The translations under genes and the position numbers were made by a program. From assembly GCA_964520655.1 (NCBI GenBank), contig CAZFNI010000003.1, positions 6,220 through 70,219 on the forward strand: a DNA stretch of 64,000 nt. The letters run 5' to 3'. Source of the stretch: an uncultured Planctomycetales bacterium. Its GTDB lineage: Bacteria; Omnitrophota; Gorgyraeia; Zapsychrales; Fredricksoniimonadaceae. The notes below the pieces were generated by a model. That model ran no database searches and was not told where the DNA came from. It saw nothing but the letters and a program-made list of their open reading frames with translations. Below are positions 1 to 64,000 of the stretch, in pieces; position 1 is the stretch's first letter; each line of letters begins with the position of its first letter.

Positions 1-132
1 GAACAGCTTAAAGAGCTTGTCCCGCAGGGCGGCGCGTTTTGCCGGGACGACCAGGACAGACGGGCGATCCTGTTTCCCACGCCGTGGTCATTAAAATATT
101 TCTCAGAGAAGAATGCTGAGGTAAGGCTTTTG
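1..132 (+). CDS. 3' end of an upstream gene (partial, 43 codons ending in TAA at 130-132); product unknown
   Basis: Frame 1 is open from position 1 to the TAA at 130-132 and lies 33 bp upstream of the next + strand gene; no recognisable motif. Confidence 0.25.
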
Positions 133-164
133 GATTCACCGTAATTCAAGAGAGAGGAAAAGCG

Positions 165-1121
165 ATGCTGCAGGCATTTTCTAACTGGCTGGTCTTTGAT
201 GTGATGAGTTTGGAACACGGCTCCATGATGGCTGATGTGATGGTGTATTTTGTTTATGATTTTATCAAGATCCTGCTGATGCTCTTTAGCATGATCTTTG
301 CCGTCGGTGTACTGCGCACGTATCTACAGCAGGAAAAGATCGAGCAGTGGCTTATCAAACGGGGCATCTGGGGCAATGTGATGGCCGCTCTTTTGGGGGC
401 TGTGACGCCGTTTTGTTCCTGCTCATCGATCCCGATATTTTTGAGCTTTGTGCGGACAGGCATTCCTTTAGGCGTCATGCTGTCGTTCTTGGTGACATCG
501 CCGGTCGTCAATGAATATTTAGTCGTGTTGATGCTGGGCACGTTCGGCTGGAAGATCACGCTGCTTTATGTCTTAAGCGGACTGATGATCGGGATCGTCA
601 CGGGCCTGATCTTGGGCCGAATGAGATTGGAGCAGTATTTGGTTACGGACATGAAACCTGAGGGAACTCAGAAATCCTCGTCCCGCGCCTACACGTTACA
701 AGCGCGGGTGGATTTTGGTTTTAAGGAAGCAGTGAGCATTGTGCGCAAGTTATGGGTTTGGATCTTAGTGGGGGTGGGGATCGGGGCTTTCGTCCATAAT
801 TATGTGCCTCAATCCGCGATCCAGTCGATATTAAGCAAGACGGGCGTATTTTCTGTCCCTATCGCGACGATCTTGGGTGTGCCGATCTACGGCAGCTGCG
901 CGGCGATCGTGCCCATTGCGGTTGTTCTATTTGAAAAGGGAGTTCCGCTTGGAACAGCATTATCCTTTATGATGGCGGTGTCCGCCTTAAGTCTTCCGGA
1001 AGCGGTCATGCTGCGACGGGCCATGCAGTTAAAACTGATCGTGATCTTCTTTGCCATCACCACACTAGCCATCATCGTGACTGGCTACTTGTTCAATATG
1101 CTGCAGAGTGTATTGATCTAA
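165..1121 (+). CDS. Polytopic permease, DUF318/YraQ-ArsP-like family (TPFCSCSS motif)
   Basis: 8-10 predicted TM helices; conserved 'TPFCSCSSIP' signature of the COG0701 / ArsP-like two-repeat permeases. Confidence 0.55.
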   Translation: MLQAFSNWLVFDVMSLEHGSMMADVMVYFVYDFIKILLMLFSMIFAVGVLRTYLQQEKIEQWLIKRGIWGNVMAALLGAVTPFCSCSSIPIFLSFVRTGIPLGVMLSFLVTSPVVNEYLVVLMLGTFGWKITLLYVLSGLMIGIVTGLILGRMRLEQYLVTDMKPEGTQKSSSRAYTLQARVDFGFKEAVSIVRKLWVWILVGVGIGAFVHNYVPQSAIQSILSKTGVFSVPIATILGVPIYGSCAAIVPIAVVLFEKGVPLGTALSFMMAVSALSLPEAVMLRRAMQLKLIVIFFAITTLAIIVTGYLFNMLQSVLI

Positions 1122-1155
1122 ATGGGTTAAGTCCACCCTTAGAATATTTTTATAT

Positions 1156-2673
1156 TTATCCGATGTATCCTCGTTCCGTCGCAAAGATCTCTTTTTCTTC
1201 CGGCTTGGCCTGAGGCAGTTTCTTTTTGATCAAGTCAGGCAGGTTACGCATTGTCATTTCTTTGGATTTGAGGACAGTATGCCAGTAAAATCTCATGCCT
1301 GACAGCGGCCGGATGCGGTAGAACAGCAATTCATTGACCATGGTCAAATTCCCCAGCATGCGAAAGACGATATTCTCCGGCCAGGACACTATTTTCTTGA
1401 ATAATGGTATCCATCTCGGCGAGAATTTGACGAATATCCAGAACAAGCAGGCGATGTTGCGGAATTCTTTCGCGTAAGGCGTGATCAAATTGATCTCGGT
1501 TGATTCCGCGACGTGTTTTTGAATGTCAAAATTAGGGTCGACAAAACCGTTCTTGACCGCGTAATCGACCATCGGCAGTCCGGGGAACAAGAGGAAGGTG
1601 TTGGCCCGGGTGTAATTAGATTTTAGTTTCATGTTCAGCGCGACCGTTTCAAAGGCCTGGTCCAGTGTTTCACCGGGCAGCCCGATCATATTGGTCGTCA
1701 GCATCTTGATCTTGCGTTCATGCAGCAGCTTGGCTCCTTCGATCATGTGCTCATTCTTAACGTTCTTTTTGATGACGACCGAACGCAATTCCTCGCTGCC
1801 GGATTCTAGACCGATGGCCACCCCGTAAGCGCCGGATCTGACCAGCAGGTCTGCCGAGTGTTGGACCACGGAATCATAGCGGATATTGCAGGAGTAAGGG
1901 ATGCCGATCTCTTTCGGGTATATGTCCGCGAATTCTTCCAGCCATTCATAGGCATTGCGGATAAAGAACAGGTCGTCGGAAAAGTGCACGTGCCGTAACG
2001 GATAGCGTTCTTTGATGTATTTGATCTCATCAATGATGCGACGCGGTGTTTTACGGCGCACGTAGTTGCCTTTGCCCTTGTACATGCCGCGGATGACTGG
2101 TTCGTGGCAAAAGGTGCAGGGATAGGGGCAGCCCATGCTGGCGATGAAACGCTTCATGGGGACGTCCCTTAAAAATGGATACTTATAATACAATTCCCTG
2201 TCGGGGAACGGCAGCGCGTTTAAGTCCGCGGTTGGGCGCATGTCATTTTGATATATTGTCCCGTCAGAGGTCTTGACATGGAGGTTAGGGATGCGTGTGA
2301 AATTCTTGCCCGCTTCCATCGCCGTGACAAGATCCAGAAATGCTTCTTCGCCTTCCCCCCGGCAGATGATGTCAATGCCGTCGTTATTCAAGACTTCAGG
2401 GGAGTATGTTGGATGAGGACCGCCCATGATCATGGGCACGTCAAAAATCTTTTTTAAACGCTGGGCTAACGTGATCAGCGAATTGTGGACGCCGGTAAGC
2501 GCGGAAAATGCGATGATCTGAGGGTTTATTTCCCGGACAGCTGATTCTAAGTCCGGCGTGTGGGTCATCAACAGAAGATCCGTTGAATGGCCGTGGGCTT
2601 TAAGCATCCCAGAAATATTGGCCACGCCGATCGATTCCTGGATGCCGTTGTTCTGGATGAAAAGGACCTTCAT
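1156..2673 (-). CDS. B12-binding radical SAM protein (class B rSAM)
   Basis: N-terminal cobalamin-binding Rossmann-like segment (MKVLFIQ...GGPHPT) followed by the CxxxCxxC radical-SAM cluster motif 'GCPYPCTFCHEP'. The ORF track begins at a GTG at 2709; ATG at 2673 (MKVLFI) is the more typical start. Confidence 0.7.
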   Translation of the reverse strand: MKVLFIQNNGIQESIGVANISGMLKAHGHSTDLLLMTHTPDLESAVREINPQIIAFSALTGVHNSLITLAQRLKKIFDVPMIMGGPHPTYSPEVLNNDGIDIICRGEGEEAFLDLVTAMEAGKNFTRIPNLHVKTSDGTIYQNDMRPTADLNALPFPDRELYYKYPFLRDVPMKRFIASMGCPYPCTFCHEPVIRGMYKGKGNYVRRKTPRRIIDEIKYIKERYPLRHVHFSDDLFFIRNAYEWLEEFADIYPKEIGIPYSCNIRYDSVVQHSADLLVRSGAYGVAIGLESGSEELRSVVIKKNVKNEHMIEGAKLLHERKIKMLTTNMIGLPGETLDQAFETVALNMKLKSNYTRANTFLLFPGLPMVDYAVKNGFVDPNFDIQKHVAESTEINLITPYAKEFRNIACLFWIFVKFSPRWIPLFKKIVSWPENIVFRMLGNLTMVNELLFYRIRPLSGMRFYWHTVLKSKEMTMRNLPDLIKKKLPQAKPEEKEIFATERGYIG

Positions 2674-2813
2674 AACTGGTGCGATTATAACAAAACGCAG
2701 GGTAATCACCTAACAAAAAAGCTTGGTTTAATTTGGTGCAGGGTTTTTTGTGTTTTGGGGTATAATGCTTTGTTTTTAACCAGGGCTTAAGCCCCAAGAG
2801 AGAGAAGGTTTAT

Positions 2814-4199
2814 GTGGTCAATGCGTCAAAAGATTTTAAGAGCGTTGGTTTAAGCCAGCCGGTCCTGGATAATTTGAAAGCATTGGGGTATCTTCAAATG
2901 ACCCCTATTCAGGAAAAGGGTTTGCCGTTTGTTTTAGGGGAAAGGGATTTTATCGGCCAGGCCAATACCGGCAGCGGGAAAACAGCCGTTTTCGCGCTTG
3001 GCATATTGACTAAGATCGACCAGAAAAACCCCATGCCTCAGGCGCTTGTGCTTGTCCCGACACGGGAGTTGGCCGAGCAGGTTGCCAATGAGATCCGCCG
3101 CTTGGCGCGGTTTACCAGCAACATTAAAGTGATCACCATATCCGGCGGTGCAGATGAGCACCATAAGATCAAGTCCCTCAAGCAGGGGGCGCATATTGTC
3201 GTCGGGACTCCGGGACGCGTCACAAAATTGTTGGAAACGGGGATCTTTATCGCCGGGGACGTTAAGATCCTTGTCCTGGATGAGGCGGACAGATTGCTTG
3301 AGATGGGCACGATCAAGGAGATCGAACACATTGCTTCCTTTATGCCGCTTAAACGCCAGACCATGCTGTTCTCTGCGACATTCCCTAACGGTATCAAGAC
3401 ATTAAGCGCCAGTCTGCAGGAAGATGCCGCCCAGGTGACCATTGATTCCCAGCATGAGACGGGAACGATCAAACAATTATTCTATAAAGTTGAAGAGCTC
3501 AAGAGTGATGCGTTGATCAGGGTCCTGGGGCATTATCGGCCGGAGTCCTGCATCATTTTTTGCAACAGCCGCGAGACATGTAACTCGGTGGCGGGCTTGC
3601 TTCGCACCAAGAAAATAGATTCTCTCCAGCTGCATTCTGACCTCACCCAACCGGAACGCACGCTGATCCTGATCAAATTTGATAACCGCAGCTGCCGTAT
3701 CCTTGTGGCAACGGATCTGGCCTCCCGCGGGCTTGATGTCAAGGATGTCCGCATGATCATTAATTTTGATCTGCCTTCTGACCATGAATTGTACGTGCAC
3801 CGCATCGGCCGCACGGGGCGCGCAGGACAGGAAGGGTTGGCGGTAAGCCTGTATACGCACAAAGAGCGCGGGATCCTGAGTTCTATCGGGACATATTTGA
3901 GAACGGAATGCGACACCAGGGAGCTGCATGACCTGGATAAATTAAAACCGGTCGTGATGAAACCGTTCATGACCACGATCTATATCAGCGGAGGTCGCAA
4001 GGACAATATCCGGCCCGGTGACATTGTCGGGGCGTTGACCAAGAATGCGGGGCTCACCGTTGATGAGATCGGCAAGATCCATATTTTAGAGGTCAATAGT
4101 TATGTCGGCATCAGCGTCGACAAATGCGCTCAGGCGGTCAAGGCTCTTTCAGAGGGAAAGATCAAGGGGAAAAAATTCAAGATAGGAAAAGCCACATGA
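2814..4199 (+). CDS. dbpA: DEAD-box ATP-dependent RNA helicase, DbpA-like (C-terminal RNA-binding domain)
   Basis: Q-motif TPIQ, Walker A 'ANTGSGKT', PTRELA, DEAD box 'VLDEADRLLEMG', SAT, 'HRIGRTGRAG'; C-terminal ~70 aa DbpA-type RBD ending 'GKIKGKKFKIG', which matches E. coli DbpA's C-terminus. Confidence 0.75.
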   Translation: MVNASKDFKSVGLSQPVLDNLKALGYLQMTPIQEKGLPFVLGERDFIGQANTGSGKTAVFALGILTKIDQKNPMPQALVLVPTRELAEQVANEIRRLARFTSNIKVITISGGADEHHKIKSLKQGAHIVVGTPGRVTKLLETGIFIAGDVKILVLDEADRLLEMGTIKEIEHIASFMPLKRQTMLFSATFPNGIKTLSASLQEDAAQVTIDSQHETGTIKQLFYKVEELKSDALIRVLGHYRPESCIIFCNSRETCNSVAGLLRTKKIDSLQLHSDLTQPERTLILIKFDNRSCRILVATDLASRGLDVKDVRMIINFDLPSDHELYVHRIGRTGRAGQEGLAVSLYTHKERGILSSIGTYLRTECDTRELHDLDKLKPVVMKPFMTTIYISGGRKDNIRPGDIVGALTKNAGLTVDEIGKIHILEVNSYVGISVDKCAQAVKALSEGKIKGKKFKIGKAT

Positions 4200-5287
4200 A
4201 AAAGATCAAACGCATCGGTATCTTGACAAGCGGCGGGGATTGTCCGGGTTTGAATGCTGTCATCCGGGCGATCGTCAGAAAAGCGACCCAGGAGTTGGGC
4301 TGCGATATCATTGGTTTTGAGGACGGGTTCGAAGGTCTGATCTTTAATCGGCATCGCAAGCTGGATTTAGAAAGGGTTTCCGGCATATTGACCCTTGGTG
4401 GTACGATCCTGGGAACCTCTAACCGCTCAGACCCGTATCGGTACCCTGTTAAAGAGGGGCTTAAACCCGTTTATAAAGATGTATCTAAAATGGTGATGAA
4501 GAACATCAAAGACCATAAAGTAGATTGTTTGGTTTGTATCGGCGGGGATGGGACCTTGACCATTGCCAACCGCCTGGTTAGGGAAGGAGTGCCGATCGTG
4601 GGCGTTCCTAAAACCATTGACAATGATGTCATGGGTACCGACATTACGTTCGGTTTTGATACGGCGGTTGGTATCGCGACGGAGGGGGTCGACAGGTTGC
4701 ATACGACAGCACAATCCCATCACCGGGTGATGGTCATTGAGGTCATGGGACGCAGAGCGGGATGGATCGCGCTTCATGCCGGCTTGGCTGGCGGCGGAGA
4801 TATCATTTTGATCCCCGAGATCCCCTACGATACGGTCTTGATGGCGGACTTGATTAAGGAACGAAGAAAAAGAGGCAAAAGATTCACGATCATCGTTGCG
4901 GCGGAAGGGGCTAGATCAAAATCCGGGCAGGAGATCGTTAAGGAGAAGGTCAATGATCCCGCTGATCCTGTGCGGCTAGGCGGCGTCAGTTTTGTTTTGG
5001 GCAAAGAGATCGAGCAGCGCACGGGTATCGAAACCCGTAACGTGGTTTTAGGGCATCTGCAGCGCGGTGGCACACCGTCGGCGTTTGACAGGATATTGGG
5101 AACACAACTTGGATGCAAGGCTGTTGAGCTGATCGCCAATAATGACATCGGCTTCATGGCCGCGGTCCAGCAGAACTATATGGTTAAAGTCCCTCTAACA
5201 GCAGTCGCTCAAGGCCAAAGAACAGTCCCCGTCGATCATCCGCTGATCAAGACAAGCCGATCGATCGGGATAAGTTTTGGTTCATGA
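4197..5287 (+). CDS. pfkA: 6-phosphofructokinase
   Basis: N-terminus 'KRIGILTSGGDCPGLNAVIRA', 'GGDGT' and 'MGR' motifs of the PFK family. The ORF-track start at 4124 is upstream of the likely ATG at 4197 (MKKIKRIG), which overlaps the dbpA stop. Confidence 0.8.
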
Positions 5288-5404
5288 TCATTTTGCCGCG
5301 TTCTTCAATGATACGATCTGACTATTGAATCGTTGATCCTGGATCAATAATTTCTTATTCCATCATTGTCATCTTCTATTCTCTGTGTTTGAATGATATA
5401 AAAT

Positions 5405-5935
5405 ATGGGCTTAAGGTCTCTTTTAATATATATCCTGCCTTTGTTGATCGTACTCACGATTTATTTATATATACGTCAACGACGGGCACAGAAGGATCTG
5501 GCTTTGCAAAAAGAGCAGGCGAAAGCCGGTTTAACAGAGCCGGCATCTCTGCACCCGATCATTGATCCATCCAAATGCCTTGGCTGCGGATCCTGCGCTG
5601 ATGCCTGTCCGGAGAAGAACGTCCTTGGTATCGTTGATGGGAAAGCGGCATTGATAGCGCCTACCCACTGCATCGGCCACGGGGCATGCAAGACGGCCTG
5701 TCCGATGGATGCCATCACCCTTGTTTTTGGCTCAGAAAAACGCGGGGTTGATATCCCTCTGATCCATCAGGATTTTCAAACCAATGTTCCCGGTGTTTAT
5801 ATTGCCGGGGAGTTAGGCGGCATGGGGTTGATCCGCAACGCGGTCACCCAGGGCCGGCAGGCGATGGGGGCCATCGTTGAAATGGTCAAGCGGAAAAAAA
5901 ACGGTTTTGGAAACCGTGGAGTTGCCGCAGGATGA
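5405..5935 (+). CDS. Membrane-anchored 2x[4Fe-4S] ferredoxin-domain protein carrying only the C-terminal tail of a pyridine-nucleotide oxidoreductase (possible remnant)
   Basis: N-terminal TM helix; two CxxCxxCxxxCP clusters (CLGCGSCADACP, CIGHGACKTACP); then 'VPGVYIAGELGG...' typical of the C-terminal GD-motif region of FAD/NAD(P) oxidoreductases, with no FAD/NAD Rossmann core. Confidence 0.45.
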   Translation: MGLRSLLIYILPLLIVLTIYLYIRQRRAQKDLALQKEQAKAGLTEPASLHPIIDPSKCLGCGSCADACPEKNVLGIVDGKAALIAPTHCIGHGACKTACPMDAITLVFGSEKRGVDIPLIHQDFQTNVPGVYIAGELGGMGLIRNAVTQGRQAMGAIVEMVKRKKNGFGNRGVAAG

Positions 5936-7601
5936 AGCCGGTTTAATGGAACAGGCCAAAGATGCGCTGGCCCAAGGCGAGAATGACCGGGCGGTTGAGA
6001 TCTACTTGAAGGTGCTTCTGACCGCCAGAGAGCCTGTGAAACAGAAGGCCCAAGAGTTATTAGGTCTAGCGCGTGAGCGCAACGGCCAGTTCGCTCATGC
6101 CGCCGCAGAGTACAAGAAATTTTTAGAAAGCTATCCTCAAGGGCCTGATGCCGACCGTGTGCGCCAGCGTTTGGCGGGGCTGGTGACAGCTGAACAAAAT
6201 CCCCAGGAAGCGTTGAAGGAACCATCGAAAACGCCTTTGGAGGAAATAGGGGGGGCTAAAAAAGGCCGCCAGGATACGCGCATGGCCAGCCAACCGGGGC
6301 AAGGCTGGTCGTTCCAGCATTTTGGCAGTTTTTCTCAGTTCCTTTATTGGGATAAACTCAAATCTCACGGCGGGACATCAAGATTAACTGTTAATAACCT
6401 TACCAATGATCTTGACTTAAGCGGCAAATGGAAAAGCCGGCAGACCGATGTGGGTTTTCGTTTTACTGGCGGGACAACACAGGCATTCGTGGAAGGAGCG
6501 CATGATGAGGACAGGGTCAGTGCCTTGTACGCGGATGTTAAAGTTAAGGACAAGGGGCTTTATGCCCGCGTGGGTCGCCAGTCATTGTCGACCGGCGGTG
6601 TTTTAGGTCGTTTTGACGGCATACATGTATCGAACATGATCAACAAGATGATGAAATTTAACGGGGTATTCGGATTCCCCGTTGAGAGTGTCAGGATCAC
6701 GGACATTTTGGCTAAAAAGAAGTTCATCGGAGGCAGCATTGATTGGGGTCCGTATTTAAAGCGCTGGAATTTCAATACATTTTTCATCAACCAGAATAAT
6801 AATGGGTATACGGACCGCCGGGCAATCGGTGGGGAAGCCCGATATTTCGACGCGACCAAAGCGTTGTTCTCCCTGATCGATTATGATGTGTATTTCAAGC
6901 AGATCAATATCGCGATGTTCAACGGCCATTGGACATTGCCAACCAAAACGACGTTTAACCTCTCCGGGGATTACCGTAAAAGTCCGCTGTTGATGACCAC
7001 CAATGCCATCCAGGGGATGGGCGCCAGCGAGATATCGGATTTAAAAGACCGTTTCTCAACAAAAGAGCTGCGGCAGCTGTCCCTTGACCGTACGAGCAAC
7101 AGCAAATCCATGACCGCCGGCATAAGCCAGGATATCAGGGAGAATTTCCAGTGGAACTTGGAAGGATCGGTCTCGATCATTGAAGGTACGCTGACATCTG
7201 GCGGGGTGGACGGCACTGAAACGGTCGATCATCCTGACTACACCACAACGACCGGTTTTGTCCTAAGCCGCGTGTTCAAGGATGATGACGCATTGATCAG
7301 TAATTTCAGTTTTACCGATTCATCGACAGCCAAGGATTATTCCATGAACGTGAATGTCCGCTATCCGTTGACTCCCAAGGTCCGTGTTACGCCGAAATTG
7401 ACCATGGGATACCGTGATACGAAACAATCAACTGATCATCGCTGGCTCCTCCGTCCGACGCTGCATTTTAATTACAGCATCACCCGGTCCATTGATTTTG
7501 AGATCGAGGGCGGCGTTGAATGGATCACCGAAAAGGCCTCCGGCGCCAATCAACGCTCTACGGAAGGTTTCATCACCACCGGTTATCGCATCAGTTTTTA
7601 A
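5877..7601 (+). CDS. TPR-like N-terminal segment plus outer-membrane beta-barrel-like protein with C-terminal Phe; no signal peptide, start uncertain
   Basis: C-terminus '...TTGYRISF' with alternating hydrophobic beta-strand pattern, typical of OMP barrels; N-terminal ~100 aa TPR-like helical repeat; overlaps the preceding ORF by 59 nt in another frame. Confidence 0.45.
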   Translation: MKWSSGKKTVLETVELPQDEAGLMEQAKDALAQGENDRAVEIYLKVLLTAREPVKQKAQELLGLARERNGQFAHAAAEYKKFLESYPQGPDADRVRQRLAGLVTAEQNPQEALKEPSKTPLEEIGGAKKGRQDTRMASQPGQGWSFQHFGSFSQFLYWDKLKSHGGTSRLTVNNLTNDLDLSGKWKSRQTDVGFRFTGGTTQAFVEGAHDEDRVSALYADVKVKDKGLYARVGRQSLSTGGVLGRFDGIHVSNMINKMMKFNGVFGFPVESVRITDILAKKKFIGGSIDWGPYLKRWNFNTFFINQNNNGYTDRRAIGGEARYFDATKALFSLIDYDVYFKQINIAMFNGHWTLPTKTTFNLSGDYRKSPLLMTTNAIQGMGASEISDLKDRFSTKELRQLSLDRTSNSKSMTAGISQDIRENFQWNLEGSVSIIEGTLTSGGVDGTETVDHPDYTTTTGFVLSRVFKDDDALISNFSFTDSSTAKDYSMNVNVRYPLTPKVRVTPKLTMGYRDTKQSTDHRWLLRPTLHFNYSITRSIDFEIEGGVEWITEKASGANQRSTEGFITTGYRISF

Positions 7602-7699
7602 GGGGCATTGATTTTAGTTTATTTATTACGCCTTTTATGAGATATTATCTTCTTCGAAGGTGATCTTTTAACGTGATTGAATAATATAGGAAGGTTTAT

Positions 7700-8908
7700 A
7701 TGATCTGGATCATTCTTGTGTGTGCCATTGTTTTTAGCGGCTGCCAGCAGCAGCCTCAGGAGCGTCATTATACAGAGATCGTTAACGAAGAGCCTCAGGC
7801 GGCGGCTTTAACTTCCAGCATGGACAATGACCCTCATGCGGGCATGGACATGGCGTCGATGGGTATGGGAATGGGCATGGGGATGGACGCTGGCGCAGCC
7901 GGGGGTGATTTTACCTGGGATCTGCCGGATGGGTGGCAGCAGGAGCCGGGAAAAGGTTTCCGCCTGGCGAGTTTTCATCTGGTGAGCGATGAAAAAGCCA
8001 TTGACGGGTCAATTGTGAACCTAAGCGGCGTGGCCGGCGGTTTGGAGGGGAATCTAAAGCGCTGGATGGGACAGATCGCCATGGAAACATCCGCGGAAGA
8101 CCTGGCCCGGTTGATCGCCAATGCGGCTGAATTCAAGATCAAAGCATTAGGGTCAGGCAAAGTCTTTGATTTCACGACCGTGCAGGAAAAAGGCAAGTCT
8201 GCTGATAAGAGCATGATCGTTGTGATGGTTGGTCTTCCTGAGTCGACCCTGTTCGTCAAGATGACAGGGACAATATCGACGATGAAAGCGCATAAGAACG
8301 ATTTCTTAAAGCTGGCGGCATCGATCAAAAGATCCGCGAGCCCCAAGGCGGCTACGCCCAAAATGGCGGATATGGCCAAAGGGGCAACGGATCCCCACGC
8401 GGGGATGAATATGGGCGACCCTCATGCGGGGGTCGACATGTCGGCCATGCGCGCGGATCTGCCGGTACCGACGCAGAAATTATTGGATTGGGAGGTTCCC
8501 AAGGGATGGAAACAGGGTGCTGGTCACCCCATGCGCCTGGGGACATTTCAATTAGAAGGAGACCCCAAAGCCTTTGATTGTTCTGTTATTTTATTGGGAG
8601 GTGATGCTGGCGGCGTGGAGGCAAATTTATCCCGCTGGATGGGGCAGGTCGGTGTTGCTCCCAATCCGGACAACTTGAAAAAAGCATTATCCAAGGTGCA
8701 GTCGATTAAGACCAAGGGTGGTTTGGATGCGAATGTTTATGATATCAGCGCTCTGCAAGGGGATGAGTCATCGGCGAGGAGTTTGATGGCGGGCATGATC
8801 AGCGTCGGTGGATCGACCATTTTTATCAAGATGACCGGGACCGCAGGCGTTATGCGCAAGGAGCGGGAGCATTTTGCCGACTTTATCAGGTCTTTTAAAC
8901 GCATATGA
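7700..8908 (+). CDS. His/Met-rich lipoprotein with an internally duplicated ~130-aa domain
   Basis: Lipobox 'IVFSGC'; motifs DPHAGM(D/N)M, a (GM)5 run, and two homologous domains (res ~75-215 and ~265-400) sharing 'DGS/CSVI.L.G.AGG.E.NL.RWMGQ...F.KMTGT'. Confidence 0.55.
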   Translation: MIWIILVCAIVFSGCQQQPQERHYTEIVNEEPQAAALTSSMDNDPHAGMDMASMGMGMGMGMDAGAAGGDFTWDLPDGWQQEPGKGFRLASFHLVSDEKAIDGSIVNLSGVAGGLEGNLKRWMGQIAMETSAEDLARLIANAAEFKIKALGSGKVFDFTTVQEKGKSADKSMIVVMVGLPESTLFVKMTGTISTMKAHKNDFLKLAASIKRSASPKAATPKMADMAKGATDPHAGMNMGDPHAGVDMSAMRADLPVPTQKLLDWEVPKGWKQGAGHPMRLGTFQLEGDPKAFDCSVILLGGDAGGVEANLSRWMGQVGVAPNPDNLKKALSKVQSIKTKGGLDANVYDISALQGDESSARSLMAGMISVGGSTIFIKMTGTAGVMRKEREHFADFIRSFKRI

Positions 8909-10011
8909 TCTGGTTTAGACGCCTTAGCTCATCTTATATCACCGTCATTTGTTTGCTGCTGTTGTTGATCCTGACCTTCTGGGGGACAGTTGCTCAAGTA
9001 CAGCAGGGGCTCTATGCGGCCCAGGAGCGTTTTTTTAATTCCTTATTTTTTCTCGCCGGCGGTATTCTGCCTTTTCCTGGTGCCCAGCTTGTCTTGTGGG
9101 TATTGTTCGCCAATTTGTTGGCCATGTCCGTTCTCACCTTTAAGAAATACAGCCAGTGGGTCAACTCAGGATTATTGATCACGCATCTGGGGCTGTTGTT
9201 GTATTTTGTAGCGGCGTTCATGGTCTTTCATGTCTCTCAGGAATCCGTCGTGCGTTTGGCTGTTGGAGGACAGACCAATGTGTCCTTATCCTATCATGAC
9301 TGGGAATTGGCGTATTGGAGCGGTCAAAGCAAAGAGCGTCAGGTCACATCGCTAGACACGGCTTATTTAAAGCCGGGGCATGTCATGCCTTTCTCTAATA
9401 AAGATACCGTGATCACAGTGAAAGAGTTTTTTCAAAACAGCGCTGCCTACACGGGTACTGAGGAGGGTAAGATATCCCGGATCGTCAATGCCTCCGGGAT
9501 CACGCGGATTGTGGCCAAACCGCTGTTGAAAGACAAGGAACAGAATGCTGCGGCGGTCAGTCTGGATGTAAGGGATAAGTCCAAATCCTATACGGTGATC
9601 CTGTTTGGCATGGAGGACCGCCCAACAGCGGTCGAATTAGGTGGTCAGATATATTATTTTATCCTTCGCCACAAGTCTTATCCGCTGCCCTTTAAGATCA
9701 CTTTAGATCAATTCAAGGCGGAATTCCTGCCGGGCACGTCCATGGCCAAGAATTATGAAAGTAATGTGACCATCGACACGGGGACGATAAAACGGCAAGC
9801 CCGCATTTATATGAACAATCCGTTGAAATTTAACGATTACACTCTTTATCAATCGTCCTATGATACAGACAGCACCGGCCGCCAATATTCGACGCTGGCA
9901 GTGGTCAAGAATTTTGCTAAGGTGCTTCCCTATATTGCTTGTTTGGTGGTCTTTGTTGGATTGGCGCTGCACTTTTTGATCCAGGCATTTCGAACGAAAG
10001 AGAACCCATGA
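8905..10011 (+). CDS. Cytochrome c biogenesis system II protein ResB/CcsB-like
   Basis: N-terminal TM helices, ~220-aa soluble domain, C-terminal TM; ATGA-coupled to a CcsA homolog. Confidence 0.6.
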   Translation: MIWFRRLSSSYITVICLLLLLILTFWGTVAQVQQGLYAAQERFFNSLFFLAGGILPFPGAQLVLWVLFANLLAMSVLTFKKYSQWVNSGLLITHLGLLLYFVAAFMVFHVSQESVVRLAVGGQTNVSLSYHDWELAYWSGQSKERQVTSLDTAYLKPGHVMPFSNKDTVITVKEFFQNSAAYTGTEEGKISRIVNASGITRIVAKPLLKDKEQNAAAVSLDVRDKSKSYTVILFGMEDRPTAVELGGQIYYFILRHKSYPLPFKITLDQFKAEFLPGTSMAKNYESNVTIDTGTIKRQARIYMNNPLKFNDYTLYQSSYDTDSTGRQYSTLAVVKNFAKVLPYIACLVVFVGLALHFLIQAFRTKENP

Positions 10012-11696
10012 AGATCAAGGTATTCCTACTGTCGATATTGTTATGTTGCGTTGCAGGGGTAGCTACTGTCCGGGCTGAGATCAGGGATCTGCACAGTTTT
10101 AAAAGTATCCCCATTATGGACGGGGGACGGTTAAAGCCATTGGACACCTTTGCCCGTAGTTTATTGACCCAGTTCTCCGGCAAAGATCATTATGGGAAGA
10201 AAAACGCGAGCACTTGGTTGGCGGCATTATTATTCAATCCCGACAGTACGGCTAATGATAAGGTCTTTTTGATCAATAATCCGGATATCGCGATCGCGCT
10301 AGGCATGCCGATCGATCCTCATCGACGCTATTCTCCGGCCGATGTGAAAAAAGTCTATCCCAAATTAGCGGAATTGCAGGTCCAGGCTGCGGCCATCCCG
10401 GATAAAGAGCGTTCCTTAGTGGAAAATGAGATCATGCGGGTCTTTAATAATATCAATCAATACGCGGATCTGTCGCGCGCGTTTGCGTTCGTATCTCAAG
10501 GGGATGTCAGCCCGGATCTTTGGAATGTCAAGGATATTGCGTTTTTGACCATACCGATAGGGCATGATAATCAGTGGTTAAGTCCTTGGGATGCGGTTAG
10601 GATCAATTTGATGACCGATGCCACGCGTCCTTTGGTCATGTTATGGAAAGATATGGCTGCCAGTTATTCCAAAGGCGATGCTATTAAGTTTGAGTTAGAC
10701 AGCCATACGTATTTGAATGTTGTCGCCCAGCAGCTGTCAGCCGAGGACACAAGGAATTTCAACAAGTTCTCTTTAGAGCTTCAGTATCATGCTTATAGTC
10801 CATTCACTGTCGGGATCATGTTCTATATTTTGGCGTTCATGTTCTTTTTGGTGTCTTTTTCATCTTCGAAACGCTTATGGTATTACCTGGGGCTTGGCTG
10901 CGTGATCGCGGGGTTTGTCCCGCATACGCTTGGATTGATCGCCCGCATCATCATCATGGCTCGCCCGCCGGTATCGAATTTGTATGAAACATTTATTTTT
11001 GTCGGATTTGTCGCGGTCATTTTGGGGTTATTCATTGAGTTCAATAACCGTCAGTGGCTGGGGATCGTGACCGCGGCGATCAGCGGGGCGGCAATGCTGT
11101 TTATCGCCAATAAATACAGCGCCGAGGGTGATACGTTAAAGATGCTGATCGCTGTCCTTAATTCTAATTTCTGGTTGGCAACCCATGTGACGACCATCAC
11201 CATGGGTTACGGGGCGACCTGTGTGGCGGGTGTTCTCGGTCATGTTTGGCTCTTGCAGGCAGCTGCTGGCCGACCGCAGGATGTTTTGGATAGAACATAT
11301 AGAACAACCCTGGGTATCTTGGGATTTTCGTTAACACTGACATTTTTAGGGACAAATCTCGGCGGTGTTTGGGCGGATCAGAGCTGGGGGCGTTTCTGGG
11401 GGTGGGACCCTAAAGAGAATGGGGCGCTGATGATCGTGCTGTGGGTGGCGATCCTGTTACATGCGAAAGTAGCCCGGATGATCGACGCGCTGGGAATGGC
11501 GGTCGGCTGCGTCGTCGGTATGCTGATTGTGATGTGGGCCTGGTTCGGGGTTAATCTTTTAAGCGTCGGACTGCATTCCTATGGATTCACTCAAGGGGTA
11601 GCCACGACCCTGATTGTTTATGCTGTTTTGGAGTTGGTGTTCATTGCCGTGACCGCGTGGGTGATCACAGGGCGCAGATCCTCCCAAACCCTTTAA
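10008..11696 (+). CDS. ccsA: Cytochrome c-type biogenesis protein CcsA (ResC) with a ~270-aa N-terminal periplasmic extension
   Basis: Trp-rich WWD signature 'WGRFWGWDPKENGALM' plus conserved His in flanking TM helices; signal peptide MKIKVFLLSILLCCVAG; the ORF-track start at 9939 is replaced by ATG 10008 overlapping the upstream stop. Confidence 0.7.
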   Translation: MKIKVFLLSILLCCVAGVATVRAEIRDLHSFKSIPIMDGGRLKPLDTFARSLLTQFSGKDHYGKKNASTWLAALLFNPDSTANDKVFLINNPDIAIALGMPIDPHRRYSPADVKKVYPKLAELQVQAAAIPDKERSLVENEIMRVFNNINQYADLSRAFAFVSQGDVSPDLWNVKDIAFLTIPIGHDNQWLSPWDAVRINLMTDATRPLVMLWKDMAASYSKGDAIKFELDSHTYLNVVAQQLSAEDTRNFNKFSLELQYHAYSPFTVGIMFYILAFMFFLVSFSSSKRLWYYLGLGCVIAGFVPHTLGLIARIIIMARPPVSNLYETFIFVGFVAVILGLFIEFNNRQWLGIVTAAISGAAMLFIANKYSAEGDTLKMLIAVLNSNFWLATHVTTITMGYGATCVAGVLGHVWLLQAAAGRPQDVLDRTYRTTLGILGFSLTLTFLGTNLGGVWADQSWGRFWGWDPKENGALMIVLWVAILLHAKVARMIDALGMAVGCVVGMLIVMWAWFGVNLLSVGLHSYGFTQGVATTLIVYAVLELVFIAVTAWVITGRRSSQTL

Positions 11697-11820
11697 GTAT
11701 TTCTACGCTATTGCCTTACGTATATCTTCGGATTTTCATTTATTCATTTCCTATCTATAGTAGCTAGTTATTTTTCTTATACCATATATTGTGGTTTTCA
11801 TTCATTTCAAGGAGGGGATT

Positions 11821-13923
11821 ATGGCCATCGCGGTATTCACCAAGATCATCAAGCGCAACGGCAGGGTCGAGGATTTCAATCCAACCAAGATCACCAATGC
11901 GATCGCCAAAGCCGGAGAGATCACCGGTGAATTCGGGGTAGAGATGGCCCAGAAAATGACGGTGAGGGTTTTAAACATCGCCCAGCAGATGTTCGATGAG
12001 AATCCAACCGTGGAGGGCATTCAGGACATCGTCGAGGATGTGCTACTTTCATCGCCCTACCGCAAGACCGCTAAGGCTTATATCCTGTACCGTCAGCAGC
12101 ACGCGGAAATGCGCGAGATCGTCTCGCGTTTTAACACCGACTTGGTCGACAAATATTTAAATCAGCATGATTGGCGGGTCAATGAGAACAGCAACATGGC
12201 CTATTCCCTCCAGGGGCTCAATCACTATGTCTCCTCGGAAGTCAGCAAGCTTTATTGGCTTAACCGCATTTATCCCGCCGCTGTCAAAGAAGCGCATCAA
12301 CGCGGGGATTTTCATATTCATGATCTGGGGTTGCTCAGCGTGTACTGCGTCGGCTGGGATCTTCAGGACTTGCTCACCGTCGGGTTTAAAGGTGTTTCTG
12401 GAAAAATGGAAAGCAAGCCGCCTAAACATTTTCGCGCGGCCTTAGGGCAGATCGTTAATTTCTTCTATACGCTGCAAGGGGAGGCGGCCGGCGCCCAGGC
12501 CTTCTCGAATTTTGATACCTTGCTCGCGCCTTATATCCGTTTCGACAAGCTTTCTTACGACGAGGTCAAGCAAGCGCTGCAGGAATTCATTTTTAACGTC
12601 AATGTGCCGACCCGCGTCGGATTTCAGACGCCGTTTACGAACATCACGATGGATTTGACCGTTCCCAGTTATTACAAGGACCAGGGCGTCATTATCGGCG
12701 GGGTTGTGCAGAAAGAAACATATGGCGAATTTAAACAAGAGTTGGATATGTTCAATAAAGCGTTTTTAGAGGTGATGCTCGAAGGCGATGCCAAGGGACG
12801 GGTTTTCACTTTCCCGATCCCAACCTACAACATGACCAAGGATTTCAATTGGGAGAACCCCAATCTCGATCTGTTGTGGAAGATGACCGCGAAATACGGC
12901 ATCCCGTATTTTTCTAATTTCATCAATTCCGACATGAACCCCGAAGATGCCCGCAGCATGTGCTGCCGTCTGCGTCTGGATAACCGCGAATTGCGTAGCC
13001 GCGGCGGCGGTTTGTTCGGTGCCTCGCCGCTGACCGGGTCGATCGGGGTGGTGACCATCAATTTGCCGCGTTTAGGGTATACGGCCAACAATGAAGAAGA
13101 ATTTTTCGGTCAGCTCAAGCGCGTCATGGACTTAGCCAAAGACAGTTTGGAAATGAAGCGCAAGGTCTTAGAGAAATTGACCGACGAGAATCTGTATCCC
13201 TATATCAAATTCTATCTGCGCAACATCAAAGGGCGTTTCAACCAATACTGGAAGAATCATTTCTCCACCATCGGATTGCTGGGAATGAACGAAGCCTGCT
13301 TGAATTTGCTGGGAGAGGATATTGCCTCGGATAAGGGCAAAGCGTTCGCGGTCAAGACGCTGGAATATATCCGGGACGTTTTAGTCGATTATCAAAAAGA
13401 GACGGGCAATATCTTTAATTTGGAAGCAACACCGGCGGAAGGAACGTCCTACAGCCTGGCCAAATTGGACAAGGCCATGTACCCGCAGATCCAATGCGCC
13501 AATGAGCATGAGTACACGCAAGGCCATGAACCGTTTTATTCTAATTCCACCCATTTGCCCGTCGGGCATACGGAGGATGTGTTTACCGCGCTGGACCATC
13601 AGGATGACCTGCAGACGCTCTACACCGGCGGCACGGTGCTCCATGGTTTTGTCGGGGAAAAGATCGATAATGCGCAAGGACTCAAATGCCTGATCAAAAC
13701 GATCTGCACCCAATATCGTTTGCCCTATTTTACCATCACGCCGACCTTTAGTGTCTGCCCCAGCTGCGGCTACCTGGCGGGGGAACACCCGACTTGCATG
13801 CATTGCGCCAGTGAATGTGAAGTTTATTCGCGCGTCGTGGGATATTTAAGGCCGGTCAAACAGTGGAACAAAGGTAAAAAAGAAGAATTCGCAGAGCGCA
13901 AGACTTACCAGATATGCGTATAG
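11821..13923 (+). CDS. nrdD: Anaerobic ribonucleoside-triphosphate reductase (class III)
   Basis: N-terminal ATP-cone (VFTKIIKRNGRVEDFNPTKI); C-terminal zinc ribbon CPSCGY...CMHC; glycyl-radical motif 'RVVGYLRP'; SD 'aaggagggg' before ATG 11821. Confidence 0.85.
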   Translation: MAIAVFTKIIKRNGRVEDFNPTKITNAIAKAGEITGEFGVEMAQKMTVRVLNIAQQMFDENPTVEGIQDIVEDVLLSSPYRKTAKAYILYRQQHAEMREIVSRFNTDLVDKYLNQHDWRVNENSNMAYSLQGLNHYVSSEVSKLYWLNRIYPAAVKEAHQRGDFHIHDLGLLSVYCVGWDLQDLLTVGFKGVSGKMESKPPKHFRAALGQIVNFFYTLQGEAAGAQAFSNFDTLLAPYIRFDKLSYDEVKQALQEFIFNVNVPTRVGFQTPFTNITMDLTVPSYYKDQGVIIGGVVQKETYGEFKQELDMFNKAFLEVMLEGDAKGRVFTFPIPTYNMTKDFNWENPNLDLLWKMTAKYGIPYFSNFINSDMNPEDARSMCCRLRLDNRELRSRGGGLFGASPLTGSIGVVTINLPRLGYTANNEEEFFGQLKRVMDLAKDSLEMKRKVLEKLTDENLYPYIKFYLRNIKGRFNQYWKNHFSTIGLLGMNEACLNLLGEDIASDKGKAFAVKTLEYIRDVLVDYQKETGNIFNLEATPAEGTSYSLAKLDKAMYPQIQCANEHEYTQGHEPFYSNSTHLPVGHTEDVFTALDHQDDLQTLYTGGTVLHGFVGEKIDNAQGLKCLIKTICTQYRLPYFTITPTFSVCPSCGYLAGEHPTCMHCASECEVYSRVVGYLRPVKQWNKGKKEEFAERKTYQICV

Positions 13924-14534
13924 GCGGTTTTCAGAAGCTGACCTTAGTTGATTATCCAGGCAAAGCCGCAGCGACAGTGTTCACCCAAGGGTGCAACTTT
14001 CGCTGCGGCTACTGTCATAACGCCGAACTGGTCATCCCTGAGTTTTTTTGTGAACCGATCCCTTCCCAGGAAGTTCTGGAATTCCTTAAGACCAGGCGCG
14101 GCAAATTGGAAGGGGTCGTGATCAGTGGCGGTGAGCCGACCATTCAACAAGGCCTCGATGAGTTCATTGTTTCGCTCAAGGCCATGGGATTTTCCCTCAA
14201 ACTGGATACTAACGGAAGCAGGCCGGATGTTCTGTCGTCGTTGATAGAGCGCCAGTTGATCGATTTCATCGCCATGGATATCAAAACATCACTGGAAAAA
14301 TACCCCGCTCTCATCCAGGTCCCCTGCGATATGGCCTTCATTAAGCGCAGCATTGATCTCATCCAACAAAGCGGTCTGCCGCATCAATTCCGCACCACGG
14401 TGATCAAAGGATTTGATCTCCCCCAAGACCGCCAAGCCATTGCTTCACTGATCAACGGCAGCGCAGATCATGTTCGCCAGTCTTTTAAAGTCTCACCTAA
14501 GATGGTTGATCCCGAATTCGCAAGAATCGCTTAA
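13914..14534 (+). CDS. nrdG: Anaerobic ribonucleotide reductase activating protein (radical SAM)
   Basis: 'GCNFRCGYCHN' CxxxCxxC motif; overlaps the nrdD stop. Confidence 0.8.
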   Translation: MRIGGFQKLTLVDYPGKAAATVFTQGCNFRCGYCHNAELVIPEFFCEPIPSQEVLEFLKTRRGKLEGVVISGGEPTIQQGLDEFIVSLKAMGFSLKLDTNGSRPDVLSSLIERQLIDFIAMDIKTSLEKYPALIQVPCDMAFIKRSIDLIQQSGLPHQFRTTVIKGFDLPQDRQAIASLINGSADHVRQSFKVSPKMVDPEFARIA

Positions 14535-14548
14535 AGAGTATTGTAAAA

Positions 14549-14594
14549 ATAGAAAGAGATGCTAAAATTCTTGCCAGTAATAGACTCTTTCTAT
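14549..14594 (+). promoter_or_regulatory. 10-bp inverted repeat ATAGAAAGAG-N26-CTCTTTCTAT spanning the nrdG to kinase intergenic region; right arm overlaps the kinase ATG
   Basis: Perfect arms at 14549-14558 and 14585-14594; no T-run, so more likely an operator or start-codon-sequestering hairpin than a terminator. Confidence 0.3.
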
Positions 14595-15648
14595 GGAAAA
14601 GAATATAGATAATATAGACCTGCAAAGATCCCTCAAAGAGCTGGCGGATATGAAATTCGCGCTCGATGCGGCCTCCATTGTCGCGATCACGGACCGCAAA
14701 GGTGATATCATTTACGTGAATGATAAATTCTGTCAGATCTCTAAGTACAACAGGAATGAGCTCTTAGGTAAAAATCATCGCATCATCAATTCCGGTTATC
14801 ACCCCAAAGAATTTTTCAAGGACATGTGGCGCACTATCATGGTTGGCAAAGTTTGGAAGGGGGAGATCTGCAATAAAGCCAAAGACGGCAGTTTATATTG
14901 GGTGGATTCGACCATTGTGCCCTTCCTCAATGAAAAGGGTCTCCCGTATCAGTATTTGTCCATCCGCAATGAGGTCACGGCCCGCAAACTCATGGAAGAA
15001 CAGCTCAAGGCTCTCCCCAAGCGCATTATCCAGGCGCAGGAAAGCGAATGTAACCGCATTGCTCGTGATATCCATGATGATCTGGGGCAGTCTTTGGCCA
15101 CGCTTAAGATGATGATCCAGTCGTCTCTAGTCGAAACGGCCAAGAATGCGCGGCATGATAAGGACTCGGTGCGTATCCTCGAATATTTGAACGGTATCAT
15201 CGATCGTTCCCGGGGGCTGGCGACCCGCCTGCGTCCATCGACGCTGGAGGTGCTTGGACTTTCAACCGCGATCAAGCTGCTGGCGAGGGATATTAGTCAC
15301 TCAAAAAAATTTAAAGTGCATTTTTCTTCAATTTCTACCAACGGCCTGCAATTTGAGGGAGAGGCGATCAATGTTTTCCGCATTGTCCAGGAAGCCTTGT
15401 CCAATAGCATGAAACATGCCAGGGCAAGCAAGGTCAATGTGCGCATGGCCCGGCGTCAAGGCCGGTTTAAAGTTGTCATTGAAGATAATGGCCGAGGGTT
15501 TAAGGCCAATGACAAAAGTTTGGGGCTGGGGCTTGTGACCATGAAAGAGAGGGCCAAGCTGTTGGGCGGTTCTATTGATATTCGATCGATCGTCGGTAAA
15601 GGAACGATCATTTCTTTAGATATTCCTGTAAAGGATAAGGCTGTATGA
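14593..15648 (+). CDS. PAS-domain sensor histidine kinase (HisKA_3/NarX-DegS type)
   Basis: PAS segment (ITDRKGDIIYVNDKFCQISKY...), H-box 'ARDIHDDLGQSLATLKM', HATPase N/G boxes (EALSNSMKHA, IEDNGRGF, GLGLVTMKERA). Confidence 0.75.
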   Translation: MEKNIDNIDLQRSLKELADMKFALDAASIVAITDRKGDIIYVNDKFCQISKYNRNELLGKNHRIINSGYHPKEFFKDMWRTIMVGKVWKGEICNKAKDGSLYWVDSTIVPFLNEKGLPYQYLSIRNEVTARKLMEEQLKALPKRIIQAQESECNRIARDIHDDLGQSLATLKMMIQSSLVETAKNARHDKDSVRILEYLNGIIDRSRGLATRLRPSTLEVLGLSTAIKLLARDISHSKKFKVHFSSISTNGLQFEGEAINVFRIVQEALSNSMKHARASKVNVRMARRQGRFKVVIEDNGRGFKANDKSLGLGLVTMKERAKLLGGSIDIRSIVGKGTIISLDIPVKDKAV

Positions 15649-16289
15649 AAACCATCAGGGTGATCTTAGCCGATGATCATGAAATGTTCCGCTCGGGTTT
15701 AAAAGCCCTGCTGGACAAGGAGCCGGATTTCAAGGTCGTGGCACAGGCACAGGACGGCGAGCAGCTGTTGGAGAAATTGGCCTCTGCGGTATGCGACTGT
15801 GTGGTCATGGACTTAAGCATGCCAAATCTCGATGGTTTGGCGGCGCTTAAAGAGATAGAACAGAAGTACCCCAAGACAAAATGCCTGGTACTGACCATGC
15901 AGAAGGACGAAGAGCATTTTAAAAAAGCCATGGCCCACGGGGCAAAGGGGTATATCCTTAAAGACAGAGCGTTTGATTCGCTGGTCGTGGCCATTAAGAC
16001 GGTCATCCGGGGAAAATCGTTCGTGTCGCCGTCCATTTCGGATATTATCACCCGGCAATTTGTCAGCTCCATCCGAGAGGGGGACAGTCCGTCCCTGGAA
16101 TTATTAACGCCCCGGGAGAAAGAAATATTGAAGCTGATCGCCCTGGGGGCGGCCAATAAGAATATTGCCACAAGGCTTAAGATCAGTATCCGCACTGTTG
16201 AAACTCATCGCAGTCATTTGATCCATAAGCTAGGGCTGAAAACGACAGCGGCGTTAGTCAAGTATGCGATGTCTAAAGGGATCGTTTAG
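15645..16289 (+). CDS. NarL/FixJ-family response regulator (REC + LuxR HTH)
   Basis: Receiver (RVILADDHEMFR...DLSMPNLDG) and LuxR-type HTH 'LTPREKEILKLIALGAANKNIATRLKISIRTVETHRSHLIHKLG'; ATGA-coupled to the kinase. Confidence 0.8.
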   Translation: MKTIRVILADDHEMFRSGLKALLDKEPDFKVVAQAQDGEQLLEKLASAVCDCVVMDLSMPNLDGLAALKEIEQKYPKTKCLVLTMQKDEEHFKKAMAHGAKGYILKDRAFDSLVVAIKTVIRGKSFVSPSISDIITRQFVSSIREGDSPSLELLTPREKEILKLIALGAANKNIATRLKISIRTVETHRSHLIHKLGLKTTAALVKYAMSKGIV

Positions 16290-16357
16290 CCGGATTACGT
16301 GTTTCTACGTAGGGTTATCCGTATAATGTCGCATATAATGAAATCTTCATTTCTTTT

Positions 16358-16744
16358 ATGATGTCTTCTATGTCAAAAACCATTTTGATCGTGGAAGACC
16401 ATAAAGACTTCAGAAAAGAAGTCAGGCATTTTTTAGAAGTCAGCAAAGTGGATGCCCGTTTAGTGGAAGCAGCGTCGGGTGAGGAAGGGGTTTTAGTCGC
16501 AAAGGAAACGCGGCCGCAGATCGTCCTCATGGATTTTTGGCTGGGCGGTCTAAACGGCATCGACGCAGCGGCGCAGATCAAGGAAACAGTGCCAGGCTGT
16601 TCCATCATCATGCTGACGATGTTTGACACAAAAGAGATCGGGAAGCTGAACACCAGGAACCACATTAAAACGTTCATTAATAAAGGGGATCTTTTCAAGC
16701 AGTTGATCCCCAGCCTTAAAAAGATATTGAATTCGGTCAATTAG
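16358..16744 (+). CDS. Single-domain response-regulator receiver (CheY-like)
   Basis: 'ILIVEDHKDFRKEV...VLMDFWLGGLNGID...K' receiver pattern. Confidence 0.6.
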   Translation: MMSSMSKTILIVEDHKDFRKEVRHFLEVSKVDARLVEAASGEEGVLVAKETRPQIVLMDFWLGGLNGIDAAAQIKETVPGCSIIMLTMFDTKEIGKLNTRNHIKTFINKGDLFKQLIPSLKKILNSVN

Positions 16745-16763
16745 TCATTTTTCAAGGAGCAGC

Positions 16764-17816
16764 ATGAAAATTTTGGCGATAGGCTTAAACCACCGAACAT
16801 CTTCTATTGATCTTAGAGAGAAATTCTATGTCAGCCCCCAGGAACGGGAGCTGCTGATCGCGCAGTTCAAAACGGATGCCCAAGTCATGTCCGCTGTTGT
16901 TCTCTCCACCTGCAACCGCTGCGAGATCTATGCCAATGTCGTCGATGATTGCGAGCCTAAGCATATCATCCAAATGCTTTTTACCTTAAAACACCTGCCG
17001 CTGGATGATCAATATGTGAAAATGTTCTACACGCTGCAGGGTCCGGAGGCTGTCACCCATTTTCTGGAGGTCGCCTGCGGTCTGGATTCACTGATCCTGG
17101 GGGAGAAGCAGATCCTTGGGCAGATCAAGGAAGCGGTCGGTGTTTCCCGCGAAAAAGGATTGATGGACAAAACACTCAATATCCTCACCAACTATGTTTT
17201 AGAGACAGGCAAAAAAGCCCGGCAGGACACCCAGATCGATTTTGGCGGGATGTCGGTCAGCGCCGCAGCGGTCTCAACGGCCCAGGCAATGCTTGGTTCG
17301 TTGCAGGATAAAAGCGTTTTGGTCGTCGGCTCCGGTAAGATGGGAGCGCTGGCGCTCAATTATCTTCACCAAAAGAAAGCCAAAAAGATCTATTTGATGA
17401 ACAGGACTTTAGAGAATGCCGCCGCGCTGGCTCAAGAAGTAAAGGCGGAGGTTGTGCCTTTCTGGAACATGAAAGAGGTGCTCGCCGAGGTGGATGTGTG
17501 TATTTGCTCCTCGGGCGCTCCGCATTATCTGATCACCAAAGATCTCATGGAAAATGTGGCCCTGGCGCGCCAAACTCCGGTCATTTTGATCGATATTTCG
17601 ATGCCGCGCAACATTGATCCCGCCGTTGCCGGGATCAGCGGTGTCACGTTAGTTGAGCTGGATGATTTAGACAAGGTCATCGAACGCACGGTGTTAACAC
17701 GTCAAGATGCGGTCAAGGAAGTGGCGGCACTTGTCATTCGCAAAAGGGAAGAATTTTATAATGCCATGGCAAAGATCGAGGCCATGGCCGGTCAACAGGT
17801 TTTAATGTCATCTTAA
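16764..17816 (+). CDS. hemA: Glutamyl-tRNA reductase (short form, 350 aa)
   Basis: 'STCNRCEIY' catalytic Cys motif, 'GLDSLILGE', NADPH-binding 'VVGSGKMG'. Confidence 0.75.
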   Translation: MKILAIGLNHRTSSIDLREKFYVSPQERELLIAQFKTDAQVMSAVVLSTCNRCEIYANVVDDCEPKHIIQMLFTLKHLPLDDQYVKMFYTLQGPEAVTHFLEVACGLDSLILGEKQILGQIKEAVGVSREKGLMDKTLNILTNYVLETGKKARQDTQIDFGGMSVSAAAVSTAQAMLGSLQDKSVLVVGSGKMGALALNYLHQKKAKKIYLMNRTLENAAALAQEVKAEVVPFWNMKEVLAEVDVCICSSGAPHYLITKDLMENVALARQTPVILIDISMPRNIDPAVAGISGVTLVELDDLDKVIERTVLTRQDAVKEVAALVIRKREEFYNAMAKIEAMAGQQVLMSS

Positions 17817-17833
17817 ACATCCAAGGGGGAAAT

Positions 17834-18130
17834 ATGAACGTCACATCTCAAAGATCAACTGTTTTAATGCTCGTTATCGCGGGCATGTTTGTCTTGTCGG
17901 GCGCGATCCCGGCCCAGGCTGACATTAAAGAGATCAAGAAGTACAAAGAAGCTTTTCCTGAAAGCAAACCAAAGTGCATTGAATGCCATGTTTCAGATAA
18001 GCCCAAAAAAGATGACGGTCAGCATGAGATGAACGATTATGGCAAAGCGGTCGTCGAGAAGTCGAAAGAAACAACAGCGGATACTTATAAAGAAGTTGGC
18101 AAGATCGAAGATTTCAAACCCAAACAATAA
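17834..18130 (+). CDS. Periplasmic monoheme cytochrome c (Lys-rich, 98 aa)
   Basis: Signal peptide; single 'CIECH' heme-binding motif. Confidence 0.6.
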   Translation: MNVTSQRSTVLMLVIAGMFVLSGAIPAQADIKEIKKYKEAFPESKPKCIECHVSDKPKKDDGQHEMNDYGKAVVEKSKETTADTYKEVGKIEDFKPKQ

Positions 18131-18148
18131 CAAGCGAACGGAGAGCGT

Positions 18149-18892
18149 ATGAAAGTCCACCATCTCATCATTGTTGTCTTAAGCTTGTTCCTGGCTTTTG
18201 TTAAGCCTGCTTTTGCGTTGGATGCAAGATCCCAGGAACTTGTCAGGACAGCGACATATGTCGGTTCCGAGACATGTGCCACCTGTCACGAGAAGGAGTC
18301 TAGGCAATTTAAGCTATCCACCCACGCGCGTATTTCCAATGACGCCAATGAGGGCACGGCCCAGGGGTGTGAAATGTGTCACGGACCTGGCAGTGTCCAC
18401 GCGGATGCTAACGGAGGCAAAGGCAGCATCATTAATCCGAAAAAAGATCCGAGCATTTGTTTCACCTGCCATACAGAGAAGCGCGCGGAATTTAATCTGC
18501 CTTACCGTCATCCGGTTCTCGAGGGTAAGATGAGCTGTTCTGACTGCCACAGCCCGCATGGCGAAGAAGTTAAGCCCTGGAGTTCCACCAGCATGAATGA
18601 TGCCAATGAAGCCTGCTTCAAATGCCATAAGGAACAGCAGGGACCGTTCGTGTGGGAACATGAAGCCACGCGCGACGGCTGTTCTAGCTGCCATAAAGTG
18701 CATGGTTCGGTTAATGACAAAATGTTGATCGCCAGGGATTCCAACCTGTGTTTGCGTTGTCATACGCAGACGAATTTCCAGACGATCGGTAAGTCAAACC
18801 ATAACGGCCGCCTGAACCACGCGAGCTGTTTCACCGCCGGATGTCACACAGCGGTGCATGGATCGAACTTTGATGATCACTTACGGTATTAA
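18149..18892 (+). CDS. Periplasmic multiheme (8-heme) c-type cytochrome, MtrA/MtoA/OmaB-like
   Basis: Signal peptide; 7 CxxCH (CATCH, CEMCH, CFTCH, CSDCH, CFKCH, CSSCH, CLRCH) plus one Cx4CH (CFTAGCH); short inter-heme spacing typical of MtrA-type wires. Confidence 0.75.
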   Translation: MKVHHLIIVVLSLFLAFVKPAFALDARSQELVRTATYVGSETCATCHEKESRQFKLSTHARISNDANEGTAQGCEMCHGPGSVHADANGGKGSIINPKKDPSICFTCHTEKRAEFNLPYRHPVLEGKMSCSDCHSPHGEEVKPWSSTSMNDANEACFKCHKEQQGPFVWEHEATRDGCSSCHKVHGSVNDKMLIARDSNLCLRCHTQTNFQTIGKSNHNGRLNHASCFTAGCHTAVHGSNFDDHLRY

Positions 18893-18909
18893 GGCCAAAG
18901 GAGCGCAGT

Positions 18910-20979
18910 ATGAATAAACCACAATCATATAAGTTTTTCAGCAGTTTGCTGGCGTGTGTGATCGCCTTGAGCTTTACGGCTTATGGCGTGCACGCTCAGG
19001 AAACCTCGAATCCGGTGAACATCACCCTGATGCCGTTTGCGATCACCACGGTTAAAGGCGATGCCCAGAAATTCAGGGCCATGCACTGGATCAACGACGG
19101 GTATTCTTATGGGATCAAAGACCTCACCATTGAGGATAGTTCCAATAAGAACGCCAATGTGTCCTTGGAAGCGCATTCTATTCCAAATGATTACGATAAT
19201 GCGCTTGACTTAACCTTAACTAAGGAAAATGTCGGTTATGTCAAGACGGATTATGCGTCGTTCCGTAAGTATTACGACGGGACCGGCGGTACGTATTATC
19301 CGCACACCACGTTTAGCGCGTTAACGCTGGAAGATGATCTTAAGATGGACATGCAGCATATGTTCGTTGAGATCGGTTCCAAGACGGCGGATGATCCTGG
19401 CGTGGCTGTCGCTTTTGAGCGCCACAGCAAGGATGGTCGTAAATCCAGGCTGGCTTGGACGGCGGTGAAATTCGGGTCTGTGACCCGCGACATTGGTCCG
19501 ACCTGGCAGGATGTAGAGGAAGTCACTGATGCTGTTGCCTTAAAAGGCAACGGTGAAGTGGCTGGCTTTAATGTCGGCGCTGAACAGAAATTCGAGTTTA
19601 CCCACATCAAGTCGCTGCGCGAGGAAAAATTTCTCAGCGCGGCCGGCGGGGTGAGCTCTGATACGAAAATGCGCCGCCAGTGGCAGGATCCTCAGACGGA
19701 TCTGTACACAACGACCTTGAAAGGCGACCGCTGGTTTAACAATGACAAGAACCATTTGTCATTAGGGTACCGTTACAGCAATCTTGAAAACAGTGAATTG
19801 GAGAATTTAAGGGAATACACTGCTGCTGGGGTTCCTAATAATTATTCCAATCCTAAAAGTGCGATCAACGCGTATGCCAAAAATCGCTATAATGCGCATA
19901 CGACGGTAGGGAGTTTTATGTCTCAGCTTGGTAAGGATCTGAATTTCATTACCAAGATGAAAGCGGAGGTGCTAAACCGTAGGGGCACGTCCGCCTATCC
20001 GCATGATACAACGTCGGGCGCACCGGACGGGATCATCAATACGACGGATGTGAGCACGACCGAGAATAAGATCTACCGATTAGGAGAGAATTTCTCCTTG
20101 CGCTATAATGGGATTTCTAAGACAAGTCTCTATAGCGAAGTTGAGATGGAGCAAACACGCAACTGGTTAACCGAAGAGAGAAACAGCATCGCAGGACAGT
20201 CTGCTGCTGAGGCGGGCGAACAATTAGGGCGCGAGACGATCACCCATGTCCAGAACTTGGTTGCGACCGCGGGTGCCCGCTATGTTCCCTCAAAGGCATT
20301 AAGCATCACGACACAGGTCCGTCATAAACTCAACAACAATGATTATGACGACGTTATTGAAACAGTGTATGCATCCGGTTCAAAATCCGCCTTCGTTGAT
20401 GCGGTCAAGACCCGGGGGGATGAGTTGACAACAAAAGTCTCCTGGAAGCCGGTCAACAGGGTGGAAGGGGTTTTCCGTTATAAGCTCAGCGACACTAAGT
20501 ATATGCCCAGAGTGGAGAGCCAGGAAGAAACCAAGTCCCGCGGATTAAGCAATGTCTTCGGGTATGATCTAAACTTGCAGCCGACGGATCCGTTGTTCGT
20601 GACCCTGTCTTTTTCTCAGGATTTCAGCAACGTGACCACGCCGGCGGGGGCGAGCACATCATTGCAGTACCCCGGATTTAGATCGAATTCCAATAATTGG
20701 TTGATGGCCACCAGTTATATGATCAATGAGAAATGGAGCCTCAACAGCTCGTTCCAATACACGTTGATCAAGAATTTCAACGACGTGACCTCGACTTTGC
20801 TGCCTTATGCTGCGGACAGCAAGAGTTACGATGGGGCTGTGGGATTGTCATGGAGCGTGAACAAGTCCTTGACCGTGTCACCACATTACGGTTATTATGC
20901 GTATAAGCCAAACAGCATGGCGGAATCAGGCGCATATAATGCCCAAGTGGTGTGGTTGGATGCGAAGTTATTATGGTAA
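18910..20979 (+). CDS. Outer-membrane beta-barrel porin (689 aa), MtrB/MtoB/OmbB-like partner of the upstream cytochrome
   Basis: Signal peptide (…SFTAYGVHA/QE); long amphipathic beta-strand pattern; C-terminal '...WLDAKLLW' aromatic terminus; genomic context. Confidence 0.6.
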   Translation: MNKPQSYKFFSSLLACVIALSFTAYGVHAQETSNPVNITLMPFAITTVKGDAQKFRAMHWINDGYSYGIKDLTIEDSSNKNANVSLEAHSIPNDYDNALDLTLTKENVGYVKTDYASFRKYYDGTGGTYYPHTTFSALTLEDDLKMDMQHMFVEIGSKTADDPGVAVAFERHSKDGRKSRLAWTAVKFGSVTRDIGPTWQDVEEVTDAVALKGNGEVAGFNVGAEQKFEFTHIKSLREEKFLSAAGGVSSDTKMRRQWQDPQTDLYTTTLKGDRWFNNDKNHLSLGYRYSNLENSELENLREYTAAGVPNNYSNPKSAINAYAKNRYNAHTTVGSFMSQLGKDLNFITKMKAEVLNRRGTSAYPHDTTSGAPDGIINTTDVSTTENKIYRLGENFSLRYNGISKTSLYSEVEMEQTRNWLTEERNSIAGQSAAEAGEQLGRETITHVQNLVATAGARYVPSKALSITTQVRHKLNNNDYDDVIETVYASGSKSAFVDAVKTRGDELTTKVSWKPVNRVEGVFRYKLSDTKYMPRVESQEETKSRGLSNVFGYDLNLQPTDPLFVTLSFSQDFSNVTTPAGASTSLQYPGFRSNSNNWLMATSYMINEKWSLNSSFQYTLIKNFNDVTSTLLPYAADSKSYDGAVGLSWSVNKSLTVSPHYGYYAYKPNSMAESGAYNAQVVWLDAKLLW

Positions 20980-20987
20980 ATTGATCC

Positions 20988-22502
20988 ATGTCCCAGGAAC
21001 AGCATAAACGGAAACATCTGCGTTTCGCAGACGATTTCTACAATGTCATAACATATTTCGGTGTTGCGTTATCCATTGTAGTTCTCGTCTGCGAAACTAT
21101 TTTATTCTGGGTTGATTTTCTAAACCCGACGCATAACGACTATCTGGGGATCATTACCTATATCCTCCTGCCGCCGTTTTTGATCATCGGGTTGTTACTT
21201 ATCCCGTTTGGCGCCAGATGGAAGGCTGCCCGCGTCCGCAAGGGACTGGCGGAAAGTAAGCCTCAGGCCATTCACATCGATCTTTCCATCCCAGAGCATC
21301 AAAATGCTTTTATCATCTTTGTTATCGGGACGGTCATTGTCATGCTCATGACGGCGATCGGTTCGTACAAGGCGTATCATTACACCGAATCCAACCGTTT
21401 CTGCGGCGTCACCTGCCATGGCATCATGGAACCGGAGTTTAAGGCCCATTCGCAATCACCTCATGCGAAAGTCATGTGTGTCGACTGTCATATCGGCTCT
21501 GGTGCCGGGTCCTATGTCCATTATAAAATGGCCGGTGTCAGGATGTTGTTTGAGACATTCAAAGGGGATTATCAACGCCCTGTCCCAGCTCCAGTGACGA
21601 CACTAAGGCCTGCAAAAGAAATTTGTGAAGAATGCCATTGGCCGGGCAAATCATTTAGCGCCATTCAAATGAAGAAATCATATTTTGCCGACGATCCGAG
21701 TAAAACGCCCAAGTGGGGGATCTCGATGCTGATCCAGGTCGGAGGAAAGGATAAGGGCGGTTCAGGTATCCATGCGCACATGTATAATAACAATGACATT
21801 TATTACGTAGCGGATGATGAGAAGCGTCAAAAGATCACCTGGGTTAAAAGCATTGGCAAGAAAGGTGAAGAAAATATTTATGTGACCAAAGATTCGCCAT
21901 ACAAAGACAAGGCGCCGGATCCTGCCAAGATCAGGAGAATGGACTGCATGGATTGCCACAACCGTCCGTCCCATCACTATAAAGCCCCGGATGTCTTGAT
22001 GAATCAGGCCTTGGAGGATGATCTGATCAGTCCCAGCATACCCATGATCAAGGGCAAGGGGGTAGAGGTTCTGGCTAAGGAATATAAAGACAAAACGGAG
22101 GCCTTTAAGAATATTGAGACTTCATTAACTCATTATTATGCGACCAAACAGACGGAATATTACTCGACCCATCAGGTCGAGGTCAAGAAAGCGATTGAGG
22201 CGATCAAGGTCATGTATGAGAATAATTTCTTTCCGCTCATGAAAGCGCGCTGGGATGCTTATCCGGATAATGTCGGTCACATGATCTCCGACGGATGTTT
22301 CCGCTGCCATGACGATGAGCATAAGACGAAAACGGGAGGGAATATTTCCAGGGACTGCAAGATCTGTCACATTATCACCCAGCAGGGATCTGGAGCCGAT
22401 ATTGAAAAGAATGTGGACGGAGTGGAATTCAAGCATCCATTCGAGGATGATGGTTCCTGGCAAAGCATGAATTGCTCCCAGTGCCATACCGGTGGGGGGT
22501 AG
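20988..22502 (+). CDS. Inner-membrane 7-heme c-type cytochrome, NapC/NirT-type with 3 N-terminal TM helices (ImcH-like)
   Basis: Three TM helices in the first ~150 aa, then CGVTCH, CVDCH, CEECH, CMDCH, CFRCH, CKICH, CSQCH. Confidence 0.7.
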   Translation: MSQEQHKRKHLRFADDFYNVITYFGVALSIVVLVCETILFWVDFLNPTHNDYLGIITYILLPPFLIIGLLLIPFGARWKAARVRKGLAESKPQAIHIDLSIPEHQNAFIIFVIGTVIVMLMTAIGSYKAYHYTESNRFCGVTCHGIMEPEFKAHSQSPHAKVMCVDCHIGSGAGSYVHYKMAGVRMLFETFKGDYQRPVPAPVTTLRPAKEICEECHWPGKSFSAIQMKKSYFADDPSKTPKWGISMLIQVGGKDKGGSGIHAHMYNNNDIYYVADDEKRQKITWVKSIGKKGEENIYVTKDSPYKDKAPDPAKIRRMDCMDCHNRPSHHYKAPDVLMNQALEDDLISPSIPMIKGKGVEVLAKEYKDKTEAFKNIETSLTHYYATKQTEYYSTHQVEVKKAIEAIKVMYENNFFPLMKARWDAYPDNVGHMISDGCFRCHDDEHKTKTGGNISRDCKICHIITQQGSGADIEKNVDGVEFKHPFEDDGSWQSMNCSQCHTGGG

Positions 22503-22587
22503 TGAATAAGGTTTGCTGCTGCGAAAACAAAGAAATTTCCCAACGGATTTAGAAATGTTGATACAATCTCCTCAAAAGGAGATACTT

Positions 22588-22983
22588 ATGATCGAATGGA
22601 AAGATGCTTACGCAACTGGTAATGAAGCGGTGGATCGTCAGCACCGCCTGTTGTTCGATTTCTTTAATGATTTTGAATCAGTGATCAATGAAGGCAAGGG
22701 TAAGCATTACCTGGAAAAAAGTTTTGGGATGCTTGAGGCCTATGCCGCGGCGCATTTTAAGTTTGAAGAACGATGCATGGATGAGGCGCGTTGTTCGGTT
22801 TCCCAGAAGAACAAGATCGCTCACCAGATGTTTTTGGCTAAAGTTCAGGAATTCAAACGGGCATTTGAAACCAAAGAAGTGAAGGACGATTTCTATGTCG
22901 AGATGCACAGCTTCATTGAACAGTGGATCACCAGCCATATCATCGGTATTGATACGCACTTAAAGGATTGTATAAAAAAGTAA
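22588..22983 (+). CDS. Bacteriohemerythrin (HHE cation-binding domain)
   Basis: 'MIEWKDAYATGNEAVDRQHRLLFDFFNDF' plus downstream His/Glu ligands (HFKFEERCMDE, HQMF, HIIGIDTHL); SD 'aaaggag' before ATG 22588 (the ORF-track start at 22513 is upstream of it). Confidence 0.7.
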   Translation: MIEWKDAYATGNEAVDRQHRLLFDFFNDFESVINEGKGKHYLEKSFGMLEAYAAAHFKFEERCMDEARCSVSQKNKIAHQMFLAKVQEFKRAFETKEVKDDFYVEMHSFIEQWITSHIIGIDTHLKDCIKK

Positions 22984-22987
22984 GATA

Positions 22988-25000
22988 ATGGATCTCCTGA
23001 AAGTTCTTATAGCCGCAGGGGTTTTGTTGGGGAGCTCTTCTTTTTCTTTTGCGCAGGAAAAGAAGGCGGAAGAGCCGTTGACCAAAGCATCATGCTTGGA
23101 ATGCCACGCTGACAATGATCCTGTTGTCGACGAAAAATTATTAAATTCCTCCGTCCATAAAAACCTCAATTGCATCGAATGCCACGCGGATATTAAAGAA
23201 GTCCCTCATGACACAGTAGCGAAAGTTGATTGTTCCAGGTGTCACAGAGATATTGCCAATATGCTGAAAGTCAGCATCCATGCCCAGATCTTCGGCAATG
23301 CGGCCAACGGCGTCCTTACCTGCACGGAATGTCACGGCAAGCACGATATTTTTCCTAAATCTGACAGCCGTTCTCAGATCAATCATTTCAAAAGCGACAC
23401 GGCCTGTTTAAAATGCCATACGAATAAAGAATTGTTAAAGAAGTACCCTGGTTTACCGACGTCTGATTTCATTAACGAGTATTTGACTAGCGTGCACGGC
23501 AAAGGCGTCCATTTAAAGGGTTTAAGTGTTTCCGCGACCTGTGTGGATTGTCACGGGCCGCATAATATACTCCCGGCGTCTAATCCGCGTTCACCGGTCA
23601 ATAAAAAGAACATTCCTGTCACTTGCAGCAAATGCCATCAGGGGATCTATGATCAATATATCACCAGTATCCACGGAAAATTGTGGAAGAACGGCCGAAA
23701 AGATGTCCCAACCTGTACCTCGTGTCATTCCGAACACGGGATCGTCGATCCATTAAGCAGTGCCGCACAGAAGAATATCCCGAAAGAATGCGGGCAATGC
23801 CACAAAGAACAAAGTGAAACCTATAAAGACACGTTCCACGGGAAAGCAACATCGTTAGGTTTTGGGCAAAGCGCGAAATGCTCCGGCTGTCACGGCGTCC
23901 ACGACATCCTGCCGGCATCAGATCCACTCTCGACGATCAATAAGACCAATTTGCAGCAGACGTGCGCGAAATGTCATGCGAATACCAATGCCCGGTTTAT
24001 CGAATACGACCCGCATATCGATCCTTCGGATAAAGACGGTTCACCGATGGTCTTTTATACATATCAATTCATGAACTGGCTGCTGTTTAGCGTATTTTTA
24101 TTCTGGGGGCTGCACACATTGCTGTGGTTCCAGCGCAGCATGGTCGCCTTGATCCGCCGGGAATTCACTGTCGATCCACATGGCAAGCAGTATATCCGAC
24201 GTTTCACGAATTTGCAGCGCCGGATGCATGGGGTCGTGGTGGTGTCTTTCTTGGGGTTGGTGATGACTGGCTTGCCGTTAAAATATTATTACACGGCATG
24301 GGGCCAGCAGCTTAACGTTCTTTTGGGAGGGGTCGCCAATAACCGGTATTGCCACCGTGTTTTTGGGCTCATCACCATTGGGTATATCCTGTTCCACATG
24401 ATCCATGTCGCGCATCAGATCTTAGTCAAGAAAGATAAGGGGTATCTCAAAGGGCATACGTCGATGGTTCCGCGTGCCAAAGATTGGCAGGATTTTGTCG
24501 ATAATATCAAGTGGTTCTTCTATATGGGTGACCGGCCGAAGTATGACCGCTGGACGTATTTTGAGAAATTTGATTATCTGGCGGTGTTCTGGGGCGTCTT
24601 TATCATTGGATCGTCGGGGTTGATCATGTGGTTCCCGACATTCTTTACCCAGTTCTTGCCTGGATCCATCCTTAATGTGGCGGCGATCGTGCATAGCGAT
24701 GAAGCTCTTTTAGCCTTGGCGTTTATTTTTACGGTACATTTCTTCCACAACCATTTGCGCGTCGAGAATTTCCCGATCGACTTGAGCATTTTTAGCGGCG
24801 TTGTCCCTCTGGAGCGTTTCATCAAAGAACGACCGCAGGAGTATGAGCGTTTGGTCCAGGAAGGTACACTGGAGAAGTATCTTGTTCCGGCTCCAGCCCG
24901 TAAGACCATGATCAAGTGCTTCATCTTTGGATTCACAGCGTTGGCGATCGGTTTTATGCTGATCATCGTGATCATTGCGACATTTTTTGCTCACCATTAA
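22988..25000 (+). CDS. 11-heme c-type cytochrome fused to a C-terminal di-heme cytochrome b membrane domain (HydC/FdnI-like; CbcL-like)
   Basis: Signal peptide; 11 CxxCH motifs in residues 36-330; C-terminal ~300 aa with 4-5 TM helices carrying conserved His pairs (RMHGVVVV, LFHMIHVAHQ, IVHSDE, HFFHNH), typical of FdnI/HydC b-type cytochromes. Confidence 0.7.
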   Translation: MDLLKVLIAAGVLLGSSSFSFAQEKKAEEPLTKASCLECHADNDPVVDEKLLNSSVHKNLNCIECHADIKEVPHDTVAKVDCSRCHRDIANMLKVSIHAQIFGNAANGVLTCTECHGKHDIFPKSDSRSQINHFKSDTACLKCHTNKELLKKYPGLPTSDFINEYLTSVHGKGVHLKGLSVSATCVDCHGPHNILPASNPRSPVNKKNIPVTCSKCHQGIYDQYITSIHGKLWKNGRKDVPTCTSCHSEHGIVDPLSSAAQKNIPKECGQCHKEQSETYKDTFHGKATSLGFGQSAKCSGCHGVHDILPASDPLSTINKTNLQQTCAKCHANTNARFIEYDPHIDPSDKDGSPMVFYTYQFMNWLLFSVFLFWGLHTLLWFQRSMVALIRREFTVDPHGKQYIRRFTNLQRRMHGVVVVSFLGLVMTGLPLKYYYTAWGQQLNVLLGGVANNRYCHRVFGLITIGYILFHMIHVAHQILVKKDKGYLKGHTSMVPRAKDWQDFVDNIKWFFYMGDRPKYDRWTYFEKFDYLAVFWGVFIIGSSGLIMWFPTFFTQFLPGSILNVAAIVHSDEALLALAFIFTVHFFHNHLRVENFPIDLSIFSGVVPLERFIKERPQEYERLVQEGTLEKYLVPAPARKTMIKCFIFGFTALAIGFMLIIVIIATFFAHH

Positions 25001-25024
25001 AGATCGGGAACAAAGGAGCGGCGT

Positions 25025-25825
25025 ATGATCTATGAAAAGATGCTGGCTTCCGTTGTCCATTTCACCCGAGATTCGATCATCATCACCAATAAAGATCTTG
25101 ATCCCCCTGGTCCGTTCATTGTTTATGTGAATCCAGGATTCACTGCCATGACGGGGTATGAGCCGCATGAGGTGATCGGCCGTTCGCCGCGCATCCTGCA
25201 GGGCCCTAAAACAGATCCCGCTGTCACCAGGCGGCTTAAAGAAACATTGGAAAAGGGGGGTGTATTTTTCGGCCAAGCGGTCAATTACCGCAAGGACGGC
25301 TCGGAATTTTGGAATGAATGGCACATTGAGCCGATAAAAGATGCGGATGGGCAGGTGACGCATTATGTCGCGATCCAGCGTGATGTCACTGAACGAAAGA
25401 AAATAGAGGAGGCCATTGAGCAAAAGAACGCGGCCTTAAGGGAGGTGTTGGAACAGGTTTCGCTCGAGAAGCAGAATATCGCGCGCAATGTCAGCAGCAA
25501 TGCGCAGAAGATCATCCTGCCGGCGTTAAAAAAACTGCGCCGGAAAGCCAGCGCTTCGGATAGGGCCTATTTTGATGTCTTAGAGAAAAATCTTTTAGAC
25601 TTGACATCTACTTTTGGGGCGAATGTATCGGGGCAGAAATATTCATTGTCCCCGCGAGAGGTTGAGGTTGCCAATTTGATCAAAAGCGGATTTGGCAGCA
25701 AAGAGATCGCAGCGATGCTTAACATGTCTTTTAAAACGGTTGAAACCCACCGCAACAAGATCCGAAAGAAATTTGGGCTGTTGAATACCGATATCAATCT
25801 AACCACTTATCTTCAAACGATTTAG
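25025..25825 (+). CDS. LOV-like PAS domain + LuxR-type HTH transcription regulator (EL222-like architecture; flavin-adduct Cys absent)
   Basis: 'NPGFTAMTGYEPHEVIGRSPRILQGPKTDP...NYRKDGSEFWN...THYVAIQRDVTERK' matches the LOV core but has SPRILQ instead of NCRFLQ; C-terminal LuxR HTH 'SPREVEVANLIKSGFGSKEIAAMLNMSFKTVETHRNKIRKKFG'. Confidence 0.65.
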   Translation: MIYEKMLASVVHFTRDSIIITNKDLDPPGPFIVYVNPGFTAMTGYEPHEVIGRSPRILQGPKTDPAVTRRLKETLEKGGVFFGQAVNYRKDGSEFWNEWHIEPIKDADGQVTHYVAIQRDVTERKKIEEAIEQKNAALREVLEQVSLEKQNIARNVSSNAQKIILPALKKLRRKASASDRAYFDVLEKNLLDLTSTFGANVSGQKYSLSPREVEVANLIKSGFGSKEIAAMLNMSFKTVETHRNKIRKKFGLLNTDINLTTYLQTI

Positions 25826-25842
25826 GACGATCTTTCCCGATC

Positions 25843-25874
25843 ATATATCATGTATATTAACATACATGATATAT
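25843..25874 (+). promoter_or_regulatory. 13-bp perfect inverted repeat ATATATCATGTAT-N6-ATACATGATATAT (candidate operator)
   Basis: Arms at 25843-25855 and 25862-25874; followed by a TCAACC-gt-GGTTGA palindrome (25881-25894) overlapping a TTGACA -35-like hexamer (25891-25896) upstream of the CHI-like gene. Confidence 0.4.
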
Positions 25875-25924
25875 AGGCATTCAACCGTGGTTGACATATG
25901 TTCAAGATATGGTATCTTTAAGAC

Positions 25925-26521
25925 ATGAAGTCCTCATTACTCCACATACAAATGCTTGCTGTTCTTGTCATGACCGCCTTTGCTCTCCCTCAGGCACAGG
26001 CGGCAGAGGTTGCTGGGGTTCTTTTTAAGGATGCTTATCAGGACCAGGGCGAGCACATGGTCCTGCAGGGTACCGGACTTAAAAATGTGCTGTTCATCAA
26101 GGCTTTTGCGGCAGGATTCTATAAAGCGGTCGATGCCAACCCGGATCTGCTGGGGAATTATCCGAAGCGGATCGAGGTCGAGTATTTTGTCCATATCCCC
26201 GCCAGGAAATTGACCCGTTTTACGATCGATACGATGAAGGATAATGTCGACGCTGCAACAATGGATCGTTTGGCGGATGAGATCAAGATGATGGGCCGTT
26301 ACTTTGTGGACCTAAAGCCGGGAGATCGATTTGCACTGACGTATATCCCTGAAGTCGGCACCCAATTCTCTCATAATGATCGTTTGGTGGGGATCATTGA
26401 AGGATATGAGTTTGCCCGAGCGTTATTTTCAGTCTGGATCGGAGAAAAGCCTTTTGACGACCGTTTAAAGAAACAGGTCATCGGGAAGGGGCCTCTGCAG
26501 TCCTTTGAAAGCAACGTATAG
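25925..26521 (+). CDS. Secreted chalcone-isomerase-like (CHI-fold) family protein
   Basis: Signal peptide; 'VLQGTGLKNVLFIKAFAAGFY' resembles the L.G.G.R...K.YA.GLY signature of bacterial CHI-like proteins. Confidence 0.4.
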   Translation: MKSSLLHIQMLAVLVMTAFALPQAQAAEVAGVLFKDAYQDQGEHMVLQGTGLKNVLFIKAFAAGFYKAVDANPDLLGNYPKRIEVEYFVHIPARKLTRFTIDTMKDNVDAATMDRLADEIKMMGRYFVDLKPGDRFALTYIPEVGTQFSHNDRLVGIIEGYEFARALFSVWIGEKPFDDRLKKQVIGKGPLQSFESNV

Positions 26522-26590
26522 CCCGCCGTTCTCCCAACATTCATTTAGATAATTAGCGCGTAAATCCGCTCCATCGTATATAATGTCCCA

Positions 26591-28441
26591 ATGCATCAGC
26601 AGCGTAACTCGATCTATATAGCGTTTTTGGCTGTTGCTGGGATCACGGCCCATTTGATCATGCGCTTTGGTTTAGGATCTTCGGCGTATGTGGCATCATG
26701 GCCGTTGTGGGTCACGCTTGCCTTAGGCGGGACTCCGTTGGTGTGGGATCTTCTGCATAAAGCTATCCGTCGTCAATTCGGTTCCGATCAGTTGGCAGGG
26801 ATATCGATCGTGGTCTCCATCCTTTTAGGGGAATATTTAGCCGGTGCCTTAGTTGTGTTGATGTTGTCCGGCGGAGAAGCATTGGAAAGCTTTGCCATTG
26901 AGCGCGCGTCATCAGTCCTGGCGGCGTTGGCCAAACGCATGCCCAATAAAGCCCATCGTCGATCTTCTTCCAGCGATGTTCAGGATGTTTCGATCGACAC
27001 GATCAATGTCGGGGATCATCTGGTAGTTCTTCCACACGAGATATGTCCTGTGGACGGCGAGGTTATTGAAGGTCACGGTTCAATGGATGAATCCTATTTG
27101 ACCGGTGAGCCTTTTATCATTTCCAAGGTCATTGGTTCCCAGGTGTTATCCGGCGCTGTTAATGGCGAGTCGATGATGATGATCAAAGCTGTCAAACGCG
27201 CGGTGGATTCCCGTTACGCCAAGATCATGGAGGTCATGCGCGCCGCCGAGGAAAAACGCCCGCATCTGCAGCGGCTGGGGGATAAGCTCGGGGCGGTCTA
27301 TACCCCTGTAGCGCTTGTGATCGCGGCGGCGGCTTGGGGCCTGACCCATGATCCCATGCGTTTTTTAAGTGTTTTGGTCATTGCCACGCCCTGTCCGCTG
27401 CTGATCGCCATCCCGGTCGCGGTCATTGGATCGATCTCCCTTAGCGCTCGCCGGGGGATCATCATACGCAATCCGGCCATTTTAGAACAGATCGATCATT
27501 GCCATACGATCATCCTCGATAAGACAGGGACGCTGACGTACGGTCGTCCTGTTGTCACGGAGGTTAACTGTTATAACGGTTTTGACAAGTTAACGGTCCT
27601 GCAATTTGCTGCCAGCCTGGAACAGTATTCCAAACATCCGCTGTCGTTCGCGATCGTGGACGCGGCCAGGAAAGATAAGCTGGGGTTTAAGGATATCCGG
27701 CAGATCAGCGAAGCGGCTGGGGAAGGCTTGCGGGGTGTTGTTGACGGACATCAGGTGCTCATTACCAGCCGCGGCAAACTGGTCAAGGCCGGCAAAGAGA
27801 GCTGGTTTAAAGACGTGCCGCAATCCAGTGGTCTGGAATGTATGGTTGTGATCAATGATACGCTGGCGGCTCAGTTGCGTTTTCATGATGAGCCTCGCCG
27901 GGAAGGACAGTCTTTTATCAAACATTTGGGGCCAAGGCATAAGATCGACCGGGTGATGATCGTTTCCGGCGACCGTGAAAGTGAAGTGCGGTATCTGGCA
28001 GATAAAGTTGGGATCGATATGGTATATGCCGGACAAAGCCCGGAGGAAAAAATTGAGATCGTTCGGCGTGAAACGGGGCTAGGCCCGACCATGTATTTGG
28101 GTGACGGCATCAATGATGCGCCGGCGTTGACCGCAGCCACCGTCGGGATCGCTTTCGGCCAGAACAGCGAGATCACCACAGAGGCGGCCGGAGCGGTGAT
28201 CATGGATAGCTCTTTGACCAAGGTGGATGAATTGATGCACATCAGCCGGCGCATGCGTTCCATCGCTTTACAAAGCGCGCTTGGAGGAATGGCATTATCC
28301 ATCGTAGGCATGATGCTTGCGGCCTGTGGGTATTTAACACCTGTGGCGGGAGCAATTGGGCAGGAGATCATTGATGTTTTTGCTGTCTTAAATGCCCTGC
28401 GTGCGGCATTCCCTCCTAAAGATCTGACGGATTTTTCTTAA
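26591..28441 (+). CDS. P1B-type heavy-metal-translocating P-type ATPase lacking an N-terminal metal-binding domain (TPCP motif)
   Basis: 'DKTGTLT' phosphorylation site, 'GDGINDAPAL' hinge, TM6 'ATPCPLLIAIP', 'TGEP' actuator; begins directly with TM helices. Confidence 0.8.
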   Translation: MHQQRNSIYIAFLAVAGITAHLIMRFGLGSSAYVASWPLWVTLALGGTPLVWDLLHKAIRRQFGSDQLAGISIVVSILLGEYLAGALVVLMLSGGEALESFAIERASSVLAALAKRMPNKAHRRSSSSDVQDVSIDTINVGDHLVVLPHEICPVDGEVIEGHGSMDESYLTGEPFIISKVIGSQVLSGAVNGESMMMIKAVKRAVDSRYAKIMEVMRAAEEKRPHLQRLGDKLGAVYTPVALVIAAAAWGLTHDPMRFLSVLVIATPCPLLIAIPVAVIGSISLSARRGIIIRNPAILEQIDHCHTIILDKTGTLTYGRPVVTEVNCYNGFDKLTVLQFAASLEQYSKHPLSFAIVDAARKDKLGFKDIRQISEAAGEGLRGVVDGHQVLITSRGKLVKAGKESWFKDVPQSSGLECMVVINDTLAAQLRFHDEPRREGQSFIKHLGPRHKIDRVMIVSGDRESEVRYLADKVGIDMVYAGQSPEEKIEIVRRETGLGPTMYLGDGINDAPALTAATVGIAFGQNSEITTEAAGAVIMDSSLTKVDELMHISRRMRSIALQSALGGMALSIVGMMLAACGYLTPVAGAIGQEIIDVFAVLNALRAAFPPKDLTDFS

Positions 28442-28460
28442 TAATAGCAGGAAAGGCTAT

Positions 28461-28955
28461 ATGGAGCATATTCAGTATCAGGTAACATCAATGCTTGGGG
28501 CATTATATCTGACGGCATCTGATGCAGGATTGACCGGTGTGTATTTTGAGCGGCAGCCGATGCCTGTTGTGAAACGGTTTAAAGCAGAGTCTGTGGCAAA
28601 ACAGGTGCTGCTGGAAGCGGCGCAGCAGCTTGATGAATATTTTAAGGGAACGCGTAAGCGTTTTGATCTTCGGCTGCGGATGTCGGGGACGGATTTTCAG
28701 CAGCAGGTGTGGCGGGAATTATTGAAGATCCCGTATGGGAGAACTGTGTCTTATAGGGATATCGCGCGGCGGATCGAAAATCCTAAAGCCGTCCGGGCTG
28801 TTGGGGGAGCCAACGGCAGGAATCCTTTTTGTATCATCGTGCCTTGTCATCGGGTGATCGCCTCCGACGGTACGATCGGCGGCTATAGCGGAGGCCTCGG
28901 TATTAAGCGGCGTTTGCTTAAGCTCGAGGGGGTCTCCTGTGATAAAAATTTGTAA
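28461..28955 (+). CDS. ogt: Methylated-DNA--protein-cysteine methyltransferase
   Basis: Active-site 'IVPCHRVI' and 'VSYRDIARRI...AVGGANGRNP' HTH. Confidence 0.8.
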   Translation: MEHIQYQVTSMLGALYLTASDAGLTGVYFERQPMPVVKRFKAESVAKQVLLEAAQQLDEYFKGTRKRFDLRLRMSGTDFQQQVWRELLKIPYGRTVSYRDIARRIENPKAVRAVGGANGRNPFCIIVPCHRVIASDGTIGGYSGGLGIKRRLLKLEGVSCDKNL

Positions 28956-29014
28956 ATCCCCGGGTTTTTTTGTACACTTATTGTAATTGACTTAAATTAA
29001 AGAAAGACATTTGC

Positions 29015-30070
29015 ATGCCTGAATTGTTTGATCCTATCCAGATTGGTGACCTAAAGCTTTCCAACCGCATCATCATGGCGCCGTTGACCCGCTGCCGCAC
29101 CGAGGATGACCGCCGTATCCCGAGTGTGCTCATGGCTCAATATTATGCTCAACGGGCAAGCGCTGGTTTGATCTTAAGCGAAGCCACAGCCGTGTCGCCC
29201 ATGGGAGTTGGCTATCCCAATACACCGGGTATATGGTCCAATGAACAGGTAGAAGGATGGAAGCTGGTGACTAAAGCCGTGCATGATCAGGGTGGATTGA
29301 TCATGCTGCAGTTGTGGCATGTGGGACGTATTTCCGATCCTTATTATTTAAATGGGGAATTGCCTGTCGCTCCAAGCGCGATAGCGCCGCAGGGTTCGGT
29401 CAGTTTGCTTAGGCCCAAGAAGGATTATGTGACCCCAAGGGCTTTGGCGATCAAGGAGATCCCGGGGATCGTTGAGAGTTACCGTCAGGGGGCGCTTAAT
29501 GCCAAGGCTGCTGGTTTTGACGGCGTTGAAGTGCATGGGGCCAATGGCTATTTGCTGGATCAATTCTTACAGGACGGGACGAATAAACGCACTGACGCTT
29601 ACGGCGGGCCTGTAGAGAACAGGGCGCGTTTGATGCTGGAGGTTGTTGACGCGGTTGTTGGTGTGTGGGGCAGGGGCCGAGTCGGTGTCCATATCGCGCC
29701 GCGCGGGGATGCGCAATCCATGTCGGATTCAAATCCTCTGGCGACATTTGGCTATTTGTTGGGGCAGTTAAATAAACGTGGTATCGCTTTTGTATGCGCG
29801 CGTGAACATGCGGGGCCAGGACGTATCGGGCCTGGGTTAAAAAAGATTTTCGGCGGTGTTTATATCGCCAATGAAGGGTTTGACCGGAACACTGCCCAGG
29901 CGCTTTTGGATAGCGGCGAAGCGGATGCAGTGGCGTTCGGGAAGCTGTTTATCGCTAATCCCGATCTGGTCAAACGTTTTGCCGTAAAGGCGCCGCTCAA
30001 TGTGCCGGACGTGGACACGTTCTATGGGGCAGGACAGAAGGGGTATACGGATTATCCGTTGTACGCTTAA
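29015..30070 (+). CDS. NADH:flavin oxidoreductase, Old Yellow Enzyme family (NemA-like)
   Basis: 'LSNRIIMAPLTRCR', 'HGANGYLLDQFL', 'FDGVEVH' OYE motifs. Confidence 0.8.
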   Translation: MPELFDPIQIGDLKLSNRIIMAPLTRCRTEDDRRIPSVLMAQYYAQRASAGLILSEATAVSPMGVGYPNTPGIWSNEQVEGWKLVTKAVHDQGGLIMLQLWHVGRISDPYYLNGELPVAPSAIAPQGSVSLLRPKKDYVTPRALAIKEIPGIVESYRQGALNAKAAGFDGVEVHGANGYLLDQFLQDGTNKRTDAYGGPVENRARLMLEVVDAVVGVWGRGRVGVHIAPRGDAQSMSDSNPLATFGYLLGQLNKRGIAFVCAREHAGPGRIGPGLKKIFGGVYIANEGFDRNTAQALLDSGEADAVAFGKLFIANPDLVKRFAVKAPLNVPDVDTFYGAGQKGYTDYPLYA

Positions 30071-30090
30071 ATAACAGCAAGGAGGCAGTA

Positions 30091-30714
30091 ATGAAGTTCT
30101 TATCACATTCTACAAAGGTTGTTCTATTGATGGCGGCCATGGTTTTATCCACAGCAGGCTTCTTTAGGGTTTATGCGGAAGAAACAGAAGAAGGTTTTAA
30201 GAAATTCACGGTCTATCAGGACAAGCCGTCGAGAAATCATTATTACATTTCCGGGTATATGCCAGACGGGCAATGCGTGGCCATGGATGATGCCTGGCAA
30301 AAGGATTGCCAGGAAGGCCGCAGCTGTATCAAGGCCTATTTCGGTCGAGAATGCGCGACGATGCATCAGGCCTGGGCCGGGGTTTACTGGCTTCATCCGG
30401 CGAATAACTGGGGCGATAGTAAGAGCGGTTACAGCCTAAAGGGAGCTAAGCGTTTGGTGTTCTGGGCTAAGGGTGACAAGGGCGGGGAGACGATCACCTT
30501 TAAGATGGGTGGCGTCGGGATGGGGCATACATTCCCGGATACAGATTCTGCTGGTACGGATCCCATCAAGCTTACCAAGGACTGGCAGGAGTATTCCATT
30601 GATCTGACGGGTAAAAACTTAGAGAGGATCGCCGGCGGTTTTGTCTGGGTGGCCAATGTCAAGGACAACAGCTCGAACGCCACGTTCTATCTGGACAATA
30701 TCTACTACGAATAA
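30091..30714 (+). CDS. Secreted hypothetical protein (beta-sandwich / CBM-like C-terminus)
   Basis: Signal peptide; 4 Cys; C-terminal 'ATFYLDNIYYE'; followed by a hairpin terminator. Confidence 0.4.
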   Translation: MKFLSHSTKVVLLMAAMVLSTAGFFRVYAEETEEGFKKFTVYQDKPSRNHYYISGYMPDGQCVAMDDAWQKDCQEGRSCIKAYFGRECATMHQAWAGVYWLHPANNWGDSKSGYSLKGAKRLVFWAKGDKGGETITFKMGGVGMGHTFPDTDSAGTDPIKLTKDWQEYSIDLTGKNLERIAGGFVWVANVKDNSSNATFYLDNIYYE

Positions 30715-30744
30715 ACACTAAATAAGTTCTAATTAGGCGTATAG

Positions 30745-30790
30745 ACTCCCGCTTGTAATTATTTTACCGGCGGGAGTTTTATTTTTTATT
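30745..30790 (+). terminator. Probable intrinsic terminator after the secreted hypothetical gene
   Basis: ACTCCCGC ... GCGGGAGT stem (17-nt loop) followed by a TTTTATTTTTTATTT run. Confidence 0.45.
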
Positions 30791-30876
30791 TGACAAATAA
30801 CAAAATATTGGTAGATTTGTTTGAGTAAATAAGTTAACTTTTGACGTATTTAAGGCGTTGTGAAAGGAAGGGTGTT

Positions 30877-31203
30877 ATGCGGATCATATTGATGTGGGTT
30901 GCGGTGATGGTGGCAATGCCTTGTGCCTGGGCGCAGGAAGCGGAGTCGGTCACGATCGTTATTAAAGATCACCGGTTTATGCCTGCCGAGGTGGTTGTGC
31001 CAGCCAATCGTAAATTGAAATTGATCATTGATAATCAGGATCCCACACCGGAAGAGTTTGAGAGTTATCCGCTTAATAGAGAGAAGGTTATCAGCGGGAG
31101 AACACAAGGGCTTGTTTATATAGGCCCGTTGGCAAAAGGTGTTTATGAGTTTATAGGAGAATTCCATAAGGAAACAGCCAGAGGTCAGATCGTTGCCAAA
31201 TAA
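30877..31203 (+). CDS. Periplasmic cupredoxin-like domain protein associated with the FTR1 permease
   Basis: Signal peptide MRIILMWVAVMVAMPCAWAQ; ~90-aa beta-rich domain immediately upstream of, and co-oriented with, the FTR1 gene (the ORF-track start at 30841 is upstream). Confidence 0.5.
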   Translation: MRIILMWVAVMVAMPCAWAQEAESVTIVIKDHRFMPAEVVVPANRKLKLIIDNQDPTPEEFESYPLNREKVISGRTQGLVYIGPLAKGVYEFIGEFHKETARGQIVAK

Positions 31204-31212
31204 AGGAGTGTT

Positions 31213-32772
31213 ATGTTCTCAATTGCTTTAGTGTTATTCAGGGAGGTCTTTGAGATCGCATTGATCGTGACCATCCTTTTAGCGGCGACAAAAAGCCTCA
31301 AGCACCGCATCCCGTGGATATTCATTGGGATCGTCTGGGGGATATTGGGTTCATGTTTGATCGCCTTCTTTGCTGATACGATCTCCCAGGCGGCACAAGG
31401 GTTAGGTCAGGAAATATTCAATGCGATCATCCTTTTGACCGCGGCCATATTGATCGGATGGACGACCATCTGGATGACGCGGCATGGCAAGACATTATCC
31501 CAGGAATTCAAGCAGGTTGGCGCGGAGGTTGTCCAGGGCCGAAGGCCCATGTATACCCTGGCTTTGGTGATCGCCTTGGCGACGCTGCGTGAGGGAGCAG
31601 AGATCGTGATGTTCACGTACAGTGCTTTTCTGACGGGAACAAAGGTCCTGGATCTTGTTTTCGGCGGCATCCTGGGGCTTTTCGCGGGGATCAGTATTGG
31701 GATCATTCTTTATTACAGCCTGATGAAGATACCGACAAAGAAGATCTTTGCTGTCACCAGCTGGCTTTTGATCTTTTTGGTCGCTGGCATGGCGGCGCAG
31801 GCGTTTAGCTTTTTGACCGCGGCTGGTGTTGTTCCTGAGATCGTCCCTACCCTCTGGGATACGTCCAGGTTCGTTTCAAGCAGTAGTTTTATCGGTAAAG
31901 TGCTGCATGTGCTGCTGGGCTATACGGATAGGCCATCGGGCATGCAGGTGTTGGTATATTGTTTAACTATTGGAGGATTATCTATGTTCCTTAAGTTGTA
32001 TGGTGAGCTTCCCCAGGCGGCTCTCAAGAAGACATTGACAGCAGTTGTTGTTGGATCGGCATTGCTGGTCATGATGCCAAATAGCGCCCACGCGACCAAG
32101 AAGGTGTATTCGCCTCTTGTTGAAAAAGGGGAGCTTGAGATAGAGGCGAGAGGGCAATATGATATTGATGAACGTGCCGGCAAGGACAATAACCAGAAAC
32201 ATAAGTATGCCGTCGGTTATGGGGTAACCGAACGCTGGTTCACGGAAGTCTATGGGGAATGGGAGCGTGTTAAGAATGACAGTGATGAGGATCTCAATTT
32301 CAAATTCACCGCATTGTCATGGGAAAATCGTTTGCAGTTGACCGATCAGGGGCAATTCCCTGTCGATGTCGGGTTGTATCTGGAATACGAGGCGTCATTT
32401 GAGAATAAGCATCCGGATAATCTGGAGGCCAAATTATTGCTGGAGAAGTCCCTTCCGCATTTTACCCACACGTTAAATCTTTCCCTGGAGCAGAATGTCG
32501 GGCGGCATCCGACCGAGGACTTAGTCGGTGGTCTTGCCTGGTCGAGCAAATACCGTTTAAGGGAGTGGTTCATGCCTGGTGTGGAATGGCATAGCAATTT
32601 CGGCGAGATCGGACAGACGGTCGCGTTTAATGATCAACGTCATCAATACGGCCCGGCCTTTTATGGAAAGATCGGCCAGGTGAAGTATGATGTTGGGTAT
32701 TTGTTGGGCGCCTCCGACGCTGCCCCCAAAGGCGAGATCAAATGGATCGTTGAATACGAATTTAAGTTCTAG
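31213..32772 (+). CDS. FTR1-family high-affinity iron permease fused in frame to a signal-peptide-bearing beta-barrel-like C-terminal domain
   Basis: RExxE motifs 'REVFE' (TM1) and 'REGAE' (TM4) with 7 TM helices in res 1-257; then 'MFLKLYGELPQAALKKTLTAVVVGSALLVMMPNSAHA' (signal-peptide-like, AHA cleavage site) and a ~230-aa alternating-pattern domain ending '...EYEFKF'. Confidence 0.65.
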   Translation: MFSIALVLFREVFEIALIVTILLAATKSLKHRIPWIFIGIVWGILGSCLIAFFADTISQAAQGLGQEIFNAIILLTAAILIGWTTIWMTRHGKTLSQEFKQVGAEVVQGRRPMYTLALVIALATLREGAEIVMFTYSAFLTGTKVLDLVFGGILGLFAGISIGIILYYSLMKIPTKKIFAVTSWLLIFLVAGMAAQAFSFLTAAGVVPEIVPTLWDTSRFVSSSSFIGKVLHVLLGYTDRPSGMQVLVYCLTIGGLSMFLKLYGELPQAALKKTLTAVVVGSALLVMMPNSAHATKKVYSPLVEKGELEIEARGQYDIDERAGKDNNQKHKYAVGYGVTERWFTEVYGEWERVKNDSDEDLNFKFTALSWENRLQLTDQGQFPVDVGLYLEYEASFENKHPDNLEAKLLLEKSLPHFTHTLNLSLEQNVGRHPTEDLVGGLAWSSKYRLREWFMPGVEWHSNFGEIGQTVAFNDQRHQYGPAFYGKIGQVKYDVGYLLGASDAAPKGEIKWIVEYEFKF

Positions 32773-32784
32773 GATGTGTTTGTG

Positions 32785-32818
32785 CCCCTGCCGGAGATAT
32801 TGCCGGCAGGGGTTTTTA
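32785..32818 (+). terminator. Rho-independent terminator after the FTR1-fusion gene
   Basis: 10-bp GC-rich stem CCCCTGCCGG/CCGGCAGGGG, 8-nt loop, then TTTTTAT. Confidence 0.7.
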
Positions 32819-32850
32819 TGTCTTGACTTAATTTATTTTTTGTTTTATAA

Positions 32851-32867
32851 ATAGAAATCATTTCTAT
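32851..32867 (+). promoter_or_regulatory. 17-bp perfect palindrome ATAGAAATCATTTCTAT (Zur/Fur-box-like operator) overlapping -10 and start of zur
   Basis: Perfect dyad centred on C; sits between a TTGACT-N16-TATAAA promoter (32824-32851) and the zur ATG at 32870. Confidence 0.5.
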
Positions 32868-32869
32868 AT

Positions 32870-33283
32870 ATGAAAATGCCGTTATTAGAACAATTAAAAG
32901 CTAAGCATCTTAAGCTGACGCCGAAACGCAAAGCGATCCTGGACTGTTTTTCCGGCGAGAATAAATGTTTGTCTCCTGAGCAGGTGTGGGAGAAGTTAAG
33001 GAAAGATTTCAAACATTTAGGGCTCCCCAGCATTTACCGCAATCTGGAAACATTTGAGAGCTGCGGGATCTTGGTCAAGATCCAGAAAGATGACAGGCGT
33101 TTGTATTACGCGTTGTGCCGAGGTCACGTGAGCGGGCATCACCATCATCATATCGTGTGTGTCCGCTGCGGAAGGGTCGACGAGGTTGACGGTTGCGGCC
33201 TGATGGAAACCGTCAAGGTCAGCGGTTATAAAGTATTGAAGCATTTTGTCCAATTGGAGGGAGTGTGTCCCCAATGCCGTTAA
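32870..33283 (+). CDS. zur: Fur-family metalloregulator, probable zinc uptake regulator
   Basis: Fur-family winged helix (LTPKRKAILDCF...SPEQVWEKL), His-rich 'HHHHHIVCVRCG' and CxxC pairs; immediately upstream of znuACB. Confidence 0.7.
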   Translation: MKMPLLEQLKAKHLKLTPKRKAILDCFSGENKCLSPEQVWEKLRKDFKHLGLPSIYRNLETFESCGILVKIQKDDRRLYYALCRGHVSGHHHHHIVCVRCGRVDEVDGCGLMETVKVSGYKVLKHFVQLEGVCPQCR

Positions 33284-34170
33284 CCTTCAAACAAAATACA
33301 GCTATTGTCCTGATCATGCTGTTGTGTATGCTGCCAGGCGGGGCCTGTCATGCCAAAAGCATTCACGCGGTAGCCACATTTAGCGTGGTGGGAGATATCG
33401 TCCGGCAGGTGGCGGGTGAGGCGGTGGACTTGACTGTTTTGGTAGGGGCCAATGCCGATGCCCATGAGTATGAGCCGACACCGCAGGATGCGGTCATTTT
33501 AAGTCATGCGGATGTCATCTTTGAGAATGGGTTTAAGTTCGAGGGGTGGCTGGATAAATTGTATGCGTCCAGTAACTCCAACGCGCGACGCGTTGTAGTT
33601 TCAGAGGGTGCGCGCGCAAGGACTATGCCGGATAATCCATCCGAGATAGACCCACATGCCTGGCAGAATATACAGAACGGGATCATCTATGCGCGTAATA
33701 TCGCCGCGGCGCTAAAAGAACTTGATCCCTCCCATACGGCGATCTATGAGGCCAATGTCAAAAACTTTGTAGACCGATTAACGCAATTGGATCAATGGGG
33801 CGAGCAGCAGCTCAAAGGGGTCAAGAACAGGACGATCGTCACCAATCATGAAGCGCTGGGCTATTTTGCCGATCGGTATGGCTTTACAATTGCCGGGGCT
33901 GTTATCCCGTCAACAACGACAGAAGCATCGGATCCATCAGCCAGGCAGATGGCGCGTCTGATCGAGGTGATACAGAAAGAACATGTAAGGGCCATATTCG
34001 CGGAAAATGCGTCCAACAGTCAAATGGCGAAAGTGTTGGCTGATCAGGCCGGTGTCAGGGTTGTGCCGGGGCTGTATACGGACGCGTTGGGTACCTCGGA
34101 AAGTAAAGGTTCAACGTATGAGGGGATGATGCGCGCGAACATTCAAACATTCACTGAAAATCTGGAATGA
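33265..34170 (+). CDS. znuA: Metal (Zn/Mn) ABC transporter substrate-binding protein, TroA/ZnuA family
   Basis: Signal peptide; cluster-9 SBP pattern (HAWQN, 'DPHAW', 'NHEALGYFADRYG'); operon context. Confidence 0.7.
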   Translation: MSPMPLTFKQNTAIVLIMLLCMLPGGACHAKSIHAVATFSVVGDIVRQVAGEAVDLTVLVGANADAHEYEPTPQDAVILSHADVIFENGFKFEGWLDKLYASSNSNARRVVVSEGARARTMPDNPSEIDPHAWQNIQNGIIYARNIAAALKELDPSHTAIYEANVKNFVDRLTQLDQWGEQQLKGVKNRTIVTNHEALGYFADRYGFTIAGAVIPSTTTEASDPSARQMARLIEVIQKEHVRAIFAENASNSQMAKVLADQAGVRVVPGLYTDALGTSESKGSTYEGMMRANIQTFTENLE

Positions 34171-34173
34171 TCC

Positions 34174-34923
34174 ATGAAGTTCTCTTATTGTCAGCATCGA
34201 CATAGCCATCCAAACCCCAAAGCGCCGGCGCTTGAGATCAAGGATCTTGCGGTGGCCTATCCATATGCGCAGGATATGGCGATCACAGGGTTGAGCACTC
34301 ATGTTCATGTCGGGGATTCCATTGCTTTGGTTGGTTCCAATGGTGCTGGGAAGTCGACGCTGTTTAAGGCTATCAGCGGTTTGCTGCCCATCCATTCCGG
34401 CAGCATACGCATTTTCGGTCATCCGCTGGGGGCCTGCCATCAACGTGTGGTCTATTTGCCCCAGCACAGCGATGTTGACTGGTCTTTCCCTGTCAGCGTG
34501 TTGGACTTGGTGAGCATGGGCAGATATGTGTACCGCGGCTGGTTTTCTCCTTTACGTAAAAGAGACTGGCATGAGGCTCATGAGGCTCTTAAGCAAATGC
34601 GCATGGATGATCTTTGCGGCCGGCATATCAGCAGTCTTTCCGGTGGACAAAAGCAGCGGGTACTCATCGCGCGGGCATTGGCCCAGCAGGCCGATCTGCT
34701 GCTTTTAGATGAACCTCTCAACGCGGTGGATGCCCAGACGCGTGAGATCGTTGAGGATCTCTTAAAGAAGATCAAGGCGCAAGGCAAGACGGTGCTGGTG
34801 GCCACCCATTATTATGACAGGGAAGAAGGGCGCTATGACGGGGCCATTTATCTTAAAGACGGGACGCAAGTAAATTCAGACATGAAAAAAGACAACCGGC
34901 ACCAGGGATGCGACCACCCATGA
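34174..34923 (+). CDS. znuC: Metal ABC transporter ATP-binding protein
   Basis: Walker A 'GSNGAGKST', signature 'LSGGQKQRVLIARAL', Walker B 'LLLLDEP'. Confidence 0.75.
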   Translation: MKFSYCQHRHSHPNPKAPALEIKDLAVAYPYAQDMAITGLSTHVHVGDSIALVGSNGAGKSTLFKAISGLLPIHSGSIRIFGHPLGACHQRVVYLPQHSDVDWSFPVSVLDLVSMGRYVYRGWFSPLRKRDWHEAHEALKQMRMDDLCGRHISSLSGGQKQRVLIARALAQQADLLLLDEPLNAVDAQTREIVEDLLKKIKAQGKTVLVATHYYDREEGRYDGAIYLKDGTQVNSDMKKDNRHQGCDHP

Positions 34924-35738
34924 TGCATTATTTGACCGATCCATTTCAGTACGCATTTATCCAGCGCGCGGCGCTAGCCGGTATACTCATCGGTGTTCTG
35001 TGCGCGGTCTGGGGGACCTATATTGTCTTAAGGCGCATGGCACTCATCGGGCATGCGTTAAGCCACAGCGCGCTGCCGGGCTTGGTCATCGCGTTCTTGC
35101 TCAAAGGCAGTTTGCCGTTAGGCGCGTTTTTCTCGATCCTGGCGGCGGCGATGGGTATCGGGTTAATGTCGAAAAATGATACGATCAAAGAAGACACCTC
35201 GGGTGGGATCGTCCCCAATGTGATGTTCGCGTTAGGGATCGTAATGATCAGTGCGACTAAATCATTCCGGGATCTTTTTTCCATGTTGTTCGGCAATATT
35301 CTGGCGGTGACCAATGGGGATCTGGTCTTTATTACGGTCGTATTCATTGCTGGTATAGCCACGGCATTGCTGTTCTATAAAGAATTGAAACTGTTTTGCG
35401 TCGACCCGCATTATGCCAAGACCATCGGCATCCCGGTTGAGCGGCTGCGTTTTATAGTGCTGGTCTTTTTATCGTTAACGGTTGTCGTTGGCATCCAGGC
35501 CGTCGGAACGGTGCTGACCAACGCGCTGCTTGTCATTCCGGTCGCGGCCGCCCGGCTTGTGACAGATCGTCTGAACATCATGATGGGGCTGGCCTGTGCC
35601 TTTGCGGTCATTTCCACGTTAGGCGGAGTTTATGCGTCGTATTATTTCGGATTTTCATCCGGGGCCTCGATCGTGCTGGTGTGCGCGGTCGTGTTCACCG
35701 CGGCGTGGGTGTATAAATATTTCAAGCAGAGACCATGA
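34908..35738 (+). CDS. znuB: Metal ABC transporter permease
   Basis: 8 TM helices, ABC-3 family pattern; overlaps znuC. Confidence 0.7.
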   Translation: MRPPMMHYLTDPFQYAFIQRAALAGILIGVLCAVWGTYIVLRRMALIGHALSHSALPGLVIAFLLKGSLPLGAFFSILAAAMGIGLMSKNDTIKEDTSGGIVPNVMFALGIVMISATKSFRDLFSMLFGNILAVTNGDLVFITVVFIAGIATALLFYKELKLFCVDPHYAKTIGIPVERLRFIVLVFLSLTVVVGIQAVGTVLTNALLVIPVAAARLVTDRLNIMMGLACAFAVISTLGGVYASYYFGFSSGASIVLVCAVVFTAAWVYKYFKQRP

Positions 35739-37111
35739 CCCCTGTACAGTATAAAAGAGCGCTGTTCATATTCCGACGGGACTTAAGGCTCCAGGACAAT
35801 ACCGGTCTGATCGCCGCTTTGGAAAGATCTAAGCGCGTGATGCCGTGTTTTATCGTTGATCCGCGTCAGGTCGAGGATCAGCCTTACCGGGGGCGCCCAA
35901 GCCTGGCGTTCATGATCTCCTCGTTGAATGATCTTAAGGGACAGCTGAAAGAACGGGGCGGGCGATTATTCGTCTTTCATGGTAAGCCTCAGGATGTGGT
36001 CGAGTCGCTGATCCAGCAAGAAGGTATTGACGCTGTTTTTTTCAATGCCGATTATACACCCTTTAGTCGCAAGCGGGACAATGCGATCACTAACGCGTGC
36101 GACGCGCATAAGGTCCCCTGTCATGTGTCCCATGATGCGCTGCTTAATCCTCCCGACGCGGTGAGAAAAAACGATGGTGGTTTATATACGGTCTATACGC
36201 CGTATGCGCGTAAAGCCATGACTATCCCTGTTGCGTCACCGCGCTTATGTCCACGAGGGAAGTTTGAGGCATCTCCAAGCAGTTTGGAGAACACGAAGGC
36301 TTATGATGCGCTGCTGTCCTTGCCTAAAGAGTATCCCCAATATCCGGGGGGTAGAAGCGCCGCTTTATCGCTGTTAGCGGCCATCAAGCGGTTAAAGGAT
36401 TATGAGCAAAAGCGTGATTTCCCGTTCTTGCGTCAGACAACCGTTTTGTCCGCTCATCATAAATTCGGGACCTGCTCCGTCCGAGAAACCTATCACCACA
36501 TTGTCCGGGTTTTCGGCCCGTCGCATACACTGGTGAAAGAATTGTATTGGCGGGATTTCTTTACCCAGATCGGTTATCATTATCCGCATGTGCTGGGAAA
36601 AAGTTTCTATCCCCGTTATGATGCGCTTGCCTGGGACGATAATGAAGCGTTCTTTCAGGCTTGGGCGAACGGCCAGACGGGTTTCCCAATTGTCGATGCC
36701 GGCATGCGGGAGTTAAACGCGACCGGATTCATGCATAACCGCGTACGCATGATAGCCGCCTCATTCTTGATCAAAGACCTGCACATTGATTGGCGGCGGG
36801 GCGAGCAATATTTCGCGCGGGCATTGGTGGATTATGATCCGCTGGTCAATAACGGCAACTGGCAATGGGCGGCGTCGACGGGCTGTGATGCGGCGCCGTA
36901 TTTTCGTATCTTTAACCCCTGGCTGCAGCAGAAACGTTTCGACCCGCACGCTGAGTATATCAAGCAATGGATCCCGTCGTTAAGGGATGTTGATGCGCAA
37001 GCGATCCATGATATTCCAAAGAAGGGGCATGTTTTCAAGGATTATCCCGCCCCGATCGTCTGGCACGCGCATGAAAAAACCAAAGCATTAGCCGCATACG
37101 GGAAGGTGTGA
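35735..37111 (+). CDS. Deoxyribodipyrimidine photolyase / cryptochrome family (FAD-binding)
   Basis: N-terminal photolyase domain 'ALFIFRRDLRLQDNTGL'; C-terminal FAD-binding 'WREFF', 'GNWQWAASTGCDAAPYFRIFNP'. Confidence 0.8.
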   Translation: MTPVQYKRALFIFRRDLRLQDNTGLIAALERSKRVMPCFIVDPRQVEDQPYRGRPSLAFMISSLNDLKGQLKERGGRLFVFHGKPQDVVESLIQQEGIDAVFFNADYTPFSRKRDNAITNACDAHKVPCHVSHDALLNPPDAVRKNDGGLYTVYTPYARKAMTIPVASPRLCPRGKFEASPSSLENTKAYDALLSLPKEYPQYPGGRSAALSLLAAIKRLKDYEQKRDFPFLRQTTVLSAHHKFGTCSVRETYHHIVRVFGPSHTLVKELYWRDFFTQIGYHYPHVLGKSFYPRYDALAWDDNEAFFQAWANGQTGFPIVDAGMRELNATGFMHNRVRMIAASFLIKDLHIDWRRGEQYFARALVDYDPLVNNGNWQWAASTGCDAAPYFRIFNPWLQQKRFDPHAEYIKQWIPSLRDVDAQAIHDIPKKGHVFKDYPAPIVWHAHEKTKALAAYGKV

Positions 37112-37112
37112 T

Positions 37113-38393
37113 GTGAAAAGATCAGCTCCTGAATTATTGATGCCGGCGGGGAATATGGAGAAAATGCAGTTCGCGTTGGCCTTCGGCGCGGATGCGGTCT
37201 ATTTAGGTATCCCCAAATTCTCGCTTCGGGCCAGAGAGAACGGGTTTAGGACATTGGCGCAGGTCGCAGAAGCGATCGACTATGCCCACAAATTAGGGAA
37301 GAAGGTCTATGTCACTGCCAATATCTTCCCGCATAACAGCAAGATCCCGTCTTTTGTCGCCTACATCAAGGATCTGCTGGCGCAATGCAGGCCGGATGCC
37401 TGGATCATGTCTGATCCGGGGCTGATCATGCTGATGATGGATCATTTCCCCAGCGAGACGATCCATATTTCCGTACAGGCCAATACATTGAACTACGCGT
37501 CCGTCAAATTCTGGCAGAAGCTGGGGGTCAAGCGGATCATTGTCTCGCGTGAGATCAGCATTCGGGAAATGAAAGAGATACACGATGCTTGTCCAGACAT
37601 GGAGCTGGAGTCATTCGTGCACGGCGCCATCTGCATGGCGTATTCCGGACGGTGTTTGATCTCCAATTATCTAAGCCACCGCGATTCCAATCAAGGCGTG
37701 TGCACCAATTCCTGCCGGTGGGAATATAAGGTCTATAAAAGCCAAGAAGAATATGAGGAGCCTAAGGGGCAGTATTTCGTCAAAGAAACGACGCGGCCGG
37801 ATGAATTGTTCGAACTGGATGAAGATGAGAACGGCAGCTATCTGATGAATTCCAAGGATTTGTGCGCCATCGATGCATTAGCGGATCTCAAAGAGGCGGG
37901 GGTGTGTTCCTTTAAAGTAGAGGGGCGTTCCAAATCGGTATATTACGCGGCCATGATCGCGCGGGCCTACCGGGGGGCGATCGATGACATGATGGCTGGG
38001 CGTCCCTTCAATCATGAGTGGATCAATGATGTCTGGGCCACGTCTAACCGCGGCTTTATCAGGGGTTTCTTATACGGCAATCCCGGCGTCGATGGGCAGG
38101 AATTCACCAACAGCAATTCTCTGTACACCCGCTACCGCTATACGGCGCAGGTATTGGGATATGACCCCAGGCAAGGACGGTTGCTTCTTAAGCCGGCCAA
38201 TCTTATCAAGGCCAAAGCGATGTATGAGATCTGTACGCCATCCGGCAACGAGGCATTGGCAGTCAGCGCTGTTTATGACAGGTCAGGGCATTCACAATCG
38301 GAAGTCCATCCGGGTGTGCCTTCCTGCAGCGTGCCGTACCCCAAAGATCTCGGACCCTTTGCGGTCATCCGAGAAAGAATAGAACCTGCTTGA
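37113..38393 (+). CDS. Peptidase U32 family protein (collagenase-like / RlhA-type)
   Basis: 'LLMPAGNMEKMQFALAFGADAVYLG', 'RIIVSREISIREM', and a Cys cluster (CMAYSGRC...C..C), typical of U32. Confidence 0.7.
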   Translation: MKRSAPELLMPAGNMEKMQFALAFGADAVYLGIPKFSLRARENGFRTLAQVAEAIDYAHKLGKKVYVTANIFPHNSKIPSFVAYIKDLLAQCRPDAWIMSDPGLIMLMMDHFPSETIHISVQANTLNYASVKFWQKLGVKRIIVSREISIREMKEIHDACPDMELESFVHGAICMAYSGRCLISNYLSHRDSNQGVCTNSCRWEYKVYKSQEEYEEPKGQYFVKETTRPDELFELDEDENGSYLMNSKDLCAIDALADLKEAGVCSFKVEGRSKSVYYAAMIARAYRGAIDDMMAGRPFNHEWINDVWATSNRGFIRGFLYGNPGVDGQEFTNSNSLYTRYRYTAQVLGYDPRQGRLLLKPANLIKAKAMYEICTPSGNEALAVSAVYDRSGHSQSEVHPGVPSCSVPYPKDLGPFAVIRERIEPA

Positions 38394-40006
38394 TTTGTGT
38401 GGGGGCTCATTTAAAATACAGTTTAATGGCTCGTCGAATATTCTTATATTGTTCCCTGATCAGCGTGTTTGTGGTGTTCATTGCCTGCCGGTTCTGGCCT
38501 CAGGCGGTGTGGTTGCTGCTTGCGGTGGGTCCCATCATTGCGGTGGGGGTTGTGGATATGTTCCAGACGCGCCATGCCATCCGTCGTAATTTTCCGATCA
38601 TTGGTAATTTCCGCTATTGGTTGGAATTTTTCCGCCCTGAGATCAATCAATATTTTGTGGAATCCAACACTTCAGGGACGCCGTTTAACCGGCTGGACCG
38701 TTCATTGGTATATCAGCGTGCCAAGGGGGAATTGGATACATTGCCCTTCGGGACGCAGAAAAATGTTTACGAAGTGGGCTATGAATGGGTGACGCACTCC
38801 ATGGTGCCGGTCCCTGTTGACCCCAAAGGATTGCGTGTACTCGTCGGGGCTGGCCGGGGGAGGCCGTATTCGGCCAGTATTTTTAATATCGGGGCCATGA
38901 GCTTTGGGGCGTTAAGCGCCAATGCGGTCGTGGCCTTGAATGAAGGTGCGGCCTTAGGAGGCTTCGCGCATAACACCGGTGAGGGAGGACTAACGCCGTA
39001 CCATTTAAAAGGCGGGGACCTGATCTGGCAGGTGGGGACCGGATACTTTGGATGCCGCACTAAAGAGGGGAGATTTTGTCCGGAAAGTTTTAAGCATAAG
39101 TCCCAGCTTCAAACGGTTAAGATGATCGAGGTCAAGATCTCCCAGGGCGCCAAGCCTGGCCACGGCGGGATATTGCCCGCGGAGAAATTGACCAAAGAGA
39201 TCGCGGATATCCGCGGTGTCCCGATGGGCCAAAGCGTTGTTTCGCCGCCGGCACATAGCGCTTTTTCGACGCCTGTAGAGCTCTTGGGATTCATTGAACG
39301 CCTGCGTGAGCTTTCCGGCGGGAAACCGGTTGGTTTTAAATTGTGTATCGGTAAGCCCAGAGAGTTTGTCGCTATCTGTAAAGCCATGCAGAAAACCGGG
39401 ATCACTCCGGATTTCATCACGGTTGACGGCGGAGAGGGCGGGACCGGCGCGGCCCCGTTGGAATTTTCCAACTATGTCGGATCGCCTTTAAATGACGGGC
39501 TCGTCATCGTGCACAATGCGCTGGTCGGTTTTTCATTAAGGGACAAGGTGAGGATCATTTCTTCCGGCAAGATCAATTCCGGTTTCGGTATTTTAAAACA
39601 TATGCTCATGGGCGCGGACTTGTGCTATTCGTCGCGGGGGATGATGCTGGCCTTGGGCTGCATCCAAGCGCTGCAATGCAACACGAACCTTTGCCCGACG
39701 GGGGTGGCGACCCAGGATCCGTCATTGGCTAATGGGCTGGTGGTCGCCCAGAAAAATAAGCGCGTGCATAACTTTCATAAGGCAACGGTTAAAAGTTTCG
39801 CGGATATTCTGGGGGCGACAGGGTGTGCGTCGATCACTCAGCTAAGTCCGCGCTACCTGATGCGCCGCATCTCTTTTTCCCAGGTCAAGGATTACAGCCA
39901 GATCTACCATTTCCTCAATGACGGGGACTTGTTAAAGACTCCGTATCCGGCAGAATTTGAATTGGCGATGCGTAATTCTGCCGCGGAGACATTCGCCCGG
40001 GTATAA
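38390..40006 (+). CDS. Membrane-anchored FMN-dependent glutamate-synthase-related protein (GltS central-domain family)
   Basis: Two N-terminal TM helices; 'KISQGAKPGHGGILP', 'GGTGAAP', and a CxxCxxxC-like 'CNTNLCPTG' as in the GltS FMN/Fe-S domain. Confidence 0.65.
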   Translation: MICVGAHLKYSLMARRIFLYCSLISVFVVFIACRFWPQAVWLLLAVGPIIAVGVVDMFQTRHAIRRNFPIIGNFRYWLEFFRPEINQYFVESNTSGTPFNRLDRSLVYQRAKGELDTLPFGTQKNVYEVGYEWVTHSMVPVPVDPKGLRVLVGAGRGRPYSASIFNIGAMSFGALSANAVVALNEGAALGGFAHNTGEGGLTPYHLKGGDLIWQVGTGYFGCRTKEGRFCPESFKHKSQLQTVKMIEVKISQGAKPGHGGILPAEKLTKEIADIRGVPMGQSVVSPPAHSAFSTPVELLGFIERLRELSGGKPVGFKLCIGKPREFVAICKAMQKTGITPDFITVDGGEGGTGAAPLEFSNYVGSPLNDGLVIVHNALVGFSLRDKVRIISSGKINSGFGILKHMLMGADLCYSSRGMMLALGCIQALQCNTNLCPTGVATQDPSLANGLVVAQKNKRVHNFHKATVKSFADILGATGCASITQLSPRYLMRRISFSQVKDYSQIYHFLNDGDLLKTPYPAEFELAMRNSAAETFARV

Positions 40007-40133
40007 CATGATCATATCCACTGGCGCGGGAGTATTGCCAGTGAGGTGCTTTTAGGTTAGGATGATCTGATCTTCGGCCGGCGCAGTTTGGCGGGGGCTT
40101 TGATCGGGCATTGCTCAAATAAAAGGAAAACCT

Positions 40134-40361
40134 ATGGCTGATAGTCAGAATCCGTTCCGGTTGCTGGTCGTGATCACGGCGGCGTTGTGTGTGGCTGGGG
40201 GGTTGTATGCCTATGCCGCTTATAAAGATAAAGAATCCAGGCATAAGTCCGCGCTGTGCAAGGAGAAATGTTTTGGCGACGGTTTTACTGGTTATGATTT
40301 TCAATGGAATATGTTCGGCAGTCCTCATTGTAAATGTTTCGATACAACTAACAAAGAATAG
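40134..40361 (+). CDS. Small single-TM Cys-rich protein (75 aa)
   Basis: TM helix 'LLVVITAALCVAGGLYAYAAY', then 4 Cys (CKEKC...HCKC); first gene of an apparent operon with the Rho-like ATPase. Confidence 0.3.
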   Translation: MADSQNPFRLLVVITAALCVAGGLYAYAAYKDKESRHKSALCKEKCFGDGFTGYDFQWNMFGSPHCKCFDTTNKE

Positions 40362-40372
40362 GTAAAGTTTTC

Positions 40373-41275
40373 ATGAGCAAATATATCCCTTCGCGTCAGC
40401 AGGATGAGAATCAGCGTAAATTTTTGACCGGTATCCCGATCGACCCCTCTCCCAGGATCTATCTGGAAAAAGGATCGACGGAAATGACCATGCGCGCCAT
40501 GGACCTGATATGCCCCATCGGTATGGGGCAGCGTGGATTGATCGTGGCCCCGCCGGGATGCGGGAAGACAACATTCTTAAAACATTTGTGCAGGTCGGTC
40601 GCGGCGGGATATCCCGATATCAAACTGCATTGTCTGCTCATTGATGAGCGTCCGGAAGAGGTTACGGATTTCAAGCGTTCGGTGCCTGCCGACGTGCGCA
40701 GTTCATCGTCGGACATGAGCTACGAGCATCATTTACAGACCGCGGATGCCTTAATGGCGGATGTGTTCAAAGAGACCGCTGACGGCGGCAATGTCATGGT
40801 GGTCATTGATTCCCTGACCCGCCTGGCGCGCGTGCATAATGCCCAGCAGTCTTCGCGCGGCGGCAAAACATTGTCCGGTGGTGTTGACAGCCGGGCCATG
40901 GAAGTGCCGCGTCGCATTTTCGGCTACGCGCGCAAGATCGAAGGGGCGGGTTCATTGACCATCCTGGCAACGATCTTGATCGAGACCGGCAGCCGTATGG
41001 ATGAAGTGATCTTTGAAGAATTCAAAGGAACCGGCAACATGGAAGTTGTCCTGTCCCGCGATATTGCCAGCCACCGCATTTTCCCGGCGATCGATATCGC
41101 CAAGAGCTCGACGCGCAAACAGGAACTGCTGATCCCCAAAGAGCAATTACCTCGGGTGGACGCCTTAAGAAGGTCGCTGGTGACGTTAAATAAAGTGGAA
41201 GCGGCTAAATCCCTTTTAGACCTGATGACAGCGCATCGGGACAATGATACTTTATTGAATAAATTGGATATTTAA
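40373..41275 (+). CDS. Rho-family hexameric RNA helicase/ATPase paralog lacking the N-terminal primary RNA-binding (OB/CSD) domain
   Basis: Aligns to E. coli Rho from about residue 125 to the end: 'PIGMGQRGLIVAPPGCGKTT' (Walker A), 'LLIDERPEEV', 'DSLTRLAR', 'ATILIETGSRMDEVIFEEFKGTGNMEVVLSRDIASHRIFPAIDI'; no N-terminal domain in this or adjacent frames. Confidence 0.75.
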   Translation: MSKYIPSRQQDENQRKFLTGIPIDPSPRIYLEKGSTEMTMRAMDLICPIGMGQRGLIVAPPGCGKTTFLKHLCRSVAAGYPDIKLHCLLIDERPEEVTDFKRSVPADVRSSSSDMSYEHHLQTADALMADVFKETADGGNVMVVIDSLTRLARVHNAQQSSRGGKTLSGGVDSRAMEVPRRIFGYARKIEGAGSLTILATILIETGSRMDEVIFEEFKGTGNMEVVLSRDIASHRIFPAIDIAKSSTRKQELLIPKEQLPRVDALRRSLVTLNKVEAAKSLLDLMTAHRDNDTLLNKLDI

Positions 41276-41276
41276 G

Positions 41277-42464
41277 ATGATCGAGACTTCTACTCATTCC
41301 CGCATGCCCGTTGTGCTGCAGACAGGATTCAGGATATTTTTTCTAGGGGCTGTTGTTCACACGGTTTTGTCCATGTTGGCCTGGTTCTTGTTCTACCTTT
41401 GCCAGGTGAATATTTTTGTGGCCATGCCGCTGACCGTTTGGCACGCTCACGAGATGGTTTTTGGTTTTTCGATGGCCGTGATCGCCGGGTTTTTGCTGAC
41501 GGCAGTGACCAATTGGACGGGACTGCCGACACTAAGCGGCGCGCCGCTGTTGATCTTATTCCTTTTGTGGGCGCTGGCGCGCGTCCTGGCGTTCTTGCCG
41601 GCGACGGTCTCATTATGGCCGATGATCATCTGTAATGTCGCGTTCATGGTATATTTAACAATCGCGGTCATGATCCCCATTATTAAGGTCAGACAATGGC
41701 GGCAATCCGCGGTCTTCTCCAAGTTGATGCTGATGATGGTTTCCTCAGGTGTTTTGTATTGGGCGCTGCTGCATCAGGACTTTATCATGGAACGTAAAAC
41801 GATCCGTTTTACTGTTTATATGGTCATCAGTCTGATCTTAACAATGGGGCGGCGCATCATGCCGTTCTTTATCGAGGGCGGCGTTGGTTATCCGATGAAA
41901 CTGCGCAACAGCCGCGTTTTGGATATCGTTAGTTTGGTGCTGCTTGTTGTGTTTTGCTATGCGGATATCTTTACCCATGAGGGATGGCTTACGGCCGCCG
42001 CCGCTTTGTTATTGGCCCTGGTGCATGCTTTGCGTTTGGCTGGATGGCATACACACGGTGTATGGCAGAGGCCGCTATTGTGGATATTATTTGCGGGGTA
42101 TATGTTCTTGATCCTTGGGTTTTTGTTGAAAGCCGCCGCGTTCGTGTACCCCAAATGTGATGATAGCGCCCTGCACGCGTTTACCACCGGTGGCATTGGT
42201 ATTTTCTGTATCGGCATGATGGCACGGGTATCGCTGGGCCACACCGGGCGCGGCGTGGGTCGTGTGCCGCCGCTGCTTGAGACCATATTCTATACGGCGA
42301 TCGTAAGCGCTTTGATCCGGGTGGTCTTGACGCTGGGACTAAATGAGCAGTATGGTATCATGATCGGTGCCAGCCAGATACTGTGGATGACCGCGTTCGT
42401 CCTTTTCTTGGTTGTGTATTGGGGAATATTGACCTCGGCAAGAGTTGATGGGAAAATGGGGTAA
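41277..42464 (+). CDS. NnrS-family heme/copper-containing membrane protein (NO-stress associated)
   Basis: 12 TM helices; 'WHAHEMVFGFSMAVIAGFLLTAVTNWTG' matches the NnrS hallmark region. Confidence 0.55.
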   Translation: MIETSTHSRMPVVLQTGFRIFFLGAVVHTVLSMLAWFLFYLCQVNIFVAMPLTVWHAHEMVFGFSMAVIAGFLLTAVTNWTGLPTLSGAPLLILFLLWALARVLAFLPATVSLWPMIICNVAFMVYLTIAVMIPIIKVRQWRQSAVFSKLMLMMVSSGVLYWALLHQDFIMERKTIRFTVYMVISLILTMGRRIMPFFIEGGVGYPMKLRNSRVLDIVSLVLLVVFCYADIFTHEGWLTAAAALLLALVHALRLAGWHTHGVWQRPLLWILFAGYMFLILGFLLKAAAFVYPKCDDSALHAFTTGGIGIFCIGMMARVSLGHTGRGVGRVPPLLETIFYTAIVSALIRVVLTLGLNEQYGIMIGASQILWMTAFVLFLVVYWGILTSARVDGKMG

Positions 42465-42482
42465 TATTAAGGAGGCATTGCC

Positions 42483-43436
42483 ATGTATTTTCATGACTTA
42501 AGCGAAGCGCAGGTCTTGGCGGTGGCGATCGCCGCGGAAGAGGAGGACGGGCGTATCTATCTGGATTTTGCCCAGAACCTGCGCAAAGATTTTCCGTCGA
42601 CCGCGGAACTTTTTGTCCAAATGGCGCAAGAGGAATCCAGGCACCGCCAGCGGCTGATCGATCTGTATCGGGAGCGTTTCGGTGAGCATATTCCGTTGAT
42701 CCGTCGGGGCGACATTAAAGGATTCGTCAAACGCCAGCCAGCCTGGTATGTCCAGAACATTACACCGGAAAAAGCGCGCGCGGAAGCCGCATCCATGGAG
42801 CTTGAGACCCGCCGTTTCTATGAAGTCGCGGCTAGCCGCACGACCAATGCGGCCATGCGTAAATTGCTGGGGGATCTGGCTGCCGAAGAAGGAAGGCATG
42901 AGCATGTGGCCTCAACCATACACGCGGCCCAGGAGCAGGCGGGAGAAGTTGTCGCCGAGCAGCATGCGGCGCAGCGTTTATTTGTCCTGCGTTTTGTCCA
43001 GCCGGGGTTGGCCGGCTTGATGGATGGGTCTGTCTCTACGCTTGCCCCGTTATTCGCGGCGGCGTTCGCTACCCATAATACGATGGAAACCTTTAAAGTA
43101 GGTCTTGCGGCCTCCATCGGGGCGGGGATCAGTATGGGATTCGCTGAAGCCTTATCCGACGACGGGAAATTAAGCGGCCGCGGGGCCCCCTGGATGCGCG
43201 GGGTTGTCTGCGGTCTGATGACAACGATTGGCGGCATCGGGCACACACTGCCGTATTTTATCCCGGATTTCGGGATGGCCACGACTGTCGCGGTCCTTGT
43301 GGTGGTCATTGAACTGATCATCATTTCCATCATCCGCTGGAAATACATGGACACGCCGTTCTTATCCGCCTCTTTTCAGGTCATTGTCGGCGGGTTGCTG
43401 GTGTTCCTGGCAGGGTGGCTGATCGGGGCAAGCTAA
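42483..43436 (+). CDS. Er-VIT1: N-terminal ferritin-like/rubrerythrin domain fused to a VIT1/CCC1-family iron/manganese transporter
   Basis: Ferritin-like ExxH pairs ([34 protein letters not shown]) followed by 5 TM helices of the VIT family ([18 protein letters not shown]...). Confidence 0.65.
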
Positions 43437-43439
43437 AGG

Positions 43440-44393
43440 ATGAACAGCGACCTGATACAAAAACTCTCCCTTGCGCTGGCAAAACGCCAGCGCCTTTTTA
43501 ATGTCACCAATGCGCTGCGTTTGGTCAATGGGTCCGGCGACGGGCTCAAAGGCCTTGTGGTCGACCGGTATAACCGGCACATTGCGATCCAGGTCATGGA
43601 TAAGCGCTGGCTTGATCACACACAAGCGCTGGCGGATTTCTTCCGGAAGGAGTGTGCGGCCGTTTACGTCATCCTCAAGGACCGCAGCGCCAATGCTTCG
43701 TCCGTATCGGATGCGATCAAAGTACAGGTATTATCAGGCGGCAATAGCATAACGACGGTCCAGGAATATGGCTTGACCTTTGAGGTTGATCTCAATGACG
43801 GGTTAAATTGCGGGCTGTTCTTGGATATGCGCAAGAACCGCCGGCTGGTCGCTTCTTTGGCCAGAGGCAAAACTGTATTGAATTGTTTTGCCTATACCTG
43901 TTCGTTCGGGGTCCATTGCTATTCCGCGGGCGCTGTGGGTGTGACTAATGTGGATATCAGCAGTAATTATTTAAAAAGGGGAGAAGCGAATTATCAGCAT
44001 AATGGGCTTTCAGCGGATAAAAGTTCTTTTGTTAAAGCCGACGCACGCTTTTATTTAGAGCGGGCTGTTGCCCGCGGCAACCGTTACGGCCTGATCATCC
44101 TCGACCCGCCTTCTTTCGCGCGTCACGAAGGGAAAACATTTAGCGTGAAAAAAGATCTTGGTGCGTTGATACAATTAGCCTTCGAGGTGCTGGAGCCTCA
44201 GGGGCATTTGTTCGTTTCAACGAATTACAGCGGGATCAGCATAAAGCAGCTGGAAGTGATGGTGCGAGCCCGTAATGGGGGTGGGCGTATCAAGAAACTT
44301 CAATGTTTAGGGCAGGATGCGGATTTTCCTGGGACAAACCGGCTTGCAGAAAGTTTTTTATCAGCTGTTCTTGTGACCATCGCCAGGGATTAA
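43440..44393 (+). CDS. Class I SAM-dependent rRNA methyltransferase, RlmI/RlmK-like (PUA + MTase)
   Basis: 'VLNCFAYTCSFGVHC', 'ILDPPSFAR' motif IV region. Confidence 0.65.
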   Translation: MNSDLIQKLSLALAKRQRLFNVTNALRLVNGSGDGLKGLVVDRYNRHIAIQVMDKRWLDHTQALADFFRKECAAVYVILKDRSANASSVSDAIKVQVLSGGNSITTVQEYGLTFEVDLNDGLNCGLFLDMRKNRRLVASLARGKTVLNCFAYTCSFGVHCYSAGAVGVTNVDISSNYLKRGEANYQHNGLSADKSSFVKADARFYLERAVARGNRYGLIILDPPSFARHEGKTFSVKKDLGALIQLAFEVLEPQGHLFVSTNYSGISIKQLEVMVRARNGGGRIKKLQCLGQDADFPGTNRLAESFLSAVLVTIARD

Positions 44394-44416
44394 ATGATCA
44401 ATGGGAAGCAACATTC

Positions 44417-44818
44417 ATGATGTTATCTAAATTACGTAAGGCATTCACTCTGCCGGAAATCCTGCTGGCCGCGATGATCTTGGGTTTTTGTGTGTCGGTC
44501 ATTTTGATCTCTTATATCAATTCATTGAATCTGAATGACTCAAGCCGGAATCTGACCATTGCTTCCAGTCATGCGGAATTTATCTTAGAGGAGATCAGGA
44601 ATCAGCCGTTGGATGATGTGCGTCGGCAGATCGAAGCGGGGGAGTGGTTCTTTAACGAACGCAGAATTGCCGAGAAAATGCTGCAACCGTTGAAAAACGA
44701 GTTGATACGCGTTGAGGGATCTGTGGAAGATCCGCTGAAGATCAAGGTGACGGTAACATGGAAGGATAAGAACAGCAGGGAAAGGGACTATGCGCTTAAA
44801 ACGATCATTTCAGGATGA
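44417..44818 (+). CDS. Type IV pilin-like / T2SS pseudopilin (prepilin-type N-terminal methylation motif)
   Basis: 'KAFTLPEILLAAMILGF' prepilin signal with Glu+5; ATG 44417 chosen over the ORF-track start at 44303, which overlaps the upstream gene. Confidence 0.55.
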   Translation: MMLSKLRKAFTLPEILLAAMILGFCVSVILISYINSLNLNDSSRNLTIASSHAEFILEEIRNQPLDDVRRQIEAGEWFFNERRIAEKMLQPLKNELIRVEGSVEDPLKIKVTVTWKDKNSRERDYALKTIISG

Positions 44819-45291
44819 ACATGCCTAAGATAGGTTCCATCAGGGCGTTTAGTTTAACGGAATTGACTGTCAGCATGGCTGTTTTTTGTTTTGTCCTGTT
44901 GTGCTGCTATACCGCGCTTAGCATCGGCAATGGGATCACGCTGCGTGATGCCACGATGGTTCAGCTGCAATCTCAGGTCAGAAACGCGATGGCTCGGGTT
45001 GTAAGGGAAGCCAGGCAAGCGACATCCATGACGGTTTCCTTCTCGGATAAGCCGACGGATAGCGTTGTATTGTCAACGCCAAAGCTGCCTAATGTTCTCT
45101 ATTATGTGGACAACGGCATCTTGCTTAGGGAATACCCCCTTGGCCGCAGGATCCCTGTTGCCGTTCATATCAAAGAATTCAAGATGATCAATACGTCGGC
45201 TTTGGTGGAGATAACGATCACCGCCCAGAAGAGTGTTTTCAAACATCCCGTTTCTTTTTCATTGAAAGAGAAGATAAAATTGAGAAATTAA
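44815..45291 (+). CDS. Pseudopilin / minor pilin-like protein
   Basis: 'RAFSLTELTVSMAVFCFVLL' N-terminal hydrophobic prepilin-like segment; overlaps neighbours. Confidence 0.5.
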   Translation: MNMPKIGSIRAFSLTELTVSMAVFCFVLLCCYTALSIGNGITLRDATMVQLQSQVRNAMARVVREARQATSMTVSFSDKPTDSVVLSTPKLPNVLYYVDNGILLREYPLGRRIPVAVHIKEFKMINTSALVEITITAQKSVFKHPVSFSLKEKIKLRN

Positions 45292-45292
45292 G

Positions 45293-45739
45293 ATGATCGA
45301 GACCGAACGCGGATCATTATTGTTGAGCCTGCTCCTGGTGTTGGTGTTGACCATTTTGGGAGCGGGCATTTTGCTGCAAAGCAGCCTGGAGAATAAAGCC
45401 GCCAGGCATGCGGCAGTTTCCACGCAGGCGTTGTGGGCTGCGGAAGCGGGTCTCCATCAGATCTTGTGGGAACTGCGGCACAATGATTGCCGGGGGCTCT
45501 TTATTAAGGAAGGGGTCTTAAGCGGCGATTGTCCATCGTGTGAAACGGGAACATGCTTTGCAGAGGGTCAGATCACCGAGCAGTGTCGTTACTTTGTTCG
45601 TGCTGATGGCCCCAAAAAGCAAATCTCCTCAACGGGGTCTTGCGCATTTGGCCGTGGAACGGATGGGATTAAACGAAAGATCACGGCCGATCTGGATCTC
45701 GACCAACCCAAAGGTTATTCCTCCTGGGAAGATCTCTGA
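45293..45739 (+). CDS. Pseudopilin GspK/PilX-like minor pilin
   Basis: 'MIETERGSLLLSLLLVLVLTILGAGILL' prepilin-like N-terminus; 4 Cys in the globular part. Confidence 0.45.
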   Translation: MIETERGSLLLSLLLVLVLTILGAGILLQSSLENKAARHAAVSTQALWAAEAGLHQILWELRHNDCRGLFIKEGVLSGDCPSCETGTCFAEGQITEQCRYFVRADGPKKQISSTGSCAFGRGTDGIKRKITADLDLDQPKGYSSWEDL

Positions 45740-45858
45740 TCTTCTCTCCGTCGGTATATTTAAGAAAACCCTTTCCCAAAACAGGCCTTAACCCATTGAA
45801 TACTCTCTGTCCGGATGTTACATTCTCTCTGGGACGTTCTGTGACATAAGGAGGGAGT

Positions 45859-47661
45859 ATGAAACACGGCATTATACATTTTTATAAAAAGCTCGTTGTT
45901 TGCACAGTGTTTGCAGGGATGGTTGGTTTAGCAGGATATGTGAAGGCCGCCGCACCCGATGTCAAGAAGGGCCCCATGCATAAAGGCGGCGTGGCAGGAG
46001 AAGCCCAGGACAGGATCATCGTTAAGTTCAAGTTAAAAGCAAACCAGGCCGCTCAAGATGCGGTGATGGCGCGCCATCATTTAAATAAAGGCAAAGAGAT
46101 CAAACAGATCGGCGCGCATATCGTGTCAATATCCGCGGACGATACGCCTCAGGAAGTCGTTGACCGTATAAAAGCAAACGAGAAAGAGGCGGTCGAATAC
46201 GCAGAGCCGGATGCTTTGGTTGAGCCAAGCTATATTCCTAATGATCCATATTGGAACAGCGAATGGCACATGAAGAATATCAATGCGGCAACGGCCTGGG
46301 ACAGCACAAAAGGCAGCGGGATCATTGTGGCGATCCTCGATACTGGGACGGATTGCACGCATCCGGATCTTGCGGCCAATTGCGTGCCCGGTTGGAATGT
46401 GGTAAGCAATAACAGCGATTCCAGCGATGTCCAGGGGCATGGAACAATGACAGCAGGGACGGTCGCTGCCATCGGTGATAATGGGGCTGGCGTCGTCGGG
46501 GTTGCCTATCAGGCGAAAGTCATGCCTATTCGGATCACCAATGATACGGCCGGTTACGCCTATTGGTCGGATATCACCAATGGAATATTGTACGCGGCTG
46601 ACCACGGAGCGCGGGTCGCCTCCAACAGTTACGCGAGTTCTGGTTCGTCTTCCATCCAAAGCGCGGCGCGTTATCTAAGGAACAAAGGCGGTATCTTTGT
46701 CGCGTCTGCCGGAAACACCGGCGCGGTCGACACAACTTCCAACGCTGCCGACGTGATCACGGTCAGCGCGACCGACAGCGCGGATGCCCGTACCAGCTGG
46801 TCAACATTCGGTCCTGTGGTGGATGTTTCAGCCCCGGGGTTGGGTATTTATACAACGCTTCGGGGAGGCAGTTACGGGGCAGTGTCTGGAACATCATTCT
46901 CTTGTCCTATCACGGCGGCCACGATCGCGCTTGAGTTTACGGCCAATCCGGCATTGACAGCGGCACAAGCAGAGAGCATTTTGTTCTCAACAGTCAAGGA
47001 TATCGGTGATCCGGGTTGGGACCAATATTATGGTTGGGGACGAGTGGACAGCGCGGCAGCCGTTTTGGCGGCAGTATCAACCAGCGGAACAAGGGACACG
47101 ATGGCTCCGTCAGCACCGACAAATCTCCGCGGCAATTCACCCGACAGTTCCAGGATCAATATCGCTTGGGACACGGCGGTGGATAATGTGGGCGTGGCTG
47201 GGTATCAGGTTTTCCGCAATGGGGTTTTGATCGCCAGCACTTCCGCAGCGGTGTTGGGTTACACGGATACGGCTGTGGCCGGAGGAATGGCTTATGATTA
47301 TAGTGTTAAAGCATTCGATGGCGCGGGCAATGTGTCCGCGTCAAGCAATAGCGCCACAGTGACGGCCTCAACGCTTGTGATCGTCACCATCTTCTCCTAC
47401 GCGGTGACAAGCAAGAGCGCTTTATCCGCTGCGGTCGCGGTCAGTACGAATGTTCCGTCCTATGCCGAGGTGTATTACGGGACCAGTTCAGGCAGTCTGA
47501 CAAGCATGGCGACGGACGCCGTGCTGTCGGCTAATCATAATATCGTAATGAGCGGCTTAAAGGCCAGTACAAAGTATTTTTATCAAGTCCGGGTGCGTAA
47601 CAGCGACGGCACATCCAGCGCCAACACACCGGTGTCCAATTTCAGGACCCTGCGGAAATAA
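45859..47661 (+). CDS. Secreted subtilisin-like serine protease (peptidase S8) with N-terminal I9 propeptide and C-terminal FN3-like domains
   Basis: Catalytic triad contexts 'IAILDTGTD', 'HGTMTAGTVAA', 'GTSFSCP'; signal peptide; C-terminal Ig/FN3-like repeats. Confidence 0.8.
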   Translation: MKHGIIHFYKKLVVCTVFAGMVGLAGYVKAAAPDVKKGPMHKGGVAGEAQDRIIVKFKLKANQAAQDAVMARHHLNKGKEIKQIGAHIVSISADDTPQEVVDRIKANEKEAVEYAEPDALVEPSYIPNDPYWNSEWHMKNINAATAWDSTKGSGIIVAILDTGTDCTHPDLAANCVPGWNVVSNNSDSSDVQGHGTMTAGTVAAIGDNGAGVVGVAYQAKVMPIRITNDTAGYAYWSDITNGILYAADHGARVASNSYASSGSSSIQSAARYLRNKGGIFVASAGNTGAVDTTSNAADVITVSATDSADARTSWSTFGPVVDVSAPGLGIYTTLRGGSYGAVSGTSFSCPITAATIALEFTANPALTAAQAESILFSTVKDIGDPGWDQYYGWGRVDSAAAVLAAVSTSGTRDTMAPSAPTNLRGNSPDSSRINIAWDTAVDNVGVAGYQVFRNGVLIASTSAAVLGYTDTAVAGGMAYDYSVKAFDGAGNVSASSNSATVTASTLVIVTIFSYAVTSKSALSAAVAVSTNVPSYAEVYYGTSSGSLTSMATDAVLSANHNIVMSGLKASTKYFYQVRVRNSDGTSSANTPVSNFRTLRK

Positions 47662-47687
47662 GGGTTCGTTGATCGTAGTAGCCATGA

Positions 47688-47727
47688 AAAGCACCTAGGG
47701 ATTTTTCTAGGTGCTTTGTTTTTGTTG
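47688..47727 (+). terminator. Rho-independent terminator after the subtilase gene
   Basis: 11-bp stem AAAGCACCTAG/CTAGGTGCTTT, 8-nt loop, then GTTTTTGTTGG. Confidence 0.65.
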
Positions 47728-47758
47728 GTATATAATCTCTCAAAACAGGAGGATGTCT

Positions 47759-47911
47759 ATGCGTTCATTATTATTAGGATCATTGTGTTGTGTTCTTTTA
47801 TTAACGTTTGGCGCCTGCAGTACGGTGAAAGGTTTGGGCGATGATATCTCCACCGTCGGCCACTGGTTCGTGAAAGGTTCCGATAAGGTCAAGAACGCCG
47901 AAGCTAAGTAA
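47759..47911 (+). CDS. Entericidin (EcnA/EcnB)-family small lipoprotein
   Basis: 'LLLTFGACSTVKGLGDDISTVGHWF' lipobox + 'T(V/A)(K/R)G(L/F)G(E/D)DI' entericidin signature; SD 'aggagg' upstream (the ORF-track start at 47711 is upstream). Confidence 0.5.
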   Translation: MRSLLLGSLCCVLLLTFGACSTVKGLGDDISTVGHWFVKGSDKVKNAEAK

Positions 47912-47955
47912 AACAATGGCCGTAAGGGACATAATGTTGTACACTTGGAAACCTT

Positions 47956-49851
47956 ATGGCACTCATTAGCATCCAAGACATCTCTTTGGCCTTTGGAGGC
48001 CCCAGCATTTTCGAGAATTTAAGTTTACAGCTGGAGCCGGGCGAACGCGTGGCTTTGCTCGGCCGCAACGGTGCGGGCAAAACTACGCTCATGAAGGTCA
48101 TGACCGGCCAGGTCGAGATCGACCGCGGCGAGGTCATTTATCAAAAAGGGGTGAAGGTCACCCATCTGCCTCAAGAAGTTCCCAAAGACATCAACGGCAC
48201 GGTGTTCGATCTGGTGTTTGAGGGTTTAGGCGAACGCGCCAAACTCTTAAGCGATTATCATCATGTTGTCCATCGTTTGCATACCGAACATACCCCTGAA
48301 TTGATGCGCGAGTTAGACCGCATCCAGTCGCTGCTCAATAACAGCGACGGGTGGGATCTGGAAGCAGAAGTCGAATATGTCCTGACCCAGATGAAGTTAG
48401 ACGGGGAGGCCGAATTCGAAAAGCTCTCTGGCGGGCAGAAACGCCGGGCGCTGCTGGCCAAAGCGCTGGTGATCAAACCGGAAATATTGCTGTTAGATGA
48501 GCCGACTAACCATTTAGACATTGATACCATCAACTGGCTGGAAGGTTTCTTGAAAGATTATCCCGGCACATTGTTCTTTGTGACGCACGACAGGATGTTC
48601 ATGACCCATTTGGCGACGCGCATTGTGGAGCTTGACCGAGGCAAGATCTTCTCCTGGACGTGTGATTACAAAACATTTTTAGAGCGTAAACAAATGGCGC
48701 TGGAGAATGAAAGCGTCCAGCGCGCGGAATTTGATAAACGTCTTGCTGAGGAAGAGGTGTGGATACGCAAGGGGGTCAAGGCCCGCCGCGCCCGCAATGA
48801 AGGCAGGGTCAAGGCGCTTGAGCGTATGCGTGAGGCCAAGAAAGCCCAGCGCCAGTTGACCGGCCAGGCCAAGATCGTCGCCCAGGAAGCGGAATCATCC
48901 GGTCATCTGGTCATCAAAGCGGCGCATTTGGGTTTTAGCTACGGCGAGAACTGCATCATTCGTGATTTTTCCACCCAGATCATGCGCGGGGATAAGATCG
49001 GGGTCATCGGCGCGAACGGATCCGGCAAGACGACTTTGCTGCAGATATTGCTAGGCAAGCTGGCCCCGCAAAAAGGCAAAGTCCGCCTGGGAACAAATTT
49101 GGAGGTCGCCTACTCGGACCAGCTGCGCGAGCAGTTGGAAGAGGAGCGGACGGTCATTGAGAATGTGGCCCAAGGTTCGGATACGGTCATGATCAACGGC
49201 AAGCCGCGTCATATCATCGGTTATCTGGATGATTTTTTATTCACTCCTGACCGGGCACGCACACCGGTCAAGGTATTATCCGGCGGGGAGCGCAACCGTC
49301 TGTTCTTAGCGCGGTTGTTCACCAAGCCGTCCAATTTTCTGATCATGGACGAACCGACCAATGATCTTGATATCGAGACGCAGGAGCTCTTGGAAGAATT
49401 GCTCATGGAATATTCCGGGACGCTTATTTTAGTCAGCCACGACCGGGCGTTCTTGAATAATGTTGTCACTTCCACGATCGTGCTTGAAGGCAAAGGCGAG
49501 GTGTATGAGTATCCCGGCGGATATGATGACTGGCTTGCCCAGCGCCCGCAGCCCGTAAAGGTTTCTGCTGTAAAAACTAAAGAAGATAAGACCGCCGAGA
49601 AATTAGCAAAACCGATCGCCAAGCGGAAATTGTCGTTTAAAGAACAGGCAGAACTGGATGCTTTGCCTCAAAAGATCGAAGCCTTAGAAGCTGAACAAGA
49701 AAAGCTCTTTGCCCTTTTTGCCGACCTTAGTTTTTATCAGCGTGATCCTAAAGAAGTTGCTGCCACACAAGCGCGTGCCGACGAGGTCTCCGACCTGCTG
49801 CTTAAAGGATATCAGCGCTGGGAATATCTCGAAGCCTCTCAGGCGGAATAG
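47956..49851 (+). CDS. uup: ABC-F family ATPase (Uup-like, two ABC domains + C-terminal coiled coil)
   Basis: Two Walker A sites (GRNGAGKTT, GANGSGKTT), two signature motifs (LSGGQKRR, LSGGERNR), and a C-terminal charged coiled-coil region. Confidence 0.8.
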   Translation: MALISIQDISLAFGGPSIFENLSLQLEPGERVALLGRNGAGKTTLMKVMTGQVEIDRGEVIYQKGVKVTHLPQEVPKDINGTVFDLVFEGLGERAKLLSDYHHVVHRLHTEHTPELMRELDRIQSLLNNSDGWDLEAEVEYVLTQMKLDGEAEFEKLSGGQKRRALLAKALVIKPEILLLDEPTNHLDIDTINWLEGFLKDYPGTLFFVTHDRMFMTHLATRIVELDRGKIFSWTCDYKTFLERKQMALENESVQRAEFDKRLAEEEVWIRKGVKARRARNEGRVKALERMREAKKAQRQLTGQAKIVAQEAESSGHLVIKAAHLGFSYGENCIIRDFSTQIMRGDKIGVIGANGSGKTTLLQILLGKLAPQKGKVRLGTNLEVAYSDQLREQLEEERTVIENVAQGSDTVMINGKPRHIIGYLDDFLFTPDRARTPVKVLSGGERNRLFLARLFTKPSNFLIMDEPTNDLDIETQELLEELLMEYSGTLILVSHDRAFLNNVVTSTIVLEGKGEVYEYPGGYDDWLAQRPQPVKVSAVKTKEDKTAEKLAKPIAKRKLSFKEQAELDALPQKIEALEAEQEKLFALFADLSFYQRDPKEVAATQARADEVSDLLLKGYQRWEYLEASQAE

Positions 49852-49860
49852 CGTCCAGGG

Positions 49861-50029
49861 AGACGGTCAGGGCAAGTTCGTTCATCGCTGCACCCCCCTA
49901 ACCCCCGCAACACATGCACGAGTTTGATAACAACGGTGGTTGCTTTACGAAAATCGAGTTGGTTCGTATTCAAAGGTGCCGCATGTGACGGGGGATGTTC
50001 CGCTCTTCACGAACTTGCCCTGACCGTCT
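49861..50029. repeat. 21-bp perfect inverted repeat (AGACGGTCAGGGCAAGTTCGT / ACGAACTTGCCCTGACCGTCT) flanking a 127-nt structured spacer in a 418-bp intergenic region
   Basis: Arms at 49861-49881 and 50009-50029; nested shorter inverted repeats inside (CACATGC/GCATGTG, CACCCCCC/CGGGGG); lies between convergent genes. Confidence 0.45.
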
Positions 50030-50269
50030 TGCACACATTCGTTTTTGTGGGTCATTTGTTGTGCATGCATACGGGTGGCACCGATATGTTTGTTCTGACC
50101 GCAGTGTCAGGGGAAATTTAGGCTTTATTTTATGCTACCCCACAGGGGGATGGGTGACACGAGGACGGAACAAACATGTCGGTGACAGGACCCGTTTCAT
50201 GGCAATTTTGTCGACAGATAGTGAGGGAGCGATGAACGAAGCTTGGCCTGATCGTCTCATGCCAGATAT

Positions 50270-51511
50270 TTATTTGAACAAGAGATAACAGATGATGGCG
50301 CCGGCGGCGGACATGAACAGTCCAAAGACCAGCAAATTGCGGAATAATTTATCCTTGTCCTCGTGCAAGGCGCTGGCCAGGCATAAAGCTCCCAGCGACG
50401 ACAATGGGCTAATATCTACCAAATGAGCGCCGACATTGATCGAAGAAACGATGGCCACGGGATTTCCGCCGCCGATCTTGGCCACAAGATCGGGAACAAG
50501 CGGGATAAATGTCGGTAAGACCACGCCCGATGAACTGGAGAATGCGGAAATGACCCCTGTGGTCAACGCGGTGACCGCGGTCACGTTCTGCGGTGTTGAG
50601 ACTTTTGCCAGAAGGTCGGTCAATAAATCAAGTCCGCCGACCTGTTCCAGGATACCGATCAGGGTATTGACCCCGCAGACCATCAGGATCGTGTTCCAGG
50701 GAATGAGCTTGACCGCTTCCTTGCTTTCCGTGATGTTAAACAGCGCCAGCAAACTGCCCAGCGTCAGGGCCAGAAGTCCTATGTCAAATTTAAAGATAAC
50801 TGTCCCAGCCAGCAATAGGAGGATGGCAGCAAAAGTGATCTTCTGCGAGAAACTCCATGAAAGGTCATGTGTTGCCGCTGTTGCTTCTGGCGGGGGGGCG
50901 TGTTTGCGGTGGTCCTTTAAACGTTTAAAGAAAAAAAGGTAACACATTAATGCCAACAGGCTTTGTGCCGCGAGATTTGGCCAATAGATCTGCATCCATG
51001 GATCAAGGGTTAATCCGGATCTTTGGGTCAATCCATTGGCGATGATGCCGGTCAAAGAGAAGGGTGAGAATGTTCCCGCGTTAGCCCCGCAGATCAAAAT
51101 GATGGTCATGAAAAAACCGCCGATGCCGGTTTCCCAGGCGACCGACATCGCGATGGGCGCAAGCAGGGCGACGGTGGCGATATTGCCCGCACCGATGGTC
51201 GAGAGTATCAGGGCCAGGGCAAAGAATAACAGCGGCAGATGTTTGGGTTTATCTTTAAAGATGAAGAGCGCGGCCCGGGTCAGTTTTTCCAGCGTCCCGT
51301 TATGTTTGGCCATGGAGAACAAGTAGGTGACCCCGACGAGGATAATGAATAGATACGTTGGGAATCCGGCGATGATCGCCTCCATGCGCATACGCGCCCC
51401 CCAGGTGCCGAGTATCCAGGCCAGCCCAAGGCTCAACAGTCCGGGATTGATCTTGGTAAAACAGCTTAAGGCAATGACCGCGGCCAGCGCCGCTAAGGAC
51501 AATATTTCCAT
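50270..51511 (-). CDS. Ion-transporter-superfamily permease (ArsB/NhaD/DASS/CitMHS-like; substrate unknown)
   Basis: About 12 TM helices with two-repeat organisation and Gly-rich re-entrant loops; only minus-strand gene besides the rSAM. Confidence 0.5.
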   Translation of the reverse strand: MEILSLAALAAVIALSCFTKINPGLLSLGLAWILGTWGARMRMEAIIAGFPTYLFIILVGVTYLFSMAKHNGTLEKLTRAALFIFKDKPKHLPLLFFALALILSTIGAGNIATVALLAPIAMSVAWETGIGGFFMTIILICGANAGTFSPFSLTGIIANGLTQRSGLTLDPWMQIYWPNLAAQSLLALMCYLFFFKRLKDHRKHAPPPEATAATHDLSWSFSQKITFAAILLLLAGTVIFKFDIGLLALTLGSLLALFNITESKEAVKLIPWNTILMVCGVNTLIGILEQVGGLDLLTDLLAKVSTPQNVTAVTALTTGVISAFSSSSGVVLPTFIPLVPDLVAKIGGGNPVAIVSSINVGAHLVDISPLSSLGALCLASALHEDKDKLFRNLLVFGLFMSAAGAIICYLLFK

Positions 51512-51605
51512 GCCGTTATTTTAGATCATAAAGAGCTCCAATCAAAGGATAAATATCGCCAGAAATTCTTTGAATAGGGGCTGATCCTTTGTTACGCTTA
51601 GATCG

Positions 51606-52619
51606 ATGAGAGCGATCATGTTGACATGTTGCGGAGTATTTCTAGGCGCCATAACAGCGATGGCTGCGGCCTGTTCGACGACGGTGATCACTTCTGGTAC
51701 CAATACCATTGAATTTTGTACCGATACATCGGCCACGACCTGGACAGTGCCAAGCGGAGTGACGTCTATTCAAGTGGAAGCCATTGGCGGTGGCGGCGGT
51801 GGTGGTGAGTATGGCGGGACGGGCGGCGGGGGTGGAGCGTACACTGTCTTAAGCGGGATCAGTGTCACGGCAGGGGCGTCTGTTAATATTGCGGTCGGCA
51901 GTGCTGGGGCCGGAGGGGTGAATGGGGTTTCTGGCGCAACGGCGGGAGGGGATACAACATTTAATACGACGGTCGTGGTGGCAAAAGGAGGCGCAGCAGG
52001 TATAGGAGCCCATGATGCGGCTGTTGCCGGCGGTGCGGCCGCCAGTTGTACACCAGCAGGTGCGGCTTATTCCGGAGGTAACGGCGGTGGCGGGAACGGC
52101 AATCAGCGTGCCGGCGGCGGAGGTGGTGGTGCGGCAGGCCCTCTTGGGGCCGGCGGCGCGGGAGCTAGCGGTTCTGTTTGGTATCCTGGCGGCGGTGGTG
52201 GCGGTTCCAGCGGCGGTACGGCCGGCGTCACTGAAAGCACGGGCGGAAACAATGATGCGGGAGCCGGGGCGGGGAGTTTTCCGGGTGGGGCAGGGTCCAG
52301 TTCTTTAACGCACAGTGCCGGCGGCGGTGGAGCCGGACAACCTTTTGTTATTGGAGGGACGGGCGGCAGCGGCCAGGAATGGGATGCTACTCATGGATCT
52401 GGCGGCGGCGCTGGCGGCGGTTCTGGTACGGATGGATCCGGTGAATCGAATGGCGGGGCAGCCGGTAATTATGGCGGCGGTGGTGGCGGCGGTGGATATG
52501 CCAGAAATGGAGGTAATGGTTCTTCCGGGATCCTTGTCATTACCTATGCGACACCGCCGAGCGCGCATCATGTTAAATTCGGCAGCGGCCGTTTCACCAA
52601 TATCCATTTCGGACGTTGA
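51606..52619 (+). CDS. Secreted glycine-rich repeat protein (Gly_rich-family-like)
   Basis: Signal peptide; 'TWTVPSGVTSIQVEAIGGGGGGGEYGGTGGGGGAYT...' with multiple poly-Gly blocks; ends '...SGILVITYATPP'. Confidence 0.5.
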   Translation: MRAIMLTCCGVFLGAITAMAAACSTTVITSGTNTIEFCTDTSATTWTVPSGVTSIQVEAIGGGGGGGEYGGTGGGGGAYTVLSGISVTAGASVNIAVGSAGAGGVNGVSGATAGGDTTFNTTVVVAKGGAAGIGAHDAAVAGGAAASCTPAGAAYSGGNGGGGNGNQRAGGGGGGAAGPLGAGGAGASGSVWYPGGGGGGSSGGTAGVTESTGGNNDAGAGAGSFPGGAGSSSLTHSAGGGGAGQPFVIGGTGGSGQEWDATHGSGGGAGGGSGTDGSGESNGGAAGNYGGGGGGGGYARNGGNGSSGILVITYATPPSAHHVKFGSGRFTNIHFGR

Positions 52620-52702
52620 ACAATATTTGGAAAAACAATTCTTTTGTGCTAGAGTATACCCAATTTGTATAAACCATTGCGTTTAACCCAAAGGATGTTC
52701 CG

Positions 52703-53161
52703 ATGAAAAAAATCACTTTAGCTCTTCTTCTTGCTGTCCTGCTGCCTTTATCCGCTCATGCCCAATTCGGGAATATGCTCAATAATCTTAAAAACAGCGC
52801 CGGCCTGAACTCTTCCAACAGTATCCAGGATGTGATCACCAAGGCACAGGGTTTGGCGGCGTTGTTCGCCAATATGCCGTTGACAACAGGCAAGATCGAT
52901 CTGGCCAAAGCAGCATTGCCGTTATTGACCCAGGCTTTAACAGCCAGCAAGGAGCCGACCGGCGCGGCAAAAGTATTAGGAACATTAGACCAGGTCAAAG
53001 GATTGTTCGCTCAAAAATGGAATACCGCACCCGTGGCCCCCGCACAGGTGACCCAGGCCAATGATCTGATGCAGAAATTCTCTTCAGCCTTGTCGGGGAT
53101 CGTAGCCAATGAAGGCAGTGTGCTCAAGAACCTGCTGACTAAGCCGCAGCCCGCTAAATAA
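52703..53161 (+). CDS. Periplasmic hypothetical protein (Ala/Leu-rich helical)
   Basis: Signal peptide 'MKKITLALLLAVLLPLSAHA'; no recognisable motif. Confidence 0.4.
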   Translation: MKKITLALLLAVLLPLSAHAQFGNMLNNLKNSAGLNSSNSIQDVITKAQGLAALFANMPLTTGKIDLAKAALPLLTQALTASKEPTGAAKVLGTLDQVKGLFAQKWNTAPVAPAQVTQANDLMQKFSSALSGIVANEGSVLKNLLTKPQPAK

Positions 53162-53189
53162 TGCTGGGAAATCGAAAGTTATAATCTTT

Positions 53190-53350
53190 GTTGACAAACG
53201 CGGAAACTTAGTGCATACTTGTCAACAGAAGTAAAGGGTTTCAAAGTGACTTAAAGCCGCAAAGGACAAGAGCGCTTGCCCTGGCGGCTTTTTAATTGAG
53301 GTCACGCCCTTTATTTCAGAAAAGTATCAATCTTTAAAGGAGAGTGTTTC
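53190..53350 (+). promoter_or_regulatory. cspA promoter and ~130-nt structured 5' leader
   Basis: TTGACA (53191-53196) inside an 8-bp inverted repeat GTTGACAA/TTGTCAAC (53190-53197 / 53219-53226); -10-like CATACT; leader hairpin AAGCCGC...GCGGCTT followed by TTTTAATTG (about 53254-53298); SD AAAGGAGAG. Confidence 0.35.
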
Positions 53351-53551
53351 ATGGTTAAAGGTAAAGTAAAGTGGTTCAATGATCAAAAAGGTTTTGGTTT
53401 TATCACCCCGGAAAACGGTAAAGATGTGTTCGTTCATCACAGCGTTATTCAAGGTGATGGTTACAGATCCTTGAAGGAAGGTCAAGACGTTCAATTCGAG
53501 ATCGTCCAAGGCCCCAAAGGCGAACAAGCCCAAAACGTTGTTAAATTATAA
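53351..53551 (+). CDS. cspA: Cold-shock protein (CspA family)
   Basis: '[31 protein letters not shown]' RNP1/RNP2 motifs; long structured leader; hairpin terminator downstream. Confidence 0.85.
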
Positions 53552-53588
53552 GTCGTTTAAGTACGTCTGTTTTTTAACTAAAACAAAG

Positions 53589-53623
53589 CCCTCCCGGATA
53601 AAACCGTGGAGGGTTTTTGTTTG
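53589..53623 (+). terminator. Rho-independent terminator after cspA
   Basis: Stem CCCTCC(CGG)/(CCG)TGGAGGG followed by TTTTTGTTTG. Confidence 0.6.
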
Positions 53624-53656
53624 TGAAAAATCCTTTTTCAGGTATACTGTCTTCTT

Positions 53657-54523
53657 ATGCCGATACGCTTAAATGATTTTCGCGTACCCCAGGGCCGCAA
53701 CATTGACTTAAAAGAGCGGCCGACCCTAGCCAAGCCTTTCTATCATTCCAAGCAGGATTTCCAGGACATTTTAAGCGGGCACATCGACCAGATGCGCCGT
53801 CTGCAGAACATCCTCTATGCGCATAATCAATATGCCTTGTTGTTGATCTTCCAGGCCATGGACGCGGCAGGCAAGGACAGCGCCATCAAGCATGTGATGT
53901 CCGGGGTCAACCCTCAGGGATGTCAGGTTTATAGTTTCAAGCATCCCAGTCCCGAAGAATTAGACCATGATTTTTTATGGCGGACGACACGGTGCCTGCC
54001 GGAGCGCGGGCGTATCGGGATCTTCAACCGTTCCTATTATGAAGAAGTGCTGGTGGTGCGCGTGCATCCGGAGATCTTAAAAGCGCAGAATATCCCCCAG
54101 GATGAACTGGACCCCAAGACCATTTGGCAGAAACGATACGCGTCGATCGTAGAACTGGAGGCGCATTTGCACCGTAACGGGACCAAGGTTCTCAAGTTTT
54201 TCCTGCATGTTTCCAAAGAGGAGCAGCGCAAACGCTTTTTAAAACGACTGGATGATCCATCGAAGAACTGGAAATTTTCCAGCGCGGATATGAATGAACG
54301 TCATTTCTGGAAAGATTACATGAACGCGTACGCGCAATGCCTGGAGCATACAAGCACCGAAGATTGCCCCTGGTATGTGGTGCCCGCGGATGATAAACCC
54401 AATGCCCAGTTGATCATCTCCCAGGCGATCATTGAGGCAATGGCCAAGCTTCATATGGATTACCCGAAAATGAGCCGGGAACAGCTTAAAGATATCGAAA
54501 CGCTGCGTTCCCAATTGACGTAA
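53657..54523 (+). CDS. Polyphosphate kinase 2 family (polyphosphate:nucleotide phosphotransferase)
   Basis: '[18 protein letters not shown]' Walker A-like PPK2 motif, '[14 protein letters not shown]' lid region. Confidence 0.7.
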
Positions 54524-54526
54524 CAT

Positions 54527-54916
54527 TTGAGAAAGGACATGATCGTGGATAGACGTGCGACCTGTTTAAACTGCATGGACGGCCGTGTACAGCTTCCGGT
54601 CTTAAACTGGATCATGGGGCATAACCCTGTTGATTTCGTGGACGTGGTCACGGAAGCGGGTATGGATGGCGTTCTGGCCAAGCAACAGGATATTAACGAG
54701 ATCATCCGCAGCATCAATGTCTCGGTCAATCTCAATAAATCCGCCTCGATCTTCATCGTCGGGCATTATGATTGCCGCGGGAATCCCGTGGACGAAGATA
54801 CGCATAAGGCCGAGATCGCTGAGTCGGTTAAACGGCTTAAGGCCCAATGGACGAAAATGCCTATTTCGGGGCTTTGGGTCAACAGCCGCTGGCAGGTGGA
54901 CTTAGTCTGCTCCTAA
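54527..54916 (+). CDS. Short beta-carbonic-anhydrase-like protein (CxDxR ... HxxC motifs), 129 aa
   Basis: 'CLNCMDGRVQ' and 'VGHYDCRGNPV' resemble the zinc-ligand motifs of beta-CAs, but the protein is about 70 aa shorter than typical beta-CAs. Confidence 0.3.
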   Translation: MRKDMIVDRRATCLNCMDGRVQLPVLNWIMGHNPVDFVDVVTEAGMDGVLAKQQDINEIIRSINVSVNLNKSASIFIVGHYDCRGNPVDEDTHKAEIAESVKRLKAQWTKMPISGLWVNSRWQVDLVCS

Positions 54917-54922
54917 AGGGAT

Positions 54923-56353
54923 ATGGACAAGCTCAGAACAATCGTGTTTGTTGTTTTGACCGCCGTGCTGCTGGCAGTTCTGGGGCTGGTCTATTTCCCT
55001 TCTTTGTACCACGTCGCCCGCAGCGATCAGTTAAGTTATCTTTCCGCATTAGGCTTGACCCATGACTGGTATTCCCTGGCTGTTTCAACAATAGACCTTA
55101 ACCGCAAGAGCTGGTTTCCCGGCGGTGATGCGGCATTGTTCCGTCCTGTTTTATATTTTTTGCTGGGCAATGAGAGGTATTTCTTTGAGTATGATTACTG
55201 GTATTGGCAGCTGACCGGAGTGCTGCTGCATATCATCGCCTGCGGTCTTTTGTTTAGAGTATTGTGGCGCATCCGGCCCGGCATCGGCGCGGTGTGCTCG
55301 GCTGCGTTCTTCGCGTTCCAATTTTCCAATCTTGAAGCGGTCATCTGGCATCATATCAACGGATATATCCTTTTTGCTGTTTTTATCCTCGCGGCGCTTG
55401 ATCATTTCGTAAAATGGACGCGCGATAAGGTCATCACCGATAAAGTGATCCCCATGAATATCTTTCTGACACTGGCATGTTTGACCTATGAAGGGGGTGT
55501 TTGGTACTGTTTGTGTTTTGCCTTTGTCATGCGCTGCCGACAGTTATTATTACCCGTCGGTATTTATACGGTCTTAAACCTGGCCAACATTGTGTGTCAT
55601 CCGGATATGGTTTCGAGCGTCTTCTTAGGGAAGGGTGTTGCTGGGGCGCATTTCTGGCAATCCTGGTTTTTGACCATCCAGTGGTTTCTCTGTGCGGGAC
55701 TTTTTCTGCGGTCGGAAGATATCATTTTTGCGCCCCGTCTTGGGCTGCGGCCGGATTTTATCATGCCCCCGGGCGGCCTTAATGGGGGCAGTCTGTTGGT
55801 AGTGGTGTTATCTGCGGCGGTTGGGTTTGTGTTTTGGCAGCGCCGTCATCAGCTGAAAGAATATTTGCAATTACAGACGTTGCTGATCCTGATGCTGGCA
55901 GGGTATGTGATGATCATCGTGTGCGGGAGGGTGATGAGCCGCGGTGTCCATGATGGTTTGGGTAATACGCTGTACTATCTTTATAATTTTTGGATCCTGG
56001 CCGTCGTAGCTGTTTATGCATTGGCCCAGTCCTTTAAACGTGGGAAAGCGCTGCTGCTCGCGGGCATGATCGTGTTGACAGTGTTCAATGCCCAAAACAT
56101 TTACCGCATGAATACGTTCATGGCTCGCGCGTTCGTCCCCGAGCGCGGGTTTGTCGTTTACTTGAGGGATTTTATCCGCAGCCATCGTACAGAGAAGGAT
56201 TTTTCTTTTACAGTGGCGCAACATTGTCCCGGGCATTATTATCAAATGATCCCCTCCCGCGACGGCCGGGGGTTAAAAAAATTCACGTTTGCGCAGCTGT
56301 TGTACCCGCAGTATTATAAGGAAATTGATGCTAAATATGTGATCGGAGAATAA
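54923..56353 (+). CDS. Polytopic integral membrane protein (about 11 TM helices), function unknown
   Basis: Hydrophobicity pattern; overlaps/abuts neighbours in a + strand operon with the GHL10-like gene. Confidence 0.45.
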   Translation: MDKLRTIVFVVLTAVLLAVLGLVYFPSLYHVARSDQLSYLSALGLTHDWYSLAVSTIDLNRKSWFPGGDAALFRPVLYFLLGNERYFFEYDYWYWQLTGVLLHIIACGLLFRVLWRIRPGIGAVCSAAFFAFQFSNLEAVIWHHINGYILFAVFILAALDHFVKWTRDKVITDKVIPMNIFLTLACLTYEGGVWYCLCFAFVMRCRQLLLPVGIYTVLNLANIVCHPDMVSSVFLGKGVAGAHFWQSWFLTIQWFLCAGLFLRSEDIIFAPRLGLRPDFIMPPGGLNGGSLLVVVLSAAVGFVFWQRRHQLKEYLQLQTLLILMLAGYVMIIVCGRVMSRGVHDGLGNTLYYLYNFWILAVVAVYALAQSFKRGKALLLAGMIVLTVFNAQNIYRMNTFMARAFVPERGFVVYLRDFIRSHRTEKDFSFTVAQHCPGHYYQMIPSRDGRGLKKFTFAQLLYPQYYKEIDAKYVIGE

Positions 56354-56358
56354 GACAA

Positions 56359-57432
56359 GTGATAAGAACTATAGTTTTCGTTCTGTTTTTTTGTGTTGGG
56401 GTTGTTGTCTGTCAAGCCGGTGAAGTCCCTAAAGGCATGTTCGTCTGGTCTCTGGAAGAACATCCTGTGCTTTCCAGCGTCGGACAGATCGAGCGGATGA
56501 TCGCCTTTGCCAAGAAAGAGGGGATAAGGGATATCTTTGTCCAGGTCTATCGGGGTAATAAATCCTGGTTTCCCTCAGAGGCGGCCGATGATGAGCCCTA
56601 TCGTTTATGCCGCAAACAAGTCGGTCAGGATGCCTTTGCGCTGCTCATTGAGAAGGCGCACGCTCAAGGTATTGCCGTGCACGCGTGGATGAATATGTTG
56701 AGTTTAGGCGGCAACACCGATGCGCCGCTGCTTAAAAAATACGGTAGTTCTATTTTGACCAAGAACAGGGAACCCAAACGGACGCTGGCAGATTATAAGA
56801 TCGACAATCAATATTTTTTGGAACCGACCGACCGGAGAGTTATTCGTACTTGTGTTAAATTGGTCGATGAGGTTCTAAGCCAATATCCAGCGCTTGACGG
56901 CATACAGTTCGATTATATCCGTTATCCCGACGTACATCCGTTTTATGGCTATTCTGACGACAATATCGTCCGCTACAAACGGGCGGCCAATAAAATACGG
57001 GTGGTGGAAAGCGACCCGGCATGGAAACAATGGAAACGCGATTCAGTCACGGCATTATTAAAACGATTGGTCGATGAGGCTAAACACATTAACCCCAAGA
57101 TCCATGTCTCAACGACCGGCTGCCTTTCCTATGGGAGGGCTTTGGATGAAGCCATGCAGGATTGGCCATCGTGGATCAATACAGGGTTGGTTGAGTTTGT
57201 GACGCTGATGAATTATCCCCAGGATACGGCGACGTACATTAACAACATTAAGGGTATCAAGATGCATCTGCAGAACTTAAACCGGGTCAATATGGCGGTT
57301 GGGCTTTATAAGAATGTGCAGAGTCCCGCGGTCTTTAAAGAACATTATGCGGCTTGTCTAGAGGGATCGCCTAGAAGCTGTGTTTTTTTCCATTACAATA
57401 ACTTTTTAGAAAATCCTGACCTAACAATGTAA
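56359..57432 (+). CDS. Glycosyl-hydrolase-like family 10 (GHL10/DUF187, YddW-like) TIM-barrel protein
   Basis: Signal peptide; 'DIFVQVYRGNKSWFPSE', 'HAWMNMLSLG', 'DGIQFDYIRYP' resemble the YddW/DigH family. Confidence 0.45.
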   Translation: MIRTIVFVLFFCVGVVVCQAGEVPKGMFVWSLEEHPVLSSVGQIERMIAFAKKEGIRDIFVQVYRGNKSWFPSEAADDEPYRLCRKQVGQDAFALLIEKAHAQGIAVHAWMNMLSLGGNTDAPLLKKYGSSILTKNREPKRTLADYKIDNQYFLEPTDRRVIRTCVKLVDEVLSQYPALDGIQFDYIRYPDVHPFYGYSDDNIVRYKRAANKIRVVESDPAWKQWKRDSVTALLKRLVDEAKHINPKIHVSTTGCLSYGRALDEAMQDWPSWINTGLVEFVTLMNYPQDTATYINNIKGIKMHLQNLNRVNMAVGLYKNVQSPAVFKEHYAACLEGSPRSCVFFHYNNFLENPDLTM

Positions 57433-57449
57433 GACTTAAGGAGATCATT

Positions 57450-57968
57450 ATGGAAGGGCATCATCATGTGGACGCTAAGGACGTATTTGGCAGGAATGTG
57501 GGGATATTGGTTGCGGTGCTGGCGTTATTCTTAAGTGCGGCGACCATCCTGGCGCATCGCGCTCACACAGACACGATCATTTCCGCTAATAAAGCGGCAA
57601 ATTCTTGGTCGCATTATCAAGCCAAGCGCATTCGTGCTTATCAGGCGGAAATGAACGGCGATCTGATCAAGCTTGTCGCTGGGGGGAATCCATCCAGCGC
57701 GGCAGTTTTAGATGATCTGGCCCGCCAGTCCAAGAAATATGAGAGCGACCTGGAACATATCAAGGAAGAAGCAGAGGCGCACGAACGCGGCGAAGAGATC
57801 GAGCATAAACAGGCTACGTTCTTTGACCTGGCCGAAGGGCTGCTTGAGTTGGGGATGATCCTTACATCACTCTACTTTATCGCTCACAAAAAATTGTTCC
57901 CCATCGCCGGTGCTGTCATGGCGGTATGCGGGATCATCGTAGGTATCCTCGGGATCTTAGTTAAGTAG
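57450..57968 (+). CDS. DUF4337-like membrane protein
   Basis: N-terminal TM, 'NSWSHYQAKRIRAYQAEM', C-terminal TM pair. Confidence 0.4.
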   Translation: MEGHHHVDAKDVFGRNVGILVAVLALFLSAATILAHRAHTDTIISANKAANSWSHYQAKRIRAYQAEMNGDLIKLVAGGNPSSAAVLDDLARQSKKYESDLEHIKEEAEAHERGEEIEHKQATFFDLAEGLLELGMILTSLYFIAHKKLFPIAGAVMAVCGIIVGILGILVK

Positions 57969-57987
57969 TTACATGGTTTGTTGGGTC

Positions 57988-58015
57988 TTGACAAAATAAA
58001 TTAATTTGCTATACT
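57988..58015 (+). promoter_or_regulatory. Sigma70-type promoter of the hrcA-grpE-dnaK-dnaJ operon
   Basis: -35 TTGACA (57988-57993), 16-nt spacer, -10 TATACT (58010-58015). Confidence 0.55.
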
Positions 58016-58016
58016 T

Positions 58017-58043
58017 TTAGCAGACAAGTGATGTGAGTGCTAA
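58017..58043 (+). promoter_or_regulatory. CIRCE operator (HrcA binding site) TTAGCAGAC-N9-GAGTGCTAA
   Basis: Right arm is a perfect GAGTGCTAA, 9-nt spacer, left arm TTAGCAgaC (7/9); sits between a TTGACA-N16-TATACT promoter and hrcA. Confidence 0.7.
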
Positions 58044-58113
58044 TCAGCCTTCGCGTATTGATCTGCTACAAGAGCTACGGCTAACATGGCAGAATAAAGA
58101 GATATTAGAACAT

Positions 58114-58842
58114 ATGGCTAACAAAAATTCAGAAATTCAAGCGCGTAAAGACAGGATCCTGGCGATCGTCATCGGGCAGTATATCAAGACAACCGCTCCG
58201 GTCGGCTCCCAGGTGATCACGGAGAAATATCGGTTAGATGTTTCTCCTGCCACTGTGCGCAATATCCTGGCGGACTTGGAAGAGGAAGGGTATTTGACCC
58301 ATCCGCACACCTCCGCGGGGCGTGTCCCGACAGCTCAAGGCTACCGGTATTATGTGGACCACCTGATGCGCGAGATCCATTTATTAGAAGAGGAAAAAGA
58401 CCGTATTATTCAGGAATGCCGGCAGTACCGCCACAAGCTAGAGCAGTTAATTGAACGGACCTCCCAAGCCCTGTCCGACCTGACCCATTATACGGCGATC
58501 GTCTCCGTCGATGGTTGGGAGAGCAAGCTGATCATGAAGGGGACCAATTATGTGGTGGGATACCCGCAAGAGGCGGATATTTTAAAGATCCAGGCGATTT
58601 TGCGCATTTTAGAAGAGAAAGAGAAATTATTAGCGCTGATCAACCGCGATCTGGAAAAGCGCATTGAAATTTATATCGGGCATGAGTTAGCGCTCAAAGA
58701 AATGGAAAATTGTTCATTGGCTGTCAGCCGTTTTGAAAAAGACGGCGTCAGCGGCCGCATCGCGGTACTCGGCCCCACGCGCATGCAGTATGACCGCGTG
58801 GTTTCCGCCCTTGAGTATATTTCAGATCTGCTAAGCGAATAA
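58114..58842 (+). CDS. hrcA: Heat-inducible transcription repressor HrcA (short, about 242 aa)
   Basis: 'ILAIVIGQYIKTTAPVGSQVITEKYRLDVSPATVRNILADLEEEGYLTHPHTSAGRVPTAQGYRYYVDHLM' N-terminal wHTH; the ORF-track GTG start at 58033 lies inside CIRCE, so ATG 58114 is preferred. Confidence 0.7.
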   Translation: MANKNSEIQARKDRILAIVIGQYIKTTAPVGSQVITEKYRLDVSPATVRNILADLEEEGYLTHPHTSAGRVPTAQGYRYYVDHLMREIHLLEEEKDRIIQECRQYRHKLEQLIERTSQALSDLTHYTAIVSVDGWESKLIMKGTNYVVGYPQEADILKIQAILRILEEKEKLLALINRDLEKRIEIYIGHELALKEMENCSLAVSRFEKDGVSGRIAVLGPTRMQYDRVVSALEYISDLLSE

Positions 58843-58863
58843 CATTAAGGGAACAATCAGGTT

Positions 58864-59382
58864 ATGGAAGAACCTATTTCACAACCAGAGCAAGAAATTT
58901 TGTCGGCAAAACCGGAAAGCAATGAGCTGGAAGGCGTCAAGACAGCGCTGGCCGTTGAGCACGAGAAGTATGTCCGGCTGATGGCGGAGTTTGATAATAT
59001 GCGCAAGCGCCAGGAGCGCGAGCGTATGGAGTTGATCAAGTACGCGCATGAAGAGGTGATCGTGGAAAGTTTGAAGATCTACGATGACCTGGAGCGTTCC
59101 CTGTCGGCATTCAAAGCTAAAGAGGGCACAGATGCCAACTTGGTTAAAGGGCTGCAGATGGTCTATGACAATATGCGCGAGCTGATGAATAAGTATGACG
59201 TGAAGCACATTGAGGCACTAGGCAAGGCATTTGATCCAAACGCACATGAAGCGCTCATGATCGCCGAGAGCGGCGACCATCCGGACAATACGGTCGTCGA
59301 GGAATTCCAAAAAGGGTATACCCTGGCAGGGCGTGTGGTCAGAACAGCCAAGGTTAAGGTGAACAAAAATAATAACGTGTGA
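58864..59382 (+). CDS. grpE: Nucleotide exchange factor GrpE
   Basis: 'YVRLMAEFDNMRKRQERE' GrpE coiled-coil signature and C-terminal beta domain. Confidence 0.8.
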   Translation: MEEPISQPEQEILSAKPESNELEGVKTALAVEHEKYVRLMAEFDNMRKRQERERMELIKYAHEEVIVESLKIYDDLERSLSAFKAKEGTDANLVKGLQMVYDNMRELMNKYDVKHIEALGKAFDPNAHEALMIAESGDHPDNTVVEEFQKGYTLAGRVVRTAKVKVNKNNNV

Positions 59383-59423
59383 TCACGTTTAAGATTTATT
59401 AAAAGTATAAACAGGGGGTACAT

Positions 59424-61352
59424 ATGGCAAGAGTTATTGGTATTGATCTAGGAACATCGAATTCAGCAGCAGCGGTCATGGAAGGCGGCCGCCCGGTCAT
59501 CATCCCATCCGCCGAGGGGGCAGGGGTGGCTTCCGGAAAAGCGTTCCCGTCATTTGTGGCATTTACCAAAGATGGTCAATTACTCGTCGGTGAGCCAGCC
59601 CGCCGTCAGGCGCCGGTCAATTCTGAAGGCACCGTGTACGCGGCCAAACGCAAGATGGGTACCGATCACAAATTCAGCGTCTACGGAAAGCAGTATACCG
59701 CCCAGCAGATCTCTGCGTTTATTTTGCAGAAGATCAAGGCGGATGCCGAGAAGTTCTTGGGCGACAAAGTGGAAGATGTGGTCATCACCGTTCCTGCTTA
59801 CTTTAACGATAATCAGCGTCAGGCGACCAAAGACGCGGGTGAGATCGCGGGCTTGAAGGTGCTGCGCATCATTAACGAACCCACCGCAGCTTGTTTGGCG
59901 TATGGTTTAGATAAAGCCGGCAAGGAACAAAAGATCATGGTCTTCGATCTTGGCGGTGGTACGCTCGACGTCACCATTCTGGAAATGGGTTGGGACGAGG
60001 CTAATAAAGCAGCGACATTTGAAGTATTGTCCACCTCTGGCGATAATCAGCTGGGCGGTACGGACATGGACAATGCGCTGATCAATTACATCATTGAAGA
60101 ATTCAAAAAAGAATCCGGCGTTGACCTGCGCAATGACAAGATGTCATTCCAGCGTTTGCGCGAAGCGGCGGAAAAGGCCAAGGTTGAGTTATCCTCGACG
60201 ATCTCAACGGAAGTCAATTTGCCTTATATCACCGCGGATGCAACGGGTCCTAAGCATTTGAATATCAAGATCGAACGGGCCAAATTGGAAAGTCTGATCG
60301 CGCCGCTCATTGACCGTTGCCGCGGACCTGTGCGCCAGGCGATCAAGGACGCTTCCGCTAAATTAGGCGGCGAGGTGAAAGTCGACCGCGTGGTTTTAGT
60401 CGGCGGTCCGACCCGCATGCCGGTCGTTCAGTCATTTTTAGAGAATGAAGTTGGTCAAAAGATCGAACGCGGCATTGATCCTATGGAATGCGTTGCCTTA
60501 GGCGCGGCTGTTCAGGGCGCCATCATCACTGGTGATGCCAAAGACGTTCTGCTACTTGATGTTACGCCGTTGTCTTTAGGGATCGAGACCATGGGCGGGG
60601 TGTTCACGAAGTTGATCGAACGCAATACCACGATCCCCTCGAAAAAGAGCCAGGTTTTCTCGACGGCAGACGACAATCAGACCGCGGTGACCATCCGTGT
60701 TCTGCAAGGAGAACGCCAAATGGCCAATGACAACACGGAACTTGGCCGTTTTGACCTGGTGGGTATTCCGCCGGCACCACGCGGTATCCCGCAAGTTGAA
60801 GTGACCTTTGACATCGACGCTAACGGTATCGTTCACGTCGGAGCCAAGGACAAGGCCACGGGTAAGGAACAAAAGATCCAGATCACTGCTAAGACCAAAT
60901 TGTCGGATGATGAGATCCAGAAAATGGTCAAGGAAGCGGAGAAATTCGCGGCCGAGGACAGCAAACGTCGTGAAGAGGCGGAACTATTGAATCAGGCCAA
61001 TACAATGGTCTATTCAACGGAAAAGGCGCTCAAGGATTACGGCGATAAAGTGACAGCGGCGGATAAAGAAGCTGCCGAGAAAGAATTGACCGTGCTAAAA
61101 GCTGCGGTTGCCGAGAAGAATCAGGAAAAGATCAAGGCAGCCATGGAATCCTTGCAGAAGGCAAGCCACAAGCTGGCGGAAGAAGCATACAAAGCCACCG
61201 CTGCTCAACAGCAAGCGGGTGCAGGTGCTGGTCCTGATGCAGGTGCGCAAGGACCTGCCGGCGGTCAAGGTTCTGCCGAGGGCGATCAGCCTCAAGGCGG
61301 GAAAAAAGACGACGTGATCGATGCGGATTTCAAAGCATCGTCAGATAAATAA
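59424..61352 (+). CDS. dnaK: Molecular chaperone DnaK (Hsp70)
   Basis: '[14 protein letters not shown]', '[14 protein letters not shown]', '[14 protein letters not shown]' Hsp70 signatures. Confidence 0.9.
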
Positions 61353-61361
61353 AAGGCAATT

Positions 61362-62486
61362 ATGTCCAAAAAAGATTATTACGAGATCTTAGGTGTAGAG
61401 AAGTCAGCGTCGGTCGCTGATATCAAGAAAGCGTACCGTTCGCTGGCGTTGAAATACCATCCAGACCGTGTCGCTGAAGGCGAAAAGAAAGCGGCGGAAG
61501 AAAAGTTCAAGGAGATCTCGGAAGCGTACGGCGTTCTCTCAGACCCACAAAAGAAGCAGACCTATGACCAGTTCGGCCATCAGGGGATCGATCAGAATTA
61601 TACGTCGGAAGATATTTTCCGCGGCGCGGATTTCTCCAGCGTTTTTGGGGATGCCGGATTGGGCGATATTCTAGGCCGTATGTTCGGCGATCAGTTTGGT
61701 TTTTCATCGGGCGGCGGCGGACGTTCCCGTGGCCGCGATATCCAGTATGAAGCTGAGATCACGCTGGAAGAAGCATACAGCGGCATCAAAAAAGAAATTC
61801 ATTTTCCGCGTTTGGATCATTGTAAGAAATGCGACGGGACCGGGGCCAAGGACGGCAAGGCATTAAAGACCTGTTCTCAGTGCCGCGGTCAGGGTCAAGT
61901 GGTCATGTCCTCCGGATTTTTCCGTATGGCCCAAACCTGCCCGCAATGCCGGGGAACGGGTAAGATGATCACGGAGAAATGTTCGGATTGTTCGGGGCAG
62001 GGGCTGGTTCGGGTCAACCGCACGGTGGAGGTCAAGATCCCTGCCGGTGTGGATAATGATTCCCAGCTTCGCGTGCGCGGCGAAGGGGAAGCAGGCGTTG
62101 CCGGCAGCGGTGATCTGTATTTGTTTATCCGCGTTAAAGAACACAGTCGTTTCGCCCGCCGCAACAATGATCTGACAACGGATCTGAATGTTCCTTTTTA
62201 CAAAGCCGCTTTAGGCGGAGAAGTGACGGTCGACAGTTTAAAAGAAAAAGTGCTCATGAAAGTCCCGGCAGGTACGCAAAGCGGTAAAGTATTTCGTCTG
62301 CGCGGCCACGGCATGCCGGATGTTCACCAGCAAGGTGAGCACGGGGATCTGTATGTGCGGGTCATGCTTGGTGTCCCGGAACATTTGTCGTCTCGTCAAA
62401 AAGAGTTAATGGAAGAATTTGCCGTGGAAGACGGGCAGGCTTCAGGAAAAACATTTAAAGAACGCATCAAAAAAGCGTTTAAGTGA
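61362..62486 (+). CDS. dnaJ: Molecular chaperone DnaJ
   Basis: J-domain 'DYYEILGV...HPDR', G/F region, four CxxCxGxG zinc-finger repeats. Confidence 0.85.
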
Positions 62487-62504
62487 TCCTTAAAGGAGAT
62501 CGGT

Positions 62505-62777
62505 ATGCCAAATTATGATTATGAATGTTCCGCCTGCGGACATACATTTGAAGAATTCCAGACCATGACGGACAAAAAATTGACCAAATGCCCCAAATGC
62601 GGCAAACAAAAGCTCGCCCGTTTGATCGGCGGCGGTTCCGGCATGATCTTTAAAGGCACGGGTTTTTATCAAACGGATTACAAGAATAAACCGTCCAGTC
62701 CCGCAAAGCCGGAGGCTAAACCGGCAGCAGCACCAGCCGGCGGTTGCGGCGGCGGCTGCGCCTGCCACGCGGCGTGA
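62505..62777 (+). CDS. FmdB-family zinc-ribbon protein
   Basis: 'MPNYDYECSACGHTFEEFQ...KCPKCG' N-terminal zinc ribbon; Gly/Ala/Cys-rich tail. Confidence 0.6.
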   Translation: MPNYDYECSACGHTFEEFQTMTDKKLTKCPKCGKQKLARLIGGGSGMIFKGTGFYQTDYKNKPSSPAKPEAKPAAAPAGGCGGGCACHAA

Positions 62778-62833
62778 CATACAGTCTTGTTTTATTGATT
62801 AACTTTGGGGGTATCTGCTATACTTGAAAATGT

Positions 62834-63331
62834 ATGATCATTTACGAAGACATCCTGCGGGCTTTCCAAAAAAATAACGTAAAATATGTTCTAGTCGGCG
62901 GTATCGCGTTAAATTTACAGGGCGCATTCCGCAGTACGGCGGATCTGGATATTTTAGTTGAGATGACGGATGCGAACCTGGCCAAGATCGTTAAGATCCT
63001 TAAACAGAAGAAATATGTTGTTAAGCAACCTGTGGATCCCATGATGATCGCTGATACGGCGACGCGCAAAGATTGGATAAAGAACAAGAACATGAAAGCG
63101 TTTTGTTTTTTCAAGCAGAATGGGGAGCAGGTGGATCTGATCATTGATTCTCCAGTCCAGTTCGATCAAGCGGTCAAAGAAGCGGATGTGGTCAACGTTG
63201 ACGGCATACGATTGCCGGTCATATCGGTGGATCATCTGATCAAGATGAAACAAAAGACGGGCAGGGAAAAAGACAAGCTGGATGTCCGGGAATTAAAGGC
63301 GATCAAGAAACTCAAAGGTGTACGGTCATGA
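62834..63331 (+). CDS. Nucleotidyltransferase-fold protein (possible toxin/antitoxin-type NTase)
   Basis: 'VLVGGIALNLQGAFRSTADLDILVE' resembles the GS...D.D motif of minimal nucleotidyltransferases. Confidence 0.35.
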   Translation: MIIYEDILRAFQKNNVKYVLVGGIALNLQGAFRSTADLDILVEMTDANLAKIVKILKQKKYVVKQPVDPMMIADTATRKDWIKNKNMKAFCFFKQNGEQVDLIIDSPVQFDQAVKEADVVNVDGIRLPVISVDHLIKMKQKTGREKDKLDVRELKAIKKLKGVRS

Positions 63332-63480
63332 ATTTTGGATGGGAAACAGAAACACAACGTTTGAAGCGACACATGAGCATTCCTCCTAAAAGGAAGTTAG
63401 AACTCCTCTATGCATTAAGTCGTTTTACCAGGAAATATGCCGTGAAATCTTCCTCAAAAGTAATCAAACGCGGTAAATAA
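63328..63480 (+). CDS. Small basic ORF (50 aa) overlapping the NTase stop (GTCATGA)
   Basis: ATG overlaps the upstream stop, suggesting translational coupling; no motif. Confidence 0.2.
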   Translation: MNFGWETETQRLKRHMSIPPKRKLELLYALSRFTRKYAVKSSSKVIKRGK

Positions 63481-63568
63481 GCCATTCCCCGCAAGTGGTA
63501 AATCCATAATATATATGTTAATATTTAGATAAATGACGATATCGCCATTGTATTTTATTTTGCCTAAT

Positions 63569-64000
63569 ATGTTTAGAAAAACCACCCATTCTTTATTGAT
63601 CGTTGTTTTTGTGCTTTCCAGTCTGGGCCTGCCTCCAAAGGCGGATGCCCAGACACTGCTTGATCTTCCGCAACCCGGCAGCATGGTGCTTTTAAGCGCG
63701 CCCTATCAGCCGGCCTTGATCAAAGGGTTGACCATTCATCCCGATGATCCTTTCCAATTTGATTTCATCGTCGATATCGGTCAGGATAAGCTTCAGGGAG
63801 ATGTGCTTAAAGTTGAAGGGGAAAAGCAGATCAAATATTTTCTCGCCTCATTGGCTATTCCCGAAAAAGACTGGTGGGTCAACCTCTCTCCGTATGAAAA
63901 AGATAAAACTGTTCCGGAAGCCCTGTCCCAGACGGATTTGGGCCGCGACCTTTTAGCTCAGGATTACATCTTAAAACAGATCACCGCGTCGCTCATCTAC
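63569..64000 (+). CDS. Secreted hypothetical protein, 5' part (runs off the window end)
   Basis: ATG 63569; signal peptide 'MFRKTTHSLLIVVFVLSSLGLPPKADAQ'; frame stays open to position 64000; absent from the ORF track, presumably because no stop lies in the window. Confidence 0.4.
   Translation, partial: MFRKTTHSLLIVVFVLSSLGLPPKADAQTLLDLPQPGSMVLLSAPYQPALIKGLTIHPDDPFQFDFIVDIGQDKLQGDVLKVEGEKQIKYFLASLAIPEKDWWVNLSPYEKDKTVPEALSQTDLGRDLLAQDYILKQITASLIY

Follow-up and report, generated by a model that had tools for sequence, protein, structure and literature searches.

An FTR1 iron permease gene continues in frame into a predicted outer-membrane β-barrel across a conserved internal signal-peptide motif

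The window, the whole 64,000-nt stretch of uncultured-bacterium DNA analysed here (contig CAZFNI010000003.1), carries a two-gene operon in which a small cupredoxin-like protein precedes an FTR1 permease whose frame runs on into a second domain (Table 1). The cupredoxin and fusion genes are the only two between the promoter-like site and the terminator. The cupredoxin matches Pfam Cupredoxin_1 (E 3e-27) and the 'EfeO-type cupredoxin-like domain' of PDB entry 8vuk (E 9e-10); its ORF reaches 5' to a TTG at 30841 in the ORF listing, while gene calls on identical contigs give it 108 aa. In all 76 testable related loci, a homologue immediately precedes the permease gene on the same strand. Downstream of the operon, a Fur-like gene is preceded by a 7-1-7 palindrome that is the only perfect copy in the window and belongs to the context rather than to the fusion. 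When we searched for Fur-type palindromes ahead of the operon, matches elsewhere had three mismatches and occurred at chance level. Regulators of the Fur or DtxR family adjoin several related loci. The neighbouring ABC system in the window is ZnuA/TroA-like, and the adjacent regulator is assignable to the Fur family only.

Table 1. Coordinates of features at the fusion locus, numbered from the first nucleotide of the window.
Feature	Position	Strand	Description
Promoter-like site	30790..30817	+	Sigma-70-like, TTGACA-16-TAGATT with TG extension; consensus match only; upstream of cupredoxin gene
Cupredoxin-like gene	30877..31203	+	Secreted FtrB/EfeO-type protein, 108 aa from ATG 30877; first gene of two-gene operon
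SD of fusion gene	31203-31208	+	AAGGAG
Fusion ORF	31213..32772	+	Single 519-aa frame: FTR1 permease, predicted internal signal peptide, predicted outer-membrane barrel
FTR1 permease part	31213..32007	+	FtrC/EfeU-type, aa 1-265; seven predicted TM helices
RExxE motif 1	31240-31254	+	REVFE, aa 10-14
RExxE motif 2	31588-31602	+	REGAE, aa 126-130
SD-like GGAGG	31972..31976	+	Codons of Gly254-Gly255 (GGA GGA) in TM7
In-frame ATG	31984..31986	+	Met258, candidate internal start
Predicted internal Sec-type signal peptide (TM8)	32026..32094	+	aa 272-294; n-region KK, 15-aa h-region, c-region PNSAHA
Predicted signal peptidase I cut	between 32094 and 32095	+	A294|T295
Predicted mature β-barrel	32095..32769	+	225 aa, 12 strands; 26.1 kDa, pI 5.2; acidic lumen face; C-terminal Phe
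Stop codon of fusion ORF	32770-32772	+	
Intrinsic terminator	32784..32823	+	11-bp stem with 9 GC pairs, then T-run; closes operon
Palindrome, Fur-family box type	32852..32866	.	Perfect 7-1-7, TAGAAATCATTTCTA; candidate operator, 4 nt before Fur-like gene
Fur-like gene	32870-33283		Pfam Fur match 32870-33280

The ORF listing shows no internal stop codon in the fusion ORF, as had been observed in an earlier reading of the DNA made from the letters alone (the sequence-only reading), which offered an assembly error, a recent stop-codon loss or a programmed dual product as explanations. The gene recurs in two independent SRA assemblies with 0 mismatches over 1,560 nt, and the flanking DNA of one of them differs from that of the window, which refutes an assembly or sequencing error. 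A recent stop loss giving a non-functional chimera is likewise refuted by the relatives: the fusion is kept in no fewer than 113 protein clusters and in 62 genomes from many lineages, comes out as the root state in a rough tree, and is represented by more than 100 diverged full-length proteins with clear purifying selection on both halves. The points that could favour artefact or decay are that the close relative L002 carries a frameshift, located further upstream in the FTR1 part, and that in split relatives one nucleotide change suffices to join or part the two genes. We regard an artefactual or decaying gene as extremely improbable; the fusion ORF is genuine and conserved.

The family comprises at least 113 non-redundant full-length fusions (501–535 aa, 43–79% identity). 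Using an alignment-based classification of fused and split states, we found an uninterrupted fused ORF in 62 of 80 species-level genome loci, spanning Omnitrophota, Planctomycetia, Verrucomicrobiia, Pseudobdellovibrionaceae and Alpha-, Beta-, Gamma- and Zetaproteobacteria; the carriers include the pure culture Mariprofundus sp. EBB-1. A search with the C-terminal 262 residues had suggested that the fusion was unique, as it listed only standalone proteins of 235–290 aa and one 334-aa fragment. This apparent uniqueness was a word-index artefact, and a full-length query recovered the fusions. The barrel family as a whole has about 2,800 representatives at 50% identity, with approximately 30 fusions among the best 150. 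An in-frame stop occurs at the junction of sixteen relatives, and a 4-nt gene overlap in one; the Gallionellaceae carry the split form and Mariprofundus the fusion. In the rough tree, at least six switches separate fused from split states. The two forms thus appear from sequence comparison to be interchangeable, as would be expected if both give the same mature proteins.

The N-terminal part is an FTR1 permease with two RExxE motifs, REVFE and REGAE, as previously noted. Pfam FTR1 (PF03239) matches residues 1–260 (E 2e-36, 126.2 bits against a cut-off of 25.3), the motifs lie in TM1 and TM4, and R10, E11, E14, R126 and E130 are invariant across the 113 homologues. The best NCBIfam match, EfeU (NF041756), reaches 130.7 bits where the equivalog cut-off is 255, and the permease is therefore not an EfeU orthologue; a search of this part against PDB sequences returned no match. 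AlphaFold2 (AF2) places seven long helices before residue 266, in agreement with the helix count proposed earlier. The permease does not end at residue 257, however, where the sequence-only reading had closed it: TM7 corresponds to the helix 243–265, and Met258 lies inside it, three residues short of its cytoplasmic end at K261. Lys and Arg total 3, 5, 3 and 2 in the odd loops versus 0, 1 and 3 in the even loops, in keeping with the positive-inside rule, which places loop 7 in the cytoplasm. Together with what is known of the family, this suggests a permease with its N-terminus outside and its C-terminus in the cytoplasm.

The segment joining the two domains reads KKTLTAVVVGSALLVMMPNSAHA|TKKVYSP, where the bar marks the predicted cut. 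Its n-, h- and c-regions and AxA motif are conserved, in line with the Sec signal peptide and AHA site recognized at the outset. Across the 113 fusions, Ala occupies position -3 in 101 and position -1 in 112; position -6 is Pro, Ser or Thr, and the mature end in the window protein is TKKVYSP. Two or three Lys/Arg residues precede an h-region whose median length, 15 aa, is that of a signal peptide and not of a TM helix. The internal site also aligns with the N-terminal signal peptides of standalone barrel homologues. In the AF2 model the junction forms a helix at 268–286, with pLDDT below 50 over residues 284–294. The predicted structure is accordingly that of a polytopic part with a cytoplasmic end and, behind it, an n-h-c signal that has small residues at -3 and -1.

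The C-terminal domain was modelled by AF2 as a confident 12-stranded barrel (pLDDT 96.3, pTM 0.90), bearing out the earlier suggestion of an OMP-like domain ending in EYEFKF; its mature length is 225 aa (residues 295–519) rather than the 230 aa first estimated. A Foldseek search returned FapF at the top of the list (E 1e-8, TM-score 0.75–0.81), together with 4rl8 (COG4313), NanC and Tsx, and all structural matches are outer-membrane barrels. The strands are amphipathic, with alternating hydrophobic and polar faces; about 13 near-invariant Glu/Asp residues line the polar face, and the C-terminal β-signal ends in Phe in 101 of the 113 fusions. No match to the window's barrel domain was obtained with Pfam or NCBIfam. 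Specifically, PF13557 failed to match it and gave weak hits in only 4 of the 113 family members (best E 1e-5), and the barrel family profile found nothing among PDB sequences. On the structural model we assign the domain with confidence to a FapF-like, 12-stranded outer-membrane barrel fold, and an outer-membrane location would follow from it.

We propose, at a probability of roughly 0.7, that the fusion is a polyprotein from which cleavage yields a permease for the inner membrane and a channel for the outer one; together with the cupredoxin, the two would form an iron-uptake route. The first approximately 265 residues would insert as a seven-TM FtrC/EfeU-type permease with a periplasmic N-terminus and a cytoplasmic C-terminus. 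A short basic cytoplasmic loop (ending in ALKK) would lead into the 15-residue hydrophobic stretch, which would pass outward through the membrane as helix eight and present the signal peptidase I site A-H-A|T at its end, while the following 225 residues would reach the periplasm via Sec. A cut after Ala294 would leave an eight-helix permease in the inner membrane and free a 26-kDa barrel precursor, which the BAM machinery would insert to form a 12-stranded channel, lined with glutamates, in the outer membrane. Metal would then pass through the barrel across the outer membrane to the cupredoxin, where Fe2+ would be oxidised or handed over in the periplasm, and on through the FTR1 permease into the cell. 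The link to iron is drawn from the invariant RExxE motifs, the upstream cupredoxin, the adjacent Fur/DtxR regulators and the barrel's Glu/Asp residues, although a different metal could be the substrate, given a regulator assignable to the Fur family only and a ZnuA/TroA-like ABC system next to the operon. It counts against this proposal that bacteria rarely cleave, in nature, an internal signal peptide located behind a polytopic membrane protein. Even so, signal peptidase most likely cuts the fusion into two proteins destined for two membranes. The polyprotein, which was missing from the explanations offered earlier, is the best reading and fits every member of the family.

The junction also contains the element noted in the sequence-only reading, a GGAGG located 7 nt ahead of an in-frame ATG, and we confirmed the positions of both. 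The GGAGG has a calculated pairing energy of -9.3 kcal/mol versus -8.2 kcal/mol at the gene's own start, and initiation at Met258 would yield a barrel precursor of 262 aa, of which 37 aa would be signal peptide. In-frame internal ATGs with SD pairing of at least this strength (-9.3 kcal/mol) number 6 in 17,476 codons of the window, giving a chance expectation of 0.18 for a gene of 519 codons and about 0.01 for the 28 codons of the junction. Such a pair in one sequence alone is only suggestive, and it is significant here only because it is conserved at synonymous sites in relatives. In 12 genes of the window's clade, which share 42–92% aa identity, synonymous sites are saturated, as indicated by a median third-position identity of 0.30 at conserved four-fold sites. 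The TM7 Gly-Gly pair is encoded as GGA-GGN in 10 of the 12 genes versus 7 of the 36 other Gly-Gly pairs there (p = 1.4e-4), and over all fused loci the first TM7 Gly codon is GGA in 14/24 cases versus 18/248 for other Gly-Gly pairs (p = 5e-9), both counts being taken without correction for phylogeny. The codon 7 nt downstream of the GGAGG position is ATG (8), GTG (3) or TTG (1), with start-capable codons counted in 11 of the 12 clade genes; Val at site 258 is GTG in 3/3 cases versus 30% elsewhere, and Ile before the site is ATA in 5/9 versus 18% elsewhere. The sole clade gene without a start-capable codon at 258 (L007) likewise lacks the GGAGG, whereas L089 lacks the GGAGG (GGG GGT) but retains the ATG. 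SD-like pairing of -8 kcal/mol or stronger occurs in 16% of cases at the junction and in 3% in control windows. The SD-like signal could be a by-product of the conserved TM7 Gly-Gly and Met, but the synonymous-codon tests speak in part against this view. Preservation of GGAGG and start at synonymous sites makes separate translation of the barrel a live possibility in the window's clade, where the element in TM7 may give, in addition to the polyprotein, a separate precursor of the same mature barrel. It also hints that the polyprotein route alone may supply too little barrel there.

These observations would suit a nested in-frame gene as well, with the internal start as the main or sole source of the barrel precursor, a permease that simply has no stop codon, and a read-through chain that is a tolerated by-product, either cleaved anyway or degraded. 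The preference for GGA at the TM7 glycine, the start-capable codons favoured at 258 and ATA favoured before it, and the enrichment of SD-like pairing at the junction all speak for it, as does the product itself, in which MFLK…KK, the h-region and AHA make a workable long signal peptide. On the other hand, Met258 is present in only 37 of the 113 fusions, with Ala, Thr or Ile at that site in at least 24. Neither SD nor start is found at the junction in whole lineages such as Mariprofundus and many Alpha- and Gammaproteobacteria, which keep the fusion and the AxA motif, so the polyprotein route must work in those lineages. Moreover, TM7 keeps GGA GGG in L003, where a start and SD of its own precede the barrel; an SD-like pause element would equally account for the GGAGG; and the codon counts carry the phylogenetic caveat given above. 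We judge a nested gene as the main source of the barrel to be unlikely.

Less probable still is a fusion that stays uncleaved, with TM8 as a permanent anchor and the β domain attached to capture metal on the periplasmic side of the inner membrane. The covalent link is kept in many lineages and the AF2 model of the full chain is a single polypeptide, both of which would be consistent with such an arrangement. The domain, however, bears every hallmark of an outer-membrane barrel, and the distance from cut site to strand 1, only about 12 residues, is too short for an uncleaved barrel to arrive in the outer membrane. An anchor would need neither the near-invariant Ala at -3 and -1 nor a 15-aa h-region; the N-terminal signal peptides of the closest standalone homologues end at the same residue; and repeated switching between fused and split forms speaks against an obligatory covalent link. 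Overall, the sequence-only reading is partly supported. Comparison of orthologous loci, which it had suggested as a check, yielded a conserved single fusion with an internal SD kept in the window's clade and absent from many other lineages; the programmed dual product accordingly gains from synonymous-site conservation in that clade and loses from the rarity of Met258 and the many fused lineages without an SD.

The polyprotein resembles several known systems in part. FtrABCD is the ferrous-iron transporter of Bordetella, Brucella and Burkholderia, with FtrB as cupredoxin and FtrC as FTR1 permease, and the window shares with it a secreted FtrB/EfeO-type cupredoxin beside an FTR1 permease with two RExxE motifs. 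FtrB binds Cu2+ and speeds Fe2+ oxidation (PMC11966278). In contrast to FtrABCD, the window operon lacks both a P19-type FtrA and the ferredoxin FtrD, which are also absent from the called genes of related loci, and it adds a predicted outer-membrane barrel fused to the permease. EfeU of EfeUOB is likewise a seven-TM OFeT/FTR1-family permease, but the window system lacks the EfeO M75 domain and the EfeB peroxidase and has the extra TM8 and barrel. To the FapF/COG4313 (Phenol_MetA_deg, PF13557) channels the window barrel is similar in its 12-stranded fold only: FapF carries an N-terminal coiled coil or plug, for which the approximately 12 residues before strand 1 leave no room, and the polar face of the window barrel is instead dominated by conserved glutamates.

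The closest mechanistic precedent is FbcH, the cytochrome b-c1 polyprotein of Bradyrhizobium, in which an internal signal peptide is reportedly cleaved to give two mature proteins (work of Thöny-Meyer and co-workers from about 1989–1991). It too joins a polytopic inner-membrane protein to an internal signal peptide in one ORF; both of its products, however, remain in or at the inner membrane as parts of a single complex, whereas the second product here is a predicted outer-membrane barrel and cleavage is predicted. In-frame nested genes with internal starts are exemplified by infB (IF2 alpha/beta) and cheA (long/short), where, as at this junction, an in-frame SD and start inside an ORF could give a shorter C-terminal product. 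The candidate short product of the window differs in being the secretory precursor of a different protein, and its signal is confined to one clade. To our knowledge, no bacterial ORF has been described with a product divided between inner and outer membranes, and our literature search found no account of an FTR1–outer-membrane fusion, of FTR1 in Mariprofundus or of internal signal peptides feeding outer-membrane proteins.

We consider it probable, with somewhat more reserve than for the cleavage proposal itself, that the family represents an undescribed and widespread class of two-membrane polyproteins, in which the halves of an iron-uptake route are obligatorily co-synthesised, a new and uncurated family of 12-stranded, glutamate-lined channels is dedicated to FTR1, and a conserved internal ribosome-binding site provides a second route to the barrel in one clade. 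In public annotation the fusions are labelled only 'FTR1 family protein', and neither Pfam nor NCBIfam has a model for the barrel. The FTR1 systems EfeUOB, FtrABCD, FetMP, P19-cFtr1 and FepABC have no outer-membrane component (reviewed in PMC9174327); the barrel family would give FTR1 systems such a partner, showing the way of the metal across the outer membrane. If cleavage is confirmed, the fusion would be a natural system in which to follow the handling by Sec of a large periplasmic domain preceded by seven TM helices, the recognition of an internal signal by signal peptidase and the hand-over of a barrel precursor to BAM. Among the carriers of the fusion are iron oxidisers (Mariprofundus) and Omnitrophota, for whose ecology the handling of iron is central.

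The fusion gene reads without interruption from an FTR1 permease into a C-terminal domain, and its anatomy as proposed in the sequence-only reading is confirmed, with one correction. Pfam FTR1 matched residues 1–260 (E 2e-36), with both RExxE motifs in place (REVFE, aa 10–14; REGAE, aa 126–130), and the signal-like segment KKTLTAVVVGSALLVMMPNSAHA, running directly into TKKVYSP, the C-terminal EYEFKF and a GGAGG ahead of an in-frame ATG (Met258) are all present. The correction concerns the permease, which had been taken as complete before Met258: in the AlphaFold model TM7 spans residues 243–265, so Met258 lies inside this helix, 3 residues ahead of its cytoplasmic end at K261, rather than past a finished permease. 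Neither Pfam nor NCBIfam profiles matched the C-terminal 262 aa.

Coordinates of the features discussed, in window positions unless a locus is named
Feature	Position	Strand	Remark
207-aa protein gene	30091-30714		N-terminal signal-like segment; no Pfam domain; weak NCBIfam 'choice-of-anchor J' match (E 7e-4)
Hairpin with T-run	~30746-30785		read by eye; absent from terminator scan listing
Promoter-like site	30790-30817		upstream of cupredoxin gene
Cupredoxin start, ORF listing	30841		TTG, 120 aa
Cupredoxin start, identical contigs	30877		ATG, 108 aa; upstream GGAAGGG, SD-like
Fusion ORF	31213-32772	+	519 aa; no internal stops (ORF listing)
GGAGG	31972-31976		7 nt to ATG
Internal ATG (Met258)	31984-31986
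Strong terminator	32784-32813		downstream of fusion
Palindrome TAGAAATCATTTCTA	32852-32866		7-1-7, perfect; Fur-family box type; 4 nt before Fur-like gene
Fur-like gene	32870-33283
ZnuA/TroA-like binding protein, ABC ATPase, ABC-3 permease	33265-35738		after Fur-like gene
Photolyase gene	35735-37111		after ABC genes
Split junctions, L064, L085, L075, L082	~4800-4900		locus positions
Split junction, L068	~1400		locus position
Standalone barrel homologue, L001	1627-2376		locus positions
Fusion junction, L002	1-120		locus positions

Assembly error and recent stop-codon loss, two explanations offered for this architecture, are both refuted. Contigs from independent assemblies of two sequencing runs (SRR16481186 and DRR783842) contain the gene for the 519-aa protein with 0 mismatches over 1,560 nt; one of these contigs shows 7 differences from the window, upstream. 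A full-length homologue search recovered at least 113 distinct, diverged full-length fusions (501–535 aa, 43–79% identity, 100% coverage), some of them carrying Omnitrophota, Krumholzibacteria or Alphaproteobacteria labels. Among genomes scanned at one per species, 548 related stretches turned up; the best 80 loci were classified, and 62 of these have an uninterrupted fusion ORF. Hosts of fused loci comprised Omnitrophota, Planctomycetia, Alpha-, Beta-, Gamma- and Zetaproteobacteria (the last including the pure culture Mariprofundus sp. EBB-1), Verrucomicrobiia and Pseudobdellovibrionaceae. The close relative L002 (GCA_041643255.1, a 1,322-nt contig; 73% identity) has the same in-frame junction; further upstream, a 1-nt frameshift in its FTR1 part (SWL-stop, then MILLVAG), either a sequencing error or a mark of a pseudogene, causes the gene to be called as a 334-aa fragment.

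The barrel profile collected 2,815 representatives (50% identity level). Of the 150 best, some 30 were full or N-truncated fusions and the remainder standalone proteins of ~250 aa. A first search with the 262-aa C-terminal query had returned standalone proteins only, reflecting a limitation of the word index rather than biology: it missed every one of the fused homologues (over 100, at up to 79% identity) that the full-length query found. Domain-only queries can mislead about domain architecture.

The suggestion of an OMP-like β domain was borne out by AlphaFold2, which, using an alignment of 113 homologues, predicted a closed 12-stranded barrel (pLDDT 96.3, pTM 0.90). Foldseek returned only outer-membrane barrels from the PDB, led by FapF (E 1e-8, TM 0.75–0.81) and followed by NanC, Tsx, intimin/invasin, OmpG and the COG4313 channel. 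No sequence relative was found in the PDB, Pfam holds no model for the domain, and weak OMP_b-brl or Phenol_MetA_deg matches occurred in a few family members only. Each strand is hydrophobic on one face and polar on the other, and near-invariant acidic residues (E307, E309, E311, E345, E349, E351, E371, D385, E393, E405, E458, E514 and E516) occupy the polar side along with K412, K510 and N422; 101 of the 113 sequences end in Phe. As modelled, the domain has the features typical of an outer-membrane channel whose lumen would attract cations. Standalone homologues have ordinary N-terminal signal peptides, which end exactly at the start of the mature TKKVYSP. The one in locus L001, 71% identical to the window's domain, has a GAF-ANTAR regulator on one side and ammonium-transporter/P-II genes on the other, with no FTR1 gene next to it, so the barrel family is not always tied to the permease.

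Between TM7 and the barrel, the 113 fusions combine poorly conserved sequence with a strict pattern: 2–3 Lys/Arg ahead of a hydrophobic run (median 15 residues), Pro, Ser or Thr at −6, and Ala at −3 (101/113) and −1 (112/113). This conserved n–h–c pattern upholds the proposed Sec signal with its AHA site and argues for a signal-peptidase I substrate rather than a generic transmembrane helix; AlphaFold placed a helix at 268–286, with low confidence at 284–294. Lys plus Arg number 3, 5, 3 and 2 in loops 1, 3, 5 and 7 versus 0, 1 and 3 in loops 2, 4 and 6, pointing by the positive-inside rule to an N-out/C-in permease, with which the description of the seven-TM family agrees (PMC9174327). The signal segment would then enter from the cytoplasmic side and present AHA to the periplasm. 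With just ~12 residues from the cut site to strand 1, the outer membrane would be out of reach for a barrel left uncleaved.

The most likely reading, with a probability of about 0.7, is a polyprotein cleaved into a permease and an outer-membrane barrel. Sec would insert the chain as eight helices and translocate the 225-aa tail, and signal peptidase I would cut after A294; the 31.8-kDa permease would stay in the inner membrane, retaining the signal as TM8, while the 26.1-kDa barrel would pass to BAM and on to the outer membrane. The nearest known mechanistic precedent for an internally cleaved polyprotein is the cytochrome b-c1 polyprotein FbcH.

The programmed dual product also proposed for this gene is possible, with new support from a codon bias in one clade and, against it, a motif that is not family-wide. 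Initiation at Met258 would produce MFLKLYGELPQAALKK, followed by the h-region and AHA: a usable if long signal peptide and the same mature barrel. The SD and ATG pair alone is only suggestive, in-frame internal ATGs with pairing as strong (−9.3 kcal/mol) occurring 6 times in 17,476 codons of the window (0.18 expected for a gene this long). Of the 113 fusions, only 37 have Met at position 258 (Val 32, Leu 12, Ala 10, Thr 7, Ile 7), and SD-like pairing at the site is absent in whole lineages of fused loci. In the window's clade (12 genes, 42–92% aa identity), third positions at conserved four-fold sites are saturated (median identity 0.30). There, the first Gly-Gly codon of TM7 is GGA, giving GGAGG, in 10/12 genes versus 7/36 at their other Gly-Gly pairs (Fisher p = 1.4e-4); across all fused loci the figures are 14/24 versus 18/248 (p = 5e-9), both without phylogenetic correction. 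The codon 7 nt 3' of GGAGG is ATG in 8, GTG in 3 and TTG in 1, Val at the site being GTG in 3/3 (30% elsewhere), and the preceding Ile is ATA, extending the motif to AGGAGG, in 5/9 (18% elsewhere). L007, the only gene with no start-capable codon at 258, lacks GGAGG too; L089 keeps ATG without GGAGG (GGG GGT). The synonymous-codon figures argue for nucleotide-level selection on the motif in this clade. An SD-like pause site would account for GGAGG as well, and the split locus L003, with a start of its own for the barrel, has GGA GGG in TM7 too. Some internal initiation in the clade is conceivable, at slightly less than even odds, and would supplement the polyprotein route, not replace it, since motif-free lineages retain both the fusion and its AxA site.

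In 16 loci, including Stellaceae, Gallionellaceae, Sulfuricaulis, Methylophilaceae and Guyparkeria, the TM7 tail is followed by an in-frame stop before the signal peptide begins, which makes the genes separate. The FTR1 stop of L064 is followed at once by the barrel ATG (TAA ATG), and the two genes of L003 overlap by 4 nt. In five split relatives (L064, L068, L085, L075, L082) the FTR1 stop codon lies in the barrel's reading frame, so one base change would fuse or split the genes. A rough neighbour-joining tree placed the fused state at the root and required at least 6 changes; such repeated switching is expected if both forms give the same mature proteins.

The promoter-like site and terminator enclose two genes only, encoding a secreted cupredoxin-like protein and the fusion. 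The cupredoxin matches PDB 8vuk, 'EfeO-type cupredoxin-like domain' (E 9e-10), and a homologue is the immediate upstream neighbour in 76 of 76 loci with enough flank; in several loci, Fur-family or DtxR-family regulators adjoin. In Brucella, the FtrB-type cupredoxin binds Cu2+ and speeds Fe2+ oxidation (PMC11966278). The ATG start annotated on identical contigs gives a normal signal peptide, MRIILMWVAVMVAMPCAWA. The 207-aa protein gene is kept directly upstream in the closest relatives (L087–L090), and in the window the hairpin and then the promoter-like site lie between it and the cupredoxin gene. Downstream, the palindrome has no second perfect copy in the window, where all other matches carry 3 mismatches and are as frequent as chance predicts; it is probably an autoregulatory operator. 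Nothing comparable was seen ahead of the cupredoxin/FTR1 operon. The metal-uptake neighbourhood (ZnuA, ABC-3, Fur) also lies beside the FTR1-barrel module in L003 and L089.

The FTR1 systems EfeUOB, FtrABCD, FetMP, P19-cFtr1 and FepABC, as listed in PMC9174327, have no outer-membrane component. The window module resembles FtrABCD in its FtrB-type cupredoxin and FtrC-like permease but FtrA and FtrD are missing from it, and an outer-membrane channel of its own is present. The most fitting description is an FtrB/FtrC-like system for iron uptake with such a channel, iron being its probable substrate, and its joining of a known permease family to a known barrel fold through an internal signal peptide, predicted to be cleaved, is a conserved and apparently undescribed arrangement.
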